From: Alphaproteobacteria bacterium
Lineage (GTDB): Bacteria; Pseudomonadota; Alphaproteobacteria; UBA7985
Length of the DNA stretch: 64,000 nt
Direction of reading: 5' to 3'
Assembly (NCBI GenBank): GCA_965662775.1
Contig: CBFIIW010000003.1
Location: forward strand, 16,491-80,490
Shown here: positions 1 to 64,000 of the stretch, in pieces
Position numbering within the stretch: position 1 is the stretch's first letter
How the letters are laid out: every line of letters begins with the position of its first letter
Made by a program: the position numbers and the translations under genes
The notes under the pieces: model-generated
Told to the model about the DNA's origin: nothing
The model's database searches: none
What the model saw: only the letters and a program-made list of their open reading frames with translations

Positions 1-720
1 GTCGATGACCGCGGGAGAACCCTTGCCGTGGATCAGGCTGGCGTTCCGGCCCTGATCACAGCCGATGCCGGGCTTCGGGCTTATTTTCAATGGGCGCCAA
101 CCGACGATGGAACCATCCGGTACTTCGATCACATTGCTTTCAGTGATTTGGTGGAAGATGGTTGGACCGAGCCGCAAATTGTCACCTTTGACGCCGATTT
201 CAGCCAGCGGGACCAGCACCTGTACCCCTTTGACCCCACAGTTGTTCGGTTGGAGGACGCCCGCTATCGAATGTATTTTACCCGTAACAACAGCGCTTCG
301 CGGCCACCCAAGCGCGACTTCAGCTTATCTTCTGCGATCAGCGACGATGGTTTGCACTTTCGGCTGGAAGATGGTGATCGCCTTAAGCTCGAAGACGGTC
401 CAATCAACGACTGCGCTGTCATCTTCTTCAATGGTCTCTGGCATCTGATTTCCCCGGATCATTCCAACATCGGAGTCGCGTATTATGCGACATCGCAGGA
501 TGGTTTATTCTTTGAGCGGCAGGACAACTTGTTCTTTGATGGCGGTGCCTGGTTGGGGAACATGGTTGAGAATGAAGGCACAGTGTATTTCTTTGGCACG
601 GGCTTTACCCTCAAGACGACCGACTTCTCGCACTGGCAACTGGTGGATCGTAATCGCTTCGCAGACGCCGGTGTAGCCCTGTTTGACGGACAAATTCACA
701 TGCTATCCGTCGGCCGCTGA
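1..720 (+). CDS. 5'-truncated hypothetical protein, beta-propeller glycoside-hydrolase-like (GH43/GH32-like fold)
   Basis: The ORF is open to the window edge with no upstream stop in frame. It has repeated aromatic-rich blade-like segments (YRMYFT, NGLWHLIS, DGLFFERQ, TVYFFGTG) typical of 5-bladed propeller hydrolases. There is no catalytic motif I can name with certainty. Confidence 0.35.
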   Translation, partial: VDDRGRTLAVDQAGVPALITADAGLRAYFQWAPTDDGTIRYFDHIAFSDLVEDGWTEPQIVTFDADFSQRDQHLYPFDPTVVRLEDARYRMYFTRNNSASRPPKRDFSLSSAISDDGLHFRLEDGDRLKLEDGPINDCAVIFFNGLWHLISPDHSNIGVAYYATSQDGLFFERQDNLFFDGGAWLGNMVENEGTVYFFGTGFTLKTTDFSHWQLVDRNRFADAGVALFDGQIHMLSVGR

Positions 721-903
721 TTTTCAGCCGTGAGCTTTCACCACCACGAGTATCGAGTCTTTGGCAAATGAGCCGCTAAGCGGTCATTTCTTCTCAAAAA
801 CATATATTATCAATATAAAAATTGTTTGATACTTCCTTCAAAACATATTAATTGGATTTTCGGCGGGATCCAAAAAAATCCAGTAATTTTGACTGAGATT
901 GTG

Positions 904-1509
904 ATGACTAAAATTTGGCTGGCTGGCATTGCAGCCTTGATGATGACTGTTGGTACCCCCTTAGCCCACGCCCAGAAAAAAATTGCCGTTCACAAAGCGT
1001 TAGAATTTTCCGCGTTGAAGGTCACGGACGCGACGAGCATTAGCGCGTGCGAAAATCAGCAGGGAAGCCTCATTGGACTTGTAAACGATGGATATTCGAC
1101 GTTTGCAGCTGGTGAGATTGCAGATTACAAAAAGATTCGCTCTCGAATTAAGCGGGGAATTCGAATCCATAATAAAACGTGTGGAAGTGTGAAAGCAAAA
1201 TGGGCAAAATTTAACCCTGAGACCGTAAAGCCAAAGTATTTTCACAACCACCTTGTTTATGAAATTGAGCCTTATGAAGAAATGGCTGAGGCAGAAACGT
1301 GCATTCAGTATACTGATAAAGTCGAATATAAGACTGGACAGTATCAGGAGTACATCGAAAAATTTTCAGATGATCCAGTAAAAAATGCAGATTATGCCGG
1401 CTTATTGGAAGATGCAGCCGCTACATTGTATGATTATGTCCTGACATATGAGAATCTACAGTGTGGTGCTGTGAAAACAGGGCGTAAGCTCGTAGATTTG
1501 CTCGAGTAG
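904..1509 (+). CDS. secreted hypothetical protein (signal peptide, 4 Cys), encoded in a low-GC islet
   Basis: The N-terminus MTKIWLAGIAALMMTVGTPLAHA-QKK is a classic Sec signal peptide with an AXA cleavage site. The gene is ~42% GC against ~60% for its flanks, with an AT-rich upstream region. I do not recognise any family. An alternative start is the ORF-track M at 826. Confidence 0.55.
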   Translation: MTKIWLAGIAALMMTVGTPLAHAQKKIAVHKALEFSALKVTDATSISACENQQGSLIGLVNDGYSTFAAGEIADYKKIRSRIKRGIRIHNKTCGSVKAKWAKFNPETVKPKYFHNHLVYEIEPYEEMAEAETCIQYTDKVEYKTGQYQEYIEKFSDDPVKNADYAGLLEDAAATLYDYVLTYENLQCGAVKTGRKLVDLLE

Positions 1510-1515
1510 TTCGGT

Positions 1516-1548
1516 CCCCGGTTGCTGGAATTAAACCCACAGCCGGGG
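1516..1548. terminator. GC-rich hairpin between convergent genes (CCCCGG...CCGGGG), a possible bidirectional terminator
   Basis: An inverted repeat ccccggttg...cagccgggg sits in the 90-bp gap between the convergent CDS ending at 1509 and 1600. There is no clear T-tract. Confidence 0.3.
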
Positions 1549-1599
1549 TGCCTTCCTCTGCTGACGTGCAGTAAAGCCAGACGGGCCGAGGCATTCTAT

Positions 1600-2151
1600 C
1601 TATCGGCCGCAAGTGTCACCGATCACCAGTGTCAGACCATTTTCACTGGCGACAAAAGCGCCTTGTGAGTCCAGCGCATCGGCGGCACGATCGATTGCAC
1701 TAAATTCTAAGCCCCGCGCCAGTGCAGCTTCAACGATTGCACGCTGGCTCATCTCGCATCCGTTTTGCCCCATGATGTCTACCAAAGTGGCTTCCGACGA
1801 GTTGGGGCTGATCTCGGGCTGCGCTACAACAGTTCCGGCGCAAAGATCGCCGGTGACCAGCACGAAATCTCCATTTACATCACGCCGGACGCCGTGGGCT
1901 CTGATGAGCCGATCCAGGCTGTCCTTCATGTCGATGGGCGCTAAGCCTTCGACCGAGAGGCTGCGGTCGACAACTTCGCGAAAGGTCAGGCGGCAGTCAC
2001 TCAGTTCGAACCAGCCAACGAGGATGTCTTCTGCACGATCCTGCGCGACGGTGAGGGAACTGGCACTGGTCAGAGCGGCGGCGATTGCGGCGAGGGTGAC
2101 AAGAGGGGGCAGCACGGCCTTAGTGAAGGTTTTTCTGATCGTTTCAGTCAT
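1600..2151 (-). CDS. secreted hypothetical protein
   Basis: An internal start MTETIRKTFTKAVLPPLVTLAAIAAALTSASSLTVAQD gives a signal peptide. The start lies 5 bp downstream of the stop of the upstream PLP-enzyme gene, so the two are probably co-transcribed. No known family recognised. Confidence 0.5.
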   Translation of the reverse strand: MTETIRKTFTKAVLPPLVTLAAIAAALTSASSLTVAQDRAEDILVGWFELSDCRLTFREVVDRSLSVEGLAPIDMKDSLDRLIRAHGVRRDVNGDFVLVTGDLCAGTVVAQPEISPNSSEATLVDIMGQNGCEMSQRAIVEAALARGLEFSAIDRAADALDSQGAFVASENGLTLVIGDTCGR

Positions 2152-2156
2152 GGCGA

Positions 2157-3092
2157 TCAGGCTCCCTTCATGAACCAGTCCGGCTCTGCATTGGCACCAC
2201 AAAGCAGAACAGCAACGCGTTCATCCTTTTCCGGGAGGTAAGCACCGGAAGTGAGGGCTGCAAGGGCGGTAGCGGCACTGGGCTCAACCACGATCCGGCT
2301 GGCTTCCCAAAGGCGCCTTTGGGCCTCAAACGTGTCGGCGTCAGAAACAACGACATGACCGGCAAGCCACATTTGCGCAGCGGCCCAGCCTCGGTCACCA
2401 ATGGCGCTTGCGCCAAGTGCGCTGGCCGATATCCCACTGGGCAAAATGGAGACCTGCTCGTTTTTCTCTCGACTTGGTGCCATAGAGGCGGTCAGCTCAG
2501 TTTCAACCGAAATCACCCTGACATCGTCCTGATACTGAGACAGGATCCCGCCAATCAGGCCGCCGCCGCCAACCGAAACCAACAGGGTATCAATGTGCGC
2601 CTGGGCTGAAAGTTCCAGCGCTACTGTACCTTGACCGGCGAGCGTTGCGTCGCTGTCAAAAGGGTGGATTTCCAGTGCGCCAGTGCGCGCTGCGTGAGCT
2701 TGGCACTCAATGTATGCCTGGCCGACCGGATCTGGAACGGCGATCACCGTGGCGCCGAACCCACGCATGCGGCGTAATTTGACCTCGGCAGCAATGGCCG
2801 CTGGCACGTAGATGGTCGAAGGAATGCCCAGCGCGGTCGCTGCATAAGCAACCCCGGCACCATGGTTTCCCCCCGACGTAGCGACCACCCCAGCTTCACT
2901 TAGCGTCTGGGTCAGTAGGTTATTGAAAGCGCCACGCAGTTTGAACGAGCCGGTCGCTTGCAGGTGTTCCAGCTTGAGTGTCACCGGGAACCCCAGGCCC
3001 AAGGCGTCGACATCCATTTCCGCCACTGGGGTGCGACGGATATGGGGAGAAATGCGCCCGTAGGCGGCTTCAATTTCGGCGCGTCCAATCAT
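2157..3092 (-). CDS. PLP-dependent threonine/serine dehydratase family protein (fold-type II)
   Basis: It has the PLP-lysine motif SFKLRGA, a glycine-rich loop GGGGLIGG, and the overall length and pattern of the serine/threonine dehydratase family. Confidence 0.85.
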   Translation of the reverse strand: MIGRAEIEAAYGRISPHIRRTPVAEMDVDALGLGFPVTLKLEHLQATGSFKLRGAFNNLLTQTLSEAGVVATSGGNHGAGVAYAATALGIPSTIYVPAAIAAEVKLRRMRGFGATVIAVPDPVGQAYIECQAHAARTGALEIHPFDSDATLAGQGTVALELSAQAHIDTLLVSVGGGGLIGGILSQYQDDVRVISVETELTASMAPSREKNEQVSILPSGISASALGASAIGDRGWAAAQMWLAGHVVVSDADTFEAQRRLWEASRIVVEPSAATALAALTSGAYLPEKDERVAVLLCGANAEPDWFMKGA

Positions 3093-3350
3093 GATGAGGC
3101 CTCATTGTCCATGTGTCGCGACCATTACCCTCTTCAGGGCACGGCGCGAAGTACTGATTGTTCCTGTGAGTCAGGCAGCCCAGTTTGACGCCTTGGGTCA
3201 AGCCCTCATGCGCCCTGGCAGGGGCGAAAGGTAATAGCAGGCAAGGCTTGCCCCTTGCATCAAGCTTCTATAGGCAGGCAGACTGCTTTTGCACGGCGGG
3301 CTGCGCTCGCCATCCTGCCGCTATCTTGCAATGCCATGAAGAGGTCCGAC

Positions 3351-4022
3351 ATGACGAATTACCTGCATCAGGCAGACCTGCCCGACGACGTCGACCTCGG
3401 GCCTGTTTTTGCGATAGATACCGAGACCATGGGGCTGAACCTGACCCGTGATCGCCTTTGCCTTGTTCAGGTCAGCGACGGCAACGGCGATGCACACCTG
3501 GTGCAGATGCCTCAACGCTCCATGCCCGGCACAGCGCCCTTCGCCGGCGCTGTGGCCACAACAGCAACAGCCTCTGCGCCACTGGCCCCGAACCTCTGTC
3601 GGCAGCTAGGAGATCCGAACCGGCTCAAGCTCATGCACTTTGCCCGCTTTGATATCGCAAGCGTGTACGCCTATCTGGGCGTATTGATGACGAACGTGTA
3701 CTGCACCAAGCTCGCAAGCCGGATGATCCGTACCACAACTGACCGGCACGGGCTGCGTGATCTGTGCAAGGAGATGCTCGGTGTGGAAATCTCCAAGTTC
3801 AACCAAACCAGCGACTGGGGCGCGGTGACCCTAAGCCCGGAACAGCTGGACTATGCGGCCTCGGACGTGCTGCACCTGCACGCGCTTCGGAGCAAGCTCG
3901 ATGGGCTGCTCGAACGGGAGGGCCGATTGGCACTGGCGCAAAGGTGCTTCGATTTCCTGCCGCATCGTGCCCAGCTTGACCTGCTTGGCTGGGACGAGCG
4001 AGACATCTTTGCCCACAGTTGA
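3351..4022 (+). CDS. rnd: 3'-5' exonuclease, RNase D-like (DEDDy family)
   Basis: The FAIDTETMGL (Exo I) motif and the YAASDVLHL (Exo III, DEDDy) motif are present. A GAGG RBS sits before the ATG at 3351. Position upstream of lptA-lptB-rpoN matches alphaproteobacterial synteny. It contains a ~30-aa Ala/Thr-rich insertion. Confidence 0.8.
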   Translation: MTNYLHQADLPDDVDLGPVFAIDTETMGLNLTRDRLCLVQVSDGNGDAHLVQMPQRSMPGTAPFAGAVATTATASAPLAPNLCRQLGDPNRLKLMHFARFDIASVYAYLGVLMTNVYCTKLASRMIRTTTDRHGLRDLCKEMLGVEISKFNQTSDWGAVTLSPEQLDYAASDVLHLHALRSKLDGLLEREGRLALAQRCFDFLPHRAQLDLLGWDERDIFAHS

Positions 4023-4104
4023 GACCCGAGCGCCGCTCGCACAGACCGCACCGCGATCCCGGCGATCCCGGCGAGGGCGGCTTGTCGCTGCTGCCCGAAT
4101 TGCG

Positions 4105-4374
4105 TTGGTTCTTTTGTGTTGTGGACTGGGAGCGGCCGCTCTGTTGACCCGAGCGACCTCAACCGGGGGTGATCGACTGTCGATCGTTGGTCCACCGGAT
4201 GGTTTGACTGCGCCAGCGTCGGCTGAAGGCGCATCTTCACTCCAGCTCAACGGTCCGGTTGAGTTCGTCGGCGCTCATGGCCTGTCGCTGTCAGCGCAGG
4301 ACGGCGCGACGCTTGACCCGGATGGGGCATCTTTCACGCTTCTCGGCCGTTCGCAGGCCTCCACCAGTCGTTAA
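4105..4374 (+). CDS. small membrane-anchored protein, possible short or degenerate LptC
   Basis: It is the only ORF in the 390-bp slot between rnd and lptA, where lptC normally sits. A TTG start gives LVLLCCGLGAAALL (a TM helix) followed by a beta-rich segment. At ~90 aa it is far shorter than canonical LptC, which is ~190 aa. Confidence 0.25.
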   Translation: MVLLCCGLGAAALLTRATSTGGDRLSIVGPPDGLTAPASAEGASSLQLNGPVEFVGAHGLSLSAQDGATLDPDGASFTLLGRSQASTSR

Positions 4375-4410
4375 TGGTCTAGACGTTCAGTCTGGGCTAA
4401 AGTTGAAAGC

Positions 4411-5295
4411 ATGAAACAACGCCTGTCTTCCCTGCTTATCGGCGTGTCGGCTGCTATTCGTGCACGATGGAAGGCCGCGTCTGCGGTTCCTTCAGCGGCT
4501 GTTACGGCTTCTCGGCTCGTTCTGGTTACGGTCCTCGCATTCGCTTGTTTTGACCCGGCACCGGTGCCGGCGGTGGCCCAATCGCGCGCAACCGGCAGCG
4601 ATTTTGACCTTGCCGCGCAGAACGGCATTTCCTTCGACGCCAACACAGGTGTGTATCGCGCCACCGGAGAGGTGCAGTTGGTCGTTGGCGACTGGGTGGT
4701 TCTCGCCGATGGCATTGAAGCCAGCCTCCGGGAAAATGAACTCTCGGTCAGTGGTCATGGCCAGACCGGACCAGACCTCTCTAAGATTACAGCCTCGGGC
4801 GGGGTCTTTGTCCGCAATCCGCAGGTCACCGCCCGATGTGAGACACTAACGCTCGACCCCGACCGTGAAACTGTCAACCTGACCGGTCCTGGCGTGGTTC
4901 TGCAGCTCGAAGGCAGCCGACTGGTGACCGATGGCGTTTTACGGTTCGATGCACGTGCGGGTCGCTTCAGCCTTGATGGCGCCTTCATTCTGCAGTGGGA
5001 CGGCCTGCGGCTGTCGGCAGAGGCAGCTTCGGGGGCACTTGATGAAACCCGATTAGCCTTGCTGGAGGCCCGTGGTGGGGCTGCGCTGGAGGGAACTGGC
5101 TGGCGCGCGGCGGCGCAAACAGTGCGCTTCGATCAGGCGGCGGCGCAGGTTCGGCTCAATGGCGCGGCTGTGGTGCAGCAGGGCGATTTGATGCTTTCAG
5201 GAACCGGGCTGGTCTACGACCTCGATACCGGTAGCCTCATGCTTGATGGCGGGGCGGGTGGGCGCATCTCCGGTACGTTGAGCGGCCAGCCATGA
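4411..5295 (+). CDS. lptA: LPS export periplasmic protein LptA (OstA-like N-terminal domain)
   Basis: There is a signal peptide, then an OstA_N-like beta-jellyroll (GISFDANTGVYRATGEVQLVVGDWVVLADGIEA). It is immediately upstream of, and overlaps, lptB. Confidence 0.8.
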   Translation: MKQRLSSLLIGVSAAIRARWKAASAVPSAAVTASRLVLVTVLAFACFDPAPVPAVAQSRATGSDFDLAAQNGISFDANTGVYRATGEVQLVVGDWVVLADGIEASLRENELSVSGHGQTGPDLSKITASGGVFVRNPQVTARCETLTLDPDRETVNLTGPGVVLQLEGSRLVTDGVLRFDARAGRFSLDGAFILQWDGLRLSAEAASGALDETRLALLEARGGAALEGTGWRAAAQTVRFDQAAAQVRLNGAAVVQQGDLMLSGTGLVYDLDTGSLMLDGGAGGRISGTLSGQP

Positions 5296-6041
5296 CGACC
5301 GCAGCATCATCTGATACTGGGCGCGAAGGCCTGTTGGTTGACGGGCTATGTGTCACCCGTGCTGGCCGGACGGTCGTACACAACCTGTCACTGCAGGTTG
5401 CGCCAGGACAACTGGTCGGCCTGCTTGGCCCTAATGGCGCGGGGAAGAGCACGGCGTTTCAGGCAATCATCGGTCTTGTCCAGAGCCAGAGCGGGGGCAT
5501 CAGCCTGAATGGTCAATCGCTGGAGCGGCTCCCAATGTTTCGCCGTGCTCGTGCTGGGCTGGGTTATATGCCGCAGGACGCCACCGTATTTACCGGCCTC
5601 ACGGTTCGACAGAACATCGCGGCCGTGATGGAAATCGGATTGCCGCGCCGCGAACGCCCGGAACACTTCGAGCATCTGGTTGAGGAATTTGCCCTCGGCG
5701 ACCTCCTCGACCAACGTGCAGAAACCCTGTCTGGTGGCCAGCGCCGCCGTCTGGAACTCGCGCGGACGTTGGCAACCCGTCCAGAAATTGTGATGCTCGA
5801 TGAACCGTTTGCAGGGGTTGATCCCATTGCCATTGACGTGCTGCAGACGGCGATCAAAACCATTCAGTCGATGGGCTATGGCGTCCTGATCACAGACCAC
5901 AACGTGCGTGAAACGTTGGCGCTGGTGGAGCATGTGGTGCTGATTGATAAAGGTGAAGTGCTGATTGAGGGCCCGTCGGCTGCAATTGAAGCAGATGAAG
6001 CGGCTAAAAAACACTATTTAGGAGAGAATTTTTCTCTTTAA
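5292..6041 (+). CDS. lptB: LPS export ABC transporter ATP-binding protein LptB
   Basis: Walker A GPNGAGKST, signature LSGGQRRRLELAR, Walker B IVMLDEPFAGVD. Sits in the lptA-lptB-rpoN context. Confidence 0.9.
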   Translation: MTTAASSDTGREGLLVDGLCVTRAGRTVVHNLSLQVAPGQLVGLLGPNGAGKSTAFQAIIGLVQSQSGGISLNGQSLERLPMFRRARAGLGYMPQDATVFTGLTVRQNIAAVMEIGLPRRERPEHFEHLVEEFALGDLLDQRAETLSGGQRRRLELARTLATRPEIVMLDEPFAGVDPIAIDVLQTAIKTIQSMGYGVLITDHNVRETLALVEHVVLIDKGEVLIEGPSAAIEADEAAKKHYLGENFSL

Positions 6042-6286
6042 ATACGGCTAAATATAGCTTGTAATTCTGATGTTCTGATCGCTGTGGCAAAAGCGCCGCA
6101 GACGCGCAAGCAATCTCCGCGCCAGATTTTATGCTCTGGCACGATTCCACCCATTTCTGGTATTAATCGTGTGATTTAGAGAACACTTTGGTTTCACTAC
6201 GAGAAAACATAAATGATTTATAATGTTTTAGATGAGAAAAGTCAGAGGCAATTTCGTGTCGAAGTCCTGGCGTCAGGGTAACGCGC

Positions 6287-7822
6287 ATGGCAATTTCACA
6301 GAATCTCGCGCTCAAACAGGGTCAGTCGCTGGTGATGACACCGCAGCTGCAGCAGGCGATTAAGCTGCTGCAGTTGTCGAATGTTGAACTTAACGAATAC
6401 ATTGAGCGTGAACTGGAAAAAAACCCACTGCTGGAACGGGATGAGACTCAGGGTGAGCCGCGGAGCTCGCCTGAAACTGTCTCCGCCGAGGGCGACGGCT
6501 CGGGTGGTGAGGCCCGCAGCAGCGATACGCCAAGCAGCGATCTAACACCGGTGAGCGAGTTGGCGCCGCTGGACGACGGCACGGCGGCAGTCAGCGAAAT
6601 TGACGATAACTGGCAAGGTCGGGACGACACGGCCGATGCACAGGTTGGTGCATCCGTCGCATTTGAGAACTGGGGCAGCGGCGGCAGCCGTGGTTTCGAT
6701 GGTGGAGAGGATTTCGACCTCGAAAACCGCCTTCGTTCGGAAGAATCCCTCCGCGATAAGATTGTAAGTCAGATCAACATTGAGCTCGACGATCCAGCCG
6801 ATCGAATGATTGCCTTCACGCTGATGGAAAATCTCGACGAAGCGGGGTATCTGCGGCTCGACTTACCGCAGATTGCCGACCGTATGGACTGCCCGCTCAG
6901 TCATGTCGAAGGCGTCCTGCGACATTTACAGGGCTTTGAACCAACAGGTATTTTTGCCCGTGACCTGAAAGAATGCCTGACGCTGCAACTCGCAGAGATG
7001 CGAGCCCTGGATGGCCCGATGATGGGGTTGCTCGATAACCTTGAGCTCCTCGCCAGCGGCAACCTGCCGAAACTCGTAAAGGTATGCCGGGTCAGCCAGG
7101 AAATCTTGGTCGAACGTGTTCGACTGCTGCGTTCGGTTGACCCAAAGCCCGCGTCTTCCTTCAACATAGATGCGGCGCAAGTGGTGACGCCTGATGTGCT
7201 CCTCCGGCCCAACCCGGCTGGGGGCTGGATTGTGGAGCTGAACCCCGACAACCTGCCACGAGTTCTGGTTAACAACACCTATTCTGGCATGGTTACGGGC
7301 GGCAAACTGCGCAAAAAAGACAAAGATTATCTCAACGAGCAGATGCAGACAGCGAACTGGCTGGTTAAGGCGCTGCACCAGCGCGCCACGACCATCATGA
7401 AGGTGGCCTCGACCATCGTTGAGCGGCAGGAGCTGTTCTTCACCAAGGGTGTGCAGCATCTCAAGCCCCTCATTCTCCGCGATATTTCAGAGGCGGTGGA
7501 CATTCACGAGTCGACGGTATCCCGAGCGACCACGAATAAGTACATCAGCACGCCACGCGGCATATTCGAGCTGAAATATTTCTTCACTGCGTCCATCTCG
7601 GCGGCTGGCGACGGTGAGGCTCATTCGGCAGAGGCCGTCCGGCATCGAATCAAAGCGCTGGTCGATGCGGAACAGGCAAATGCGATCCTTTCCGACGATA
7701 CGATCGTAGACCTGCTGAAGGACGATGGCGTTGATATCGCTCGGCGGACAGTGGCAAAATACCGCGAAGCTTTGCGCATCCCATCGTCCGTGAAGCGCCG
7801 CCGCCTCAAAGCCATGGCCTGA
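6287..7822 (+). CDS. rpoN: RNA polymerase sigma-54 factor RpoN
   Basis: N-terminal Gln/Leu-rich activator-interaction region (LVMTPQLQQAIKLLQLSNVEL), an acidic linker, and the C-terminal RpoN box ARRTVAKYRE. Confidence 0.95.
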   Translation: MAISQNLALKQGQSLVMTPQLQQAIKLLQLSNVELNEYIERELEKNPLLERDETQGEPRSSPETVSAEGDGSGGEARSSDTPSSDLTPVSELAPLDDGTAAVSEIDDNWQGRDDTADAQVGASVAFENWGSGGSRGFDGGEDFDLENRLRSEESLRDKIVSQINIELDDPADRMIAFTLMENLDEAGYLRLDLPQIADRMDCPLSHVEGVLRHLQGFEPTGIFARDLKECLTLQLAEMRALDGPMMGLLDNLELLASGNLPKLVKVCRVSQEILVERVRLLRSVDPKPASSFNIDAAQVVTPDVLLRPNPAGGWIVELNPDNLPRVLVNNTYSGMVTGGKLRKKDKDYLNEQMQTANWLVKALHQRATTIMKVASTIVERQELFFTKGVQHLKPLILRDISEAVDIHESTVSRATTNKYISTPRGIFELKYFFTASISAAGDGEAHSAEAVRHRIKALVDAEQANAILSDDTIVDLLKDDGVDIARRTVAKYREALRIPSSVKRRRLKAMA

Positions 7823-7996
7823 GGACGCGGGATTTCCGGTCGGAAACAGGAAATCTTCCCGGATCGAAGATTGCGATGAACCGGGTTCGTGCTTACCTCA
7901 GAGGTGAAGTTGCAGAAGCGACAGGCATCAATCGGGCATTTTTCCCTTACCCTTGGGGCACCCCCTTCTGCCGCCAACATGCACCACACCTAGACG

Positions 7997-8587
7997 ATGG
8001 AGTTTCTCATGCAGATCAGCGTTACGTCTCGCCAAATGGATGTCAGCTCGGCCCTTGAAGCACGAGCGCAGGAAGCCGTTACGGCCCTGCTCGATAAGTA
8101 CTTTGGTCATGGACTCAGCGCGGAGGTGGTGTTTTCCAAGAGCGGGGGCGGCTTTCACTGCATGATTACGGTGCACGTGCACCGTAATCTCGAGCTGCAG
8201 GCCAGCGACGAAACCAGCGATGCGCACACCAGCCTCGATCAAGCCGCCGAAAAGCTCGCGAAACGGCTGCGTCGCTACAAGCGTCGGCTGAATGACCATC
8301 GCGGACTGGCCGAGGAGGCTGAAACCCGAGCTGCACGCGCGGTGGTTTTTGAGGCGTCAGCGACTGATTCGGTGGCAGGGTACGCCGACTCCGACGCCGA
8401 TGAAGGCGATTTCGCCACCATCGTGGCGGAGCGGCAGACCGAGATCCAGCGACTAACGGTCGCGCAGGCGGTCGCGCGCCTCGATCTTTCGGGGCTTAAC
8501 GCACTCCTGTTCGAATCAGATGGCAGGGTCAACCTCGTATATCGGCGGAATGATGGTAATATCGGTTGGATCGATCCGGGGCAGTAA
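7997..8587 (+). CDS. hpf: ribosome hibernation promoting factor (long form HPF)
   Basis: S30AE-family N-terminal domain (MQISVTSRQMDVSSALE...VHVHRNLELQA) plus a C-terminal dimerisation extension. Its position after rpoN is conserved. Confidence 0.9.
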   Translation: MEFLMQISVTSRQMDVSSALEARAQEAVTALLDKYFGHGLSAEVVFSKSGGGFHCMITVHVHRNLELQASDETSDAHTSLDQAAEKLAKRLRRYKRRLNDHRGLAEEAETRAARAVVFEASATDSVAGYADSDADEGDFATIVAERQTEIQRLTVAQAVARLDLSGLNALLFESDGRVNLVYRRNDGNIGWIDPGQ

Positions 8588-8629
8588 GTCGCCCGAGCGA
8601 CCACCATCATCTTTATTAGGATAAGAGTT

Positions 8630-9073
8630 TTGAGCGAAGCCCTTGTCGCGCCGACATTCATTGATACGAAAGTCAGTGTCACGAGTAAACGACAGTTGCT
8701 GCTGTCCCTCGCCCAGCGGGTTGCTGAACCCTATGGTGTGGAGGAGCGCGAGGTGCTGTCTGCCTTGCAGGAGCGAGAGCAGGAAGGATCAACGGGTGCC
8801 GGCGACGGTGTCGCCATTCCGCACGCCAAGTTGCCGGGATTAAATCGGACGGTGACTTACTTCGCCCGTCTGCAGGACCCCGTCGCTTACAATTCCCATG
8901 ACGATATCGACGTTGATCTGGTGTTTCTGATCCTGGCACCGGAAACCGCCAATGGCGATCATCTTAAGCTGTTGGCACGGGTTTCGCGGGCCTTTAAAGA
9001 CTCAACCTTTTGTGAGCGACTGCGCGGGGCGGAAGATATCGCTGCGCTTGATATTCTGCTCAACGAAGCTTGA
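8630..9073 (+). CDS. ptsN: PTS IIA-like nitrogen regulatory protein PtsN (EIIA-Ntr)
   Basis: PTS_EIIA_2 domain with the phosphorylatable His in GVAIPHAK. TTG start. Sits in the rpoN-hpf-ptsN synteny. Confidence 0.9.
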   Translation: MSEALVAPTFIDTKVSVTSKRQLLLSLAQRVAEPYGVEEREVLSALQEREQEGSTGAGDGVAIPHAKLPGLNRTVTYFARLQDPVAYNSHDDIDVDLVFLILAPETANGDHLKLLARVSRAFKDSTFCERLRGAEDIAALDILLNEA

Positions 9074-9117
9074 GCGCAGGTCAGTGGGACTATGGGCCAG
9101 AGGTCGGCGGGCCACTG

Positions 9118-9522
9118 TTACTGTGGCCGGAGCGGCAGATTTTCGAGCAGGACGTCAACTTCGCTTACCGTGAAGAACAGATACATGAGACCGGCGATGG
9201 TGAAGTAGGCTGACAGCGGCGCGAGCACCAGCAGTGCGCCACCCCAACGCCACCAGCGATCCCATCGCAAATTGTTCGAAATCTCAGTGAACAACGCGTA
9301 GCTGTAATAGAGGATTGCGCTCACGCCAGCGGGCAGAAGCCAGAAGGCAACCGGACGCTGGTCGATTAAGTTGATGGGGCCGAATACGGCACAGACCAAC
9401 CAGCAACCGATGCAGAAAATCAGCGCGATCAGATTCAACCGGAAAAGCACCATACCGCGAAACAAACGGCGACGTTCATCTTCGGTCAGAAGGGAACTCT
9501 GCTCGAAATAGCGCCGTGCCAT
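9118..9522 (-). CDS. hypothetical integral membrane protein (3-4 TM helices)
   Basis: Hydrophobic segments LIALIFCIGCWLVCAVF, WLLPAGVSAILYYSYALF and GGALLVLAPLSAYFTIAGLMYLFF. No family recognised. Confidence 0.5.
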   Translation of the reverse strand: MARRYFEQSSLLTEDERRRLFRGMVLFRLNLIALIFCIGCWLVCAVFGPINLIDQRPVAFWLLPAGVSAILYYSYALFTEISNNLRWDRWWRWGGALLVLAPLSAYFTIAGLMYLFFTVSEVDVLLENLPLRPQ

Positions 9523-9527
9523 GGCCG

Positions 9528-9953
9528 TTAAGCTCTGGATTCAATGCTAATTTCTTCTCCGAAGCTGTCGAGCGCTGGACGCTGCAGCGTGACTTCGAGA
9601 ATGCCGTCAGCCACGCTTGCGGAATCAACGCTGAGGCCAGGGCCGAGGGCGAAGCGGCGTTGGAATCCGCGGAAGGCAATACCACTGTGAAAGACATCCG
9701 TGGTATCGGCGTCAGCGTTGTTTTCAGCAGCGGTGCGCTTGCCAAGGATCAACATCTGGTGGGGCTGAGCAATCACGCGCAGATCGTCCTTGGTAAAACC
9801 CGCGACGGCGACCCGGATTACCAGCGTGTTCTCGCCGCGCAGCAGAACATCAAAGGGCGGGTAAGCATCGCTACCACGCTGCTTGGCCAGAAACTCTAGA
9901 TGGCTGAAGAGTGGTTCAAAGCCGAGGAGGGAGGGGTGTTCCAGCAAGTTCAA
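9528..9953 (-). CDS. Hsp20/alpha-crystallin family small heat-shock protein
   Basis: Alpha-crystallin domain pattern (ENTLVIRVAVAGFTKDDLRVIAQPHQMLILGKR ... GILEVTLQR). The TTG start overlaps the mntR stop. Confidence 0.8.
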   Translation of the reverse strand: MNLLEHPSLLGFEPLFSHLEFLAKQRGSDAYPPFDVLLRGENTLVIRVAVAGFTKDDLRVIAQPHQMLILGKRTAAENNADADTTDVFHSGIAFRGFQRRFALGPGLSVDSASVADGILEVTLQRPALDSFGEEISIESRA

Positions 9954-10414
9954 GATATGATCTTTCCGGTCCAGTCCTGAAAGGCTTGTATCGTTGCTTC
10001 GGAAACGTAGTGCTCGATCCCCTCTGCGTCGCGTTCGGCCGTGGCTTCATCGATACCCAATGCGGTCAGGAATCCAACCACAATTCGGTGCCGCTCACGC
10101 GATTGCTGTGCGAGATTGACACCTGCATCTGTAAGGAATATCGCTCGGTAAGGCTGGGTGTTGACCAGTCCTTCTTTACTCAATCGAGCCAGAATGCGGT
10201 TCACCGTAGCGTGGCTGACGCCCATGCGCGCGGCCACATCAACAACGCGCGCTTCCCCTGTGGCCTTTATCAAGTCGTCAATCAGCTCGACGTAGTCTTC
10301 GGCAGTTTCGCTGCGACGTGCTTCGCGAACGGCTTCGAACCCGGCTGCCTGTTGCTCGACGGGGGCAAGGTCCGGGTTGCTGTTTGGGCTGAAAGCGGTT
10401 TTGGGGTCGGACAA
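9950..10414 (-). CDS. mntR: manganese-dependent transcriptional regulator MntR (DtxR family)
   Basis: Strong similarity to B. subtilis MntR across the HTH and metal-binding regions (EDYVELIDDLI..., HATVNRILARL, ERDAEGIEHYVS). It is divergent from a Mn/Zn ABC transporter operon. Confidence 0.85.
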   Translation of the reverse strand: MSDPKTAFSPNSNPDLAPVEQQAAGFEAVREARRSETAEDYVELIDDLIKATGEARVVDVAARMGVSHATVNRILARLSKEGLVNTQPYRAIFLTDAGVNLAQQSRERHRIVVGFLTALGIDEATAERDAEGIEHYVSEATIQAFQDWTGKIIS

Positions 10415-10526
10415 TTACGCCGTACCTTTCACGTTTGTTTGTCTGTTGTTGATACAGCCCGGCCGAGGGATTTCAAGGATTTGGCACACAGGCTTGCGCA
10501 ACGCAAACGATGGCTATTGCACAATT

Positions 10527-10542
10527 TGTAGCCTGAGCTACA
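10527..10542. promoter_or_regulatory. candidate MntR operator: perfect inverted repeat TGTAGC-N4-GCTACA in the mntR/transporter divergent region
   Basis: A palindrome sits ~40 bp upstream of the substrate-binding protein start within the 168-bp divergent promoter region. Coordinates are approximate to within 2 bp. Confidence 0.4.
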
Positions 10543-10582
10543 TTGTAGATCCATAGCTTCATTCTGTGCAGGGCCTTAAATT

Positions 10583-11587
10583 TTGTTGCATCGCTTCGCC
10601 GCTTTCCTCTGTTTGCTGTTCGGCTTGGTCTCGCCAAATTCTGCGGCGACCGAAGGTTTTGTGCTGCGCGCAACCACGCAAATGCTCTCTCAGCCCCTCG
10701 CCTACATTTTTGATGGTCAGGCAAAGGTTGAAGCACTGCTTGGCCCTGGCGTCGACCCCCATACCTACCAGCCTACGCGCGCCGATGTTCGCAGCCTGAT
10801 CGAAGCTGATGCTGTCGTCTATCACGGCCTGCTTTTTGAGGCGCAGTTGATCGACCTGATGGGGCAGCTGTCACGGCGCATTCCGACGATCGCGACAGCT
10901 GCGTATCAGGCGGAAGCCGATTTACTCTTCGATAGCGGCTTGCCAGACCCCCATACTTGGCATGATCCGGTTCCTTGGATTGACGCGGTGATTAGCCTGT
11001 CACGCACGTTGGATGCAGAGACTGAATTGAGCCTGTCCGAAGACCGTATTCAAATTCTGCGCGAGGCTGCGCGGCGTACTGATGCCTGGATTGCAGCGGT
11101 TTACGCGGATATTGATCCGGCCCGTCGCATCGTTGTCAGCGCGCATGATGCCTTTCAGTACTATGGGGTCCGCTTTGGAATCCGGTTCGAACCGCTGCTA
11201 GGGTTGTCCACGGCCAGTGAAACGCGGCTTTCAAGGCTGAATGAATTGGTTGAACTGGTGGCGACCAGGGGTCTCAGCGCCGTGTTCAGCGAAACCACCG
11301 TCGAAGCTTCGGGAATTGCCGCGCTGAGAGAGGGTGCCGCCCGGCGTGGACTCAACTTGCGGGCGCTGCCGCCGCTATATTCCGATGCACTGGCGCCGGC
11401 AGGGAAGGCGGGTGCAACCTACTTCGGCATGCTCATTGAAAACACCCGCAACATTGCCGATGCCATGAGTGGCACGCGGCCAGTACCACCCACTGAATTG
11501 ACCAACTTTTTGGTGCAAAACCGCCTGCTGGATGTGACACCAAACACGGAACTGGCGATGGCAGATTATGCGGGGACACCTGAATGA
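10583..11587 (+). CDS. metal (Mn/Zn) ABC transporter substrate-binding protein, TroA/ZnuA/MntC family
   Basis: A signal peptide and metal-coordinating His motifs (DPHTYQPT, DPHTWHDP) characteristic of cluster A-I SBPs. Confidence 0.85.
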   Translation: MLHRFAAFLCLLFGLVSPNSAATEGFVLRATTQMLSQPLAYIFDGQAKVEALLGPGVDPHTYQPTRADVRSLIEADAVVYHGLLFEAQLIDLMGQLSRRIPTIATAAYQAEADLLFDSGLPDPHTWHDPVPWIDAVISLSRTLDAETELSLSEDRIQILREAARRTDAWIAAVYADIDPARRIVVSAHDAFQYYGVRFGIRFEPLLGLSTASETRLSRLNELVELVATRGLSAVFSETTVEASGIAALREGAARRGLNLRALPPLYSDALAPAGKAGATYFGMLIENTRNIADAMSGTRPVPPTELTNFLVQNRLLDVTPNTELAMADYAGTPE

Positions 11588-12354
11588 ACGCGTTGAGCAA
11601 TCTGTTCATGATCACCGACCGCAATGTCAGCTTGAGCCTGGATGACGCTATCCGGGTTTCGGACCTGAGTTTGGGGTATGGCGGCCCGGCCGTGATCTCA
11701 GGTGTCAGCTTTTCTGTCCATCGGGGTGAGCGATTGGCGATTATCGGTGCCAATGGGGCTGGCAAGTCCACCTTGCTCAAGGGGATGTTAGGCCTGCTCC
11801 GCCCGGACGCGGGACAAGCAAGCTTTTTGGGTCGGCCATTTTGGGCAGTCCGCCCGCACGTGGCCTTCGTCGCACAGGCGGATGAGACTGATTGGGACTT
11901 TCCCAGCCGAGTCCGCGATCTGGTTGCCATGGGGCGCGGGGTCCACCTTGGCCTGACCGGGCGGCTGGGTGTTACCGACTGGCGCGCGGTCGATGCAGCG
12001 ATGGAACGGCTGAACATTACTGAGCTTGCGACCCGCCCGTTGGCTGAACTGTCCGGCGGTCAGCGCCGGCGCGTGCTGCTGGCACGGGCACTGGCACAGG
12101 ATCCCCAGATCATGCTCCTCGATGAACCATTTCAGGCCATCGACGCGTCTACGCGCGAGGCCCTGATTGCTGCACTGGATGACTTCCGCGAGGAAGGCAA
12201 GACCGCCCTCGTCGTGCATCACAATCTTGGTGAGATGCGCAGCCTGTTCGATCGTGTGGCACTGCTGGATCACAGCATTACAGCGATTGACCGACCGGAA
12301 GCGGTGCTTGCGTCGGCGGCCTTCGAGCGCGCCTTCGGCATCTCTGCCCGCTAA
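11584..12354 (+). CDS. metal ABC transporter ATP-binding protein
   Basis: Walker A GANGAGKST, signature LSGGQRRRVLLAR, Walker B IMLLDEPFQAID. Confidence 0.9.
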   Translation: MNALSNLFMITDRNVSLSLDDAIRVSDLSLGYGGPAVISGVSFSVHRGERLAIIGANGAGKSTLLKGMLGLLRPDAGQASFLGRPFWAVRPHVAFVAQADETDWDFPSRVRDLVAMGRGVHLGLTGRLGVTDWRAVDAAMERLNITELATRPLAELSGGQRRRVLLARALAQDPQIMLLDEPFQAIDASTREALIAALDDFREEGKTALVVHHNLGEMRSLFDRVALLDHSITAIDRPEAVLASAAFERAFGISAR

Positions 12355-12376
12355 GCGCTCACCGCGGGTCGGGCGC

Positions 12377-13306
12377 ATGGATTACAACACCCTGATTGTT
12401 CTTCTTGGACTTGGAGCTAACGGTCTGCTGCTTGGCAGTTTTGGTGCTCTGGTCAGCCTGCGCGGAGAGAACCTAACGGCAGACGTCGCTGGACATGGCG
12501 TAATTTCGGGCGTGGTCCTGTCACAGGGGGTGGTCGTTTGGCTCGGACTTGCGGGATGGTTTGCCGTACCCGCGCTTTGGGTCTTGGGTTTTTCCAGTGC
12601 TGCGCTCATCCTCGGTTTTATCTTCTTTCTGCGCGGAAGAGGCTATTCTGTTGGTGCCAGCCAGGCGCTGGCCATCGCACTCGCCTATGGCACTGGGCTT
12701 GTGCTGCTCAGCCTCGTTCAAGCAACAGGCGCATTTTCCACCAAGGGATTGACCCGGCTTCTGCTAGGAGACGCCGCAACCCTGACGATGGGTAAGGTTG
12801 CACCGTCGGTGGCCCTGCTGTTGGTGTGGGGATGGGTCTTTATTGTTCTGCGCCGGGCGCTGCACGATTGGGTGCTGGACAGGCGCGCCAGCGGGCTCGC
12901 TGGGATGCAGTCTCGGCTTGATCTGCTCTGGGTGGTGGCGACGGTGGCGCTGGTGCTCAGTGCGCTGCCTGCGCTGGGGCTCACCCTGCTTGTCGGGATG
13001 CTGACCCTGCCGGCGCTGATTGTTCGGCCGTGGGTCAGATCATTTTCGTCTTTGGTTCTGGGATCAGCCCTTGTTGGTGGTGTGGTGGCGGCCACGGCTG
13101 GCTGGCTGAGCGCTGGGTTACTGCCCCTGCCGACTGGCGCCCTGGTGGTGGTCGGGCTCGCTCTGGTCTGGGTGGGCAGTAGCTTTGCCGCCCGCTTGCG
13201 GTCGTCAACATCAACTCACAACAGCGCAACACCCGCCGCACCACTCAGCAAATCTCGCCGAGCATCATCTCGTGTGGACCGCCCCGTGGGATCCCCTCAC
13301 CCGTGA
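12377..13306 (+). CDS. metal ABC transporter permease (ABC-3 family)
   Basis: ATG at 12377 starts a polytopic hydrophobic protein. The longer ORF-track start at 12167 would overlap the ATPase gene and is rejected. Confidence 0.8.
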   Translation: MDYNTLIVLLGLGANGLLLGSFGALVSLRGENLTADVAGHGVISGVVLSQGVVVWLGLAGWFAVPALWVLGFSSAALILGFIFFLRGRGYSVGASQALAIALAYGTGLVLLSLVQATGAFSTKGLTRLLLGDAATLTMGKVAPSVALLLVWGWVFIVLRRALHDWVLDRRASGLAGMQSRLDLLWVVATVALVLSALPALGLTLLVGMLTLPALIVRPWVRSFSSLVLGSALVGGVVAATAGWLSAGLLPLPTGALVVVGLALVWVGSSFAARLRSSTSTHNSATPAAPLSKSRRASSRVDRPVGSPHP

Positions 13307-14214
13307 TGCTACTCAGCCATGACCTGCCCATTGTACTGACACTGTTAGGTGCCGGCATTACAGCCATCTTGGCCGGCAGTCTTCTGCTTCCGCGCGGGCA
13401 AATCATGATCTCAGAGGCGGCCAGTCATGCCGTGCTTCCCGGTATGGTTCTGGGCTTTGCGCTCTCCGGGCAGCATGGCGGAGTGATGATCGCAGGCTCG
13501 GTCTTTGCCATCGGCCTGTTTATGATCCTCGCCGGGTGGCTGCGGGGGCGGCATCGTCTGGGAAGCAGCGTCGAAGTTGCAGCATTATTCCCGATCTTTT
13601 TTTCCCTCGGGGTCATTGCGCTGTCGCTCACCGGTTTGGAAGATACGGCCGCAATCGATCTCGATCACGTTCTGTTCGGCTCGCTTGAATTGATCCTGTG
13701 GCTGGATGTCTTTGGGCCGGCTGACCTGCTCCGGCCTGCGGCATGGCGTACTGCGCCAGAGCCAATGCTGCAGGCGCTGGGCGGCGCTGCGTTGGCGCTA
13801 ATGTTGGTGCTGGCATCCTATCCGCTGATCAACCGCTCCCTGATGGATGGTTCGTCGTCAGCGCTGATGACACCCATCCGTCATTGGTTTGTGCGTGGGC
13901 TGGAGATCATTGTGATCGCAACAGCCAGCGCAGTATGCCTGCGAACGGCCGGTGTGGTTGTCGCGATCGCTTTGTTCGGCGCGCCGGTAATCGGAGGATG
14001 GTGTCTCGCTCGCAATCTCTGGCAGGTCTGGCTGGCAGCGCTGGGCATCATCATTCTAGCACTGGGGCTCAGCTACAGCGCCAACACCGTCCTGCTCGAA
14101 GTCTTTGGTATCGAAGCCCGACTGTCAGGAGTGCTGGCGTTGTGTCTCGTGATAGTAGCAACTCTGCTACCAATCACGGTCCGCCGGGACAGATCCCGGC
14201 GCCCTTTGCCTTGA
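13303..14214 (+). CDS. metal ABC transporter permease (ABC-3 family, second subunit)
   Basis: Polytopic membrane protein overlapping the previous permease stop. This two-permease arrangement is typical of mntCD/sitCD. Confidence 0.8.
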   Translation: MMLLSHDLPIVLTLLGAGITAILAGSLLLPRGQIMISEAASHAVLPGMVLGFALSGQHGGVMIAGSVFAIGLFMILAGWLRGRHRLGSSVEVAALFPIFFSLGVIALSLTGLEDTAAIDLDHVLFGSLELILWLDVFGPADLLRPAAWRTAPEPMLQALGGAALALMLVLASYPLINRSLMDGSSSALMTPIRHWFVRGLEIIVIATASAVCLRTAGVVVAIALFGAPVIGGWCLARNLWQVWLAALGIIILALGLSYSANTVLLEVFGIEARLSGVLALCLVIVATLLPITVRRDRSRRPLP

Positions 14215-14282
14215 TGACCCGAGTGCCAATCAATGGAAAATTATGGCACGGAATGACGTTTTTCTGTCTTAGATAGATAAAA

Positions 14283-14513
14283 CTAAGATTTTTTCAACAC
14301 TTGAGCCTGACTGATCCATTGATTTCGATGGGCATGTGCAATTCGAGTGGCAAGGTCGTTCAGTCGCTCACTTTGATCTTCTAGGAATTCTCCATCATCG
14401 ACAGTGCACCGATCGGTGCGCCAGGGGGCGTCCAGGTGATGAACGAGTGCATCGACAGATTGGATGAGGTTGGTCTTGAGACCTTCAAAGATGTGATCGT
14501 TAGTGGTGTTCAT
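14283..14513 (-). CDS. orphan hypothetical protein (76 aa) in an AT-rich islet next to tRNA-Ala
   Basis: It is the only ORF in a ~570-bp, ~42% GC stretch. No recognisable family, so its coding status is uncertain. Confidence 0.3.
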   Translation of the reverse strand: MNTTNDHIFEGLKTNLIQSVDALVHHLDAPWRTDRCTVDDGEFLEDQSERLNDLATRIAHAHRNQWISQAQVLKKS

Positions 14514-14795
14514 TATTCGGCAACCAATTTGCTGGGATTTTAAGTTCTGAATTTAGTTGCACATGGTTATTTTTAAGCGAAAACAACCAAGCGCATACGC
14601 GTGCTAGTGAAAACTCAAGAAACGGTCAAAGAAAAATATAGCCATCGAAAAAATCAAATTTGAGCACGAGGACAGGAAAATTCGAGGATCAAGGCCGATA
14701 CATTTCAAAAACAACAATCGTGTGCATATTAATCCACAAACCGACGGAAATTCGGTGCAAATAAATCAACGATGTCTGAGGCATAGGGGTAAAAA

Positions 14796-14871
<76 letters not shown>

Positions 14872-14987
14872 ACGCTGCTGGAAACCGGGCTCTGCATACT
14901 CAACCTGACTGGCTTTGTCGAAGCCTTTTTCAGTGCAGTCCGGGAATGCTTGGCAGCAGCACGATTAAAGTGCCGCTGCCGTTTGGT

Positions 14988-15491
14988 TTAGATGGTGTCA
15001 TCCGCTTCGGACTTAAATCCATCGACTGGAAGACCCGTGTCGTCCAACTCGTCGTCGTCGTCGAGTAGCGAGTCGTCCTCAATTTTGTTATCGTTTTCGT
15101 CATCTTCGAAATCGTCTTCGAGGGAGACTTCACCATCGTCATCGACCACCAGATCGGTTTCACCGTCTTCAAGTGTTTCGGCATCGACCTCGTCGAGGGC
15201 CACCGCCTTGACGGTATCCTCCTCGTCTTCGTCTTCCTCCTCGGCGACATCGCCAGCCTTGGGTGATTCGTTTTCTGCATCCGCAAGCTCAGGAGCCGGT
15301 GCGGCTTCTTCCTTAGCGGTTGCAACAGCGGCGGCGGCGACACGACCGCGGCGGGAGCGCATGACTGCTTCCGGATCGTATTCGGTGCCGCAAGACGGGC
15401 AGACAGCGGGATCCTTGTTCAGATCATAGTATCGCGCGCCACAACTCTGGCAGATGCGCTTGATACCGTATTCTTCTTCCAATTCAGGCAT
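14988..15491 (-). CDS. FYDLN_acid zinc-ribbon protein (TIGR02300 family)
   Basis: CxxC...CxxC zinc ribbon with the family-defining YYDLN motif (ICQSCGARYYDLNKDPAVCPSCG), then a long Asp/Glu-rich tail. The start is taken at MPELEEEY (15491), preceded by a GAGG. Confidence 0.75.
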   Translation of the reverse strand: MPELEEEYGIKRICQSCGARYYDLNKDPAVCPSCGTEYDPEAVMRSRRGRVAAAAVATAKEEAAPAPELADAENESPKAGDVAEEEDEDEEDTVKAVALDEVDAETLEDGETDLVVDDDGEVSLEDDFEDDENDNKIEDDSLLDDDDELDDTGLPVDGFKSEADDTI

Positions 15492-15667
15492 GAATGCCGA
15501 CCTCGACAGTTTCGCGTTCGTAAGCCACTGCAAGCACCATAGGCAGGGGCGGGTGTCAATGCTGCCTTAGACCTCTTGCTATGCGGTAGACAGGTCGGAG
15601 CTGTGCTTTTCGCCTTTGTCGATGGCTATGCTAAGTCGAAAGCAATCCTGAAACAGCGAGATTCAGC

Positions 15668-16996
15668 ATGTCCAATCTGCCCCAAGAACCCGCCGCAAGC
15701 CGAACCGCCAATGGATTGAAAGGCGAGGTCAGCGTCCCGGGTGATAAGTCCATGTCGCACCGCTCACTCATGCTGGGGACTCTAGCGGTGGGGGAGACGC
15801 CAATCCGTGGCCTGCTGACCGGTGAAGATGTGATGGCGACAGCGGAAGCCATGCGTCGGCTTGGCGCAGTGATCGAGCGCGATGGCGATGATTTTCAGGT
15901 CTCAGGTGTCGGAGTGGGGGGCCTGCGTGAACCAATGCTACCGTTGGACATGGGGAATTCAGGCACGTCGACCCGGTTGATCCTCGGTCTGCTGGCGACC
16001 CATGATCTGACAGCAGTGGTTTTTGGGGATGCTTCGCTGAACAAGCGCCCTATGGCGCGGGTGACTGATCCCCTGAGCCAGTTTGGCGCCCGTTTCATGG
16101 CGCGCTCGGGCGGACGCTTGCCACTGGCTGTGCAGGGAACGGCCGATGCTGTGCCTGTGCGCTACGTATCCCCGGTTGCCTCGGCACAGGTGAAATCGGC
16201 GGTGCTGCTTGCTGGTTTAAATGCCCCAGGGGAAACGACGCTGGTTGAAACCACGCCCACCCGTGACCACACCGAACGCATGTTGCTTGGCTTTGGTGCC
16301 ATTGTGAACAGCGAAGCCACCGATGACGGCCTCGCCATCACGCTTGTTGGGCAGCCTGAACTGCGTGGCACGCCGGTCATGGTCCCGGGCGACCCAAGTT
16401 CAGCTGCTTTCCTCGCTGTCGCAGGTACGATCGTCCCAGGCTCGGCGCTAACCATCGCTAACGTAATGCAGAATGACCACCGCACTGGCCTGTTCCAGTC
16501 ATTGCGCGATATGGGCGCTGATCTGGCGTTGCTTAACTCGCGCAAGGTCGCAGGCGAGACCGTGGCTGATGTTCGTGTGGCGTCGTCCTCGCTCAAGGGC
16601 TGCCTGATCCCGGCAGACCGCGCGCCTTCACAAATCGACGAGTATCCTATCTTGTCGGTTGCAGCTGCGGTGGCCAGTGGAACAACGCGGATGGAGGGTT
16701 TGGAGGAGCTGCGGGTCAAAGAATCGGATCGCCTCGCTGGCATCATCGACATGCTCAGCGCGGCGGGTGTGGTTACACGCTCGGGCGAAGACTGGCTGGA
16801 GATCGAGGGACTCGGCGGTCCCGTGCCTGGTGGCGGACTTGTGGAAACCCAGCTCGACCACCGCCGCGCCATGTCGACACTGATTCTTGGCATGGTCTCG
16901 GAACAAGGGATGCGGGTCGATGATCGGAACTGCATTCTCACGTCTTTCCCGACCTTCGTTAGCCTATTTAACCAGCTGGGCGCCGATATCGCATGA
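15668..16996 (+). CDS. aroA: 3-phosphoshikimate 1-carboxyvinyltransferase (EPSP synthase)
   Basis: Full-length EPSPS with characteristic motifs (LPGDKSMSHR, NSGTSTRL, RVKESDRL). Confidence 0.95.
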   Translation: MSNLPQEPAASRTANGLKGEVSVPGDKSMSHRSLMLGTLAVGETPIRGLLTGEDVMATAEAMRRLGAVIERDGDDFQVSGVGVGGLREPMLPLDMGNSGTSTRLILGLLATHDLTAVVFGDASLNKRPMARVTDPLSQFGARFMARSGGRLPLAVQGTADAVPVRYVSPVASAQVKSAVLLAGLNAPGETTLVETTPTRDHTERMLLGFGAIVNSEATDDGLAITLVGQPELRGTPVMVPGDPSSAAFLAVAGTIVPGSALTIANVMQNDHRTGLFQSLRDMGADLALLNSRKVAGETVADVRVASSSLKGCLIPADRAPSQIDEYPILSVAAAVASGTTRMEGLEELRVKESDRLAGIIDMLSAAGVVTRSGEDWLEIEGLGGPVPGGGLVETQLDHRRAMSTLILGMVSEQGMRVDDRNCILTSFPTFVSLFNQLGADIA

Positions 16997-17631
16997 TTAT
17001 TGCAATCGACGGACCGGCAGCGGCAGGGAAGGGCACGTTGGCCCGAAGGGTCGCAGCGCACCTCGATTTTGCTTATTTGGATAGCGGCCTGCTTTACCGC
17101 GCCGTGGCGGCGCTTGCACTGGATCTAGCGATGTCTTTGGACGACAGCGACGGCCTCGCCAAGCTCGCGGGGGACCTCGCGCCGCAGGAGCTGGAGCGCT
17201 CCGATCTTCGGGTGCCGACGGTCAGCGAAGCAGCCTCGCGCATCGCCGCGCTTCCGGCTGTGCGACTGGCGCTGGTGGATTTTCAGCGGCGTTTTGCCGA
17301 CTCGCCCCCCGGTGGCAAAGCCGGTTCGGTTCTCGACGGTCGCGACATAGGCACGGTTATCTGTCCTTATGCGACCTGCAAGCTTTACATTACGGCTACC
17401 CGCGAGGTCAGGGCCAAACGGCGGTGGTTGGAGTTGCGGGAACGAGACCCTAGCGCTATATACGACCGCGTTTTCAACGACTTGGTTATTCGGGACCAAC
17501 GGGATGAGACCCGCAAGGACGCACCCCTGAAGCCCGCTGCCGACGCGGTGATCATTGATACCTCTGACCTGACGACCGACGTGGTCTTCAAGCAGGCTCT
17601 AGAGATCATCGAAGCGGCACGGCCTGGTTGA
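16993..17631 (+). CDS. cmk: cytidylate kinase
   Basis: P-loop IIAIDGPAAAGKGT. The aroA-cmk-rpsA synteny supports the call. Confidence 0.9.
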   Translation: MIIAIDGPAAAGKGTLARRVAAHLDFAYLDSGLLYRAVAALALDLAMSLDDSDGLAKLAGDLAPQELERSDLRVPTVSEAASRIAALPAVRLALVDFQRRFADSPPGGKAGSVLDGRDIGTVICPYATCKLYITATREVRAKRRWLELRERDPSAIYDRVFNDLVIRDQRDETRKDAPLKPAADAVIIDTSDLTTDVVFKQALEIIEAARPG

Positions 17632-17806
17632 CGAAAACATCACGATCAAGGGGGAGGAGAGCTCGGCGACGACGGCGCGATGCAGCTAGGTCCGGCGATA
17701 CGCTCCTTCCACAGCATTCTTTAACCCAAACCCCTGGGCGCGTCGATCTGGCGTCGTTCAGTGTCCGGCCCTCGGGCGGGACGTCATCAACAGGAAAACC
17801 AACATA

Positions 17807-19486
17807 ATGGCAGAAGCCGCCATGGAGTCCTTCGCGGACCTCCTTAACGAATCAATAGGCGATACCCTCGAAGGGTCCGTCCTCTCCGGCACCGTTCTGA
17901 ACATCGAAAATGATCTGGTGATCATCGATGTAGGCCTCAAATCTGAAGGCCGCGTGCCCCTCAAAGAATTCACGATGCCCGGCCAGGAGCCGACCATCAA
18001 AGCCGGCGATACCGTCGAGGTGTTCGTCGAGCGCTACGAGAACAAGGACGGCGAAGTCATGCTGTCCCGCGACAAGGCACGTCGTGAAGAAGCCTGGGTT
18101 GAGCTAGAAAAGAAGTTCAACGACAGCGTTCGCGTCGAAGGTGTGATCTTCAACCGCGTCAAGGGTGGCTTTACTGTTGACCTCGGCGGGGCTGTAGCCT
18201 TCCTGCCCGGTTCGCAGGTCGATATTCGGCCAGTGCGCGACGTTGCACCACTGATGAACAACGCGCAGCCGTTCCAAATCCTTAAGATGGACAAGGCGCG
18301 GGGCAACATCGTTGTGTCGCGCCGCGCGGTTTTGGAAGAAGCCCGCGCCGAGCAGCGTCAGGAGCTCATCCAGAACCTGGAAGAGGGCAGCGTCCTTCAG
18401 GGCGTCGTCAAGAACATCACTGACTACGGCGCGTTCGTGGATCTGGGTGGCGTCGACGGCCTGCTGCACGTGACCGATATTTCCTGGCGCCGTATCAACC
18501 ATCCGTCAGAGGTTCTGACTGTGGGTCAGTCGGTTGAAGTGCAAGTGATCAAATTCAACCGTGAAACGCAGCGTATCTCGCTTGGCATGAAGCAACTCGA
18601 AGCTGATCCGTGGGAAACCGTTGCTGCGGAATTCCCGGTTGGCACCAAGTTCAACGGCCGAGTGACCAACATCACCGACTACGGTGCCTTTGTTGAACTG
18701 ATGCCTGGGATCGAAGGTCTGGTCCACGTATCGGAAATGTCCTGGACCAAGAAGAACGTGCACCCAGGTAAAATCGTTTCTACCTCGCAAGAGGTTGAAG
18801 TCGTCATCTTGGACGTTGACACCACCAAGCGGCGGATTTCTCTGGGTCTGAAGCAGACCATGGCGAACCCATGGGAAGCGTTCCTCGACTCCAACCCGGT
18901 CGGTTCGACCATCACTGGGGAAGTCCGCAACATCACTGAATTCGGTCTGTTTGTCGGGCTGGACGGTGACATCGACGGCATGATCCATCTGTCCGACATT
19001 GACTGGAATCGCTCTGGTGAAGAAGCGGTCAAGGACTTCGAAAAGGGTTCGACTGTTTCGGCAAAAGTCCTCGACGTTGACGTTGAGAAAGAGCGCATCT
19101 CGCTTGGCATCAAGCAGCTCGAAGACGATCCGTTCGCCAACGCTATGGATGGTATCAAGCGCGGTCAAATTGTGACCACGACGATCACGCAGGTGCAGGA
19201 AAACGGCATTGAGGTCGAGGTGTCTGACGGTGTGACGGGCTTCATCCGTCGCTCTGATCTGGCTCGCGATCGCGACGACCAGCGCACCGACCGATTTGCG
19301 GTGGGTGAGAAGGTTGACGCTAAGGTCACGTCGATCGACCCCAAAACCCGAAAGATCTCCCTTTCGATTAAGGCTCGTGAGACCGAGGAAGAGCAGGAAG
19401 CCATGGCCGAATACGGCTCCATGGATTCGGGTGCTTCGCTCGGCGATATTCTCGGTGAAGCGCTGAAGAAAGGGCGTGACACTTAG
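17807..19486 (+). CDS. rpsA: 30S ribosomal protein S1
   Basis: Six tandem S1 domains (GxV motifs with DYGAFV repeated). 559 aa. Confidence 0.95.
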   Translation: MAEAAMESFADLLNESIGDTLEGSVLSGTVLNIENDLVIIDVGLKSEGRVPLKEFTMPGQEPTIKAGDTVEVFVERYENKDGEVMLSRDKARREEAWVELEKKFNDSVRVEGVIFNRVKGGFTVDLGGAVAFLPGSQVDIRPVRDVAPLMNNAQPFQILKMDKARGNIVVSRRAVLEEARAEQRQELIQNLEEGSVLQGVVKNITDYGAFVDLGGVDGLLHVTDISWRRINHPSEVLTVGQSVEVQVIKFNRETQRISLGMKQLEADPWETVAAEFPVGTKFNGRVTNITDYGAFVELMPGIEGLVHVSEMSWTKKNVHPGKIVSTSQEVEVVILDVDTTKRRISLGLKQTMANPWEAFLDSNPVGSTITGEVRNITEFGLFVGLDGDIDGMIHLSDIDWNRSGEEAVKDFEKGSTVSAKVLDVDVEKERISLGIKQLEDDPFANAMDGIKRGQIVTTTITQVQENGIEVEVSDGVTGFIRRSDLARDRDDQRTDRFAVGEKVDAKVTSIDPKTRKISLSIKARETEEEQEAMAEYGSMDSGASLGDILGEALKKGRDT

Positions 19487-19582
19487 GGCTGATGATAGCT
19501 TTCCCGACATCGGAGCGGCGCCTTTCTGGCTCGCGGCGGTGTCGGGGGTGCACCAGATCAAATAGGGGGACAGACGGACATC

Positions 19583-19870
19583 ATGACCAAATCAGAACTG
19601 ATCCAACTGGTCGCTTCAGATAACCCACATCTCTACCTCAGAGACATCACCAAGATCGTAAATACGGTTTTTGATGAGATCACCGACGGGCTGACGCACG
19701 GAGACCGCATCGAACTCAGGGGCTTTGGTGCCTTTTCCGTCAAAGTGCGGAAGTCGCGCACCGGTCGCAACCCACGTTCGGGCGAGCCGGTCGAGGTTTC
19801 TGAAAAAGCAATCCCGTACTTCAAGACGGGGAAGCAATTGCACGAGCGGCTGAACGGCGAGGACGAGTAG
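19583..19870 (+). CDS. ihfB: integration host factor subunit beta
   Basis: HU/IHF fold (MTKSELI...[26 protein letters not shown]...IPYFKTGK). Confidence 0.9.
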
Positions 19871-19901
19871 GCCGCGGCGGGTTGTTTTGCAACAGGTTAT
19901 C

Positions 19902-19925
19902 GGGGAGGCTTCGGCCTCCCTTTTT
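19902..19925 (+). terminator. rho-independent terminator downstream of ihfB
   Basis: GGGGAGGC-ttcg-GCCTCCC hairpin followed by TTTTT. Confidence 0.7.
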
Positions 19926-20073
19926 ACTTCAAGGGAGGGGGCGGGGGTTGGCAAGCCGCTCAAAAACCTGTCATTTTTACCGCTCTTGCTTGGCTGAACG
20001 GTTCGGCTGCTCTGGCGGGCACCGGCTCAATCAACGGCCACCCTGAACTGACGCCAAGGAGGCGCGCTAAACC

Positions 20074-20466
20074 ATGCTCCGCTTTCTCTCATCGACTCTG
20101 GCCGTACTGAGTCTCGCCGTGCTGGTCTGGTTTGTGGTGTCAAACACCGAACCAGCAACGCTACGGCTGGCTGTGTTGGCTCCCGAGGGTATGGAGCAGC
20201 CGTTGGCGCTTTGGATTGCCGCAACCGCAATTGTTGGCTTTCTGCTTGGTGCGGTGTTTGTGTGGATTCAGGCTGGCTCGCGCCGTTCCGACCTGCGCCG
20301 GACACGGCGCAGCCTGACCCGTACCGAGGACGATCTCGACCGCGCCCGTGCAGACCTTCTCGACCGAGAGGCTGAAATCGACCGTTTGGAGACGGAGGTC
20401 GCAACGTTGCGGACAATCGAACAACCGGCTGAAGACATCACCCCGAAACCTGTTTCTGCCATCTGA
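20074..20466 (+). CDS. lapA: LapA-family (DUF1049) inner-membrane protein
   Basis: Two N-terminal TM helices and a C-terminal coiled-coil (DDLDRARADLLDREAEIDRLETEVATLR). Its position after ihfB is conserved in alphaproteobacteria. Confidence 0.65.
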   Translation: MLRFLSSTLAVLSLAVLVWFVVSNTEPATLRLAVLAPEGMEQPLALWIAATAIVGFLLGAVFVWIQAGSRRSDLRRTRRSLTRTEDDLDRARADLLDREAEIDRLETEVATLRTIEQPAEDITPKPVSAI

Positions 20467-20472
20467 GGTCTC

Positions 20473-21438
20473 ATGCGCTTCATCACTGCCCCCGAAATCG
20501 AAATCGCCCTGGATCAGAAAAGCCTTATTGAGGCCCTGCGACGCGCTTTTCGCATGGGCGCCAGCGCGCGTCCCTATCAGGCTCCGCTGCGCAATCGCTT
20601 CTACGTCGAGAATGTGCACGCCGAACCGACCATCTTGCTCAATATGCCGTCCTGGCAGGTCGACGGAGACCTGGGGATCAAGATGGTGACGGTCAATACC
20701 GGTAACCCGGGGAAGGGGCTGCCCATGGTGCAGGGGGTTTACCTGTTCCTCGATGCCGCAACCGGAAAGGTTCGAGGTATTCTCGAGGCAGAAATGATTA
20801 CAGTGAAGCGGACAGCAGCAGCCTCGGCGTTGGCGTCCAGCTACCTGTCTCGCAGTGACGCGTCCCGCTTGCTCATCGTCGGCGCGGGCGCGCTTGCCCG
20901 CCACTTCATCGACGCACATCGCGCCGTACGGCCGATTTCCGACGTGCTGGTTTGGAACCGCACGCCCCAACGGGCGGAGGAACTGGTGGCCAACTACAGG
21001 CTGCAGGACGACGCATCGGCGCTCAACAGCATCGGGGTCACGGATGATCTGGAGGCAGCGGTCTCGGGCGCTGACATCGTGACCTGCATAACGGCAAGCA
21101 GTGAGCCTGTCATTTTCGGCGACTGGGTACGCGATGGCACTCACATCGATCTGGTTGGCGCCTTCTCCCCAGATAGCCGCGAGTCCGACGATGCGCTGGT
21201 GCAAAAATCCCGGATATTCGTCGATACCAAGACCGGGGCGCTGGCTGAAGCGGGTGATCTGATCATCCCGATGAACAAGGGCCTGATAAATGAAGATGAC
21301 GTTGCGGCGGATCTGTTTGACCTGACGCAAGGTGAGCGCGATGGACGGCGGTTTTATGAGCAGATCACACTGTTCAAAAACTGCGGGTCAGCAATTGAGG
21401 ATCTGGTTGCAGCACGGCTGGCGTACCAGCGCACCTGA
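20473..21438 (+). CDS. ornithine cyclodeaminase/mu-crystallin family protein
   Basis: OCD/mu-crystallin length and pattern with the Rossmann GAGALAR motif. The long antisense ORF 20161..21330 is a shadow. Confidence 0.8.
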   Translation: MRFITAPEIEIALDQKSLIEALRRAFRMGASARPYQAPLRNRFYVENVHAEPTILLNMPSWQVDGDLGIKMVTVNTGNPGKGLPMVQGVYLFLDAATGKVRGILEAEMITVKRTAAASALASSYLSRSDASRLLIVGAGALARHFIDAHRAVRPISDVLVWNRTPQRAEELVANYRLQDDASALNSIGVTDDLEAAVSGADIVTCITASSEPVIFGDWVRDGTHIDLVGAFSPDSRESDDALVQKSRIFVDTKTGALAEAGDLIIPMNKGLINEDDVAADLFDLTQGERDGRRFYEQITLFKNCGSAIEDLVAARLAYQRT

Positions 21439-21519
21439 TGCACTCCAGCACTCTCTGGGGTGCTGAAGGTGCGCCTTTTTTGCCACAAATCTCGAAAAAC
21501 GTGACGCCGGCGCGGCGGC

Positions 21520-22509
21520 TCAAATTGGGAGAAGCAGTGCCAGAGCTAGGGCGGCACCCCAGATCCATCCGGTCCACTGTTCGGCCTTGAAGGCGCGCAG
21601 GCTGTCTGATGGGCTATCCAGATCGGTGCGCTGGACCTGCATCATCATGCGGAAACCAATCAGTACAAGGCCAATCAGACTAATCCAAAAGGGCAGGCCG
21701 TCCGCCGCCAGCGCCAGTGCGAAAAACCAAAACACTAGCGCGACCGCGTATGACAGACGGATGGCCAGTTTGCTGTTTTTGCCGAAGGTCAGCGCCGTCG
21801 ATCGCACCCCGATGATAACATCGTCGGCCTTGTCCTGATGCGCGTAAATGGTGTCATAGCCAAAGGTCCAGGCCCAGCAGCCGGCATAAAGCAGCAGCAT
21901 GGCGAGTGATATTTCGTTGCTGATCGCCGCCCAGCCGATCAACGCCCCGAAGTTGAAGGTCAGTCCAAGCACCGCTTGAGGGTAGTCTGTCACGCGCTTG
22001 GCCAGTGGGTAGAGCGCCACCGGCACCAGTGAAATCACACCGAGCAGGATCCCCCATGGTCGCATCTGCAGCAGGATCAGCAGGCCAAGTCCCAGCAGCA
22101 GCGCGAGAAATACCGCAGCCTGCACCATTGAAATGGCACCCGAGGCCAGAGGCCGTCCAGCAGTGCGCTCGACTTGTGAATCGAGGTCCCGGTCCCACAT
22201 ATCGTTGATGACGCAGCCTGCCCCGCGCATAATGAACGCACCGACCAACAGCAACGCGGCGATCCACAGCACCCGAAACAACAGGTTGACCCCTGCTTCA
22301 GCCTCAACCCCGCCAACACCCTCCATGGCATGCGCGGCAAGCAGTGCGCCCCAAAGGCCCGGGATATAGAGCAGGTAGGCGCCGATCGGCCGGTCCAGCC
22401 GCATCAACCGTGTATAGGGAAGCGTCCTCTCAGGCAGGATCCTGTCAAACCACGTCCGGCCTTGAATATCGGTGAACCGGGGCTTCAAATCGTCCGGATT
22501 GTTTGCCAT
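21520..22509 (-). CDS. ubiA: 4-hydroxybenzoate polyprenyltransferase
   Basis: UbiA prenyltransferase motif NDMWDRDLD and polytopic membrane topology. The start may be 8 codons upstream, at 22533. Confidence 0.9.
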   Translation of the reverse strand: MANNPDDLKPRFTDIQGRTWFDRILPERTLPYTRLMRLDRPIGAYLLYIPGLWGALLAAHAMEGVGGVEAEAGVNLLFRVLWIAALLLVGAFIMRGAGCVINDMWDRDLDSQVERTAGRPLASGAISMVQAAVFLALLLGLGLLILLQMRPWGILLGVISLVPVALYPLAKRVTDYPQAVLGLTFNFGALIGWAAISNEISLAMLLLYAGCWAWTFGYDTIYAHQDKADDVIIGVRSTALTFGKNSKLAIRLSYAVALVFWFFALALAADGLPFWISLIGLVLIGFRMMMQVQRTDLDSPSDSLRAFKAEQWTGWIWGAALALALLLPI

Positions 22510-22553
22510 GGGTTGGGTCACCTTTCTGATCAATGCGAGCAGCGGAATCGAGA

Positions 22554-23336
22554 ATGACTAAGCCAGATCGTCCCACAATCCGCCTCTATGTTGAAGGTGA
22601 GTTGGTAGCAGGTCAGGCCTTCGACTTGCCGGAAGCACAGGCTCACTATCTGCGCAATGTTCTGCGGCGAGACGTCGGCGCGACGCTGGGCTTATTCAAC
22701 GGGCGCGGGCCGGAGTTTCGCTGCATTATCACTGTGCTGAGCAAAAAGGCGGCAAGGGTTGATGTGGTTTCCCCAATGGTCGCCTTTGCAGCCGAACGGC
22801 CGTTGACGCTGATGTTTGCGCCCATCAAGCGTGGTCCGATGGAGTGGATCCTTGCCAAAGGAACCGAACTCGGGGTTACGTGTTTCCAGCCCGTTATCAC
22901 GACACACACGCAGTCTGAACGGCTGCGAACGGACCGCCTGCAATCGATTATGATCGAAGCGGCGGAACAGAGCGAACGGCTTACGATTCCGACCTTGGCA
23001 ACGCCTGTCCTACTGCGCGAGGCGGTTACTGGCTTTAGTGGTTCAGTTGGCGCTGCCTTCGAGGCCGGCGGCTTTAACCCCGTCGCTGCTCAGTTCGCCT
23101 CTATACGGACAACCGGCGATCAACCGCAGCAGCAGGCGCTGCTGGTTGGGCCAGAAGGTGGCTTTCATGCGGACGAAATCCGGTGGCTTTCCAGTCAATC
23201 TAATGTCTTCGGCCTAAGCCTTGGGCCGCGTGTGCTCAAGGCTGAAACGGCGGCGGTGGCTTTGCTCTCAGTCTTCCAGGCACTTCAGGGCGATTGGGAC
23301 AAGCGTCCCGATTTTCGGGGGCCAGCCAGACACTAA
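22554..23336 (+). CDS. rsmE: 16S rRNA (uracil1498-N3)-methyltransferase RsmE
   Basis: N-terminal PUA-like PRLYV-type segment (PTIRLYVEGEL) and a SPOUT C-terminal region (LLVGPEGGF). Confidence 0.8.
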   Translation: MTKPDRPTIRLYVEGELVAGQAFDLPEAQAHYLRNVLRRDVGATLGLFNGRGPEFRCIITVLSKKAARVDVVSPMVAFAAERPLTLMFAPIKRGPMEWILAKGTELGVTCFQPVITTHTQSERLRTDRLQSIMIEAAEQSERLTIPTLATPVLLREAVTGFSGSVGAAFEAGGFNPVAAQFASIRTTGDQPQQQALLVGPEGGFHADEIRWLSSQSNVFGLSLGPRVLKAETAAVALLSVFQALQGDWDKRPDFRGPARH

Positions 23337-23413
23337 AGCTACTTCGTTTACCTTGACGGTTTTGGATCGTCTGACCATTTGCTGGGGACCGAGCTCCAAA
23401 TAAGGTACAGTCA

Positions 23414-24820
23414 TTGTCTGCTCCGCCCACAGGGGTTTCCCAGCCCGTCCACAGCCGCAAAGATCTTGTTGAAGCCCTCGAACGAGGTTGCAAGCCTGCG
23501 TCTCATTGGCGGATCGGAACAGAGCACGAAAAGTTTCTTTACGACAAGCGTGACTTCAGCGCCCTTCCCTACTCCCACGAAACGAATGCGGCAGAAGGGG
23601 CGGCGGCAGGTTCAGGCGATATCCGTCGCTTGTTAAACGGCTTGGTCACGGAGCATGGTTGGACGCCGCTGTATGAAGGCGAGAATGTCGTCGCTCTGAC
23701 CCGCGCCGGTGCCAACATTACATTGGAGCCCGGTGGGCAGTTCGAGCTCTCCGGCGCTGCCGTAGCAAACCTGCACGAGACGGAGGCCGAAACCCGACAG
23801 CACATAGAAGAGTTGCAAGCCCTTTGCGTGCCCATGGGGGTTGGTACCCTGTCTTTGGGGTATCAGCCTGAGCTGTCACGCGACGAGATTCCATGGATGC
23901 CCAAGGCGCGCTACCGCATCATGCGCGCACAGATGAAGCGGAAGGGGATGCTTGGGCTGGATATGATGAAATCCACCGCGACCATTCAGGTCAATTTGGA
24001 TTTCGAATCCGAGGCGGATATGGTCCGCAAGCTTCGGGTTAGCCTCGCACTTCAGCCGGTGGCTACAGCCATTTTCGCTAACTCACCCTTTTCGCGCGGC
24101 CGGCTGAACGGCTACCGGTCGTTCCGTTCAGCTATCTGGCAAGACACCGACCCTGATCGCACAGGGGGGCTGGAATTCGCCTTTGAAGACGGTATGGGCT
24201 TCGAGCGTTACGTCGACTATGCGCTCGATGTGCCGATGTACTTCATCCATCGCGGTGGTGAGTACTTTGATGCCAGTGGCTTGTCGTTCCGTGATTTCAT
24301 GGCGCAGAAGCTGGCTCTTCGGCCGGGTGAGATGCCGTTGAAGTCCGACTGGGATGATCATCTGACGACACTGTTCCCCGAAGTCCGCATCAAGTCTTTC
24401 CTCGAAATGCGAGGCGGTGATGCCGGGCCGGTGGATCATATTCTAGGGCTTTCAGCCTTGTGGACTGGGCTGCTGTATGATTCGAACAGTCTGCAAGCTG
24501 CCTGGGATCTCGTTGCGGGTTGGGGGACAGAAGACCGACGGCAACTCGCCCTCGACGTCCCGACTCAAGGGCTAAAGGCCACAGTTGCTGGACGGTCCGT
24601 GCTTGACCTCGCGCGTGATGTTGTCGCAATTTCAAAGGCCGGTCTACGCCGCCGGGCTGTCCCAGGTCCAGACGAGCAAGCAGATGAAGCCGGACTACTG
24701 GCGCCGCTGGAGGCTTTGCTTGATGCTGGGCATTCCCCGGCTGATCGGTTGATCGAAGCCTTTGAGGGCGCTTGGCAAGGGGACATCCGGCAGGTTTACC
24801 AGGCCGCGTCCCTGTTCTGA
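23414..24820 (+). CDS. gshA: glutamate--cysteine ligase, plant/alphaproteobacterial type (GCS2 family)
   Basis: 468 aa, with N-terminal WRIGTEHEKFLY and overall plant-type GCL architecture. Confidence 0.85.
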   Translation: MSAPPTGVSQPVHSRKDLVEALERGCKPASHWRIGTEHEKFLYDKRDFSALPYSHETNAAEGAAAGSGDIRRLLNGLVTEHGWTPLYEGENVVALTRAGANITLEPGGQFELSGAAVANLHETEAETRQHIEELQALCVPMGVGTLSLGYQPELSRDEIPWMPKARYRIMRAQMKRKGMLGLDMMKSTATIQVNLDFESEADMVRKLRVSLALQPVATAIFANSPFSRGRLNGYRSFRSAIWQDTDPDRTGGLEFAFEDGMGFERYVDYALDVPMYFIHRGGEYFDASGLSFRDFMAQKLALRPGEMPLKSDWDDHLTTLFPEVRIKSFLEMRGGDAGPVDHILGLSALWTGLLYDSNSLQAAWDLVAGWGTEDRRQLALDVPTQGLKATVAGRSVLDLARDVVAISKAGLRRRAVPGPDEQADEAGLLAPLEALLDAGHSPADRLIEAFEGAWQGDIRQVYQAASLF

Positions 24821-25109
24821 TCCGGCCTTGAGCCATCATTCAGCCACGCTGTTTGTTGGCACCCTGTGCTAAGGCCCAATCTGTCGTCCTTTTTCACCTC
24901 TGGCTGATTTTTTAGTGCCATGAATCGTGGCCGGCTTTTCCCGAATGAGACAATCCGCACCTGAAACAAGGGCTTGTGAATGGCGGCGCTGTCGATAAGG
25001 CTGTATTTTGCCATAAGTCAGTAATCGCCGACGGTGATAGCCTCGGGCGTTTCCCAGAACAAACGCGATTGATGATGATGTCGAGAGCAGGGTTGAGAAG
25101 TAGGTTTCT

Positions 25110-25868
25110 ATGAACCGTCTGGTGTTTTGTTTAGTGCGATTGGCGCTGGGCTACGGCCTTGGTCTTTTGCTTGCGCTGGCGCCAGTGGGAATGGCACCCG
25201 CAGCCCTGGCACAGAATAGCGTGGGCGCCAGCAGTGGCCCCTGGCCAACCGTTCAGATCAACCCACTGGTCGTTGAACTGTTTACCAGTCAGGGCTGCCA
25301 CTCCTGTCCCCCGGCAGACCAGGAACTGGAGCGGCTGGCCGACATGCCCGGCGTACTGGGATTGTCATTTCACGTTGATTATTGGGATTACATCGGTTGG
25401 CGCGACCCCTTTGCTAGCCCGAATGCGACCAACCGCCAGAAATACTATCGGCACGTGCTTGCCAAACGCTACATCTTCACACCGCAATTTGTGGTCGGGG
25501 GCAACTGGTCACCCGAAGGGCCCACGAGCCTGCTGGATCAAGATCTGATGCGCTATAAGGGCGACCCGATCATGCTCCGCACGGATCAGGACGGCATCTA
25601 TCTGCCGGAAACTGGTGCTCTTGGCGGCATTGCTGACCTCTGGCTTGTGCACTTCGATCACCGGCATGAAACCGAAATCCGCGCCGGTGAGAACGCGGGC
25701 CGGACGCTGGCTTACCGGCATGTGGTTCGGGACATCAAACATTTGGGCGACTGGCGCGGTGCAGAGCGGCGCATCGCCTGGCCACGAAGGGTGGGCTACG
25801 GAATCGCTTTGCTCGTGCAGCACCGCAGCGACGGCACTATCCTCGCCAGCCTTGCTCACATGCAGTAG
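25110..25868 (+). CDS. DUF1223 thioredoxin-like secreted protein
   Basis: Signal peptide. CxxC in ELFTSQGCHSCPPAD and the DUF1223 sequence pattern. Confidence 0.7.
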   Translation: MNRLVFCLVRLALGYGLGLLLALAPVGMAPAALAQNSVGASSGPWPTVQINPLVVELFTSQGCHSCPPADQELERLADMPGVLGLSFHVDYWDYIGWRDPFASPNATNRQKYYRHVLAKRYIFTPQFVVGGNWSPEGPTSLLDQDLMRYKGDPIMLRTDQDGIYLPETGALGGIADLWLVHFDHRHETEIRAGENAGRTLAYRHVVRDIKHLGDWRGAERRIAWPRRVGYGIALLVQHRSDGTILASLAHMQ

Positions 25869-25960
25869 CTCGCGCCGATCGTTTCGAGTGTCGTCGCACA
25901 GGTGGCTTGTCCTACTTCCTTGCTTACAGCAGCCGCAGCCCCCCTTCGCGGTGCCTCTGA

Positions 25961-27853
25961 TTAATCCCTAAGTGCGTTACCGAGCACCTGCGCCAGCGCT
26001 TTTGCGAACTGCCCCAGATCGCGTGGCGCTTCGCCTTCGACCACCAACGCCATGTCGAACAGCAGATCGGCGACCTGCTCCGCGCGGGCAGATCCTGGTT
26101 GGCTGGTTATTTCAGCCGACAAGGTTGTTACCAACGGGTGGCGGGGATTGATTTCCAGCACGCGCTGTGCGGCTCCGGCGTCTTGTCCGCTAGCCTTGAG
26201 GATCTTGGAAAGCTGCATATCCATACTGCTTTCCGATGCCACGAAACAAGCGGGGCTGTCGGCGAGGCGGTCGGTTGTTCGGATGTCGGCGACGTCCTGA
26301 TCGAAACGGGTCTTGAGCCAGGCGATCAGCTCGCTGGGGTCGCTTACGGCCTCGTCAGCACGCGGCTCGGCATCTGATGCTGCTTCCCCAGACTCGCCTG
26401 TGTCAGCGGAAAAGGCGGACAAATCAGCCGCACCGTGCGTGACGGAGACGAAGGATTTGCCTTCATAGCTGCCTGTCGTGGGTATCCAGAAAGCGTCAAC
26501 CGCGTCGGCGGCGATCAGCACCTCCAGCCCGCGAGCGCGAAAGCCTTCCAGGTGGGGGGAGGCGAGAATGGCGGCTTCGGACTCGCCAGTTGCATAGAAA
26601 ATCTGAGTCTGGCCATCCTTCATCCGGCCGAGATAGCCGTCGAGGTCAGTCAGGCCGTCGTGTGTCGTCGACTTGAACCGAACCAAGGGCAGGATGTCTT
26701 CGCCGCGGTCGCGGTCTTCATACAGCCCTTCTTTAAGGACAGGGCCAAAAGCCTCCCAAAATTGGTCATAGCCTGCCGCATCTTCTTTCTTGCGCTTGGC
26801 CAGGGCGGACAGGATCCGCTTCGTGAGCTGTCGGTTCATGACCTGCAATTGTGGCGCGTTTTGCAGCATTTCACGGCTGATATTTAGCGGCAGATCCTGG
26901 CTGTCGATCAGGCCGCGGACAAAGCGCAAGTAGGCAGGTAGCAGCTCTGGTGCATCGTCAGTGATGAACACCCGTCGGACGAACAACTTGAGCTGACAAC
27001 GGCGCTCGGGCTGGAACAGGTCAAAGGGCCGTTGTGTCGGCACGTACAGGAGCGCAGTGTATTCCAGCTGACCTTCGAGATTCAGGTGCAGAGTTTCCCA
27101 CGGCTTATCAAAGGTGCCAGCGAGGTGATTGTAGAAAGCGGTGTGCTGTTCACCGGTGATTTCAGCCTTAGGGCGAAGCCACAGGGCCTGAGCTTCGTTG
27201 ATCTGCTCAGCCTCCCCATCTTCGGACAGTAGGCTGACCGGGAAGGTCATGTGATCAGCGTATCGGCGGACCAGTCCCTGCAGGCGGTAGGCGTCAAGGA
27301 ACTCGTGCGCATCGTCACGGAGGTGAAGGACGATGGTGGTGCCGATCGGCGTTTCTACACCGTCGATATCGCTAATCGTGAAGCTGCCATCGCCGGTACT
27401 TTCCCAGCGGAAGGCTTCGGTCATGCCGGCTTTACGGGTGTCGACGACCACGCGTTCGGCGACCATGAAGGCGCTGTAGAAACCGACACCGAACTGCCCG
27501 ATCAGTGCGCCGGCGTCTTTGCTTTCTTCCATGGCGGCAGCGAAGTCGGCCGTGCCCGATTTAGCGATGGTGCCCAGATTTGCCATCAGGTCGTCGTGGT
27601 CCATGCCAATACCGCCGTCCGTAATGGCGAGGGTGCCACTTTCCCTGTTGGCCGCAATCAGGATTTTCAGGCTGGCATCCTCATCAAGCAGGTCGGCCTG
27701 TTGCTGAGCGAGGAAGCGGCGCTTGTCGCAGGCGTCCGAGGCATTGGAGATCAGTTCGCGCAGGAAAACTTCACGCTCGGAGTAAAGTGCGGTGGCCACG
27801 AGGTTCAGCAGGCGGGCTGTTTCGGCCTGAAAGCTATGGGTTTGGGTGCTCAC
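25961..27853 (-). CDS. htpG: molecular chaperone HtpG (Hsp90)
   Basis: GHKL ATPase N-terminal motifs (ELISNASDA, GQFGVGFYSAFMVA). 630 aa. Confidence 0.95.
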   Translation of the reverse strand: MSTQTHSFQAETARLLNLVATALYSEREVFLRELISNASDACDKRRFLAQQQADLLDEDASLKILIAANRESGTLAITDGGIGMDHDDLMANLGTIAKSGTADFAAAMEESKDAGALIGQFGVGFYSAFMVAERVVVDTRKAGMTEAFRWESTGDGSFTISDIDGVETPIGTTIVLHLRDDAHEFLDAYRLQGLVRRYADHMTFPVSLLSEDGEAEQINEAQALWLRPKAEITGEQHTAFYNHLAGTFDKPWETLHLNLEGQLEYTALLYVPTQRPFDLFQPERRCQLKLFVRRVFITDDAPELLPAYLRFVRGLIDSQDLPLNISREMLQNAPQLQVMNRQLTKRILSALAKRKKEDAAGYDQFWEAFGPVLKEGLYEDRDRGEDILPLVRFKSTTHDGLTDLDGYLGRMKDGQTQIFYATGESEAAILASPHLEGFRARGLEVLIAADAVDAFWIPTTGSYEGKSFVSVTHGAADLSAFSADTGESGEAASDAEPRADEAVSDPSELIAWLKTRFDQDVADIRTTDRLADSPACFVASESSMDMQLSKILKASGQDAGAAQRVLEINPRHPLVTTLSAEITSQPGSARAEQVADLLFDMALVVEGEAPRDLGQFAKALAQVLGNALRD

Positions 27854-27932
27854 TTTGGGTCTCGCTACGGTTCAGAGATTGTTTCAGGTGGGTCGGGATA
27901 AGTCAGATTGGGCAATAGGGGCGGTACAAAAG

Positions 27933-28826
27933 TCAGGACTTCAACGGCCGTTCCTCAACCCCCAGCGCCTCAGCAAGCCTGAACTCAGCGCTGCCCGGCC
28001 GAAGGGGCTTCTGTTGTGAGGTATGCGGCGCCCAGCCAGAGAGAAACAGGCAGTCAAAAGTCGCCGGTATCGATCCCTGCTCGTCGCCGAAGGCGGCTAC
28101 GTAGCGCTCTATTGCGCCGAACAGCACGCTGCGCGCGGTCAGCCGGCTGGTTCGTCCGACCACGGCGTTTGACTGGCCCATGCCGCGCAGGTCTTGGAGA
28201 AGGCTCATCGGGTTCTGGTAGGACACCATGATCCGGTCGATATCGGCCACAGGCAGGCTAAAGCCCGCTCGTTGTAGAAGTCCGGCGGCATCGCGCAGGT
28301 CCATAACCGGCGAGACGCGCGGGCTGAAACCGCCGCTGATGTCCGTTTCAGCTTCGACCAAGGCGGCACGCAGTTCGTTCAGAGTCTCGCCCCCCAGCGC
28401 GCTTCCCAGAAACACCCCGTCGGGGCGCAAGGCGCTGCGGATCTGCGCCAGCATGCCGGGGAGATCGTTGACCCAGTGCAGAGCCATGTTTGAGAGGATC
28501 AGGTCAAAGCGGCCCTGAGCCAGCGGCAAGAACTCCACATCTGCTTCGGCAATGCCATGGTCGAAGCTCAGGTCGACCAACTGCAACTCTCCCCGATCCC
28601 ATCCTGTGCGCAGGCGCGGATGCAGATAGTGCGCTATGCCATCGGGCCACCAACCCAGAACGGCGATGGTCTGGAAGGATTGTTCGAGATCAAGCAACCG
28701 GTCGGCCAGCCGTTCCGCAACTTCGCGGTGCAAAAAGTGGTGGCGTGGGTCACTGTGGCGGGCACGCTGTGTTTGCAAGCGCTTTGCTCGCCCGTCGAAC
28801 ACCTTAGGCGCGAAAGAATCGACCAT
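27933..28826 (-). CDS. class I SAM-dependent methyltransferase (BioC-like)
   Basis: Methyltransferase motif I (IAVLGWWPDG region) and post-I acidic residues. Conserved neighbour of comF/grxC in alphaproteobacteria. Confidence 0.65.
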   Translation of the reverse strand: MVDSFAPKVFDGRAKRLQTQRARHSDPRHHFLHREVAERLADRLLDLEQSFQTIAVLGWWPDGIAHYLHPRLRTGWDRGELQLVDLSFDHGIAEADVEFLPLAQGRFDLILSNMALHWVNDLPGMLAQIRSALRPDGVFLGSALGGETLNELRAALVEAETDISGGFSPRVSPVMDLRDAAGLLQRAGFSLPVADIDRIMVSYQNPMSLLQDLRGMGQSNAVVGRTSRLTARSVLFGAIERYVAAFGDEQGSIPATFDCLFLSGWAPHTSQQKPLRPGSAEFRLAEALGVEERPLKS

Positions 28827-28875
28827 AATATCGCTTTGGTTGAATTCAGCTCAAGCTTTCTTGATCTTCGGGTAT

Positions 28876-29802
28876 ATGGATACAGATCACCGGTTTCGCA
28901 ACTCTCTGGGCCGACTGACTGACGGCAGATCCAGACGCGCCGGGCAGAACCGGGTGGCGCCCTTGCCGCTGCGTCAGGTCTTGCGGGGCATGCAGGCTGC
29001 CGTCGACTGGGTTTTGCCGCCACGATGCTGTCTCTGCTCAACCATCATTGAGGCGGAAGACGGTGTATGCAGCGGCTGTTTTCAGACGCTGCACTTTTTG
29101 ACCGAGCCGTTGTGTGGGTGCTGCGGTCGGCCGATGTCAGGGGCCTTGCTGTCTGTGGATGCTCTCTCGGTTATGCCGGTTGAGGGGCAAGCGGCGGGGA
29201 CAGCCAGACCCCAGGCTGACGTCGATCCACATCGCTGTGGCGCCTGTCTGGCTTCGCCTCCGACCTACGACTGGATGCGGGCAAGCTTCGCTTACAACGC
29301 CAGTAGCCGGGCTTTGGTGCTCGCGCTCAAATATCGGGATCGCCTGGATGTCGTACCGTCCTTAACCCGCTGGATGGCACTGTCGAGCGCAGGGCTGATT
29401 GGACCGGGAGATTTGGTTATGCCGGTGCCGCTGCACTGGCGGCGGCACCTGGCACGGCGCTTTAACCAGTCTGCTGCGCTGGCGCAGGGATTGGCGCAGC
29501 GCACGGGGGCAACTTTTGCGCCCGACTGGGTCGTCCGGACCCGCAATACAGCACCGATGAAGGCTATGAGCCAGAGGGAGCGACTGACCAACGTGCGGGA
29601 TGCCTTTCGGGTCGTGGAGCGGCATGGTTCGATTCTGGAAGGAAGCACAGTGGTGCTGGTTGACGATGTGCACACCTCTGGCGCCACCATTAATGCTCTG
29701 TGCATAGAGCTACGCAATCAAGGCGTGGCTCGTATCGGTGTTACTGTGGTCGCAAGGGTGCTCGACGTGCACCATTTGAGCAAGATCAGCGAACCGATCT
29801 AA
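28876..29802 (+). CDS. comF: ComF family protein (phosphoribosyltransferase domain)
   Basis: N-terminal double CxxC zinc finger (PPRCCLC...CSGCF, CGCCG...CGAC) and a C-terminal PRTase motif VVLVDDVHTSGATI. ATG at 28876 after a TATATGG-type upstream sequence. Confidence 0.8.
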   Translation: MDTDHRFRNSLGRLTDGRSRRAGQNRVAPLPLRQVLRGMQAAVDWVLPPRCCLCSTIIEAEDGVCSGCFQTLHFLTEPLCGCCGRPMSGALLSVDALSVMPVEGQAAGTARPQADVDPHRCGACLASPPTYDWMRASFAYNASSRALVLALKYRDRLDVVPSLTRWMALSSAGLIGPGDLVMPVPLHWRRHLARRFNQSAALAQGLAQRTGATFAPDWVVRTRNTAPMKAMSQRERLTNVRDAFRVVERHGSILEGSTVVLVDDVHTSGATINALCIELRNQGVARIGVTVVARVLDVHHLSKISEPI

Positions 29803-29811
29803 GGTGGGGTT

Positions 29812-30069
29812 ATGGCTTCGATCGAAATGTACTACCGCGACTTTTGTGGCTTCTGCGCGCGCGCGGAAAAACTGCTTGTGTCTAAAGGTGTCGAATTCGA
29901 GCGTATCAATATCTGGGAGGTTGATGGGGCCAAAGAAGAGATGCTACGGCGATCGGGAGGACGAACATCAGTGCCGCAGGTGTTCATCGACGGACAGCAT
30001 ATTGGGGGTAGCGATGACCTCTTTGACCTCGATTTTCAGGGTAAGCTGGATCCGCTGCTTGAACGCTGA
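29812..30069 (+). CDS. grxC: glutaredoxin 3
   Basis: Active site CGFC and the TSVPQVFIDGQHIGGSDD motif. Confidence 0.9.
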   Translation: MASIEMYYRDFCGFCARAEKLLVSKGVEFERINIWEVDGAKEEMLRRSGGRTSVPQVFIDGQHIGGSDDLFDLDFQGKLDPLLER

Positions 30070-30087
30070 GCCTGCGCGCAGGGTGCA

Positions 30088-31017
30088 TCATTCAGAAAGT
30101 GCACTGCCGAAGCTACAGGACGGGTACACTCGAAGGTCACGCCGGTCTAACCGGTTTGACAACGCTAGCCGCAGTGCTTGACCGTCCCCGGCGCCGTCGT
30201 AGACCAGCCGGATCTCGCCTCGAAAATCCTCACCGCTGCTGATCGGTCTGGGCGGCCCATCGACCCGTTTCGGTGCTTGCCTGCCCTCAATGACAAAAAG
30301 GCCCGGCGCAGACCGTCGAAACGTGCTGGCATTGGACAGGTCGTAAAAGACCGCCCTGTCTGAGGTTGATGCCAGACACAAATTCCACCCGCGTAGCTCG
30401 CTCCAGGGCTCAAGCCCTAAGCCTCGATAGAGGCCCTGACTGATCGGTACGGTACGAACGACGGCTTCACGTCCCAGCACCAGCATCGACAGCAGAACGA
30501 CGGCCAGTATCACACCCAGCCCCCACTGCCAGCGTTCTGAAGCCTGCTCGATGAACTGTCGAGCCGGATGCTGAAAAGGTGTCGGTGCGAGAGCTTCTTC
30601 CAGAGCGCCAAAGGCCGCCGCCGCTGCATCTGGTTCAAGTGCTGTGACAACCAGATCGTCTGCAACCCCAGCCGGATCTGACTCTGTTGGCTGCGTTTCT
30701 GGTGCCTTTACTGACAATCCATCATCTGAGCTGCCCAACGCCCCAGTGCCAATACTTGGACCAACAGCTGCGGTTAGGGGAACAGCTCCCGTTTCCGCTT
30801 CCCTGCTCTCTGGTGGGGCAGTCCGTGCCATCTCCAACGCGGGTTCTAGCATATCCAGCAAAGGCGCATCTTTGCGGCCTTCGTTGAAGTGAGCATGCGT
30901 GCTGGACTGGTTCCAGCGATAGCCGCATTCGGTACAACGGACCTTGCGGGCGCCATCCGCGAAATGAATCTCGGGGACGTCGTACGGGGTTCCGCAATTC
31001 GGGCAATCCACGCGCAT
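30088..31017 (-). CDS. zinc-ribbon domain protein (MJ0042-type Zn finger plus DUF3426-like C-terminus)
   Basis: MRVDCPNCGTPYDVP...VRCTECGYRW zinc ribbon, a Pro/Ala-rich linker, one TM helix and a C-terminal beta-rich domain. Commonly found upstream of ftsE in alphaproteobacteria. Confidence 0.7.
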   Translation of the reverse strand: MRVDCPNCGTPYDVPEIHFADGARKVRCTECGYRWNQSSTHAHFNEGRKDAPLLDMLEPALEMARTAPPESREAETGAVPLTAAVGPSIGTGALGSSDDGLSVKAPETQPTESDPAGVADDLVVTALEPDAAAAAFGALEEALAPTPFQHPARQFIEQASERWQWGLGVILAVVLLSMLVLGREAVVRTVPISQGLYRGLGLEPWSELRGWNLCLASTSDRAVFYDLSNASTFRRSAPGLFVIEGRQAPKRVDGPPRPISSGEDFRGEIRLVYDGAGDGQALRLALSNRLDRRDLRVYPSCSFGSALSE

Positions 31018-31212
31018 GCGTTCAGTCTGACCTCTCCACCTTGGTGAACCGCCCCCTTATTTTCCCGGCCTCTACAACCTGAAACCACCGCCGCACTCTA
31101 GCGCAGAAACGCCAATAATTGGAGGTTTTCAAATCGGTACTGGCTTTGGGTCAGGGGAATAGATTATTTATGCCCCAGACCACAGCTAAAATTCGATCCA
31201 AGGAAAAAGAAC

Positions 31213-31902
31213 GTGATTCGGATGGATCAGATCAGTGTGGATTTCCCCGACCGCGCCGGGGTTCTGCAGGAGGTCTCTTTGCAGATACCCAGCGGCGGTT
31301 TCCGATTTGTCACCGGTCCCAGCGGTGCCGGCAAGACCACATTGTTGCGACTGATGTTTCTGGGACTGCAGCCCAGCCGCGGCCGCCTCGACATCTTTGG
31401 ACGCGACGCAAGGCGGTTGACCCGAGATCAGAAGGCCCTCGTTCGGTCCCGGCTTGGTGTTGTGTTTCAGGATTTCCGGCTGATCGACCACATGAGCGTC
31501 TATGACAACGTTGCGCTACCGCTCAGGGTATCAGGCAAAGACCCACGCTCAGACCGCGATTACGTGCACGAACTGCTCCACTGGGTTGGGTTGGGCGAGC
31601 ATGCTGATGCGCGCCCGGCGGCGCTCAGCGGTGGTCAGAAGCAGCGCGTTGCTATTGCCCGTGCTGTAATCAACCGGCCCAGTCTGCTGCTTGCCGATGA
31701 ACCCACTGGGAACGTTGACGACGGCATTGGGCTCAAGCTCATGCGGCTGCTCGAAGAACTCAACAAGCTTGGCACCACCGTCGTTGTCGCCACACACAGT
31801 GGCGCAGTACTGCAGCGCTTCGACTATCCTTGTATCCATCTGGAAGGTGGTCGGGTCCTCCATGGCAGCCGTGCGACCTCGAACCCTGGGGGTACACTAT
31901 GA
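31213..31902 (+). CDS. ftsE: cell division ATP-binding protein FtsE
   Basis: Walker [10 protein letters not shown], signature [13 protein letters not shown], Walker [13 protein letters not shown]. Confidence 0.9.
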
Positions 31903-32915
31903 CCTGGCGACCAACCGTTACTGGTGCCGCAAACAGAAATCACGGGGCCGCAGCTTCGTCCTCGTCTACCGAAGCAAAGCCAGCCACCGCGTCACGGCAG
32001 TCCAATACCGGTTCGGCCGAACGGCACCAGCCAAGGGGACCACGTGAGTCATTGCTGCTGTTTCGAGGGCAGGCGATTTCCAGGCTGCTGCCGATTCTAC
32101 TGGGCCTGATGACCCTGCTGGCCGTGTTTTTTGCGCTGCAATCCATGCAACGCCTGTTGGTCATTCATCGCGCTTTGTCGGTCGCCCAAAGCGCCCTGAC
32201 GGTGATCGTACCGACGACACCGGGCCTGTCTGACCCTGCTGGCGACCCGGCACTGTCTGCGACGCTGGACGTGCTGGAAGGTACTGTAGGACTGACCCGT
32301 ATCCGTTCGCTGGATGAGGAAGAGACCCGCCGCTTGATTGGTGACAGTCTCGATGCTGGCTTGAATGCTCAAGTTCCGCTGCCTGCGGTCATCACCCTGC
32401 GGCGCACTGCTCGAGCCGTTGTGTCAACAGAGGGCCTGCGCCAAGCGCTGAATCAGGCGGCGCCCGGAACAATCCTTTATGATAATGCATCCCTGCGCCA
32501 GAAACTCCGTCAGCAGCAGCTAACAGAACTGACCAGTACCGCCGCGTTGCTGCTGGTTGTCCTGCTGGCGGTCGCGGGAACAACGGTTCTGACCATAAGC
32601 CAGACTATGGACCTACAGGCTCCGGTGATCGAAGTGCTGCTGATGTCCGGCGCACAGGATCGGCTTGTCATACAACATATGACCCGATTTATCGCGCGGA
32701 TGGCCATTCTTGGTGCCGCACCGGGCGCGCTGGTGGGGTTTGCGCTTCATCTTGGCCTTACACAGTGGCTGCTGTCGTCCGGCAATCAGGCGCTGTTTCC
32801 GGTACTACTGCCGCTGATGGCGCTCGTTACAGCATCAGTTCTTGTACTGATTGTGCTGCTCGCTCTGCTTACGACAGCATGGCGCGTTACCGGAAAACTG
32901 CACCAGACCTTCTGA
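31899..32915 (+). CDS. ftsX: cell division permease-like protein FtsX
   Basis: ATG overlaps the ftsE stop. N-terminal TM helix, periplasmic domain and three C-terminal TM helices (FtsX-like permease). Confidence 0.8.
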   Translation: MTWRPTVTGAANRNHGAAASSSSTEAKPATASRQSNTGSAERHQPRGPRESLLLFRGQAISRLLPILLGLMTLLAVFFALQSMQRLLVIHRALSVAQSALTVIVPTTPGLSDPAGDPALSATLDVLEGTVGLTRIRSLDEEETRRLIGDSLDAGLNAQVPLPAVITLRRTARAVVSTEGLRQALNQAAPGTILYDNASLRQKLRQQQLTELTSTAALLLVVLLAVAGTTVLTISQTMDLQAPVIEVLLMSGAQDRLVIQHMTRFIARMAILGAAPGALVGFALHLGLTQWLLSSGNQALFPVLLPLMALVTASVLVLIVLLALLTTAWRVTGKLHQTF

Positions 32916-33068
32916 GACTTTGTATGGAAGGCTTGAAGTGGACAGGGAGCGCGCTAACCTCTCGGCACGTTCAGGGGCTGTGACGAGCGATCAACTCCGC
33001 CGCATAAATTCTCCCAGACGCGACCCCGACCACGCGGGTTCAGTGCAGCAAAGGATAATCCCAACGCG

Positions 33069-33818
33069 ATGATGACTCTGCGTTCGACCCTGGCAAAACT
33101 CGCTGGCTATGGCTGGACGGGCCTGATGGGAGCAATTGGCTGGCCTGTGGTCTTTCTCGGAAAGCAGGCGACATTGTCTTTTGGCTTGTTCTGGGCGCGA
33201 GGTATCCTGTTCATCTCACGATTTTTCGCCGGTGTCCGGTGGCAGGTGACAGGCCTGGAGCATTTGCCTGAGGGCCCTTTCATCCTTGCATCCAAGCATC
33301 AGTCGTTCTTCGACACGGTCGTCTGGAGCCAGTTGATCCCGAACGCAGCTTACGTGATGAAAGAAGAGCTGCTGACACAGCCTATTTTTGGCTGGTTCAT
33401 CCGTCACATCGATGTCGTGGCGCTTGACCGCAAGGCGGGGTTGTCGTCTCTGAAAAAGTTGCTGGTGGACTCGCAGGCCAAGGCAGACGAGGGCCTGCCT
33501 GTGGTCATCTTCCCCGAAGGCACGCGCACGCGGCCGGGAGAGCGGGGGCGCTACCACCCCGGTGTGGCTGCCATGTATGAACGATTGAATCTGCCGGTGG
33601 TCCCCGTCGGCACCGATAGTGGCGTATTTTGGGACCGTGGGCTCAAGGGGCTGCAGGAGGGCGTAATCACCGTCGCTATCCAGCCTCCGATCTTACCTGG
33701 GCTGGATAAGCGCGCCTTTATGTCCGAGGTTTCAGACTGCATTGAGACTTCGTCGCTCAGTCTGTTTGAGCAAGCTCAGAACCTGCTGGGTCGCAGCCCG
33801 CACGCCCAGAAAGATTGA
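33069..33818 (+). CDS. plsC: 1-acyl-sn-glycerol-3-phosphate acyltransferase
   Basis: Acyltransferase motifs HQSFFD (HxxxxD) and FPEGTR. Confidence 0.85.
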   Translation: MMTLRSTLAKLAGYGWTGLMGAIGWPVVFLGKQATLSFGLFWARGILFISRFFAGVRWQVTGLEHLPEGPFILASKHQSFFDTVVWSQLIPNAAYVMKEELLTQPIFGWFIRHIDVVALDRKAGLSSLKKLLVDSQAKADEGLPVVIFPEGTRTRPGERGRYHPGVAAMYERLNLPVVPVGTDSGVFWDRGLKGLQEGVITVAIQPPILPGLDKRAFMSEVSDCIETSSLSLFEQAQNLLGRSPHAQKD

Positions 33819-34099
33819 TGCCCTTTCGCTGCAAAACGAGCCTACTGCGGCTCGTGTTACGCTGAAAGGCACCCCCGGTTGCCTCCCCCTTTAAGCGACT
33901 GCCAGCCAGCAATCTATGTCATTGGTTTGCGGTCCGGTTAATCGCCTGAACGGCTGTCATTTACTCGCCCAGATTGTGTGCAATTTATTTCATAATCCAT
34001 CTACTTCGCCGCGCTTTGGTATAGTAGTGAATGGTCGGTTGGTGTGTTCTCCAGTCTCCAGCCAGTTTCGCCCAGCCTTTCCGCTCAGGAGGTCTAGAC

Positions 34100-35968
34100 T
34101 TGTTACGGTTCACTCGACACAGCCTGCGCCCATCAGCGTGCTTAACGCTGCTCACCGCACTTTTTTTGTTTGGGCTTATGACGGCACAAAGTTCGGGCAA
34201 GGCGGCTGCTCAATCGCCCGGAGCGCTGGTTTCTGCTGAATTGCGCCACGCCTTTGGCCTGCTTGGTCCCCTGCCACTGAACGCTGCGGCTGTTTCTGAG
34301 GATGCCTTGGGGGCTGTGATGGCCGATGCGAGCCTGTTCGGCGTACCGCTGGGTGATCTGTCGCTCGACGCGGTGCCACTGGGCGAGGGCCTCTGGGCTG
34401 TGCAGAGCCGCGAATGGACCGCCGCGGGTGGTGGCAACCCCGGCGTTGGTCTCTGGCAGTTGCAGGGCACGTGGGACCAGAGTTTGAGTGGTTATCAGCA
34501 GCTCGACTATCGCGCACAGGATTGGCGGCTTTTGACCTCCGCCGGCCACAGCATTGCTATCGCAGACTTGAGCATGATCGCCTCCCCTGACGGTTACCGG
34601 CTGCAAGCGCGCGACGTGGAGATCAGTGGTGGCAGCCCTGCTGAGGCTGAAGGTGAGCCCGATACGACCTTCCGTTACGTTATTGGCGACGTTCTCTACG
34701 AAAGCCAATGGCAAGGTGGCGCGCCAGGTGCGGCTTACGCAAGCCTTGGCCGGGCTTTCGATTTTCGTTTCCTCGGCGCCAGCCAGGATGGTGGCGAAGC
34801 GCTGATCGGGGCGACGCTCGCGCACTTGCAGTCGCTCTACCTGCCCGCGACGTCTTCCGCGACCACGCTCGAAATTCGCGATATGAGCCTGTCACTGGGG
34901 TCCCTCGGACTGAATCTGCAAGTCGATCACTTGTCCTTGCCCGCGACCTCAAGCGGCGAGGGACAAAAGACCCAAGCATTGCAGCTGGTGATGGAGGGGC
35001 TGGATATCCAGCGACGGGAAGACTACGCGCGTCTGGGGCAGGCGCAATTGGGCATTGATGTCAGCGCCGCAGATGTCGCCGGCTTCACGGCAGCCCTCGC
35101 CGCGTTGTTCACCGACGCCGAGCCGGGCAGCAGCTGGCAGGTGCTGGCCGATATCTTCCTGTTCTTCGACAACTTGCAGGTTGATGGCATGGCCCGCGAG
35201 ATGGTTTTCGCACTCCCTGACCGGATGTTTTCGGTCAGCATGAATGATGTCGTAGGGCGTTTACAGCTCAGCGATATGCGGATGGACGGTGCAACGATGA
35301 CCGTGCAAGTGCGTTCCGATGGTATTACCCTCGACGCGATTGAAACACCGGATGGTGTCCAGCCTGACCCGATTGTGATCCCGGCCGTGATCCCCGTCCT
35401 GGGGGGCCGGCTGGTTCGCTTTGACCCGCTTTCACAGAGCCTAGTTCCGTCTCAACTCACTACCACTGTTGAGATCACGGCCCTGCCGATGGCGAACCTG
35501 CGGGATACCCTTGGCAGCCTACCCAGAGCGGGGTCATTCGGGGACCCTGGTACTCTGTTTCGCTCGCTTGCGGCTGGTGCATTCGGCATGATTACCCCCT
35601 TTTTGATCCAGCCGCCCATAATTACGATCAAGGATACCGCGGCATCAGCAGCCGATTACACCATGCGCCTCGAAGGCTCGCACCAGGTCATGCCGATCCC
35701 GCCTCTGTTCGGGTTTGGGACTTTCCTTGTCGAAATTTCTGGGCTTGATGCCGTGCAGCAGCGGTCGTCGCAGACGGCCGCCGCCGCGGCTGCGATCAAC
35801 GGTGAAGACGTTCAGGGGATGCAGGATTACAGTGGGCAGATCGCAGACTGGGCCAGCCGTCTCGGCGCGTACGGGGACGTGACAGGCAACGACCAGCGCC
35901 GCTACGCGTTGGAGCTGAGCCAGCTGGGTGAAGTTGTGCTCAACGGCACTGTTATCGCGCCACAATAA
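34100..35968 (+). CDS. large secreted hypothetical protein (~620 aa), possible DUF2125-like
   Basis: An AGGAGG RBS sits 8 nt before TTG at 34100. Signal peptide LLTALFLFGLMTAQSSGKAAAQ. Gly/Ala/Leu-rich beta-rich sequence with no recognisable catalytic motif. The C-terminus (LELSQLGEVVLNGTVIAP) resembles that of the downstream paralog. Confidence 0.6.
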   Translation: MLRFTRHSLRPSACLTLLTALFLFGLMTAQSSGKAAAQSPGALVSAELRHAFGLLGPLPLNAAAVSEDALGAVMADASLFGVPLGDLSLDAVPLGEGLWAVQSREWTAAGGGNPGVGLWQLQGTWDQSLSGYQQLDYRAQDWRLLTSAGHSIAIADLSMIASPDGYRLQARDVEISGGSPAEAEGEPDTTFRYVIGDVLYESQWQGGAPGAAYASLGRAFDFRFLGASQDGGEALIGATLAHLQSLYLPATSSATTLEIRDMSLSLGSLGLNLQVDHLSLPATSSGEGQKTQALQLVMEGLDIQRREDYARLGQAQLGIDVSAADVAGFTAALAALFTDAEPGSSWQVLADIFLFFDNLQVDGMAREMVFALPDRMFSVSMNDVVGRLQLSDMRMDGATMTVQVRSDGITLDAIETPDGVQPDPIVIPAVIPVLGGRLVRFDPLSQSLVPSQLTTTVEITALPMANLRDTLGSLPRAGSFGDPGTLFRSLAAGAFGMITPFLIQPPIITIKDTAASAADYTMRLEGSHQVMPIPPLFGFGTFLVEISGLDAVQQRSSQTAAAAAAINGEDVQGMQDYSGQIADWASRLGAYGDVTGNDQRRYALELSQLGEVVLNGTVIAPQ

Positions 35969-36091
35969 CTTTATTGGAGATAAGACTAGATTTTTTAATT
36001 AAAAAAAGACATCCTGATTTCAGTTCATACAATCTGAAATAGTATTATGTTTGCAGGGAGTTCAGGGGCTCGAAATCGCGAAGAGGCAAGT

Positions 36092-38500
36092 ATGTTTAAG
36101 GTCCGTCTAAAGCTGTTGTTTTTAAAACCAACGCAGCAGCGACGGTTATTGCCGGAAAGTGACTGTCTAGGCCGCTGGTTGAGCTTGCTATCATTTGTCG
36201 TGCTGGCGTTCTTGCCCCTGCGAGCTGCCGGCGAAACGGCCGACACGCGGACAGTCGGTGCCGAAGTTGGGCCAAGCGCTGCCCTCAGCTCGACCGAGGT
36301 TGCGGCTTTACTTGAGCAGGTACAGCAGCATCCGATTTCTCTGTTCCTTTCACTGCCCGTCACTGCGGATACCTTTATCGTTAAGGCAGCTGATGACGAG
36401 GGGGCCGATCAGGCGGAGGCTTTTGAGATCACCGCGCCGAACGTAAAACTGGGTGAGCGGGCATTGGGTGACCTGGTTTTCAACGCCGTTGCCCACGATA
36501 ACGGTCTATTGGTGAGCATGGATCTTTTGCCTCTGCTCAGCGGATATTTCGAAGGAATAGACAGCACGATCGACGCCAATGCGCTCAATCTGAAACTCGT
36601 CATCGACCAAGGCTCGACGCATTTCTCGCAATTGTCCCTCGAGATGCATGGCTTTCGCCTAACGCATGCCGACGGCACGCCGGAACGCAGCGTCCTCAGT
36701 TTAGATCACCTCAACTTTGCTATCGATGATGCTGACGGGCAGGTACTTATTGAGACATCGTTTGACGTGCAGGGACTGTCACTCATCATCGATGGTAAAC
36801 CCGTTATTGAACTGGATAGCCTTCAAGGCTCGTTCCAGTCTCCCCGAGCGCTGGGGAAATTCCTGCACGAAGAGCTCAATCATGGCGTGAAGCTTGGCTT
36901 GGCAAGTCTTGCTGGTCTGGCCGATCCAGTGGACATTATTCCAGACCTGCTGGAGCGCTGGGCCCCGATGTTTGAAATGGAACCAGTGGCCCAACAAAGC
37001 ACTCTGAGCATGGGTCCGCTGTCAATTTATACAAACGGATCGAAGGTCAAATGGCACCTTGAGGGCCTGAGCGCGCGGGGTGACTTCGACCCAGTGGCAA
37101 GCGAAGCCCGAACCGAAATCCAGCTCGCCAAACTGCGAACTGATCTCATCGACGTCGAAGCCGACAAAAACGTTACGCTTCTATACTGGGACGGTGCCGA
37201 AGTCACCTCGCTGCTCCGGCACAAGCCCGGAAAAGACAACCGCTTTATCGCTGACATCTTGCGCGCGACCGCTGCAGATCTGCGCGTTGTCTATGCTGAA
37301 GCTGAGGATGAGGCCGGACGCGTTCTTGGGCTGATCGCGGTGATCGGGCATCATGGCAAAGATCTGATTGATGGCGTCATCAGCCGTCAGGATCGGAACT
37401 GGCAGGAAACGACAATAAGCAGCGTAAATGCTGACTTTTCGTCTGTGGCTATGCCTCTGCGAGCCGGACTAGAGCAAATAACGATCACTTCGGATCTCGA
37501 TTTCAGTACCGGTACGGACGTACAATCGATATCTCTTTCCCTGCAAGGCGTTGAGATCGATGGGCCGGAAGCGGGGTGGTCCGTGACACTCGGTGAACAT
37601 CGATACGAAACTCAAGTTACGGGCTTGTTGACCGCATTTCGGGGTCGGCTGAATTCGCTTGCCAGCGGTGAGATCACGATGGGAGATTTTGTCCGCGTTG
37701 GGCTAGCCGTATACCTGCCAGCGTTTTCGATTTCCTTCGATGATTTGGCGGTGCAGAGTAAGGTGCCTGAACGTGATGCTAACTTTGATTTGCGGCTTGA
37801 TCGGGTGGAACTGGCCTTCGATGTGAACAACCCGCTGACCGACGATGCGCGACTAGGGCTACGCTTTGAGCAGTCTGGGGTAAACTTGGCATTGGAAGGA
37901 GAATTTAATATCGATTCTTCTATACTAGATCTAGCGCTGGGTAGGGACGGCGAACCAGGATTGCTACCCAACGACATTCACCTCGAAGTCGCACTGGACG
38001 CTATTTCCATGGGCCAGCTTCTGGCCGTTGCCGACACCATCACGTTGCCGCTCGATGAAGCGGAGGACATATCGGAGGTGTTTGAAGAGCGATTGGGACT
38101 GTATGGGGTTGCTCTGCTTTCGCCGTTCCTAAGTGCGCCGCCGAACTTGGTGGTCTCCCCGTCCTACATACGTGGCGGGCTGGTCGAAGCGGAAGCAAAA
38201 GGCAGTTTTGCTATTTCGCCGTTGAGCCCACCGACCTTCGCGGAAGGGCAAACCGAAATCCGCGTTACCGGCCTCGGCGCGTTAACGCAACTGGCACAAG
38301 AACAGTCCGCTGCCCTCAATGCGATAGGCACAGATCAGGCGCAGGCGTCGATCCAATTGTTGTCGCAGGTTATTGGCCTTGCCATGGTCGCCAGCAGCCT
38401 TGGTGTGCCTGAAGCCGATGGCGATGTGCTGAGCTTTGTGCTGGAGGCGTCATCAGGTAGCCCGCTGACCATAAACGGGTTACCGCTCGACATGAATTGA
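36092..38500 (+). CDS. large secreted hypothetical protein (~800 aa), paralog-like partner of the upstream gene
   Basis: The start is probably MFKVRLKLLF (36092; the ORF-track M at 36047 is also possible). It has an N-terminal hydrophobic signal or anchor (WLSLLSFVVLAFLPLRAAGE). No known domain recognised. The C-terminal LTINGLPLDMN resembles the upstream protein. Confidence 0.6.
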   Translation: MFKVRLKLLFLKPTQQRRLLPESDCLGRWLSLLSFVVLAFLPLRAAGETADTRTVGAEVGPSAALSSTEVAALLEQVQQHPISLFLSLPVTADTFIVKAADDEGADQAEAFEITAPNVKLGERALGDLVFNAVAHDNGLLVSMDLLPLLSGYFEGIDSTIDANALNLKLVIDQGSTHFSQLSLEMHGFRLTHADGTPERSVLSLDHLNFAIDDADGQVLIETSFDVQGLSLIIDGKPVIELDSLQGSFQSPRALGKFLHEELNHGVKLGLASLAGLADPVDIIPDLLERWAPMFEMEPVAQQSTLSMGPLSIYTNGSKVKWHLEGLSARGDFDPVASEARTEIQLAKLRTDLIDVEADKNVTLLYWDGAEVTSLLRHKPGKDNRFIADILRATAADLRVVYAEAEDEAGRVLGLIAVIGHHGKDLIDGVISRQDRNWQETTISSVNADFSSVAMPLRAGLEQITITSDLDFSTGTDVQSISLSLQGVEIDGPEAGWSVTLGEHRYETQVTGLLTAFRGRLNSLASGEITMGDFVRVGLAVYLPAFSISFDDLAVQSKVPERDANFDLRLDRVELAFDVNNPLTDDARLGLRFEQSGVNLALEGEFNIDSSILDLALGRDGEPGLLPNDIHLEVALDAISMGQLLAVADTITLPLDEAEDISEVFEERLGLYGVALLSPFLSAPPNLVVSPSYIRGGLVEAEAKGSFAISPLSPPTFAEGQTEIRVTGLGALTQLAQEQSAALNAIGTDQAQASIQLLSQVIGLAMVASSLGVPEADGDVLSFVLEASSGSPLTINGLPLDMN

Positions 38501-38553
38501 CACGCCGAAGGCTGCGCCTTTCCCCCGCCGTCGTTTCGGGCTAACGAAGGGCT

Positions 38554-39870
38554 ATGACGCCGCAAACACAATCCCCGCTGGACGCCTATGAAAGCGCACT
38601 GGCTGCTGATGAGCTGCGACCGCAAGTCGCTCAGCGCCGCGCGGTCGAAGCGCTCGAAGACCTATACCGTACGTTGTCGCTACCCCCTGCGATCCAGAGG
38701 CGGCGGCGGAATGCGGCTGCGCGGGCGAGACGACAGCAGGCCTTGCGGGCTGCGGGTCAGCAACCGTCAAAGCGGCCGGGGGGGCTGCTGCGCTGGTTAT
38801 CAGATTTACTGACCGGTCAGCGTGCCGACCCAGCAGAAACGCAACGGACAGCCGGTGAAGCGGCAGATGCAGCTTCTTTCGCTCGAAGCCTGTACCTGTT
38901 CGGGCCAGTTGGTCGCGGTAAGACAACGGCCATGGATTTCTTTTATCGGGCGTTGGGTCCAAAGCTGGCACAGCGCCGCCACTTCCATGAATTTATGAGC
39001 GCACTGCACGCTGATATCCATGCTCGGCGGGAGCAGGGCGACGCGCGTGGTGATGCCGCCGCCCGCTTTGCGCGAGCGCAGGCCAAGCGCGCCAAGGTGC
39101 TGTGCTTCGATGAATTCTTTGTTAACAACATTGCGGATGCGACGTTGCTTGGCCGGGTGCTGGCGGTTCTGCTCGATGAGGGTGTGACGGTTGTGACCAC
39201 CTCAAATCAGGCACCAGACGAACTTTACCCCGGAGGTCTGAAGCGGGATTTGTTCTTGCCCACAATCGCACTGATTGAGCGTGAATTCGATGTCATCAAC
39301 CTTGATCACGCACAGGACTACCGACTGACCGGTGTGGCGGATACCGAAGCCTGGCAGCACCCGCTGGATGCCCATTCGGCGCGACTGTTCCGGGGTTTGT
39401 TCGAGCGAGAGGCCGGGCGTCCGGTGGGGGAACCACTGCAATTGAGCCTTTTGGGTCGGAGTTTAGAAGTGCCCGAGGCCGTCGGGAAGACGGCACTGTT
39501 CCGCTTTGCCGATTTGTGTGATGCGCCGCTAGGGCGGGATGACTTCCACTTGCTGGCGCAATCCTTTGACCGTGTGTTCATCGATGAGATCCCGGTGATC
39601 CGTTACGCAAACCGCGAAAGCGGTGAACGATTCCGGGTGCTGATCGACGTGCTCTATGAAGCCGGGACCTGCGTCTTCAGCCGGGCCGAAGAGCCGATCG
39701 GGGAACTGATCCGGCTTGAGGAGCATGAAATGCCGCCCTTTCTTCGTACCCAGTCCCGGTTGGTCGAGATGCAGAACCTCGCCTATCGGCAGGCGAAATC
39801 GTCAGAATCGAAGCAACCGGCACCCTCAAGACCGTCAAGGTCACGTAAGCCTCGCAGCAAGGCGAAATAG
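38554..39870 (+). CDS. zapE: cell division protein ZapE (AFG1-like ATPase)
   Basis: P-loop GPVGRGKT, AFG1 family pattern, Walker B VLCFDEF. Arg-rich insertion near the N-terminus and a Lys/Ser-rich C-terminal tail. Confidence 0.85.
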   Translation: MTPQTQSPLDAYESALAADELRPQVAQRRAVEALEDLYRTLSLPPAIQRRRRNAAARARRQQALRAAGQQPSKRPGGLLRWLSDLLTGQRADPAETQRTAGEAADAASFARSLYLFGPVGRGKTTAMDFFYRALGPKLAQRRHFHEFMSALHADIHARREQGDARGDAAARFARAQAKRAKVLCFDEFFVNNIADATLLGRVLAVLLDEGVTVVTTSNQAPDELYPGGLKRDLFLPTIALIEREFDVINLDHAQDYRLTGVADTEAWQHPLDAHSARLFRGLFEREAGRPVGEPLQLSLLGRSLEVPEAVGKTALFRFADLCDAPLGRDDFHLLAQSFDRVFIDEIPVIRYANRESGERFRVLIDVLYEAGTCVFSRAEEPIGELIRLEEHEMPPFLRTQSRLVEMQNLAYRQAKSSESKQPAPSRPSRSRKPRSKAK

Positions 39871-39890
39871 GCGAGCCCCACTGTATTACA

Positions 39891-40463
39891 TCAGTCGCGA
39901 GAGGCTCCGGGCACCCAAAGAACGTCAGACGTGCCGTCGTCGTTGCAAATCCGTGCGAGGACGAACATCAGATCCGATAGTCGGTTCAGGTAACGGATGG
40001 CCTCGGGGTTGATATCAACCTTGTCGCCCAATTCGACGGTCAGCCGCTCGGCGCGGCGAACCACTGTCCGGCTGAGGTGAAATTGTGTGGCTGCTGCGCT
40101 TCCTCCAGGCAGAATGAATGAAGTCAGCGGTTGCAGCCGCGCGTTGTAGTTGTCGATGTCGGTTTCGAGCTTTTCAACCTGCCCCTCGGTCATCCGCAGC
40201 GGCTCGTAGGAGAGTTCAGCATCCAGCGGCGTCGCTAAATCTGCGCCCAAATCGAACATGTCATTTTGGACCCGAGCGATGATCCGATCGATGTCGGGCC
40301 AGGGGTCGAGCGTCAAACGCACCATGCCAAGCACGGCGTTCGCTTCATCAACGGTGCCGTAAGCTTCGACCCGCAGGTCGTATTTGGCAACCCGAGTTCC
40401 TGTCGACAGGCTGGTTTTGCCCTTGTCGCCGCCCTTCGTATAAATACGCGTCAGCTCAACCAC
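39891..40463 (-). CDS. ATP:cob(I)alamin adenosyltransferase, PduO-type
   Basis: Family motif LTRIYTKGGDKGKTSL and length ~190 aa. A GTG start at 40463 lies 2 bp after the stop of the upstream small membrane-protein gene. The longer ORF-track start at 40529 overlaps that gene. Confidence 0.8.
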   Translation of the reverse strand: MVELTRIYTKGGDKGKTSLSTGTRVAKYDLRVEAYGTVDEANAVLGMVRLTLDPWPDIDRIIARVQNDMFDLGADLATPLDAELSYEPLRMTEGQVEKLETDIDNYNARLQPLTSFILPGGSAAATQFHLSRTVVRRAERLTVELGDKVDINPEAIRYLNRLSDLMFVLARICNDDGTSDVLWVPGASRD

Positions 40464-40465
40464 GG

Positions 40466-40669
40466 TCAGTTGCCGATCCCACCGGTGAAAAATAGCAGCA
40501 GCAGCGAGATCACGGTTCCGGCCTGACACACTGTCCGGGCCCGCATCAGCAGATTACCGTACTTGTCGTTGAAGATGCCGCCACGGCCCATTGCAAAGGC
40601 CCCGACCAGCATGGAGACCAGTGTTCCGATCAGGAAGACACCGGTTAAAATCAAAAATATTGTGTTCAT
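40466..40669 (-). CDS. small two-TM membrane protein (67 aa)
   Basis: Two hydrophobic helices (IFLILTGVFLIGTLVSMLVGAF and AGTVISLLLLFFTGGI). Translationally coupled to the PduO-type gene. Confidence 0.5.
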   Translation of the reverse strand: MNTIFLILTGVFLIGTLVSMLVGAFAMGRGGIFNDKYGNLLMRARTVCQAGTVISLLLLFFTGGIGN

Positions 40670-40810
40670 GACAACTCAAGTGGTGTGTGCAGTCGTAAAG
40701 TCAGCCGCTGGCAGAAAAGAAAGTCGAAAGCTGCGGCAATCGACCCCGTAACCGAGACCTACTTCCCGGTTTTTGCGACAGGGAGAAGGGTTTTTGTGCT
40801 TCCCGTCGGG

Positions 40811-41464
40811 TTACTGACCGACCGGAATTAGAGTGAAACTGTCGTAGTGGTCGACCGTGATCCATATTGCACTATCGTCGGTCCGGGCGCGGTCATAAAC
40901 GATGCGCGCTGCGCCGCGAAAGCCTTGGACATAATCAAGATCTGCGACCGCGTAGCTGTTTGCGGGCCGAGCGGGGAGTAAGCCTTCGCGGTTGCCGAAG
41001 ATATCCCCCCCCACTGCGCCGTCGGGGTCGATATCATCGATTGTTTGCCCCGATGATTTCCAGCCTAAATCTCGGGCTTGTGCCTTGGTCATGTAACAGT
41101 CAGGCAATCGCCCTTCACGCTGCAGAAAGGTGGTGACTTGCGCGAAGGCGTAGGGGAAATCTAGCCCTTGGGCCAGTCCGAAGGCAGTGCGAGCCTCGAC
41201 CACCGGGCCGCCTATTTCAAGATCGTGACCGCAGACCTCGGCTGCGGCTGCGGCCTCCTCGAAGCGGGTGAGATCAGTCTCCGTCAAGGCGAGCGTTGCT
41301 TGACGACCGGTATCCTGTGGCAGAAAGGCTGGCAGCAGAACAAACAGCACAAAGCCAAAAACCGCCGCCAGCAGCGCAGCGCCACCGGCTAAGCTGACCA
41401 GTCGATGCGGCAAGGGTCGGTTCAACATCTGGCGGTTCTCCTCTGGCACAATCCGTGGTTTCAT
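40811..41464 (-). CDS. barnase-family (microbial RNase N1/T1/Sa superfamily) ribonuclease with an N-terminal membrane anchor or signal peptide
   Basis: The C-terminal ~110 aa align to Bacillus barnase: AQVTTFLQREGRLPDCYMTKAQARDLGW vs AQVINTFDGVADYLQTYHKLPDNYITKSEAQALGW, and GGDIFGNREGLLP...YVQGFRGAARIVYDRA...ITVDHYDSFTLI vs GGDIFSNREGKLP...YTSGFRNSDRILYSSD...KTTDHYQTFTKI. All the catalytic residues (Lys27, Glu73, Arg83, Arg87, His102) are conserved. The N-terminus has a hydrophobic helix LAGGAALLAAVFGFVLFVLLPAF. Confidence 0.8.
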   Translation of the reverse strand: MKPRIVPEENRQMLNRPLPHRLVSLAGGAALLAAVFGFVLFVLLPAFLPQDTGRQATLALTETDLTRFEEAAAAAEVCGHDLEIGGPVVEARTAFGLAQGLDFPYAFAQVTTFLQREGRLPDCYMTKAQARDLGWKSSGQTIDDIDPDGAVGGDIFGNREGLLPARPANSYAVADLDYVQGFRGAARIVYDRARTDDSAIWITVDHYDSFTLIPVGQ

Positions 41465-41543
41465 TTACGGCATCAGGGCGATGGGGCGCTCTGCAGCTTT
41501 GCGGATCATGCCCTGGTGCCTGCGTTTGTATCGGATGCGCATC

Positions 41544-42782
41544 ATGGATCAACTGCCTGTTTCACCGCTCAAGCCTGCTGACATGCCGGCGCTTCCTGTC
41601 CTGTCGGGATTACGGGTTGCGACCGGAAATTCCGGCACGCGGTACCAGGGACGGAACGATGTCACCCTGTTTGTACTGCCGGAAAATACGGCTGTGGCTG
41701 GGGTTTTCACCCGATCAAAATGCCCAAGCGCGCCCGTGGACTGGTGTCGCAGCGTGTTGAAAGGCGAAGCTGGCGCTCAGGGTGCCCGAGCGTTGCTCAT
41801 CAATGCGGGTAACGCCAATGCCTTTACCGGTGCGGTCGGTGCACATGCTTGCACGCATACGGCCGGGGCAGTGGCTCAGGTGTTGGGCTGCAAGCCCGAA
41901 GCCGTTCTGCTGTCCTCCACCGGCGTGATTGGCGAGCCGCTGGAGGCTGAGGCCATCGCCGCGGCGGCACAGCAACTCGCCAAGGTAGCCACTCCTGCGC
42001 CGCTAGAAGCGGCCGCTGCCGCCATCGCGACCACCGATACGTTTGCCAAGTGGGCGCGGTCCGAAGCCAGTTGCGCCGACGGGGCAACCGTGTCTGTGGT
42101 GGGCATTGCCAAAGGCTCGGGCATGATCGCGCCGGATATGGCGACCATGCTTGGCTACGTGTTCGTTGATGCTACGCTTGAAACTGCCTGGCTGCAGGCT
42201 GTGCTGAGTCGAGTCACCGACCAGACCTTTAACGCCATGACCGTCGATAGTGATACTTCGACCAGCGACACAGTGCTGGCTTTCGGTCTCGGCAGCGGCA
42301 GGTCCGTTGGACCGTCGGCCGATCTCGACGCCATTGAAGCTGCCATTTTCAGCGTCTGTGACCAGCTTGCGGAGCAGATTGCGCGTGATGGCGAAGGAGC
42401 CAGCAAGTTGATTACCATCACTGTCGAAGGGGCGGACAGTGACGCTGCAGCGCGGGTGATCGGGCTGTCCATTGCCAATTCACCGCTGGTCAAGACCGCC
42501 ATTGCCGGTGAAGACGCCAACTGGGGCCGCGTGGTTATGGCAGTCGGCAAGGCTGGGGAAGCCGCAGACCGTGACCAGCTCGCCATCTGGTTCGGTCCGC
42601 ATCAGGTTGCCCGCAACGGTCTGCGTGATCCGGGTTACAGCGAAGATGCAGTCTCCGCTTACATGACAGCCGATGAAATCGATGTCCGCGTCGCACTCGG
42701 CCTAGGAAGCGGACAGGCGCGGGTGCGCACCTGCGACCTGACCCATGGTTACATCAGTATCAATGCGGACTATCGGTCATGA
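41544..42782 (+). CDS. argJ: bifunctional ornithine acetyltransferase/N-acetylglutamate synthase ArgJ
   Basis: ArgJ pattern including the autoproteolytic ATML site (MIAPDMATMLGYV). The start is taken at MDQLPVS. Confidence 0.9.
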   Translation: MDQLPVSPLKPADMPALPVLSGLRVATGNSGTRYQGRNDVTLFVLPENTAVAGVFTRSKCPSAPVDWCRSVLKGEAGAQGARALLINAGNANAFTGAVGAHACTHTAGAVAQVLGCKPEAVLLSSTGVIGEPLEAEAIAAAAQQLAKVATPAPLEAAAAAIATTDTFAKWARSEASCADGATVSVVGIAKGSGMIAPDMATMLGYVFVDATLETAWLQAVLSRVTDQTFNAMTVDSDTSTSDTVLAFGLGSGRSVGPSADLDAIEAAIFSVCDQLAEQIARDGEGASKLITITVEGADSDAAARVIGLSIANSPLVKTAIAGEDANWGRVVMAVGKAGEAADRDQLAIWFGPHQVARNGLRDPGYSEDAVSAYMTADEIDVRVALGLGSGQARVRTCDLTHGYISINADYRS

Positions 42783-43804
42783 CGCTAGTGGGCTGTGGAT
42801 GGTTCCCCAAAGACCGCGGGCTTGCATCCTTCCATACGCCTAACTTGCGGCTTGAACCCTTTGCCGCTGCGCACGTCGATTTCGTCCAGAATGCCGCAGC
42901 GAAGTGGGAAGTCGCGCGTTGGTTGTCCCGGGTGCCACATCCCTATCCCGAAGGCGGAGCTTCGGACTTCCTGGCCCAAGTGCAGTCCGAGTTCGACGCC
43001 TGCAAGCATCTGAACTGGATTGTGTCTGATCGAGATAGTGGGGCACCGCTTGGTCTGATTGGTCTGCGCTGCATCGAACACGAGCAGGGAACGCCGTGGG
43101 AACTGGGTTACTGGTACACGCCGTCGGCCTGGGGGCGTGGGGTGGCCACCGAAGCTGCTTTTCATGTCCTGACTTTTGCGTTTCGTTTCATGGCGCTGGA
43201 GGTCGTCTCCACCGCCGTTCTGAACGGAAACCATGCCTCCCGCCGCGTACTGGAAAAGGTTGGCTTTGACGACTGGTCTGAAAGCACGATCGAGACGGCG
43301 CACAGCCAGCGCCAGCCCCACTACGTTGCACAGATGACGGCCGCTGATTTTGAGGCGTTTGTGTTCTCTGGTGGCTGCACCTTCCAGCCTCAGATTGAAC
43401 GCGCCGTGCCCGTGGTCTGGGTCGCGGCTGCGGCGCTATTTGACGCCGCCGACCGCGTACTGGTTGCTCAGCGGCCGGTCGGAAAGGCGTTAGCCGGCTT
43501 ATGGGAATTTCCCGGCGGGAAGATCGAGCCGCTTGAATCGCCCGAAGCCGCGCTGATCCGCGAGTTGAAGGAAGAGTTGGCGATTGACGTAGGGGAGGGC
43601 TGTCTGGCGCCCTTGACCTTCGCCAGCCATGCGTACCCAACCTTTCACCTAATGATGCCGCTCTACGCCATCAACAAGTGGCAGGGCGAGCCCCGGGGGC
43701 AGGAGGGGCAAGCCCTGCAATGGGTGACCAAGGCCGAGTTGCGCACCCTGCCCATGCCACCGGCTGATGCACCGCTGTTGCCGGCGGTGCTGGATTGGAT
43801 GTAG
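42779..43804 (+). CDS. mutT: GNAT N-acetyltransferase (RimJ/RimL-like) fused to a NUDIX hydrolase (MutT-like)
   Basis: The N-terminal ~170 aa form a GNAT fold (motif A region GLIGLRCIEHEQG...GRGVATEA). The C-terminal ~130 aa carry the Nudix box GGKIEPLESPEAALIRELKEELAI. It is one continuous ORF overlapping the argJ stop. Confidence 0.75.
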   Translation: MTLVGCGWFPKDRGLASFHTPNLRLEPFAAAHVDFVQNAAAKWEVARWLSRVPHPYPEGGASDFLAQVQSEFDACKHLNWIVSDRDSGAPLGLIGLRCIEHEQGTPWELGYWYTPSAWGRGVATEAAFHVLTFAFRFMALEVVSTAVLNGNHASRRVLEKVGFDDWSESTIETAHSQRQPHYVAQMTAADFEAFVFSGGCTFQPQIERAVPVVWVAAAALFDAADRVLVAQRPVGKALAGLWEFPGGKIEPLESPEAALIRELKEELAIDVGEGCLAPLTFASHAYPTFHLMMPLYAINKWQGEPRGQEGQALQWVTKAELRTLPMPPADAPLLPAVLDWM

Positions 43805-43829
43805 AGCCCGTTTGGCAGCACGGCGGCGG

Positions 43830-44618
43830 CTAGTAGGAAGAGGTATCGATCTTTGCCGCCCCGCCTTTGATCTCGGCAACAATGGCAGTCGCGGCATTGC
43901 GCAGGATCCCGGCGTCGGACTGCACAGTCACAAATTGGAAGCCCATTTCGATCATCCGCACGGCATATGCTGCTGTGCCGTTGTGCAAGCCGACGGGCTT
44001 ACCAGCCGCGCGGCAGGCGGCAATGATCTTCTCGAACGCCTTTACCACCACCTCGTTCTCCGTATCCAGCCGGGGGCGTTGCCCAAGCGCATTGGCAAGA
44101 TCGTTAGGCCCAACATAGATGGCGTCTATCCCCTCGGTGCCAACGATTTCCTCTACCCGATCCAGACCTTCCGCGGTTTCCACCATCGCCATGCGGATAA
44201 TTTCATCGTTGGCCTTGTCGGTATAATCGCTGCCGCCGTAGATCGACGCGCGAATGGGGCCAAAGGACCGGGTGCCCAGTGGTGGGTAGGACGCGAAATG
44301 CACGAACTGACGAGCGTCCTCTCTGTTGTTGATCATGGGGCAGATTACGCCGTAAGCGCCGGCGTCCAGCACCTTCATGATTATCCCGGCATCAAGCCAT
44401 GGTACGCGCACAAACGGTACGACGTCGGTGGTTGAGATCGCCTGGAACTGAGAGACCGCAATCTGATAGTCCATCAGTCCGTGCTGCATATCGACCGTGA
44501 TGCTGTCCCAGCCGCAATGCGCCATTACCTCGGCGGTAAAGGCTGCGGGCGTGGCGAGCCAGCCGTTTGCGACCACCCCGCCGGATTTCCAGATTTCCCG
44601 AATTTTGTTCGGCCGCAT
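43830..44618 (-). CDS. HpcH/HpaI aldolase family protein (2-keto-3-deoxy-sugar-acid aldolase-like)
   Basis: HpcH_HpaI pattern (VRVPWLDAGIIMKVLDAGAYGVICPMI, MVETAEGL, YVGPNDLA). The start is at MRPNKIRE. Confidence 0.8.
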   Translation of the reverse strand: MRPNKIREIWKSGGVVANGWLATPAAFTAEVMAHCGWDSITVDMQHGLMDYQIAVSQFQAISTTDVVPFVRVPWLDAGIIMKVLDAGAYGVICPMINNREDARQFVHFASYPPLGTRSFGPIRASIYGGSDYTDKANDEIIRMAMVETAEGLDRVEEIVGTEGIDAIYVGPNDLANALGQRPRLDTENEVVVKAFEKIIAACRAAGKPVGLHNGTAAYAVRMIEMGFQFVTVQSDAGILRNAATAIVAEIKGGAAKIDTSSY

Positions 44619-44777
44619 GCGCTTGTCCTCCTGCACCTGTTCGTGCGGGAGTTTAGCCCGCCGGCGTCGCTTGTCGATCATCCTCAGCAGTCCGGACTTG
44701 CTTTTTTTGACCTAGGATTGGTAGGAGCCGACCCCTACAAAGGCTGGAACAGGAATATCAGGCGACAACAGGCAAGC

Positions 44778-45548
44778 ATGACGGTGAAAACCGCTTATCG
44801 CACTGTGTTCATTTCGGACACGCATCTGGGCATGACAGGGGTTCGCAGCGAGACGCTGCTGGCCTTTCTGCATGGCTTGTCATGTGAGACGCTATATCTG
44901 GTCGGCGATATCATCGATGGCTGGGCGCTCCAGCGACACTGGGTCTGGACAGATACTGACGATGCGGTGCTGGATGCGATCTTTGCGCAGGTTAAGGCAG
45001 GCACGCGCGTGGTCTATATCCCCGGTAATCACGATGACATGGTGCGCGACATACTATCTGTGGAGCGCTTCGGGGGGGTCGAGCTACGACTCAGTGATAT
45101 CCTGATCCTTGCCGATGGTCGTCGATTTTATGTCACCCATGGCGATCAGTTCGACGTGGTAACAAACAATATGACCTGGTTGTCGAAGTTCGGGCACCTG
45201 ATCTACGAGTACTACACTGCTGGCATGCGGCAGGTTGCGCGCCTGCCTGGGTTAGGATGGGCGAACAATCTCCCTGCTCATGCCAAGAGCCTTTCCAAGC
45301 GGATCTTCCAGCCACAGGGTGCCTTTGAGCGCGGTTTGCAGCGGGAAGCCGGAGAGCGCAACGCCGTTGGCGCGATTGCAGGGCACATTCACCGCCCTGC
45401 GCTAAACACAAAAGACGGCTTTACCTATGCCAACTGCGGCGACTGGGTCGAGTCCTGTACGGCGCTGGTAGAAGACCCCGCAGGGCACTTAAGCCTGCTT
45501 TACTGGTCTGACGAGGGCTTAATTGAAACAAGGGAGCATGTCAGCTGA
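44778..45548 (+). CDS. LpxH-family calcineurin-like metallophosphoesterase (UDP-2,3-diacylglucosamine diphosphatase-like, LpxH2-type)
   Basis: Metallophos motifs FISDTHLG, YLVGDIIDGW, GNHD, GHIHRP, which match the LpxH signature arrangement. The stop overlaps the start of the downstream glycosyltransferase. Confidence 0.75.
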   Translation: MTVKTAYRTVFISDTHLGMTGVRSETLLAFLHGLSCETLYLVGDIIDGWALQRHWVWTDTDDAVLDAIFAQVKAGTRVVYIPGNHDDMVRDILSVERFGGVELRLSDILILADGRRFYVTHGDQFDVVTNNMTWLSKFGHLIYEYYTAGMRQVARLPGLGWANNLPAHAKSLSKRIFQPQGAFERGLQREAGERNAVGAIAGHIHRPALNTKDGFTYANCGDWVESCTALVEDPAGHLSLLYWSDEGLIETREHVS

Positions 45549-46591
45549 TGCATATTCTTCTGGTAAGCGATGCTTGGCATCCGCAGATCAACGGTGTGGT
45601 ACGGACGCTCGACACCACCCGGGGGATCGTCGAGCAAAAGGGTCATACCTTCAGCCGGATCACCCCTGATCAATTCCAGATCAACATGCCGATGCCGATG
45701 TACAAGGAAATCGGACTGGCGTTGTTCTGGCCCGGTGAGGTGAGCCGTCGGATCAAGGCCATTATCCAGGAGAAGGGCGCCATCGACGCCATCCACGTTG
45801 CGACCGAAGGCCCGCTGGGCATGGCGGCGCGCTCGTTCTGTCAGCGCAATAAGATCCCCTTCACCACGTCTTTTCACACCAAGCTTGCCGAGTACATCAA
45901 CGAACGCACGGGGCTTCCCGCGCGCTGGCTTTGGCGTTGGCTGGAGTGGTTTCATCGCCCGGCTCAACGAGTTCTTGTCACCAATCAGGGAATGGCGGAC
46001 GAGTTGGCTGAATTTGGCATCAAGCACACACACCTTTGGCCGCGTGGTGTTGATCTGGAATTATTCCATCCGTCAAAGAAGCCCTCTCAGCACGTGCAAG
46101 GCCTGCAGCGTCCAGTCTTTGCATACGTCGGCCGGGTTGCAGTCGAGAAAAATATCGAATCCTTTCTGAAGCTGGATTTGCCGGGGACGAAGATGATCGT
46201 TGGCTCTGGTCCTTCCTATGGTTCACTGAAGGCTAAATATACCGACGCTGTCTTTACTGGCCCGCTGCACGGGGACGTGCTGGCCGCGGCCTATGCGGAC
46301 GCTGACGTGTTTGTCTTCCCCTCGAAGACTGATACTTTCGGGCTCGTACTGCTCGAAGCCTGCGCGGCCGGAACGCCGGTCGCTGCCTTCCCTGTGACGG
46401 GGCCGAAAGACGTCATCACCGATCCGAATGTCGGTACGTTGAGCGAAGATTTACAGGCGGCCTGTCTCACGTCGCTTGAGTTGTCCTCAACAGCGGCCCG
46501 GACCTATGCAGAACGCTTTTCGTGGGATGCTGCGACGCAGACTTTCCTCGATGCGCTAGAGCGGACTTCGGTGACCGGCCACGAGGACTGA
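45548..46591 (+). CDS. glycosyltransferase family 4 (GT-B fold)
   Basis: N-terminal MHILLVSDAWHPQINGV and C-terminal GT1/GT4 EX7E-like region (FVFPSKTDTFGLVLLEACAAGTPV). Confidence 0.85.
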   Translation: MHILLVSDAWHPQINGVVRTLDTTRGIVEQKGHTFSRITPDQFQINMPMPMYKEIGLALFWPGEVSRRIKAIIQEKGAIDAIHVATEGPLGMAARSFCQRNKIPFTTSFHTKLAEYINERTGLPARWLWRWLEWFHRPAQRVLVTNQGMADELAEFGIKHTHLWPRGVDLELFHPSKKPSQHVQGLQRPVFAYVGRVAVEKNIESFLKLDLPGTKMIVGSGPSYGSLKAKYTDAVFTGPLHGDVLAAAYADADVFVFPSKTDTFGLVLLEACAAGTPVAAFPVTGPKDVITDPNVGTLSEDLQAACLTSLELSSTAARTYAERFSWDAATQTFLDALERTSVTGHED

Positions 46592-46705
46592 TGGTTACAT
46601 TACCGCTGCCGGTCTGACTGACGGGCGGTGGATCGTCAGCCCGTCAGTCCTTCAGTTTATTCGGCTTTCGGTTGAGCGGTTGGGTTTCATCCATTTTCGG
46701 ATGCG

Positions 46706-46972
46706 CTAGCCTAATAGAATGGTTCGCCGGTCCATGCGATGAGCGACTTCAGCGATTTCGTAACGCACCTGAGCATTGCCCGTGGACTGGAACGACAGCG
46801 CGCGCCATTTGCTCATAGCTTCATCGTGGGACCGGAAGGGTCCATGGATCTGGTTAGATCGAGTCAGGACCTCCTCAAACGAGGTATCGGTGAATTCACC
46901 ACCGATGACGTAGAAGAACGTCTTGTCCGCTTGAGCCTCGGGTTGAGGCCGGTTCGCAGCGGGTGCTTGCAT
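46706..46972 (-). CDS. small conserved hypothetical protein (DUF4170-like)
   Basis: 88 aa, with an FYVIGGEFTDTSF motif that I recall as DUF4170-like. It is convergent with aceA. Confidence 0.45.
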   Translation of the reverse strand: MQAPAANRPQPEAQADKTFFYVIGGEFTDTSFEEVLTRSNQIHGPFRSHDEAMSKWRALSFQSTGNAQVRYEIAEVAHRMDRRTILLG

Positions 46973-47081
46973 GGTCGGGTCTCCAGTACTCTTGTGGTGG
47001 GGCCTTAAGCCCGATCCCGAAGGACCGGGCAGAACGAGGCGGGGTGGGATCGATTAGGTTTGCTGTTGTTTTCGTTTGGGA

Positions 47082-48407
47082 TCAGGATGCGGCGGCGCGT
47101 ACGTCGAACTGTTCTTCTTCGGTGGAGCCGGTAAGCGCCGTTACAGAAGATGTCCCGCCCTGGATGGTGGTAGTGACATCATCGAAGTAGCCAGCGCCCA
47201 CTTCTTGCTGGTGAGAAACAAAGGTGTAACCTCGGTCCGCATCGGCGAATTCCTGCTCCTGCAACTCCACGTATGCCGACATACCGCGCGCAGCGTAGTC
47301 GTTGGCGAGCCTGAACATCGAATTCCACATGGCGTGAATCCCGGCCAGTGTGATGAACTGGTAGCGATAGCCCATAGCCGCCAGTTCAGTCTGGAACTTG
47401 GCGATGGTCGCGTCGTCCAGATTGCGCTTCCAATTGAATGACGGTGAGCAATTGTAGGACAAGAGCTGGTCCGGATATTCCTTCTTGATGGCTTCGGCGA
47501 AGCGGCGGGCTTCGTCGAGGTCGGGCGTCGCTGTCTCACACCAGATCAGGTCGGCGTACGGAGCGTAGGCCAGACCTCGGGCAATCGCCTGATCCAGACC
47601 GGGGTTGGTGACAAAGAAGCCTTCGGACGTGCGCTCGCCAGTGACGAAAGGCGCATCGTAGGGATCAACGTCGGAGGTGATCAGGTTGGCGGCATTCGCG
47701 TCGGTCCGCGCCAGGATGATCGTGTCCGTTCCCAGCACGTCGGAGGCAAGACGCGCTGAGACCAGCTTTTGCACGGCCTCCTGGGTTGGAACCAACACTT
47801 TACCACCCATGTGACCACACTTTTTCACTGAAGCGAGTTGGTCTTCGAAATGAACACCGGCCGCACCGGCGGAAATCAGGCCCTTAGCCAGCTCAAAGGC
47901 GTTAAGGACGCCGCCAAAACCAGCCTCTGCGTCGGCAACAATAGGAAGGAAGTAGTCAATACCGCCCTCGTCTTCCGGGCTGACGCCCTTGGCCCACTGG
48001 ATTTCATCAGCGCGGATGAAGGCGTTATTGATCCGCTCGACCACGGCTGGAACTGAGTTCACCGGATAAAGTGACTGATCCGGATACATGGTTGGAGCAG
48101 TGTTGGCGTCAGCAGCCACCTGCCAGCCTGAAAGGTAAATGGCTTCGATGCCGGCTTTAGCCTGTTGAACCGCCTGACCGCCAGTTAAGGCACCCAGACA
48201 GCGAACAGCCTGATCATCGCCTTCGCGATTGACCATGTCCCAGAGCTTCCTCGCACCATTGCGGGCCAAAGTGTTCTCACGCTGCATAGAGCCGCGCAAC
48301 CGCACAACGTCCTCGGCCGAGTAGCCGCGCTTGACGTTGGCCCAGCGTGTATTGCTGGCCCAGTCCTTCTGGAGGTCGAGGATCTGTTGCTTCCGATTGC
48401 TGGTCAT
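47082..48407 (-). CDS. aceA: isocitrate lyase
   Basis: ICL signature KKCGHMGGK. 441 aa. Confidence 0.95.
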
Positions 48408-48702
48408 GATGCGTTTCCTATGTCTTGCGTCATTGGTCGAGTTTTGCCGCTTGCGATACGGCTGAGCGAAAAAGAGATTGAGAGACGGATGGAGTAAGGG
48501 AGTGAGTTGTTGAGAAGGAGGAGGACAGAGAAAATGTCAGTCGGTTGGGTGTCGGTGTGAATTTGCAGCCGATGCATGAGCTGCGGCGTTTCAACGCAAT
48601 AGTGCCAAGACAGCGCGGGACCGTCCCCCGTGGTTGAGTCTGTTTGCAAAGATTTACAAACAAAAATGCTGAATACATGTTAATAATTTTCTGCTAAGGT
48701 CT

Positions 48703-50073
48703 GTGCCCATGGCAGCAGAACGCAAACTCTTCATTGGTCATAAGTTGCGCCGCCTCCGCCGCGAAGAGGGCGTAACCCAGGCTCAGATGGCGCATGACCT
48801 CGGTATTTCCGCCGCTTACCTGAACCTAATCGAGCACAACCAGCGCCCGATTACGGTTAACGTCCTGCTGCGCTTGGGCGATGCCTTTGGTGTCAATATT
48901 CAGGAATTCGCTCTCGACGACAGTGACGCTCAGTCTGGCCGACTGCGTGAGGTGTTATCTGATCCGCTGTTCGCCGAACTCGACCTGACGCGGCAGGATC
49001 TGCGCGAGGCCGTCGAACGCGTGCCGATGATTGCAGAGGCGCTGCAACTCCTCTACGCCCGGTATCAGTCTGGTGGTGTTGGGCAGACAGATTCAGCAGC
49101 GGCACTGTCAGGCGGCTTGCTCGTGCGCCCTACGGAAGTAGACGAATTGCTCGACGTGCTCGAAGACAGGCACAACCATTTTCCTCAGTTGGAGACGGCC
49201 GCCGAAGCACTTTCTACAGAGGCCGGCTTGCGTCAAACGCATCTGGAAGCTGACCTCAGTCGATATCTGGCCGAATCGCACGGGCACGTCGTCCGCTCTA
49301 TGCCAGCCGGTGTAATGGAAACCGCGGCCTTTCGGCACGATCTGCATGGCAAGCGGCTGATTTTCAATGAACTCGCCCCACCCGAAAGCCGGGTCTTTGC
49401 ACTCGGATTGACCGTGGCTGAGCTGGCGTTGCGCGATCAGATGCTGTCCCTAATCGACGGTATGGGTATCCGGCAGGCCGGTAGTGCTGCCATGATGCTG
49501 GCGGCGCTGAAGGGCTACTTTGCTGCTGCGGTGATGATGCCTTATGCGCGCTTTGCCGAGGCTGCGCTGGAAACCCGCCACGATCTGGATATTCTACAGG
49601 CCCGTTTTGGTACCAGCTTTGAGCAGGTGGCCCACCGGTTGACTTCGTTGCAACGACCTGGCGCGCGGGCCGTGCCCTTCTTCATGCTGCGCATGGACGC
49701 GGCCGGCAACGTGTCAAAGCGGTTCAGTGCAGGCGGGTTCCCGATCTCACGCTATGGGGGTGCGTGTCCGGCGTGGTCGGTGGTCAGTGCCGACCAGCAC
49801 CCCGGTAACCTTGGTGTGGATAAAGTGCAGATGCCCGATGGTGGCACGTTTCTGACGCTGGCCAAGTCCATCCGAAAGGGCCTGCCGCAGGCTGGTCGGG
49901 CGCAGCGTCGTCTGACGGTCGTACTTGGTTGTTCTTATGAATTCGCGGAGCACGTGGTCTACGCGGATGGTCTGGATGGTCGCGATCCGGCACCCATTGG
50001 CACGAACTGTCGCTTGTGCCCCCGGACGCGATGCGAGCACCGCGCTTTTCCGGCGTCCACAACCATCCGCTAG
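48703..50073 (+). CDS. XRE-family transcriptional regulator, RamB/ScfR-like (HTH + DUF955/ImmA-like + DUF2083)
   Basis: N-terminal HTH_XRE (LRRLRREEGVTQAQMAHDLGISAAYLNLIE) and a C-terminal Cys cluster CRLCPRTRCEHRAF. It is divergent from aceA, as in ramB-icl arrangements. Confidence 0.75.
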   Translation: MPMAAERKLFIGHKLRRLRREEGVTQAQMAHDLGISAAYLNLIEHNQRPITVNVLLRLGDAFGVNIQEFALDDSDAQSGRLREVLSDPLFAELDLTRQDLREAVERVPMIAEALQLLYARYQSGGVGQTDSAAALSGGLLVRPTEVDELLDVLEDRHNHFPQLETAAEALSTEAGLRQTHLEADLSRYLAESHGHVVRSMPAGVMETAAFRHDLHGKRLIFNELAPPESRVFALGLTVAELALRDQMLSLIDGMGIRQAGSAAMMLAALKGYFAAAVMMPYARFAEAALETRHDLDILQARFGTSFEQVAHRLTSLQRPGARAVPFFMLRMDAAGNVSKRFSAGGFPISRYGGACPAWSVVSADQHPGNLGVDKVQMPDGGTFLTLAKSIRKGLPQAGRAQRRLTVVLGCSYEFAEHVVYADGLDGRDPAPIGTNCRLCPRTRCEHRAFPASTTIR

Positions 50074-50308
50074 GGCCGTATTTTTACCATGCGACTGATT
50101 TATTTTTTTGCATGAATCAAATCAGCGTCGCGGCTAAAGCTGCCCAGTCGCTTTTGCAACAGATATGGAATGCGAAAGAAAGCATTGGGCGGGGCAGAAC
50201 TAACCCTGCGGCCCGGTCAATCCGTGCTTTCAATCAGGCGTGTTCTACGGTTCTCAACTGGCGTCCTGTTACCACCACCACAGGGGGCGCCTTACGGGAG
50301 TTGTGGTC

Positions 50309-51283
50309 ATGACAAGCACGGTCAGCGCCAATCGGCCGACCGCCCCTCTGCTAATGCTGCTTGGGGGCCTTTTCCTATTCTCTATTCAGGACGTCCTGGT
50401 CTCTGACCTGACGCAACGTTATCCAGTGCACGAGATTGTTTTCGTGCGCAGCCTCGTGAACATCTGGCCTCTGATCCTGCTCAGCTTTGCTTTTGATCAG
50501 GGCAAGAACATGCAGATTACAAAATTCTGGCAGCTGTTCCTGCGCGGGGGGCTGCTCTCGCTGTCCTACACCGCTTACTATCTGGCGCTGGCTGGGCTGG
50601 ATTTTGCGCAGGCGACCTCGTTGTATTTTACTGCACCACTGTTCATCACTTTCCTCAGCTGGGTCACAACTCGGGTGCCGATTGGCTGGCGCCGTCTGAC
50701 CGGGGTCATCATTGGGCTGGTTGGGGTGCTCTTTATCGTCAAACCAGGCGTGGGGGAGATTCCCCTATTGCCTGCGCTCATGGCGGTGGCCTCGGCGTTC
50801 TTCTATGCGCTGTCCGCGCTGATGACAAATTGGCTGGGCCGCACCGAGTCAACAACGGTACAGTCGGTCACATTCGTGATTATGAACTTGATTATCGGCG
50901 CGCTGTTCTGGGCTATTTTTGGAGAGGGCTGGGCAGTCGATCATGCGCCCGAAGGGCTGGAAGTTCTGCTCAAAGCGTGGGTCTGGCCGACCCGTACAGA
51001 CGTGCTGATTATGGTGGGTATCGGGCTGGGCTCCGCTATTGGCTTTATCATGCTGACGGCTGCCTACCGCAATCTTGAACCTTCGTTTGCCGCTCCGTTT
51101 GAATACTGCTTGCTGGGCTACAACCTTCTGTGGGGCTTGTTGCTGTTCCGGCAGGTGCCGGACGTCCTGACGCTAATCGGAATCGCCATTATCGTCAGTT
51201 CAGGTTTGTTCGTGCTTTACCGCGAGGGCGAGCGGCGGCAGTCGCTGGTCCAACGCCTGTTCCGTCCACGGCGGGTCAGATAA
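50309..51283 (+). CDS. EamA/DMT family transporter
   Basis: Ten predicted TM helices in a duplicated EamA pattern. Start at MTSTVSANRP. Confidence 0.75.
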   Translation: MTSTVSANRPTAPLLMLLGGLFLFSIQDVLVSDLTQRYPVHEIVFVRSLVNIWPLILLSFAFDQGKNMQITKFWQLFLRGGLLSLSYTAYYLALAGLDFAQATSLYFTAPLFITFLSWVTTRVPIGWRRLTGVIIGLVGVLFIVKPGVGEIPLLPALMAVASAFFYALSALMTNWLGRTESTTVQSVTFVIMNLIIGALFWAIFGEGWAVDHAPEGLEVLLKAWVWPTRTDVLIMVGIGLGSAIGFIMLTAAYRNLEPSFAAPFEYCLLGYNLLWGLLLFRQVPDVLTLIGIAIIVSSGLFVLYREGERRQSLVQRLFRPRRVR

Positions 51284-51349
51284 GCCCCCCCGGGTGCTTG
51301 GCAAGCATTGCCTCTCTGGCCTATCGCTAGAGGCGACGGAACGCGCGGG

Positions 51350-52225
51350 ATGGACCTGCCGTGTTCAAGGCGAAGGGGCCCAACCGTGTTTCTTGATATT
51401 CCGATTGCCGATGTCCTGTTCTTTGCTGCTGTTCTGACCGGCGGCGCTGTGGTCGCAGGCTTCATCGCGGGCTTGTTCGGTGTCGGGGGTGGTATTGTTA
51501 TGGTGCCGATCCTCACGGAGCTGTTTGGCCTTGGCTTGCGGGGGTCCGATCCGATACACGCACAGCACCTCGCTGTGGGGACTTCGTTGGCTATCATCAT
51601 CCCTACCTCGCTGGTTTCAGCGCAGACCCATTATCGCTCTGGCAAAATTGAGATGCGGTTGTTGCGTCAGTACCTGCCGTTTGTCGTCATCGGCGTGGTT
51701 GCTGGGCTCGGGCTGGCGCGTGTACTCGATGCCTCCGGGCTGATGCTGGTCTTTGGGGTGATAGCGTTGGTGGTAGGCTTGTATCAGTTTTTTGCGTCGC
51801 CCAATCTCACACTGCGATCAACACTGCCCGGTGCTCCAGTGCCACAGGCTGCGGGCCTGTTCATCGGCAGCACCTCGACGCTCATGGGTATTGGCGGTGG
51901 GGTCACAAACAACGTTTTCATGTCGCTCTGCGGTGTCGACATCAAGCGCGCGATTGCCACCTCGGCGGGGGTTGGTGTGATCATCTCGCTACCCGCAGCC
52001 TTGGGCTTCATGTCCATCGGATGGGGGCAGCCAGGTCTGCCTCCGTTGTCGTTGGGGTATGTGAACCTGATCGCCCTGGCGCTCATGATTCCCTTTACCA
52101 TCTATATGGCACCGATTGGCGCACGGCTGACTCACCGGCTGGACAGCCGTCTGACCAAGCGCCTGTTCAGCCTATTCCTCATTATTGTCGCGTTGCGTAC
52201 CTTCTGGAAGGTATTGTTCGCCTGA
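51350..52225 (+). CDS. TauE/SafE family sulfite/anion exporter (DUF81)
   Basis: Polytopic protein with GxxGxGGG motifs (GLFGVGGGIVMVP, MGIGGGVTNN). The start is uncertain (ATG 51350 or TTG 51308). Confidence 0.75.
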   Translation: MDLPCSRRRGPTVFLDIPIADVLFFAAVLTGGAVVAGFIAGLFGVGGGIVMVPILTELFGLGLRGSDPIHAQHLAVGTSLAIIIPTSLVSAQTHYRSGKIEMRLLRQYLPFVVIGVVAGLGLARVLDASGLMLVFGVIALVVGLYQFFASPNLTLRSTLPGAPVPQAAGLFIGSTSTLMGIGGGVTNNVFMSLCGVDIKRAIATSAGVGVIISLPAALGFMSIGWGQPGLPPLSLGYVNLIALALMIPFTIYMAPIGARLTHRLDSRLTKRLFSLFLIIVALRTFWKVLFA

Positions 52226-52313
52226 GCCGACACATGGCGGCTGACCGGCCCTCAGACTTGCCATTTTGTGGGAAAATCTGCGAATATCGCGAGCAAAATC
52301 AGAAGGGATTGGG

Positions 52314-52775
52314 ATGACAGCCGAACTTGACAGTATAGATCGCTCGATTTTGACGGCGTTGCAGCGGGATAGTCGCCTGTCGATGGCAGAACTGGGGGAG
52401 CGTGTTGGCCTCTCGTCCTCGGCCTGTCACCGCCGCGTGTTGCAGCTGCAGAAAGCAGGGGTGATCGAAGGCTATGCGGCTCGCCTCAGCCCGAAGTCAC
52501 TGGGCCTTGATCTGCACTTCATCGTCGATGTGTCGCTGGTGTCGCAGGCAGAAGAAGATCTTGAAGCTTTCGAACGTGCCGCCCGTGATAATTCTTCTGT
52601 GCTGGAATGTTACCTCATGGCCGGTCGTGCCGACTATTCATTGCGGGTTTCAGCACGGGACACCGGGCACTATGAGGAAGTTCACCGCCAAATCGCTCAT
52701 ATGCCGGGCGTGACGCAGATCGAGTCAAAACTGATCCTGCGGGAAGTTAAAAAGTGGATGGGCTACAAGGTCTGA
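52314..52775 (+). CDS. Lrp/AsnC family transcriptional regulator
   Basis: N-terminal HTH (LDSIDRSILTALQRDSRLSMAELGERVGLSSSACHRRVLQL) and a C-terminal RAM domain. Confidence 0.85.
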   Translation: MTAELDSIDRSILTALQRDSRLSMAELGERVGLSSSACHRRVLQLQKAGVIEGYAARLSPKSLGLDLHFIVDVSLVSQAEEDLEAFERAARDNSSVLECYLMAGRADYSLRVSARDTGHYEEVHRQIAHMPGVTQIESKLILREVKKWMGYKV

Positions 52776-52826
52776 TCGTCGGAACGAACTGACCCTGCAG
52801 CCCAGATTTTCCCACACGACACCCGC

Positions 52827-55475
52827 TTAGAGCGAGGTGTGGTCGTAGAAGATGATTGACCCGTTCCAGGTCTGGGTCATCTCATCTTCTCCGATGAAGT
52901 AGGTCGACGTACCGGCCTCGGAGATACCGACGAGGAGCTCGTCGGCGCCGATGTTGCCATCTTCACGGGATGATTCCTCAATGGAGCCAGGAATTACCAG
53001 CAGTTCGGTTGCCCCTGGCACCGGTTCAGTGGTGTACAGCTGCGTCAGAACTTGTGGGTTGGTCGGATCAACGTCGAAGAACCGGATGATCGGTGTCTGG
53101 TCGAGCACGTCCAAAACAGCGAGTTCAAGATCGTCGTCGCCGTCAAAGTTACCCGCTGCAATCTGGCTGGCTTTGATGTCAGTTGTATGGAGCCCATCGT
53201 TAGAGATCGAACCCGCTTCGGGTGTGTCCATGTGCGTGTGGAAGGCTTTGTTGTAGTAAATGCCTTCGTCCGTTGCCGTGAACACCACGTTGTTGATGAC
53301 AGCGACATCGTTGTGTTTGATGCCGCTCCCTGCGCTGACCACGCCTTTGCTGGGGTCTGAAATGGACGCCATGCCGATTCCGGTGCCGTCGCTGGTCCCA
53401 TAGGTGCCGATTGAGTATTCGACATCATTGAGAACCATGCTTTCTACTTCATCGAAGTGCCAGTTGCCCTGCAACTGCGTACCCTCGATCTCGTACTGAT
53501 TGTCGATGAACGCAACGGTGTAGAGCGCGTCTTCTGAGGCAACGTTGTCTGTGCCGCCGCCAATCACCATGATCTTTTTCATGTTCGTGACTGAGGTTTC
53601 CTGGCCCGTCGATGCCTTGTTGAAGTGCCCGATGATGACATCACGGACGGAAGCATGCTCGGAGTCCTTATCGGCGGTTTGGAAACTGAAGACGCCCGTG
53701 CTTCCAGCTTCCCAGATCTGAACGACCGAATCCTCGCCACTGGTTCCACCGCGGCCGGCGACGGCAACATCAAGGAATCCGTCACCGTCGATATCATCCA
53801 TGTCGATCGCGATCACTTCATGGATGTGGTACTTTTCATCGATCACGGTTGAGTTGTTGACCGAGTAGTTTTTGGTTCCAGAAAAACCGCCTTCACCATT
53901 GATATTGTGCACCGAGAACATCGACGGATCTTCACTGTGGATTGACGCAATCAGGTGATCGCCACTGCCACTACGCGCGTATTCGGCTTCGTCCATAAAC
54001 GGCAGCCAGTCTGTACTGTCCGCAGCCCCGGACTGGGTGCTATTCTGGCCGTTGTAGCTCAGGCGTGTGACATCGGCCTCACGCACGTACTGCAGCGGCG
54101 TATCATCGTCTGTTGAGTTCGCAATGCTGAACCCGAAGGTCCGAAATTCTGTATGTTCAGAGCCGTCTGAGACCTCGATCACGACCGTTGCGGTGTTGTG
54201 GTCGAACAGTGTGCCGTCTGCATCATTGCCGGGCTGACTGTAGTCCAAGCGTTCCGTCAGGATCAGCTGGTTTTCGTCATTGATGGCAAAGATCTTGGTA
54301 TCGGTCGAACCCAGCTTCTGGCTGTCGATACGATATTGAAGCTCATCGCCTTCAGGGTCGTCGGCCGATAGCGTGCCGACGATGGTATCCTGCTCGACCA
54401 GACTGTAGCTGCCGGTGCTGTTAAAGAACTCTGAGAACTTGAGTGCCGACGGTCCTTCGTTCTCAGGGTCTTTGTTGGTGACTTCGAATTCAGGATCGAT
54501 TCCGTCTTCAATCTCTTCCTCATCTTCCGGCTCGTTCGCGGCTGCGACCTGATCGTTATCGCCGGAGACATCGTCCGAATCTCCCTCGCTGACGCTGCTG
54601 TCGCCCGCGCCATCTGAATTGCCGTCGCCTTCTCCGTCCTCGCCGGTTTCATCATCGTGGTTGCTGCGGTCGAAGGGGTTGGGAAGATTGCCAGTGAGTG
54701 CAGCGGCCCCAAGTCCGAGTGCACCGACGCCGGCGACGCCAGCTGCGAGAGGGCCCCAAGCTGCCAGACCACCGCCCGAAACACTGGACAGGATCGACGT
54801 GGTCTCGGTCACCATGCCGAGGTCACCAGCGATGGTCGAGGCCAGCCAAACGTCTCCGCCGTTGAAGGCATAATCACCCGCACCGGCAGTCATCATCTCG
54901 CCGTCTTTCAAGGTCAGCGCGAGACTACCGCCATTGAGCTTTTCCGTGCCTAGCACGTCTGACTGGACGTTGCGGAAGTTCTTGGTGGTGACGGTGGTTT
55001 CAGCATTGTTAAGCTGCGCCGTCTCGTTCGGATTCAGCAGTGTCACCTGCGTTGTCCGGACTTCTGACGTTGGCACGAATACGGGGGAAGTCGAGGCCGT
55101 CTCTACGCCACCAAGCTCAACACCGTTATAGCTGTTCCAGCCTTGAACTTGCTGATCCGTCGGGTACACACTGAGCACGCCCGGTGCAGCGCTGCCACGG
55201 GAAGACGCCAGGCCGTCGGTCAAACCATCGATGGTTGAGGTTTCTTCCCCAAAATTTGGGTGCTGATGCGGGACTAATTCACCCGCGTCCGTCATGGTTC
55301 CACCAAAAAACGGACCTGCTGCGGTGCCATCGGCCGATTTAGCCACGAAGACAGAATGGGCCATCGCCTCTCCAGCCAGCAGCGCACTGCCGGCAACACC
55401 AAAGAAGAGACCCTTGCGTGCAAAGGAAGGACGGGCAGAGCCAATAGCTCTCTTGGTCTGAAAAATCGTATTCAT
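52827..55475 (-). CDS. large secreted surface protein with a cadherin-like repeat and FG-GAP/VCBS-type repeats
   Basis: Signal peptide. Acidic Asp/Glu/Gly/Ser linker (DDETGEDGEGDGNSDGAGDSSVSEGDSDD...). Cadherin-like repeat (YSLVEQDTIVGTLSADDPEGDELQYRI...FAINDENQLILTERLDYSQPG...TATVVIEVSDGS). FG-GAP-like Ca-binding loops (DMDDIDGDGFLDVAVAG, GNFDGDDDLELAVLD). Confidence 0.7.
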   Translation of the reverse strand: MNTIFQTKRAIGSARPSFARKGLFFGVAGSALLAGEAMAHSVFVAKSADGTAAGPFFGGTMTDAGELVPHQHPNFGEETSTIDGLTDGLASSRGSAAPGVLSVYPTDQQVQGWNSYNGVELGGVETASTSPVFVPTSEVRTTQVTLLNPNETAQLNNAETTVTTKNFRNVQSDVLGTEKLNGGSLALTLKDGEMMTAGAGDYAFNGGDVWLASTIAGDLGMVTETTSILSSVSGGGLAAWGPLAAGVAGVGALGLGAAALTGNLPNPFDRSNHDDETGEDGEGDGNSDGAGDSSVSEGDSDDVSGDNDQVAAANEPEDEEEIEDGIDPEFEVTNKDPENEGPSALKFSEFFNSTGSYSLVEQDTIVGTLSADDPEGDELQYRIDSQKLGSTDTKIFAINDENQLILTERLDYSQPGNDADGTLFDHNTATVVIEVSDGSEHTEFRTFGFSIANSTDDDTPLQYVREADVTRLSYNGQNSTQSGAADSTDWLPFMDEAEYARSGSGDHLIASIHSEDPSMFSVHNINGEGGFSGTKNYSVNNSTVIDEKYHIHEVIAIDMDDIDGDGFLDVAVAGRGGTSGEDSVVQIWEAGSTGVFSFQTADKDSEHASVRDVIIGHFNKASTGQETSVTNMKKIMVIGGGTDNVASEDALYTVAFIDNQYEIEGTQLQGNWHFDEVESMVLNDVEYSIGTYGTSDGTGIGMASISDPSKGVVSAGSGIKHNDVAVINNVVFTATDEGIYYNKAFHTHMDTPEAGSISNDGLHTTDIKASQIAAGNFDGDDDLELAVLDVLDQTPIIRFFDVDPTNPQVLTQLYTTEPVPGATELLVIPGSIEESSREDGNIGADELLVGISEAGTSTYFIGEDEMTQTWNGSIIFYDHTSL

Positions 55476-55866
55476 TTTCTCGTATCCAGAGAGACCTGAA
55501 CCACGATCGGATGAAGTTCCCCGAAAATTGGAAAACCAGCCCGTCCGATCCTGTCACAAGTCATTGAAAAAACTCGTATAACGACAAGGCGCAATAAAAT
55601 CCTAGACGGTGTAGAGCAAATTTTAAACAGATACAAGAGAAAAGTGCGCTAAAGGTCTGAAAAAGGCCGTAAAAATTTTTAACGACTCATCCGAGCCTCA
55701 CGCTAGACCAGTGTGCAGGACAGACTCTTTCTGCGACTGAGCGTTACCAGAAGGCGATTTCGTTTCATTGGAAATGAGGCGGGGTCGATAATCAGCATTG
55801 GAAACATCCGCGCCTCTTTGCGTTGGGGCGTCAGTCTCAACCTAGCGTCGGTTTGTTTGTTGCTGG

Positions 55867-57411
55867 CTAGCGGTTTGCCGGAACCCAGACACGGTTTTCA
55901 CCTCGGCCGATCCAGCCTCCAGCCTCGGGTGGTAAGCGGGTCTCTGTCCGCGTGACCGTCGTTGTGGTGTAGGTTGACGTAGTTGTTGGAACTTCGACGA
56001 CCGCCTCCTGCGCGCCCACACCAACGATGCTGCCCGTAGCTGCCGTTACGTTGCGTTGATATAATCCGGCTGGCGCATCTTCGATCAGTTCCAGACCGAC
56101 ACTGCTGATCCTCTTTATCGCCATACCGCGCTCAACCCGCTTGTCAGCCCGGAGAGCAAAGGGGCCGTCGATCCCCGCGAAACCCTGCGGTCGCTCAAGT
56201 TCATTAGCGAGGAAACGGGTCATAGGCATACGGCCCGCGATATTCAGTGCCATAGCCATGCCGTCATATGACAAAGATGACAGCGGGTGTGGATCACTGG
56301 AGTAGGCCGCCTGATAATTCTGCTGGAAGTCGGCGAATTTCGCCTCGGCTGGGGATGCGTAGATCGCTCCGACCAGTGCCTGTTCTGAAATCAAGGCATT
56401 GGCCTGTTGGTCCCAGATTGGAACACCGAGGAAACGCACACGGCGCGGATCAACACCGTAGAAGTAGAGCAGCGAAGCCATATCACCGGCTTCTTGCGTG
56501 TCGGGCAGGTAGATCGCATCGAAAAGGTCCGCCTGCATCCCGACCTGCTGCGCGACGGCCGTGCGGCCCGGGCGGTCTTCAGCATCGGCCGGATACGTCT
56601 CAGTCAGCGCGATGTTCGTGCCGAGAAAACGTGCGAGACCATTGGCCGCGTCCGCCGCCGCAAGACCGTAGGTATCAGCTGGTGCAACAACGGCGACACG
56701 GCGATGCCCCTGCTGTGCGGCATAGCTAAGGACGCGTTTGGTCACAGCCTCTGGCGTGATACCCATGACATACGCGTTATCGCTGACCCGCGTGATGTCA
56801 TTGCTAAAGCTAACAACGTTGACGCCTCGGCTGGCTGCAACCTGTGCCACGGTCGGCAGGGCATCGCCTCGGAGTGGCCCAAGGATTAAAGTCGCACCTT
56901 CGGCCACAGCCTGCTGCGCGGCAGTTAAAGCGCCAAGGTTGGTCGACTGCGTATCATAAAGTCGAGCTTCGAACGTACCCGGAACGCCTACGTCCTTGAT
57001 GGCCAGATCCACGCCATTTTTCATAGCCTCGCCAATAGCTGACAGGCTGCCTGTCATGGGAAGCAGCAGCGCAATGCGCGGTGTCGAGTTCTGCGCAACC
57101 TGTTGCACGCTCGCAGGTGCCTGTGACTGATTGGGGTCGACGAGAACCCCGTCTGGGGTCAAGACACGCAGCCCAGCCGGCGTCATAACCGAGCGGAATT
57201 CCGACTGCTCTTCAACCAACGCGACGCGCTCTTGCGCGTCATTGGCCACGTAGGACGTCGTCACGCAACCGGTCAGGATGAGCCCAGCAAACAGGGTCGC
57301 ACCGGCTGCCATTGCATATCGACACTGCTTGAAGTGGTCTTCTAACCTATGCGCCAAGACGCCATTCATCACACTGTACTCGTCGTTCCTCATTGTGGTT
57401 GTCTCGTCCAC
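55867..57411 (-). CDS. lipoprotein with a periplasmic-binding-protein type I domain (LpoA/LppC-like penicillin-binding protein activator family)
   Basis: Lipobox LILTGC. Peripla_BP_6/LppC-like core (PRIALLLPMTGSLSAIGEAMKNGVDLA...ILGPLRGD). Thr-rich C-terminal tail. The start codon is uncertain among several in-frame Met. Confidence 0.55.
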   Translation of the reverse strand: MDETTTMRNDEYSVMNGVLAHRLEDHFKQCRYAMAAGATLFAGLILTGCVTTSYVANDAQERVALVEEQSEFRSVMTPAGLRVLTPDGVLVDPNQSQAPASVQQVAQNSTPRIALLLPMTGSLSAIGEAMKNGVDLAIKDVGVPGTFEARLYDTQSTNLGALTAAQQAVAEGATLILGPLRGDALPTVAQVAASRGVNVVSFSNDITRVSDNAYVMGITPEAVTKRVLSYAAQQGHRRVAVVAPADTYGLAAADAANGLARFLGTNIALTETYPADAEDRPGRTAVAQQVGMQADLFDAIYLPDTQEAGDMASLLYFYGVDPRRVRFLGVPIWDQQANALISEQALVGAIYASPAEAKFADFQQNYQAAYSSDPHPLSSLSYDGMAMALNIAGRMPMTRFLANELERPQGFAGIDGPFALRADKRVERGMAIKRISSVGLELIEDAPAGLYQRNVTAATGSIVGVGAQEAVVEVPTTTSTYTTTTVTRTETRLPPEAGGWIGRGENRVWVPANR

Positions 57412-57612
57412 CGCAACCCTGCGCTGACATTGGACGCCGATCCAAAAACGATAACATGAGGCTGAAACTTCGCCTTATGCCGCACTCTAATCGCTTACGC
57501 GGCGATAGGGAACACTGTTCACAACCGGCTAATTGATTATACGACTTCATGATAGATCTTGAAAACCATCTACCCACATACGTGTGAAAAAAGCGCCTTA
57601 GGAGAGCAGAAT

Positions 57613-58722
57613 ATGCCGTCAGTCAGACCCTGGCGAGACATTGACCGGCGAACGACTCGGAAAATCATGGTGGGCTCGGTTCCTGTCGGGGGCGATTCTC
57701 CCATAACCGTGCAGTCGATGACCAACACGCCGACACACGATGTTCAGGCAACCATCGCCCAGATTCGGGCGCTGGAGGAGGCTGGCGTCGATATCGTGAG
57801 AGTTTCCTGCCCGGATGAAGAATCGACGTCACACTTCGATCAGATCGTTAAGGCGGTCTCCGTCCCGATCGTCGCCGATATACATTTTCATTATCGTCGC
57901 GCGCTCGAAGCGGCCGACAAGGGCGCAGCCTGCCTGCGCATCAATCCCGGCAACATCGGTAGCAAGCAACGCGTCATGGAAGTGGTGCAGGCGGCCAAGG
58001 CCAACGGCTGCTCGATCCGCATCGGCGTTAATGGCGGGTCGTTAGAGCGCCCGTTGCTGGAAAAGTACGGTGAACCCTGTCCTGAAGCCCTCGTCGAAAG
58101 CGCGTTAAACTCGGTCAAGCTGCTCGAGGACTGCGATTTTCGTGAGATAAAGATTTCGGTAAAGGCCAGCGACGTGTTTCTCGCGGTCGCAGCCTATGCG
58201 GGTCTGGCCGAGGCATGCGACTACCCCTTTCACTTGGGTATCACCGAGGCTGGGCCGACACGGCTCGGCACCGTCAAAAGTGCCATCGGGCTAGGTAATC
58301 TGCTTTGGTCAGGGATCGGTGATACCATCCGGGTCAGTCTGTCCGCCGAGCCGGTCGAAGAAGTTCAAGTCGGCTTTGATCTGCTCAAATCACTGGGGTT
58401 ACGCCATCGCGGGGTGAATATCATCGCTTGTCCGTCCTGCGCGCGACAGGGCTTCGACGTCATCGACGTGGTGCAGCAGATCGAAGCGCGGGTCGCCCAC
58501 ATCAGCACGCCAATGGACGTGTCGGTGCTTGGCTGCGTGGTTAACGGTCCCGGCGAAGCGGCGCAAACCGTGCTTGGGCTGACCGGCGGCGGTAATGGCC
58601 GCCACAAGGTCTATGTCGGCGGTGCGCCTGATCACAATATCGACAGTGAAGATATGGTTGATCATTTTGTCACTCTGATCGAAACAGAGGCAGAAAAGAT
58701 TGAGGCTACGCAGACGCCGTGA
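57613..58722 (+). CDS. ispG: 4-hydroxy-3-methylbut-2-en-1-yl diphosphate synthase (flavodoxin)
   Basis: GcpE family with C-terminal [4Fe-4S] cysteines (CPSCAR...GCVVNGPGE). GGAGAG RBS before the ATG at 57613. Confidence 0.9.
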
Positions 58723-59687
58723 AATGGATTCCTTCCGTTCCCCTCGATGAAATCCGCAGGTGGGAACGCGCTTACAATGACGTGGTCTTTGCCATCGGCA
58801 ACTTTGATGGTGTCCATCGGGGGCACCGGGCTCTGCTGAAGGCGGCGCGAGAGCGGGCAGATGAGCTTGGCTGCCGCTCTGGGGTGCTGACCTTTGCGCC
58901 GCACCCCCGCCGTTTTTTTGCTGGTTCAGAGACCAAGCCTTTTCTGCTCACCCGTGGGGTGGAAGAACGCGCGACCTTGTTACAGGAGACCGGGCTGGTC
59001 GACGTGATGCTGGAACTAAGTTTCGACATAGGGTTGTCCAGCCTGCGGGCCGAGACCTTTGCGCAGGACATTCTCGCCCGCCACGTCGGCATCAAGCACA
59101 TTCTCGCCGGGCCGGATTTTCGCTTTGGCAATGCCCGAGGTGGAGACATGCTGCAACTGGGTCGCTGGGGGCAGGATTTGAGCTTCGGCGTGTCGGCTGT
59201 CCCCCTCAGCCACGATGATGCAGAAGGCGGCGTTATCTCGTCTTCTCGTGTGCGGCAAGCCCTGGTCGATGGCGATATTGAGACGGCAAACCGGCTGCTT
59301 GGTCGTCATTGGAGTGCAGGTGGCACGGTTCAGCGCGGGGACCAGATCGGGCGCACCATCGGCTTTCCGACCGCCAACCTAGACTGGCCCACCCTGCAAA
59401 TACGGCCGCGCTACGGTGTCTATGCAGGCTGGGCTGCGATCGACGGCAGCGACGAATGTCTGCCAGCGGTGTCCTACCTTGGCACGCGACCGACCGTTGA
59501 CGGGGATGAAGAGCGTTTTGAAGTCCATCTGCTCGACTGGTCCGGGTCCATCTACGACGCACAGGTGAAATTCTGGTTTCAGTCGTTCATCCACCCCGAT
59601 CTGGAATTTCAGGGTTTGGACGCGCTCAAAGTCCAGATCCAGCAGGACTGCGATGAGGCCCGCGGTCGCCTGTCTGAAGCAAGCTGA
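58719..59687 (+). CDS. ribF: bifunctional riboflavin kinase/FMN adenylyltransferase
   Basis: FAD synthetase N-terminus ([12 protein letters not shown]) and riboflavin kinase C-terminus ([23 protein letters not shown]). Confidence 0.9.
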
Positions 59688-59831
59688 ACCAGCTGTGCCG
59701 AGGGTCGTGCGAGTATCCGCCTTGCACGGCTCACACTCGCGTTTGCCGCTCGTCGGCTGTATGCCTGAAAGTGAACGATGCCCCTCCAGCCTGAGCGAAA
59801 CCTCACACAGTTGTCCGAGTAAACTGGTTCC

Positions 59832-62714
59832 ATGAGCGAAAATAACACCGGCCGCGATTTCCGAGATACGGTCACGACCCCGCAAACGACCTTCCCCATG
59901 CGCGGCAACCTGCCGACCCGCGAGCCCGAATGGCTGGCCCACTGGGAGAAGATGGACCTTTTCAACCGCCTTCGCGCTGCGTCAGCAGGCCGGCCTAAAT
60001 TTGTGCTCCACGACGGCCCACCATACGCCAACGGCAACCTGCACATTGGCCACGCCCTCAACAAGATCCTGAAGGACGTGATCAATCGCAGCCACCAGAT
60101 GTTGGGCAAAGACGCGCACTACGTGCCGGGCTGGGACTGTCATGGCCTGCCGATTGAGTGGAAAATCGAAGAACAGTACCGCGAGCGTGGGCAAGACAAA
60201 GACGAAGTTGACGTTGTCGAATTCCGTCGCGAATGCCGCGACTTTGCACAAGGTTGGGTCGAAGAGCAGACCCGACAGTTCAAACGCCTCGGGGTAATGG
60301 GCAACTGGGACCGTCCCTACCTGACCATGCACTACGACGCCGAAGCGCAGATCGTCCGTGAGCTGGGCAAATTCCTGCTCGACGGTCAGCTGTACAAGGG
60401 CAACAAGCCGGTGCTGTGGTCCGTGGTTGAGAAAACCGCGCTTGCCGACGCCGAGGTCGAATACTATCCGCACAAATCTGTGACCATATGGGTTAGGTTT
60501 CCGGTGAAATCCGCCCCCCAGCCTGAACTGGTTGGTGCCAGTGCTGTCATCTGGACCACGACGACGTGGACCATCCCCGGTAACCGCGCCATGGCTTTCC
60601 ACGATGACATCAGTTACGGCGTTTATCGAGTGGATGCTGTCGCCGAAGGATCGCTGGCACAGGTTGGTGAGCGCTTGATTATTGCCGATGAGACCGCTGA
60701 AGCCACAGCCGCCGCCGCGAAAATCGAAGGCTGGACGCGCGAAGACCTGTCCGTTGATCTGACCGGAGTTATCGCCTCTCACCCGCTGGCCGAGCAAGGC
60801 TTCGGTCATGACGTGCCCATGTTCCATGGGGACTATGTGACAACCGAGCAGGGCACGGGCTTGGTTCACATCGCGCCAGGGCACGGTTTCGACGACTGGC
60901 AGCTGGCTACCGTCCAACACGGCGTCGAGGTGCCCATGACGGTGGCTGAAGATGGCGCCTTTTATGAGCATGTTCCCCTGTTCGGTGGTCTGACCGTCTA
61001 TGACCAAAAGGGCAAGGACGGCACTGCACTTGGTCCGATCCTGAAAGCAATGATCGAAGCTGGCGGCTTGCTGGCAAAGGGTAAGCTTGAGCACTCCTAC
61101 CCACACTCTTGGCGGTCCAAGGCCCCCCTGATATTCCGCAATACCGCTCAGTGGTTCATTTCTATGGAAGAAAAGAAGCTGCGCGCAGGGGCACTGAAGG
61201 CACTGGGTGATACCACTTTTGTGCCGGAACAAGGCCGTAACCGGATCACGTCGATGATCGAGACACGCCCCGACTGGTGTGTATCGCGTCAGCGGGTGTG
61301 GGGTGTGCCGCTGCCGATTTTCGTGCGCAAGTCTGACGGCCAGCCGCTGCGAGACCCAAAGGTGATCGAACGCATCGCTGAAGCTTACGAGCTAGAAGGT
61401 GGTGACGCGTGGTTTAACAGCCCGCCATCGCGTTTCCTTGGCAACGATTATGACCCGGAGGACTTCGAGCAAGGCCGAGACGTGGTCGAAGTTTGGTTTG
61501 ACAGCGGCGCGACGCACAGCTTTGTGCTGGAACAGCGACCCGAACTGAAGTGGCCGGCCGATCTGTATCTGGAAGGGTCAGACCAACACCGCGGCTGGTT
61601 CCATTCGTCTCTGTTGGTCGGTGTCGGCACCCGCGGCCGCGCGCCCTATGATGCTATCCTCACCCACGGCTTCGTGCTGGATGAGAAGGGCAGCAAGATG
61701 TCCAAGTCTCTGGGTAACGTGACCGCGCCTGACGATGTCGCCAAGGACTTCGGTATCGACATCCTGCGTCTGTGGGTCGTGGCCTCAGACTACAGTGACG
61801 ATTTGCGCATTGGCCCAGCCATTCTCAAGCATTCGGCCGATTCTTACCGCCGCTTTCGCAACTCGCTGCGGTTCATCCTCGGCAACCTCGGTAATTTCCA
61901 GCCATCGCAAGCAGTGGGTTATGACGAGTTACCGGAGTTGGAGCGCTGGGTGCTGCATCGACTCAGTGAGCTCGATGCCCTCGTGCGGACTTCGGCGGAG
62001 GCCTACGACTTTCACAGACTCTATACTGAACTTCATAACTTCTGTGCCGTTGATCTGTCTGCGCTGTACTTCGATATTCGAAAAGATGCGCTCTACTGTG
62101 ACTCGCCCGACAGCCTGCGCGCACGCGCGGCGCGCACAGTGCTCGCTGAGTGCTTCTCCTGCCTGACAGCCTGGCTTGCGCCTATCCTGTGTTTTACGGC
62201 CGAGGAAGCTTGGCTCACCCGGCGGGAGGATGAGGCAGCGTTGCCGGAGAAGCTGGTCGATACCGATTCCGTTCACCTTCGAGTAATCCCAGATATACCG
62301 TCACAGTGGTCGAACGCCGCCCTGGCCGACAAGTGGGCGGATGTCTTCGCTGTTCGCCGGGTGATTACGACGGCGCTTGAGCCATTGCGTCAGGAAAAGA
62401 CGATTGGTTCGAGCCTTCAGGCTGCACCGCGGGTCTTCCTGTCTGCAGATAAAGCTGCAAAGCTGGCTGATGTCGATTTCACCGAAGTTGCGATTGTCTC
62501 AAGCCTGAGCATCGACATAGGCGAGGGAGCTGCAAATGCCGTGCGGCTGGACGATATTGCCGGTGTAGCAGTCGAACCAGCTTTGGCCGAGGGTGAGAAG
62601 TGTCAGCGTTGCTGGCAGGTGCTGCCCAAAGTCGGTGCGCATCCGGAGCATCTGTGCCAGCGGTGTGATACAGCCGTCGGAGATGCCGCCTTGAGTGCAG
62701 GGGGTGGAGACTGA
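59832..62714 (+). CDS. ileS: isoleucine--tRNA ligase
   Basis: Class I HIGH (PYANGNLHIGH) and KMSKS motifs, and a C-terminal Zn-binding CxxC...CxxC. 960 aa. Confidence 0.95.
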   Translation: MSENNTGRDFRDTVTTPQTTFPMRGNLPTREPEWLAHWEKMDLFNRLRAASAGRPKFVLHDGPPYANGNLHIGHALNKILKDVINRSHQMLGKDAHYVPGWDCHGLPIEWKIEEQYRERGQDKDEVDVVEFRRECRDFAQGWVEEQTRQFKRLGVMGNWDRPYLTMHYDAEAQIVRELGKFLLDGQLYKGNKPVLWSVVEKTALADAEVEYYPHKSVTIWVRFPVKSAPQPELVGASAVIWTTTTWTIPGNRAMAFHDDISYGVYRVDAVAEGSLAQVGERLIIADETAEATAAAAKIEGWTREDLSVDLTGVIASHPLAEQGFGHDVPMFHGDYVTTEQGTGLVHIAPGHGFDDWQLATVQHGVEVPMTVAEDGAFYEHVPLFGGLTVYDQKGKDGTALGPILKAMIEAGGLLAKGKLEHSYPHSWRSKAPLIFRNTAQWFISMEEKKLRAGALKALGDTTFVPEQGRNRITSMIETRPDWCVSRQRVWGVPLPIFVRKSDGQPLRDPKVIERIAEAYELEGGDAWFNSPPSRFLGNDYDPEDFEQGRDVVEVWFDSGATHSFVLEQRPELKWPADLYLEGSDQHRGWFHSSLLVGVGTRGRAPYDAILTHGFVLDEKGSKMSKSLGNVTAPDDVAKDFGIDILRLWVVASDYSDDLRIGPAILKHSADSYRRFRNSLRFILGNLGNFQPSQAVGYDELPELERWVLHRLSELDALVRTSAEAYDFHRLYTELHNFCAVDLSALYFDIRKDALYCDSPDSLRARAARTVLAECFSCLTAWLAPILCFTAEEAWLTRREDEAALPEKLVDTDSVHLRVIPDIPSQWSNAALADKWADVFAVRRVITTALEPLRQEKTIGSSLQAAPRVFLSADKAAKLADVDFTEVAIVSSLSIDIGEGAANAVRLDDIAGVAVEPALAEGEKCQRCWQVLPKVGAHPEHLCQRCDTAVGDAALSAGGGD

Positions 62715-62717
62715 TCT

Positions 62718-63233
62718 ATGTTGCGCTGGGGAATTCTTCTCGCGTTGGCGGTTCTGGCTGCGGATCAGGTGACCAAAGCTCTGATCGTCGCCAATTTTCC
62801 GATCTATTCGGCAACTACGCCGAAGATCGAAGAAATCACACCATTTCTCAACATCTGGCACGTGCGCAATTCCGGCATTGCCTTTTCCATCGGTAATTTC
62901 AGTGATGGTGGTCGGTATATCATTGGCGCGCTGGCGTTTGTGGTTGCGGCTGGGTTGATCCTCGCCGGGCGACGCAGCACCAGCACCGCGCAGACGGCGG
63001 CCTATGCGCTGATTGCCGGGGGCGCGGTTGGCAATGCTTTCGACCGCCTCAACCCGTTTCGCCAGACAGTGGTCGATTTTATCGATATTCATGTCAGCGG
63101 GATTCACTGGCCCTCGTTCAATGTTGCTGATTCAGCGATTGTTGTGGGGGTTGCCCTCATTCTGGCCGATATGTTTTTCTTTTCTGAGGGGCGAAAGTCA
63201 CCGCCCTCTTCTTCTTCTTCTTCGCAGGAGTAA
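62718..63233 (+). CDS. lspA: lipoprotein signal peptidase II
   Basis: Four TM helices with the conserved NxGxAF (NSGIAFSIG) and FNVADSAI motifs. Unusual Ser-rich C-terminal tail. Confidence 0.85.
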   Translation: MLRWGILLALAVLAADQVTKALIVANFPIYSATTPKIEEITPFLNIWHVRNSGIAFSIGNFSDGGRYIIGALAFVVAAGLILAGRRSTSTAQTAAYALIAGGAVGNAFDRLNPFRQTVVDFIDIHVSGIHWPSFNVADSAIVVGVALILADMFFFSEGRKSPPSSSSSSQE

Positions 63234-63243
63234 GTGCTCTACC

Positions 63244-63912
63244 ATGTCAACGGGCCGGATCATCGTTTCCTTGGCGACCGCAGCTGCCATGCTGGTTGGA
63301 TTGACGGGCTGTGGCACGCTGACCCGTGGTCTGGGGTACTTTTCGAGCGCTGGTCTGGTAGACGAATACGCAATTCCGCAGAATCGAAGCCTTGCGATGC
63401 CTACGGATTTCTCACGCATGCCCACGCCGCAGAACGAGTTCACCCGCGCTGAGAGCTTGCCGACGAAGGATGAGATTGAGGCGCTTGTTTTCTCGCTGGA
63501 ACCCGATCCCCGACCCGAGGACGACTACCAACCCATTACAGTCATTGTTGACGAGTTGCCCCAGTACCAGCCAATTGGCCGTATTGTGGCGAGTGGATCA
63601 AATGGCGCTGCAACGCAGTTCGTGGTGTCTTCCCAGACCAATGCTGGTGGATCGATCTATCCAGTTGTTTCTTCGCCAATTGTCCCAAGTGTCTCACCGG
63701 CTCTGGCTGCCCCATCGGTGGTGGAGACTTCGGGACCAGCTATGGTGCCCCTGACAGCAGAGCAGGCCGCTATGCTGCTAGCGACAGCCGAAACAGCACC
63801 AGTGCCTGTCGCTGTGCCTGCAACGATACCCTCCCAGCCCGCCGCTCAAGTGATCACATCTTTGCCAGCCGGGGTCACGATGATCGGTGAACCGGTCGTC
63901 GTTTCGCAATAA
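63244..63912 (+). CDS. hypothetical lipoprotein
   Basis: ATG at 63244 gives MSTGRIIVSLATAAAMLVGLTGC (lipobox LTGC). Pro/Ala/Val-rich C-terminal half. The ORF-track start at 63013 overlaps lspA and is rejected. Confidence 0.55.
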   Translation: MSTGRIIVSLATAAAMLVGLTGCGTLTRGLGYFSSAGLVDEYAIPQNRSLAMPTDFSRMPTPQNEFTRAESLPTKDEIEALVFSLEPDPRPEDDYQPITVIVDELPQYQPIGRIVASGSNGAATQFVVSSQTNAGGSIYPVVSSPIVPSVSPALAAPSVVETSGPAMVPLTAEQAAMLLATAETAPVPVAVPATIPSQPAAQVITSLPAGVTMIGEPVVVSQ

Positions 63913-64000
63913 CGCCCCATGTAACAGACACGACGCGGACCACGCCGCTCTGATCGCAACCTCGGCTTCGGGAGACTCATGAAAAATCTGTTGCCCACTC

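Follow-up and report, generated by a model that had tools for sequence, protein, structure and literature searches.

We analysed a 64 kb stretch of alphaproteobacterial DNA (the window, meaning this whole stretch at its full length) and found that it encodes a member of the barnase family in which the general-base glutamate, Glu73 of barnase, is replaced by valine. The barstar gene that Glu73 orthologs carry at the same locus is absent, and the valine-bearing gene is under purifying selection. The explanation that we consider likely is that an ancestral secreted barnase-barstar pair was disarmed, and that the former toxin survives as a periplasmic protein, tethered to the membrane, that binds RNA or guanine nucleotides or cleaves RNA very slowly. 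The initial annotation of the locus had described an intact orphan toxin, a reading that fails because it rests on a mis-assigned catalytic residue.

The barnase-barstar couple is a textbook model for enzyme catalysis, protein folding and ultra-tight protein-protein recognition, in which barstar serves to neutralise any RNase folding in the cytoplasm ahead of its export. The general-base glutamate is shared by related enzymes, barnase Glu73 being equivalent to Glu58 of RNase T1 and Glu54 of RNase Sa. Catalysis by barnase depends chiefly on two residues, Glu73 acting as general base and His102 as general acid (PMC9321962; also PMC12475213), and simple barnase-barstar gene pairs are widespread (PMC3482391). 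The features of the locus are the following, with residues numbered on the 205-aa protein.

40811..41428, minus strand: barnase-like gene, 205 aa, with its probable start at the ATG at 41428 (orthologs, upstream GAGGAG)
41324..41410, minus strand: N-terminal hydrophobic helix, residues ~7-35, putative export signal (AlphaFold2 helix 7-35)
41159..41287, minus strand: structured N-terminal extension, residues 48-90, two helices, containing Cys66 (AlphaFold2)
40814..41158, minus strand: barnase-fold domain, residues 91-205 (phmmer, PF00545, Foldseek, dN/dS)
40946..40948, minus strand: codon GTC, Val161, at the barnase general-base position Glu73 (HMMER, MAFFT and hmmalign alignments)
40847..40849, minus strand: codon CAC, His194, at the barnase general-acid position His102, retained in a DHY motif (alignments, sequence)
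40670..40810, minus strand: 141-nt intergenic gap where Glu73 orthologs have a barstar gene of 93-95 aa (synteny)
40466..40669, minus strand: HIG_1_N-like two-TM protein, 67 aa, the downstream neighbour (PF04588, E=6.5e-4, below the gathering cut-off)
39891..40463, minus strand: PduO-type cobalamin adenosyltransferase (PF01923, E=1.4e-62; 190-aa call in the near-identical locus L092)
41544..42782, plus strand: argJ, divergently transcribed from the RNase-like gene (PF01960, E=8e-131; 412-aa call in L092)

The longest intact open reading frame of the barnase-like gene in the ORF list spans 40811-41464 on the minus strand. The true start is likely the second ATG of this frame, at 41428, because a GAGGAG motif lies 9 nt upstream of it and the starts of the orthologs agree: close relatives (P0001-P0004) are called at 204-205 aa with the N-terminus MLNRPL, and all orthologs begin with MLNRPL or MQTRPL.

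The homology of the C-terminal domain to barnase, as proposed in the initial annotation together with a search against PF00545, was borne out by every approach. The Pfam profile matched with 48.1 bits against a cut-off of 24 (E=1.8e-12), and a phmmer search of PDB sequences retrieved wild-type barnase (E=5e-23, ~42% identity), aligning residues 107-213 of the query to barnase residues 7-109 with one 4-residue insertion. An AlphaFold2 (AF2) model built from 89 homologs reached a mean pLDDT of 90.4, and its best Foldseek matches in the PDB were barnase and binase (TM-score on the target 0.83-0.89, rmsd 1.6-2.1 Å), with barnase itself at the top (TM 0.89, rmsd 1.6 Å). The protein is therefore a barnase-family member by both sequence and fold.

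Its active site differs from what had been claimed. The REG motif taken for the surroundings of Glu73 corresponds to barnase Arg59-Glu60-Gly61, in the guanine-recognition loop. The Glu73 column, as placed by an HMMER alignment, a MAFFT alignment with 28 homologs and hmmalign mapping, is occupied by Val161: barnase Trp71-Arg72-Glu73-Ala74-Asp75 aligns to Tyr-Ala-Val-Ala-Asp. The description "catalytically intact" thus fails on careful alignment through disruption of the catalytic glutamate, an outcome that the initial annotation had itself named as fatal to its claim. The rest of the site is as described and more: Lys27, Arg83, Arg87 and His102 are retained, as are Asp54, Phe56, Asn58, Arg59, Glu60 and Tyr103, so that the signature obtained by hmmalign mapping (K D F N R E [V] R R H Y) differs from that of barnase only at position 73. 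No alternative acidic residue has been consistently gained near this position in the alignments. Glu73 occurs in 88 of the 92 loci mapped and, outside the clade bearing valine (hereafter the Val clade), in every one of the 120 homologs that head the list. The position is encoded by GAA in eight orthologs of the corresponding Glu clade and by GAG in the more distant locus L010; passing from GAA to GTC takes two nucleotide changes.

By analogy with engineered barnase, Val73 is predicted to lower guanyl-specific endoribonuclease activity strongly. Some residual activity may persist, because in one study the cloning of E73A barnase in E. coli remained difficult and the E73A/H102A double mutant kept some RNA-degrading activity in cells (PMC12475213). 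E73W barnase has been used as an enzymatically inactive, non-toxic form (PMC6439198), and reports on E73A differ as to how non-toxic it is (PMC12475213). As for kcat values of Glu73 mutants, the literature search yielded qualitative statements only.

The N-terminal hydrophobic helix noted initially is also present in the AF2 model (residues 7-35). The hydrophobic stretch of the window protein runs over ~27 residues, with no good AxA cleavage site in the usual position. Most of the Glu-clade orthologs listed show instead a typical Sec signal, in which AQA, AAA or AHA follows a 17-residue h-region. The h-region of the Val clade is ~10 residues longer than that of the Glu clade, and a small-x-small motif (ARA, VQA or AQA) is followed by Pro at +1 in three of its members (L004, L009 and L012); in the window the motif is displaced. 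Judged from these features, the segment is probably an uncleaved signal-anchor in the inner membrane and not a cleaved signal.

Between this segment and the barnase domain, the AF2 model places a structured extension with helices at residues 50-62 and 75-86 (pLDDT >95). Its Cys66 is invariant in the Val clade, as is Cys111, which lies at barnase position 23, four residues ahead of Lys27. Among the homologs these cysteines come and go together: a cysteine at barnase position 23 is accompanied by an upstream one in 22 of 24 homologs, the two exceptions being truncated fragments, and both are absent together in 89 homologs. This co-occurrence suggests a Cys66-Cys111 disulfide tying the extension to the barnase domain, and with it an extracytoplasmic location for the protein. 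The extension is also more acidic in the Val clade, and one possibility is that it packs against the face of the active site or covers it, acting as an internal partner.

The gene order of the locus is shared with orthologs, in which a NUDIX/GNAT gene, argJ, the RNase gene, the barstar gene (where present), HIG_1_N, PduO and an AFG1 ATPase follow one another, the HIG_1_N position being kept in all orthologous loci. A group of MAGs from marine alphaproteobacteria shares the order argJ-RNase-(barstar)-HIG-PduO; the "housekeeping-embedded" setting that had been put forward as unusual is thus not special. The flanking genes named with it (a small two-TM protein, here HIG_1_N-like, a PduO adenosyltransferase and argJ) were correctly recognised, as Pfam searches confirmed. 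Orthologs with Glu73 (P0008-P0014, at loci L001-L003, L005-L008 and L013-L018) are 52-60% identical to the window protein, have an identical gene order and carry a barstar gene of 93-95 aa directly after the RNase gene, overlapping its stop codon in L001-L003 and beginning within 3 nt of it in L005-L008. This barstar matches PF01337 with 40.6 bits against a cut-off of 23.4. The more distant syntenic relative L010, from a TARA assembly, has Glu73 and a downstream ORF of 106 aa that is missed by Pfam but aligns with barstars and is found by a lineage-specific profile, and hence represents a divergent barstar.

Five loci have Val73: the window, L092 (a marine metagenome sequence 99% identical to the window), L004, L009 and L012 (a MAG named 'Rhodospirillaceae bacterium'). 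In all five, the RNase gene is followed by a non-coding gap of 141-170 nt and then by HIG_1_N; they form one clade and count as a single evolutionary event. When an iterated barstar profile and the key barnase columns were mapped over 92 loci, a barstar was found within 300 nt at 83 of the 88 Glu73 loci versus none of the 4 Val73 loci; the five Glu73 loci with no barstar within 4 kb are all from Firmicutes. Since all outgroups have both Glu73 and barstar, the ancestral state was a barnase-barstar pair, and the lineage of the window is derived, with Glu73 exchanged for Val and the barstar gene deleted.

A first alternative, that of the initial annotation, which we regard as improbable, keeps the enzyme fully active: a barnase-type RNase that needs no inhibitor, being exported co-translationally or tethered outside the cytoplasm, and that acts as a scavenging nuclease or an antibacterial effector. 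The hydrophobic export segment and the probable disulfide do point to an extracytoplasmic location, all the residues besides Glu73 are intact, the five Firmicutes loci likewise combine Glu73 with the lack of an adjacent barstar, and E73A barnase may stay toxic (PMC12475213). Against this, the general base is a valine with no consistent acidic replacement nearby, and the Glu73 orthologs carry export signals themselves and still keep a barstar at the same locus. Export alone is therefore insufficient to dispense with the inhibitor in this group, which contradicts the earlier suggestion that it may make an immunity protein unnecessary. Nothing that we found supports an antibacterial-effector role: the locus is one of conserved housekeeping synteny, with no secretion-system, polymorphic-toxin or mobile-element context.

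A second alternative holds that the RNase is active enough to require barstar and that the inhibitor either lies at another place in the genome or has diverged beyond recognition. That no barstar lies within ~1 kb had been reported initially; the observation stands and extends further, as tblastn found none within 1 kb of the gene or anywhere in the 64 kb window, and a lineage-specific profile (hmmsearch --max) found none in the six frames of the window (best E=0.55). These searches covered 64 kb of a genome, and both the five barstar-less loci among the 88 with Glu73 and the invisibility of the L010 barstar to Pfam lend the idea some substance. The lineage-specific profile does detect the divergent L010 type, however, and still returns nothing in the window; none of the Val loci has a barstar at the ancestral position; and relocation of the inhibitor combined with loss of the glutamate is less parsimonious than simple loss. 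We accordingly give this alternative only about one chance in ten in our own weighing.

The gap that occupies the barstar slot was inspected for remnants. A MAFFT alignment hinted at a relic of the barstar 3' end, but Smith-Waterman scores compared with those of shuffled sequences gave p values mostly of 0.2-0.8, and the candidate was rejected. The same applies to coding sequence in the gap: the ORFs at 40685-40831 (plus strand) and 40701-40865 (minus strand) have no Pfam match, and a gap ORF that is open in L004 and L012 is interrupted by TAG in the window and accumulates substitutions on all codon positions, as expected of non-coding DNA. Val-clade loci share about 110 conserved nt of the gap, in which a hairpin may form. 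A sigma-70 promoter scan of the locus gave no match, the terminator-like matches at the locus fall within the coding region, and an Rfam scan of the window returned one tRNA only (14799-14871).

Selection on the gene was estimated with the Nei-Gojobori method. Whole-gene dN/dS is 0.08-0.13 in the Val clade, against 0.10-0.13 in the Glu clade and 0.10 for argJ; for the barnase domain the values are 0.04-0.09 in the Val clade versus 0.06-0.11 in the Glu clade. The synonymous divergence behind these ratios is substantial: dS between Val-clade members ranges from 0.4 to >1.4 (0.41 for L004 versus L009, with dN/dS 0.13), and barnase-domain dS in the clade from 0.47 up to saturation. The Val73 gene is thus under purifying selection and is not decaying. 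Valine has, moreover, long been kept under this constraint, because dS between the window and L004 is greater than 1. Faster evolution of the RNase on the Val branch, hinted at by pairwise dN ratios to argJ, was rejected: with L010 as the outgroup, Tajima relative-rate tests counted 12-16 unique changes on one side and 12-18 on the other (p>0.4), and hence no asymmetry. A shift in the charge of the barnase domain was likewise discarded: several Arg are lost in the Val clade, yet the ranges of net charge overlap those of the Glu clade.

These estimates bear on a third alternative, in which the gene is a pseudogene in the making, inactivated and deprived of its barstar, with an ORF that has simply not yet decayed. 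One Val-clade MAG, L012, has an in-frame TGG to TAG change at an invariant Trp, in addition to D101N, and several protein calls (P0005, P0007 and P0025) are fragmentary or frameshifted. The stop in L012 may reflect either an error of long-read assembly or a genuine local loss; if real, it hints that the gene can be dispensable. Across the clade, however, constraint equals that of the Glu orthologs and of argJ at these synonymous divergences, which shows that the gene has long persisted, there is no rate asymmetry against the Glu clade, and the key binding residues are all intact in the window, L004, L009, L092 and P0003. A decaying gene is accordingly very unlikely. That Val73 is a sequencing or assembly artefact has next to no probability and is refuted by replication, since the window, L004, L009 and L012, which come from four independent assemblies, share the GTC codon, P0001, encoded by L092, also has Val73, and the residue recurs in 8 protein clusters with ~200 member sequences together.

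The disarmed pair therefore remains our preferred explanation, and its course may be outlined as follows. The ancestor would have been a chromosomal pair passed on vertically, in which the gene for a secreted guanyl-specific RNase was directly followed by that for its cytoplasmic inhibitor. On the branch leading to the window, Glu73 would have given way to Val and the barstar gene would have been deleted. Valine should be unable to abstract the 2'-OH proton, so that transesterification would be lost or slowed by orders of magnitude, and binding of RNA and of guanine would be left intact. An RNase disarmed in this manner would cause no self-toxicity; barstar would therefore have become dispensable, which would explain why no inhibitor is visible, an order of events that we infer from comparing the loci. 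The protein would still be exported through its N-terminal hydrophobic segment, which probably stays in place as an inner-membrane anchor. Its present role would be to bind RNA or guanine nucleotides in the periplasm while tethered to the membrane, or at most to act as a very slow RNase, a proposal made because the binding site is retained, an export signal is present and purifying selection persists. Two hallmarks of a pseudoenzyme are found here: an essential catalytic residue has been lost, the loss being fixed in the clade, and purifying selection has continued afterwards.

Other lineages without Glu73 were sought by searching 1.84 billion representative sequences with the barnase domain, which gave 1366 matches at E<=1e-3; among the best 150 of these, inspected for Glu73, there were a few other single-domain proteins lacking it. 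A lineage with Ile73 (P0247; L098-L100) has the same RNase-HIG_1_N-PduO order as the window and likewise no adjacent barstar. Ser73 proteins comprise P0151 (loci L094/L095), with no adjacent barstar on contigs of 2.2-2.8 kb, and P0124, which lies on a contig of only 677 bp that gives no context information. Two lineages have Ala73: in P0232 a clear PF01337 barstar comes right after the RNase, and in P0139 a barstar-like ORF starts at the contig end, so that barstar is kept at L096 and probably at L097. Like the window protein, all of these homologs (P0247; P0151 and P0124; P0232 and P0139) are exported, keep His102 and the Arg residues and have Glu73 replaced; unlike it, they belong to separate lineages (38-54% identity), have Asp54 or Arg59 replaced and, in the case of Ala73, retain barstar. 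An adjacent barstar is absent in 3 of 5 non-Glu lineages versus 5 of 88 Glu loci (Fisher p=0.004), a comparison that is descriptive only, the loci not being phylogenetically independent. The association between loss of Glu73 and absence of barstar is real, and it is not absolute, because the two Ala73 lineages retain barstar.

A wider reading of these data, to which we give rather less than even credence, is that a non-catalytic barnase has been exapted as an inner-membrane-tethered periplasmic module for RNA or guanine nucleotides, and that a recurrent Val/Ile/Ser pattern exists in alphaproteobacterial RNase-HIG_1_N-PduO loci. The Val, Ile and Ser lineages, with neither the general base nor an adjacent barstar, may on this reading each keep a binding site under selection.

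Among the guanyl-specific extracellular RNases of the N1/T1/barnase family (PF00545) are barnase from Bacillus amyloliquefaciens and binase from B. pumilus/intermedius. The window protein has in common with these the fold, ~42-44% identity over 107 residues, the FxNREG guanine loop, Lys27, Arg83, Arg87, His102, Tyr103 and an N-terminal export signal. It departs from them in having Val for Glu73, no barstar and a Gram-negative alphaproteobacterial host, and in its structured extension of ~45 residues, probable disulfide and probably uncleaved anchor. A further comparison is with the toxin-then-immunity pairs of the Glu73 orthologs (P0008-P0014/L001-L008), which at 55-60% identity share its neighbourhood, N-terminal extension and pair of cysteines. 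These orthologs retain Glu73 and barstar, and most of those listed have a classical cleavable AxA signal; the lineage of the window lacks the first two and probably the third. Engineered Glu73 mutants provide inactive or non-toxic forms of barnase and have been used to study the binding of barstar. The window protein resembles such forms, E73W, E73A and E73Q among them, in its non-carboxylate residue at position 73 and its otherwise intact active site, and unlike them it is a natural variant, fixed, selected over a long divergence and accompanied by loss of the inhibitor gene. No description of a natural barnase pseudoenzyme was found in the literature searched, which is weak evidence of absence.

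The outcome for this locus is corrective, in that the headline of an intact orphan toxin is unsupported and what remains is a disarmed pair with a retained toxin scaffold. The locus constitutes a natural experiment, in which the general base and the inhibitor gene are gone within a conserved synteny and the fold and RNA-binding residues are under selection. If confirmed, it would show that a toxin/immunity pair can be disarmed and its toxin scaffold reused, would offer naturally non-toxic barnase scaffolds, and would point to a new periplasmic role for barnase-like proteins in marine alphaproteobacteria.

In the Val clade, in which the RNase-like protein carries Val at barnase position 73 and no barstar gene is adjacent, the barstar is replaced by a short gap, about 110 nt of which are approximately 80% conserved among four sequences despite saturated synonymous sites:

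window 40670-40780, (-) strand: conserved gap segment; counterparts at Val-clade loci L004:3265-3373, L009:4530-4634 and L012:4665-4774

For this segment, RNAalifold predicted a long imperfect hairpin, AAGNAGGTCTCGG...GACTTTCTT, from the four sequences and with only three compensatory pairs, and no Rfam match was obtained for the ~110 nt. Across the window, the sole Rfam match at gathering threshold was a tRNA.

window 14799-14871, (-) strand: tRNA gene (Rfam)

Two cysteines of the 205-aa RNase-like protein are found together across homologs:

window 41231-41233: Cys66, in the N-terminal extension
window 41096-41098: Cys111, at barnase position 23

Their co-occurrence suggests a disulfide, which would tie the N-terminal extension beside the active-site Lys27. 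Compared with the Glu clade, the syntenic orthologs that keep Glu73 and an adjacent barstar gene, the Val clade has a more acidic extension helix (residues 50-62).

One Val-clade gene, that of L012 (MAG Rhodospirillaceae bacterium, JAYQIC010000007.1), contains an in-frame TAG at positions 4364-4366, resulting from a TGG to TAG change at an invariant Trp equivalent to barnase Trp35; Asp101Asn is a second change in this gene. The stop codon reflects either true pseudogenisation in a single lineage or an error in a pilon-polished long-read assembly. The metagenomic protein P0006 (126 aa) is Glu-clade-like in its N-terminal part (LAFGEAQGLRFPYAFAQVTTYLWLIGELPDCYMTK) and Val-clade-like in the remainder, Val73 included; it arose either through chimeric assembly or through recombination between the two clades. 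Some homologs harbor two or three tandem barnase domains (P0022-P0024, P0121-P0123, P0127, P0131 and P0138), and in some of these His102 of one domain is replaced by Gly, Arg, Ser or Tyr, with Glu73 also changed to Val in one domain of P0123; the domains thus altered are possibly inactive repeat copies.

Elsewhere in the window lies an ORF without Pfam match:

window 36047-38500, (+) strand: 817-aa ORF

It is a conserved protein; at the orthologous loci L001, L005 and L007, a gene of 762-763 aa, likewise without Pfam match, adjoins the AFG1 ATPase in the same position.

Two further loci encode a Glu73 RNase whose end is overlapped by a short ORF:

L010:6570-6890 and L011:3272-3592: 106-aa ORF

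A Pfam search of this ORF gave no match. It can be aligned with the syntenic barstars, shares their C-terminal RDDLT motif and is detected by our iterated barstar profile; it represents a divergent barstar missed by PF01337.

Glu73 has also been lost in other barnase-like lineages, being replaced by Ser (with Asp54Ser) at L094 and L095, and by Ile (with Asp54Tyr) at L098:2504-3007, L099 and L100, from JGI metagenomes. The Ile73 lineage retains the RNase-HIG_1_N-PduO order, lacks barstar and displays upstream an unannotated 100-aa ORF (L098:2188-2490) that neither Pfam nor the barstar profile matches. A strict link between the losses of Glu73 and barstar has counter-examples: the Ala73 homologs (also Arg59Phe) of L096:4001-4931 and, probably, L097:2285-2883 retain a barstar gene directly downstream.

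Follow-up and report, generated by a model that had tools for sequence, protein, structure and literature searches.

Two genes are located in tandem on the forward strand of the window, that is, the whole 64-kb stretch of DNA that was analysed. The first gene (ORF A, plcP) occupies positions 44778-45548, begins with ATG and encodes 256 aa, with its TGA stop at 45546-45548, while the second (ORF B, agt) extends over 45548-46591, begins with the ATG at 45548-45550 and encodes 347 aa. The genes meet in the sequence TGATG (45546-45550, + strand), in which the base A45548 is common to the plcP stop and the agt start, so that the stop/start overlap described in the earlier note is real and amounts to 1 nt. 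The 3' end of plcP contains a Shine-Dalgarno-like AAGGGAG for agt (45530-45536, + strand), separated by 11 nt from the agt start codon. Both starts are backed by relatives, as 256-aa homologues of PlcP use the same Met and homologues of Agt share the Met that opens “M.IL.V.DAW”. In all eight same-lineage loci that were fetched (protein identity 76-87%), the 1-nt overlap was retained, the genes being positioned there at 4001-4771 and 4771-5814 (84-854 and 854-1897 in locus L082). Since the same 1-nt overlap recurs in the lineage, overlaps are present in 35 of 49 distant plcP-agt loci among the matches listed, and PA3219 and PA3218 of P. aeruginosa overlap by 4 nt, the overlap of plcP and agt is no chance juxtaposition. 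It can also be observed that the genes flanking the pair are unrelated housekeeping genes, and that the pair is kept as a unit in the lineage.

ORF A contains the Pfam domain Metallophos (PF00149). Against the LpxH equivalogs of NCBIfam, NF003743 and TIGR01854, it scored 35.3 and 35.0 bits, compared with cut-offs of 134 and 190.35, respectively, and the block-3 Arg of LpxH (GNRD) is absent, GNHD being found instead. The “LpxH signature” reported for this protein therefore stands as far as likeness to LpxH is concerned, but falls short of the LpxH family thresholds. A true LpxH, considered as a candidate for ORF A, was ruled out by these thresholds and by the His-for-Arg motif. Six of six PlcP motifs are present, namely D14-T-H16, G43-D44-I-I-D47, G83-N84-H85-D86 (DNA 45024-45035), H121-G122-D123, G202-H203-I204-H205, and G221-D222-W223, all of which are invariant across 61 homologues; the proteins of S. 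meliloti and P. aeruginosa have them in identical form. The criteria for PlcP given in Fig S5 of the mBio 2022 study are DXH, GDXX-, GNHD, HGD, GHIH, and GDW; the caption of that figure prints the second motif as “GDXXH”, and every sequence examined here has GDxxD. As far as that figure describes it, the His of the third motif is kept in PlcP, not in LpxH, and is needed for phospholipase activity. This PlcP-specific His is present in ORF A as H85. The same His/Arg difference split LpxH2 from LpxH in the study of Opiyo et al. (2010), in which E. coli lpxH was not complemented by P. aeruginosa lpxH2. The earlier view of the phosphoesterase as a paralogue of LpxH, of the “LpxH2” type and not a lipid A enzyme, agrees well with GNHD and with 35 bits against 134 and 190. 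The accompanying statement that LpxH2 proteins have no proven function is outdated, as the LpxH2s of Opiyo et al. (281 aa and 270 aa) match SMc00171/PlcP and PA3219/PlcP in length and context.

Along almost the full length, ORF A is 40% identical to the S. meliloti PlcP orthologue (239 residues, E 9e-58) and 37% identical to P. aeruginosa PA3219 (E 4e-50). These two proteins served as references here instead of MED193 PlcP, to which the literature criterion for PlcP (BLASTP E<1e-40) refers. The S. meliloti reference (281 aa, beside the sinI, sinR, and malic-enzyme genes) was recognized as SMc00171 by neighbourhood, length, and single-copy status, not by locus tag, and the P. aeruginosa reference (270 aa) is located upstream of PA3218 and cyaB (PA3217); both sequences were taken from PLSDB records resembling mislabelled chromosomal DNA. 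Their mutual identity is 47%, in line with the published value of 46%. S. meliloti PlcP (SMc00171; Zavaleta-Pastor et al. 2010, PNAS, as cited in later studies) is an intracellular LpxH-like phospholipase C feeding diacylglycerol into phosphorus-free lipid synthesis, and its DXH, GDxxD, GNHD, HGD, GHIH, and GDW motifs are identical to those of ORF A. Unlike in the window, plcP of S. meliloti is a solitary gene with no coupled agt, and the gene after it encodes an MFS transporter. The diacylglycerol of S. meliloti is mainly converted to the betaine lipid DGTS. By analogy with these homologues, ORF A is predicted to be PlcP, a cytoplasmic LpxH-like (LpxH2-clade) metallophosphoesterase acting as an Mn-dependent phospholipase C that makes diacylglycerol.

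The AlphaFold model of ORF A (pLDDT 83.7) displays a metallophosphoesterase core with a helical insertion at residues ~122-193, which forms the cap. The top structural matches of the model were the LpxH-lipid X complexes 5B4B, 5K8K, and 8QJZ, with which ORF A shares the fold, consisting of a calcineurin-like core and an inserted helical lipid-binding cap, as well as five metal-binding blocks. Identity to LpxH is ~20-22%, however, block 3 contains Arg in LpxH and His in ORF A, and LpxH differs from PlcP in both substrate and pathway. The nearest solved relatives of ORF A were LpxH structures (E 3e-7 at best), which carry GNRD, including that of H. influenzae, and no solved structure of a closer relative was found. 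The cap is the low-confidence part of the model. Within it, residues 128-192 share 21-24% identity with the PlcPs of S. meliloti and P. aeruginosa, compared with 42% between those two proteins in the same region, and the core regions of ORF A are 43-47% identical to both. Judged from the alignment, the PlcP lipid-binding cap is unusually divergent in the lineage of the window and, given this divergence and the low model confidence, the substrate preference of ORF A could differ from that of characterised PlcPs.

ORF B has the architecture of a GT4, GT-B glycosyltransferase, composed of Glyco_transf_4 (PF13439, residues 47-171) and Glycos_transf_1 (PF00534/PF13692, residues 182-301), all above the Pfam gathering scores. 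Its signatures comprise H110 (45875-45877), R166, GRVAVEKN at residues 195-202 (46130-46153), FPSKTDTFG at residues 257-265 (46316-46342) with the catalytic D262 (46331-46333), and W326. The stretches GRVAVEKN and FPSKTDTFG are invariant or nearly so among 12 aligned clade members, the published UDP-sugar motifs of Agt/GTcp being GRVAXEKN and FPSXTDTFG (Wei 2021, PMC8231724). Moreover, H110, D262, R166, and W326 are invariant in the clade alignment and equivalent to His104, Asp256, Arg163, and Trp320 of GTcp, mutation of which abolishes activity (Wei 2021, PMC8231724). In the Agt/GTcp clade, Asp takes the place of the usual GT4 Glu to form a His-Asp dyad, and the Arg and Trp contact diacylglycerol. 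Compared by published residues, ORF B has equivalents of all GTcp residues found essential by mutagenesis (Gly16, His104, Arg163, Arg190, Lys195, Asp256, Thr257, Phe258, Gly259, Glu264, and Trp320; Wei 2021, PMC8231724), and differs from GTcp by an insertion of 5-6 residues at ~75-80 and a numbering shifted by +6. Members of the clade are expected to share ~40-58% identity with one another and <25% with other GT4s. ORF B shares 45% identity with P. aeruginosa Agt1/PA3218 (E 7e-93), 54-55% with Agt-like proteins of Citromicrobium bathyomarinum, and 49-50% with those of Thalassospira, including T. lucentensis; Wei 2021 (PMC8231724) lists glycosyltransferases of T. lucentensis and C. bathyomarinum among the members of the clade. 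The glycosyltransferases of that study and the cluster members found here share species, not accession numbers. Against other characterised GT4 families in NCBIfam, ORF B scored far below the cut-offs, and solved GT4 structures gave partial matches only, with E 5e-10 or weaker. On these motifs, ORF B is an Agt, a retaining GT4 diacylglycerol glycosyltransferase of the Agt/GTcp clade. The product range varies among characterised members: in P. aeruginosa, Agt1 makes MGDG only and Agt2 GADG only, whereas both lipids are products of GTcp and of A. tumefaciens Agt. The sugar specificity of ORF B cannot be read from its sequence; alpha-glucosyl- and/or glucuronosyl-diacylglycerol is predicted as the product by analogy.

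The pairing was followed across the family by a scan of contigs, from which 80 diverse loci were obtained among the matches listed, a sample separate from the closest relatives and the reference organisms. The gene-pair conservation that the earlier note had asked about is evident, as agt is directly downstream of plcP on the same strand in 49 of 78 informative loci among the matches listed, in diverse Proteobacteria and Planctomycetota. In the 35 of these 49 loci mentioned above, the stop and start overlap by at least 1 nt, the usual lengths being 4 nt and 1 nt, which, together with the eight lineage loci, upholds the proposal of a two-step, translationally coupled unit. Of 10 sampled loci lacking agt, five had a gene for an MGDG-synthase-type GT28 as the next gene, one a gene for a BtaA-like DUF3419 protein, and one a gene for another GT4. 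In the window, ORF A is coupled to a diacylglycerol-consuming head-group transferase, with agt overlapping the plcP stop codon. The plcP-agt operon was described between 2010 and 2022 in Sinorhizobium, Agrobacterium, SAR11, Phaeobacter, Pseudomonas, Methylosinus, and Burkholderia, and the pair is an ordinary copy of this known operon, not a new system. Where a distinct system had been suspected, the arrangement is instead the known “type 2” plcP-agt arrangement, found in >25% of the marine isolates examined (Sebastian 2016, PMC4796936) and also for PlcP/GTcp of SAR11 HTCC7211 and Agt of A. tumefaciens (atu2297; Semeniuk 2014). The PA3219-PA3218 operon of P. aeruginosa (Jones et al. 2021, ISME J, PMC8528852), whose proteins have been studied by genetics or in recombinant E. 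coli, has the same gene order as the window, and all catalytic motifs are common to both pairs. Its genes overlap by 4 nt, however, instead of 1 nt; a clear upstream Pho-box array at 11-bp spacing is present, which the window lacks; the cap region of PA3219 is strongly different from that of the window PlcP; and Agt1 makes only MGDG, which need not hold for the Agt of the window.

As described above, the anatomy of the genes, the family membership indicated by motifs and homology, and the conservation of the coupled pair argue that the two genes very probably form a plcP-agt operon of two translationally coupled cistrons that serves membrane lipid renovation, with substrates, products, and Mn dependence expected to follow those of the homologues. 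PlcP would be a cytoplasmic, membrane-peripheral binuclear metallophosphoesterase, with the LpxH fold and a helical lipid-binding cap, that cuts the glycerol-phosphate bond of PG, PE, and PC to yield diacylglycerol and a phospho-head group, the phosphorus of which could be recovered by the cell. Agt would use a UDP-sugar to attach glucose and/or glucuronic acid, or possibly galactose, to the diacylglycerol, and the resulting alpha-monoglucosyl- and/or glucuronosyl-diacylglycerol would take the place of phospholipids in the membrane. The non-phosphorus glycolipid that had been put forward as an end product agrees with the products of characterised homologues. The public name of MAH88097.1, “UDP-2,3-diacylglucosamine hydrolase”, and the LpxH structures as closest solved folds of ORF A would instead fit a genuine lipid A LpxH, as in GenBank, with ORF B as an LPS-core or other envelope glycosyltransferase, but this is extremely unlikely. 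The score of 35 bits, where 134 and 190 are required, GNHD in place of GNRD, and the failure of the P. aeruginosa LpxH2 to complement E. coli lpxH (Opiyo et al. 2010) all argue against it, as do the diacylglycerol-contact residues and Agt motifs of ORF B, and no lpx genes were found near the pair among the window ORFs scanned. The LpxH name itself carries no weight because NCBI uses it for PA3219 and the PlcP orthologue of S. meliloti as well. Homology to LpxH, which is a pyrophosphatase, the tight coupling of both genes, and a divergent cap that might accommodate another lipid substrate are also consistent with the earlier idea of a pyrophosphatase with a nucleotide-sugar or a lipid-linked sugar diphosphate as its substrate, and of a GT4 that would glycosylate the product of this reaction, giving either a modified precursor of lipid A or an undescribed glycolipid. 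We consider this very improbable, since the characterised clade members are phospholipases C that convert glycerophospholipids to diacylglycerol, according to genetics in S. meliloti, Phaeobacter MED193, P. aeruginosa, Methylosinus, and Burkholderia and enzyme work in HTCC7211, and the family partners among the loci sampled are all diacylglycerol consumers (Agt, the MGDG-synthase-type GT28, and the BtaA-like DUF3419 protein).

Upstream of plcP, a divergent intergenic and promoter region occupies 44619-44777, as delimited by alignment of the HpcH-aldolase gene on the - strand, the probable true start of which is located at 44618; HpcH of relatives has 262 aa, and an invariant CAT and GGAGGA align at 44616-44618. 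Six upstream regions of relatives (protein identity 76-87%) were aligned, and three conserved blocks emerged on the + strand. The block TAGC-N14-TGTCGAT (44654-44678), a candidate regulator site, is invariant in the six regions while its flanks vary, and a second exact copy was not found in the 64-kb window. The block C.TGC.TTTTT...CCTA (44697-44716), which holds TTGACC, is a candidate promoter or operator, and the block GC.G...C.TA.AA (44727-44743) lies closest to plcP. A scan of 44619-44777 gave no sigma-70 consensus promoter on the + strand, and the promoter/terminator scan gave no terminator. Characterised plcP-agt systems are, as a rule, induced by phosphate starvation via PhoB. In the consensus scan, no canonical Pho box was found upstream of plcP, the top match to CTGTCATN4CTGTCAT being 8/14, equal to background, and the upstream regions of lineage relatives reached only 8-9/14. 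The positive controls, PA3219 and S. meliloti plcP, scored 10/14 in the 11-bp register, and scores of at least 11/14 were obtained in 17 of 85 family upstream regions versus 5 of 425 controls. Phosphate and lipid A genes (pst, pho, lpx, bta, ugd) were absent from the ORFs of the window that were scanned. It is uncertain whether phosphate starvation through PhoB would be the inducing signal here.

The absence of a Pho box here, although it is enriched in the family at large, the lineage-conserved upstream blocks, and a cap 21-24% identical to characterised PlcPs, compared with 42% between them, may point to a PlcP-Agt pair with altered wiring, in which a lineage-specific cap shifts phospholipid preference or membrane targeting, the operon is constitutive or under a regulator other than PhoB, and the glycolipids are a standing membrane component instead of a response to starvation. 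This reading is rather unlikely, as consensus-based Pho-box prediction failed in some taxa, for example SAR11 (Sebastian 2016, PMC4796936), true Pho sites reach just 10/14 in the crude consensus scan, nothing in the catalytic core or in the Agt residues departs from the canonical pattern, and the cap divergence may be neutral. It is similarly doubtful that, in this uncultured marine lineage (entries named Kiloniella sp. and related MAGs), PhoB control has been lost, the blocks within 44654-44743 govern the operon, and the cap is altered, which would make the glycolipid swap constitutive or responsive to another signal. Apart from the modest question of regulation without a recognisable Pho box, the plcP-agt operon opens no new mechanistic question.

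The practical value of the identification as plcP-agt lies in annotation. In GenBank, these proteins are named “UDP-2,3-diacylglucosamine hydrolase” and “alpha-mannosyltransferase”, of which the LpxH name is wrong, and neither Pfam nor NCBIfam contains a model for PlcP or Agt. Recognition of plcP-agt marks the marine lineage as one able to swap phospholipids for glycolipids, which affects the phosphorus demand of the cell in low-phosphate oceans. Furthermore, the same pathway in characterised bacteria also alters antibiotic resistance and grazing by predators.

The gene pair studied here adds a new member, so far uncharacterised and wrongly annotated, to the well-known plcP-agt operons. As the earlier note had proposed, it consists of two overlapping ORFs, the first of them an LpxH2-type paralogue as judged by the motifs discussed below. 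ORF A (44778-45548, 256 aa) and ORF B (45548-46591, 347 aa) lie on the plus strand, with one base common to the stop TGA of the former (45546-45548) and the start ATG of the latter (45548-45550). A Shine-Dalgarno-like AAGGGAG (45530-45536, plus strand) is located within the 3' end of ORF A. Both start codons are consistent with those of homologues; a longer GTG-started ORF (44481-45548) overlaps the divergent aldolase gene and has no support from any homologue. In Pfam, ORF A falls among the calcineurin-like metallophosphoesterases, whereas ORF B belongs with the GT4/GT1-type GT-B glycosyltransferases. A divergently transcribed HpcH/HpaI aldolase gene is situated 5' of the pair, with a convergent DUF4170 gene and then an isocitrate lyase gene on the 3' side. 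No lipid A- or phosphate-related genes were found among the window ORFs scanned, and the pair is a self-contained unit. For the aldolase ORF (window 44618-44681, minus strand), the listed start is the ATG at 44681 (283 aa); the true start is probably 44618, because the genes of relatives encode 262 aa and their invariant start and GGAGGA align there.

The best named NCBIfam matches of ORF A are the LpxH equivalogs, and the top structural matches of its AlphaFold model are LpxH-lipid X complexes. An assignment as LpxH itself is nevertheless made very unlikely by a score of 35 bits, where the models require 134 and 190, and by block 3, which reads GNHD in ORF A versus GNRD in the aligned LpxH chains; solved LpxH chains matched with E values of only 3e-7 to 3e-3. 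This His/Arg residue discriminates PlcP/LpxH2 from LpxH in two independent papers. The "LpxH2" clade keeps GNH(D/E), with Arg in LpxH, and E. coli lpxH was not rescued by P. aeruginosa lpxH2 (Opiyo et al. 2010), while the motifs given for PlcP in the 2022 Methylosinus paper are DXH, GDXX-, GNHD, HGD, GHIH, and GDW. All six are present in ORF A (D14/H16, G43-D44..D47, G83-N84-H85-D86, H121-G122-D123, G202-H203-I204-H205, and G221-D222-W223) and invariant across 61 homologues. Judged by sequence, ORF A is LpxH-like but very probably not LpxH. Its model (mean pLDDT 83.7) displays a phosphoesterase sandwich with a helical insertion at residues 122-193; this fold and the LpxH-lipid X matches point to the architecture of a lipid-handling enzyme. 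A signal peptide is absent, since the catalytic DXH begins at residue 14.

Links to characterised PlcP proteins were obtained by tblastn against PLSDB, in which two records matched, evidently chromosomal DNA filed as plasmids. In one, CP090106.1 of S. meliloti (labelled pSymB, 3.72 Mb), plcP occurs together with sinI, sinR, and a malic-enzyme gene that has a frameshift; the other, CP075839.1 of P. aeruginosa ("pPALO11"), includes the region PA3217-PA3219. Both look chromosomal. The S. meliloti homologue adjoins sinI, sinR, and the malic-enzyme gene. We infer orthology to SMc00171 from these sinI (SMc00168) and sinR (SMc00170) neighbours, its single copy and its 281 aa, the same length as "Sm LpxH2" of Opiyo et al.; SMc00171 is the protein reported as PlcP by Zavaleta-Pastor et al. 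2010. The P. aeruginosa homologue (270 aa, equal to "Pa LpxH2") is followed by a glycosyltransferase gene with a 4-nt overlap and then by cyaB. Because cyaB is PA3217, the genes preceding it correspond to PA3219 (PlcP) and PA3218 (Agt1), the pair described by Jones et al. 2021 (PMC8528852). Identity between the S. meliloti and P. aeruginosa PlcP references is 47% (published value 46%; Jones et al. 2021, PMC8528852). Over almost its full length, ORF A is 40% identical to the S. meliloti orthologue (E 9e-58) and 37% to PA3219 (E 4e-50).

ORF B was compared with the Agt/GTcp clade, for which Wei et al. 2021 (PMC8231724) gave as signatures GRVAXEKN and FPSXTDTFG, catalysis by a His-Asp dyad in which Asp replaces the usual GT4 Glu, diacylglycerol contacts at Arg163 and Trp320, and identities of 46-58% within the clade but <25% to other GT4s. 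ORF B carries GRVAVEKN (195-202), FPSKTDTFG (257-265), H110, D262, R166, and W326; across 11 aligned homologues the four residues are invariant and the two motifs invariant or nearly so. Its full-length identity to P. aeruginosa Agt1 is 45% (E 7e-93), and it shares 54-55% with proteins of Citromicrobium bathyomarinum and 49-50% with those of Thalassospira, taxa whose GTs were named as clade members (Wei et al. 2021, PMC8231724). Scores for the remaining named GT4 families in NCBIfam are far under threshold. ORF B is thus best predicted as an Agt.

With one genome per species, at least 80 PlcP loci (39-46% identity) were scanned from Alpha-, Beta-, and Gammaproteobacteria and Planctomycetota. 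Among the matches listed, a full-length Agt homologue lies directly 3' on the same strand in 49 of 78 informative loci, 35 of the 49 having a stop/start overlap, mostly of 4 nt or 1 nt; the conservation check suggested earlier thus came out in favour of the pair. Loci that lack Agt often have a different enzyme that uses diacylglycerol encoded next; ten sampled loci without Agt yielded five MGDG-synthase-type GT28s, one other GT4, one polyphosphate kinase, and one DUF3419 protein, which we take to be BtaA-like. The closest relatives, which share 76-87% identity and are without exception marine metagenome-assembled genomes, possess the same pair, 1-nt overlap and flanking genes. In some of them a DUF4174 gene (5804-6361 in L085; 5804-6307 in L087 and L088) has an 11-nt overlap with the agt stop and is possibly an extra operon member there; window 46592-46705 has no DUF4174 counterpart, only 114 bp separating agt from the convergent DUF4170 gene. 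The neighbourhoods reproduce the "six types" of Sebastian et al. 2016 (PMC4796936), in which plcP-agt is type 2, present in >25% of marine isolates. The pair is hence a known arrangement, not the distinct system envisaged earlier. Nor does a pyrophosphatase acting on a nucleotide-sugar fit, as the homologous characterised enzymes cleave glycerophospholipids to diacylglycerol.

By analogy with those systems, PlcP would convert glycerophospholipids to diacylglycerol and a phospho-head group, and Agt would then add a sugar to this diacylglycerol, with UDP-glucose, UDP-glucuronate, or UDP-galactose as the donor. The products would be surrogate lipids, phosphorus-free (glucosyl) or anionic (glucuronosyl), in keeping with the non-phosphorus glycolipid that had been suggested. 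Translational coupling would presumably match the production of diacylglycerol to its consumption. The sugar used by this Agt cannot be predicted, because P. aeruginosa Agt1 and Agt2 are specific (Jones et al. 2021, PMC8528852) and GTcp and the Agrobacterium enzyme promiscuous (PMC8231724).

In the catalytic core, ORF A shows 43-47% identity to the PlcP references, compared with 49-55% between the references themselves. In the cap (residues 128-192, window ~45159-45353), identity is 21-24%, versus 42% between the references. This cap is three residues shorter than in other PlcPs, with QVARLPGLGWANNLPAHAKSLSK in place of their "RRR..YWSLSAYLK". Relatives in the lineage of the window share it, and AlphaFold modelled it with low confidence; the alignments suggest a lineage-specific variant of the lipid-binding cap. 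Pho boxes are present in characterised plcP operons; their prediction is unreliable in some taxa (Sebastian et al. 2016, PMC4796936). A crude consensus scan recovered the known sites of the two controls, four 7-mers at an 11-bp period 5' of PA3219 and 10/14 5' of S. meliloti plcP, and gave scores of at least 11/14 in 17 of 85 family upstream regions versus 5 of 425 control windows. By contrast, the same scan recognised no Pho box in the 159-bp intergenic region of the window (best 8/14, equal to background), and lineage relatives scored only 8-9/14. Three non-coding blocks upstream of plcP (44654-44678, 44697-44716, and 44727-44743) are kept in relatives (76-87% protein identity) while surrounding bases vary, matching neither the Pho box nor the sigma-70 consensus. 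Given the missing Pho box, these blocks and the divergent cap, there is a small chance that the lineage module is regulated differently or of different specificity.

In the public record, the window proteins appear as "UDP-2,3-diacylglucosamine hydrolase" (MAH88097.1) and "alpha-mannosyltransferase" (MAH88098.1), both in a MAG that bears the label Kiloniella sp. The LpxH name is also attached to PA3219 PlcP (within 3968-5832 in L090, the P. aeruginosa locus) and the S. meliloti orthologue (3956-4801 in L089), and neither Pfam nor NCBIfam holds a PlcP or Agt model; the mis-annotation of plcP-agt proteins is systematic. Elsewhere in the window, three long ORFs lack a Pfam hit at E<=1e-5: 36047-38497 (plus, 817 aa), 34031-35965 (plus, 645 aa), and 52830-55475 (minus, 882 aa). 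The gene at 40811-41464 (minus) encodes a ribonuclease of the barnase family whose N terminus includes a hydrophobic segment. Beside it in the window (40530-40810) there is no barstar-sized ORF, only a 67-aa hydrophobic ORF (40466-40669); in relatives, a barstar gene directly adjoins the barnase-family gene.
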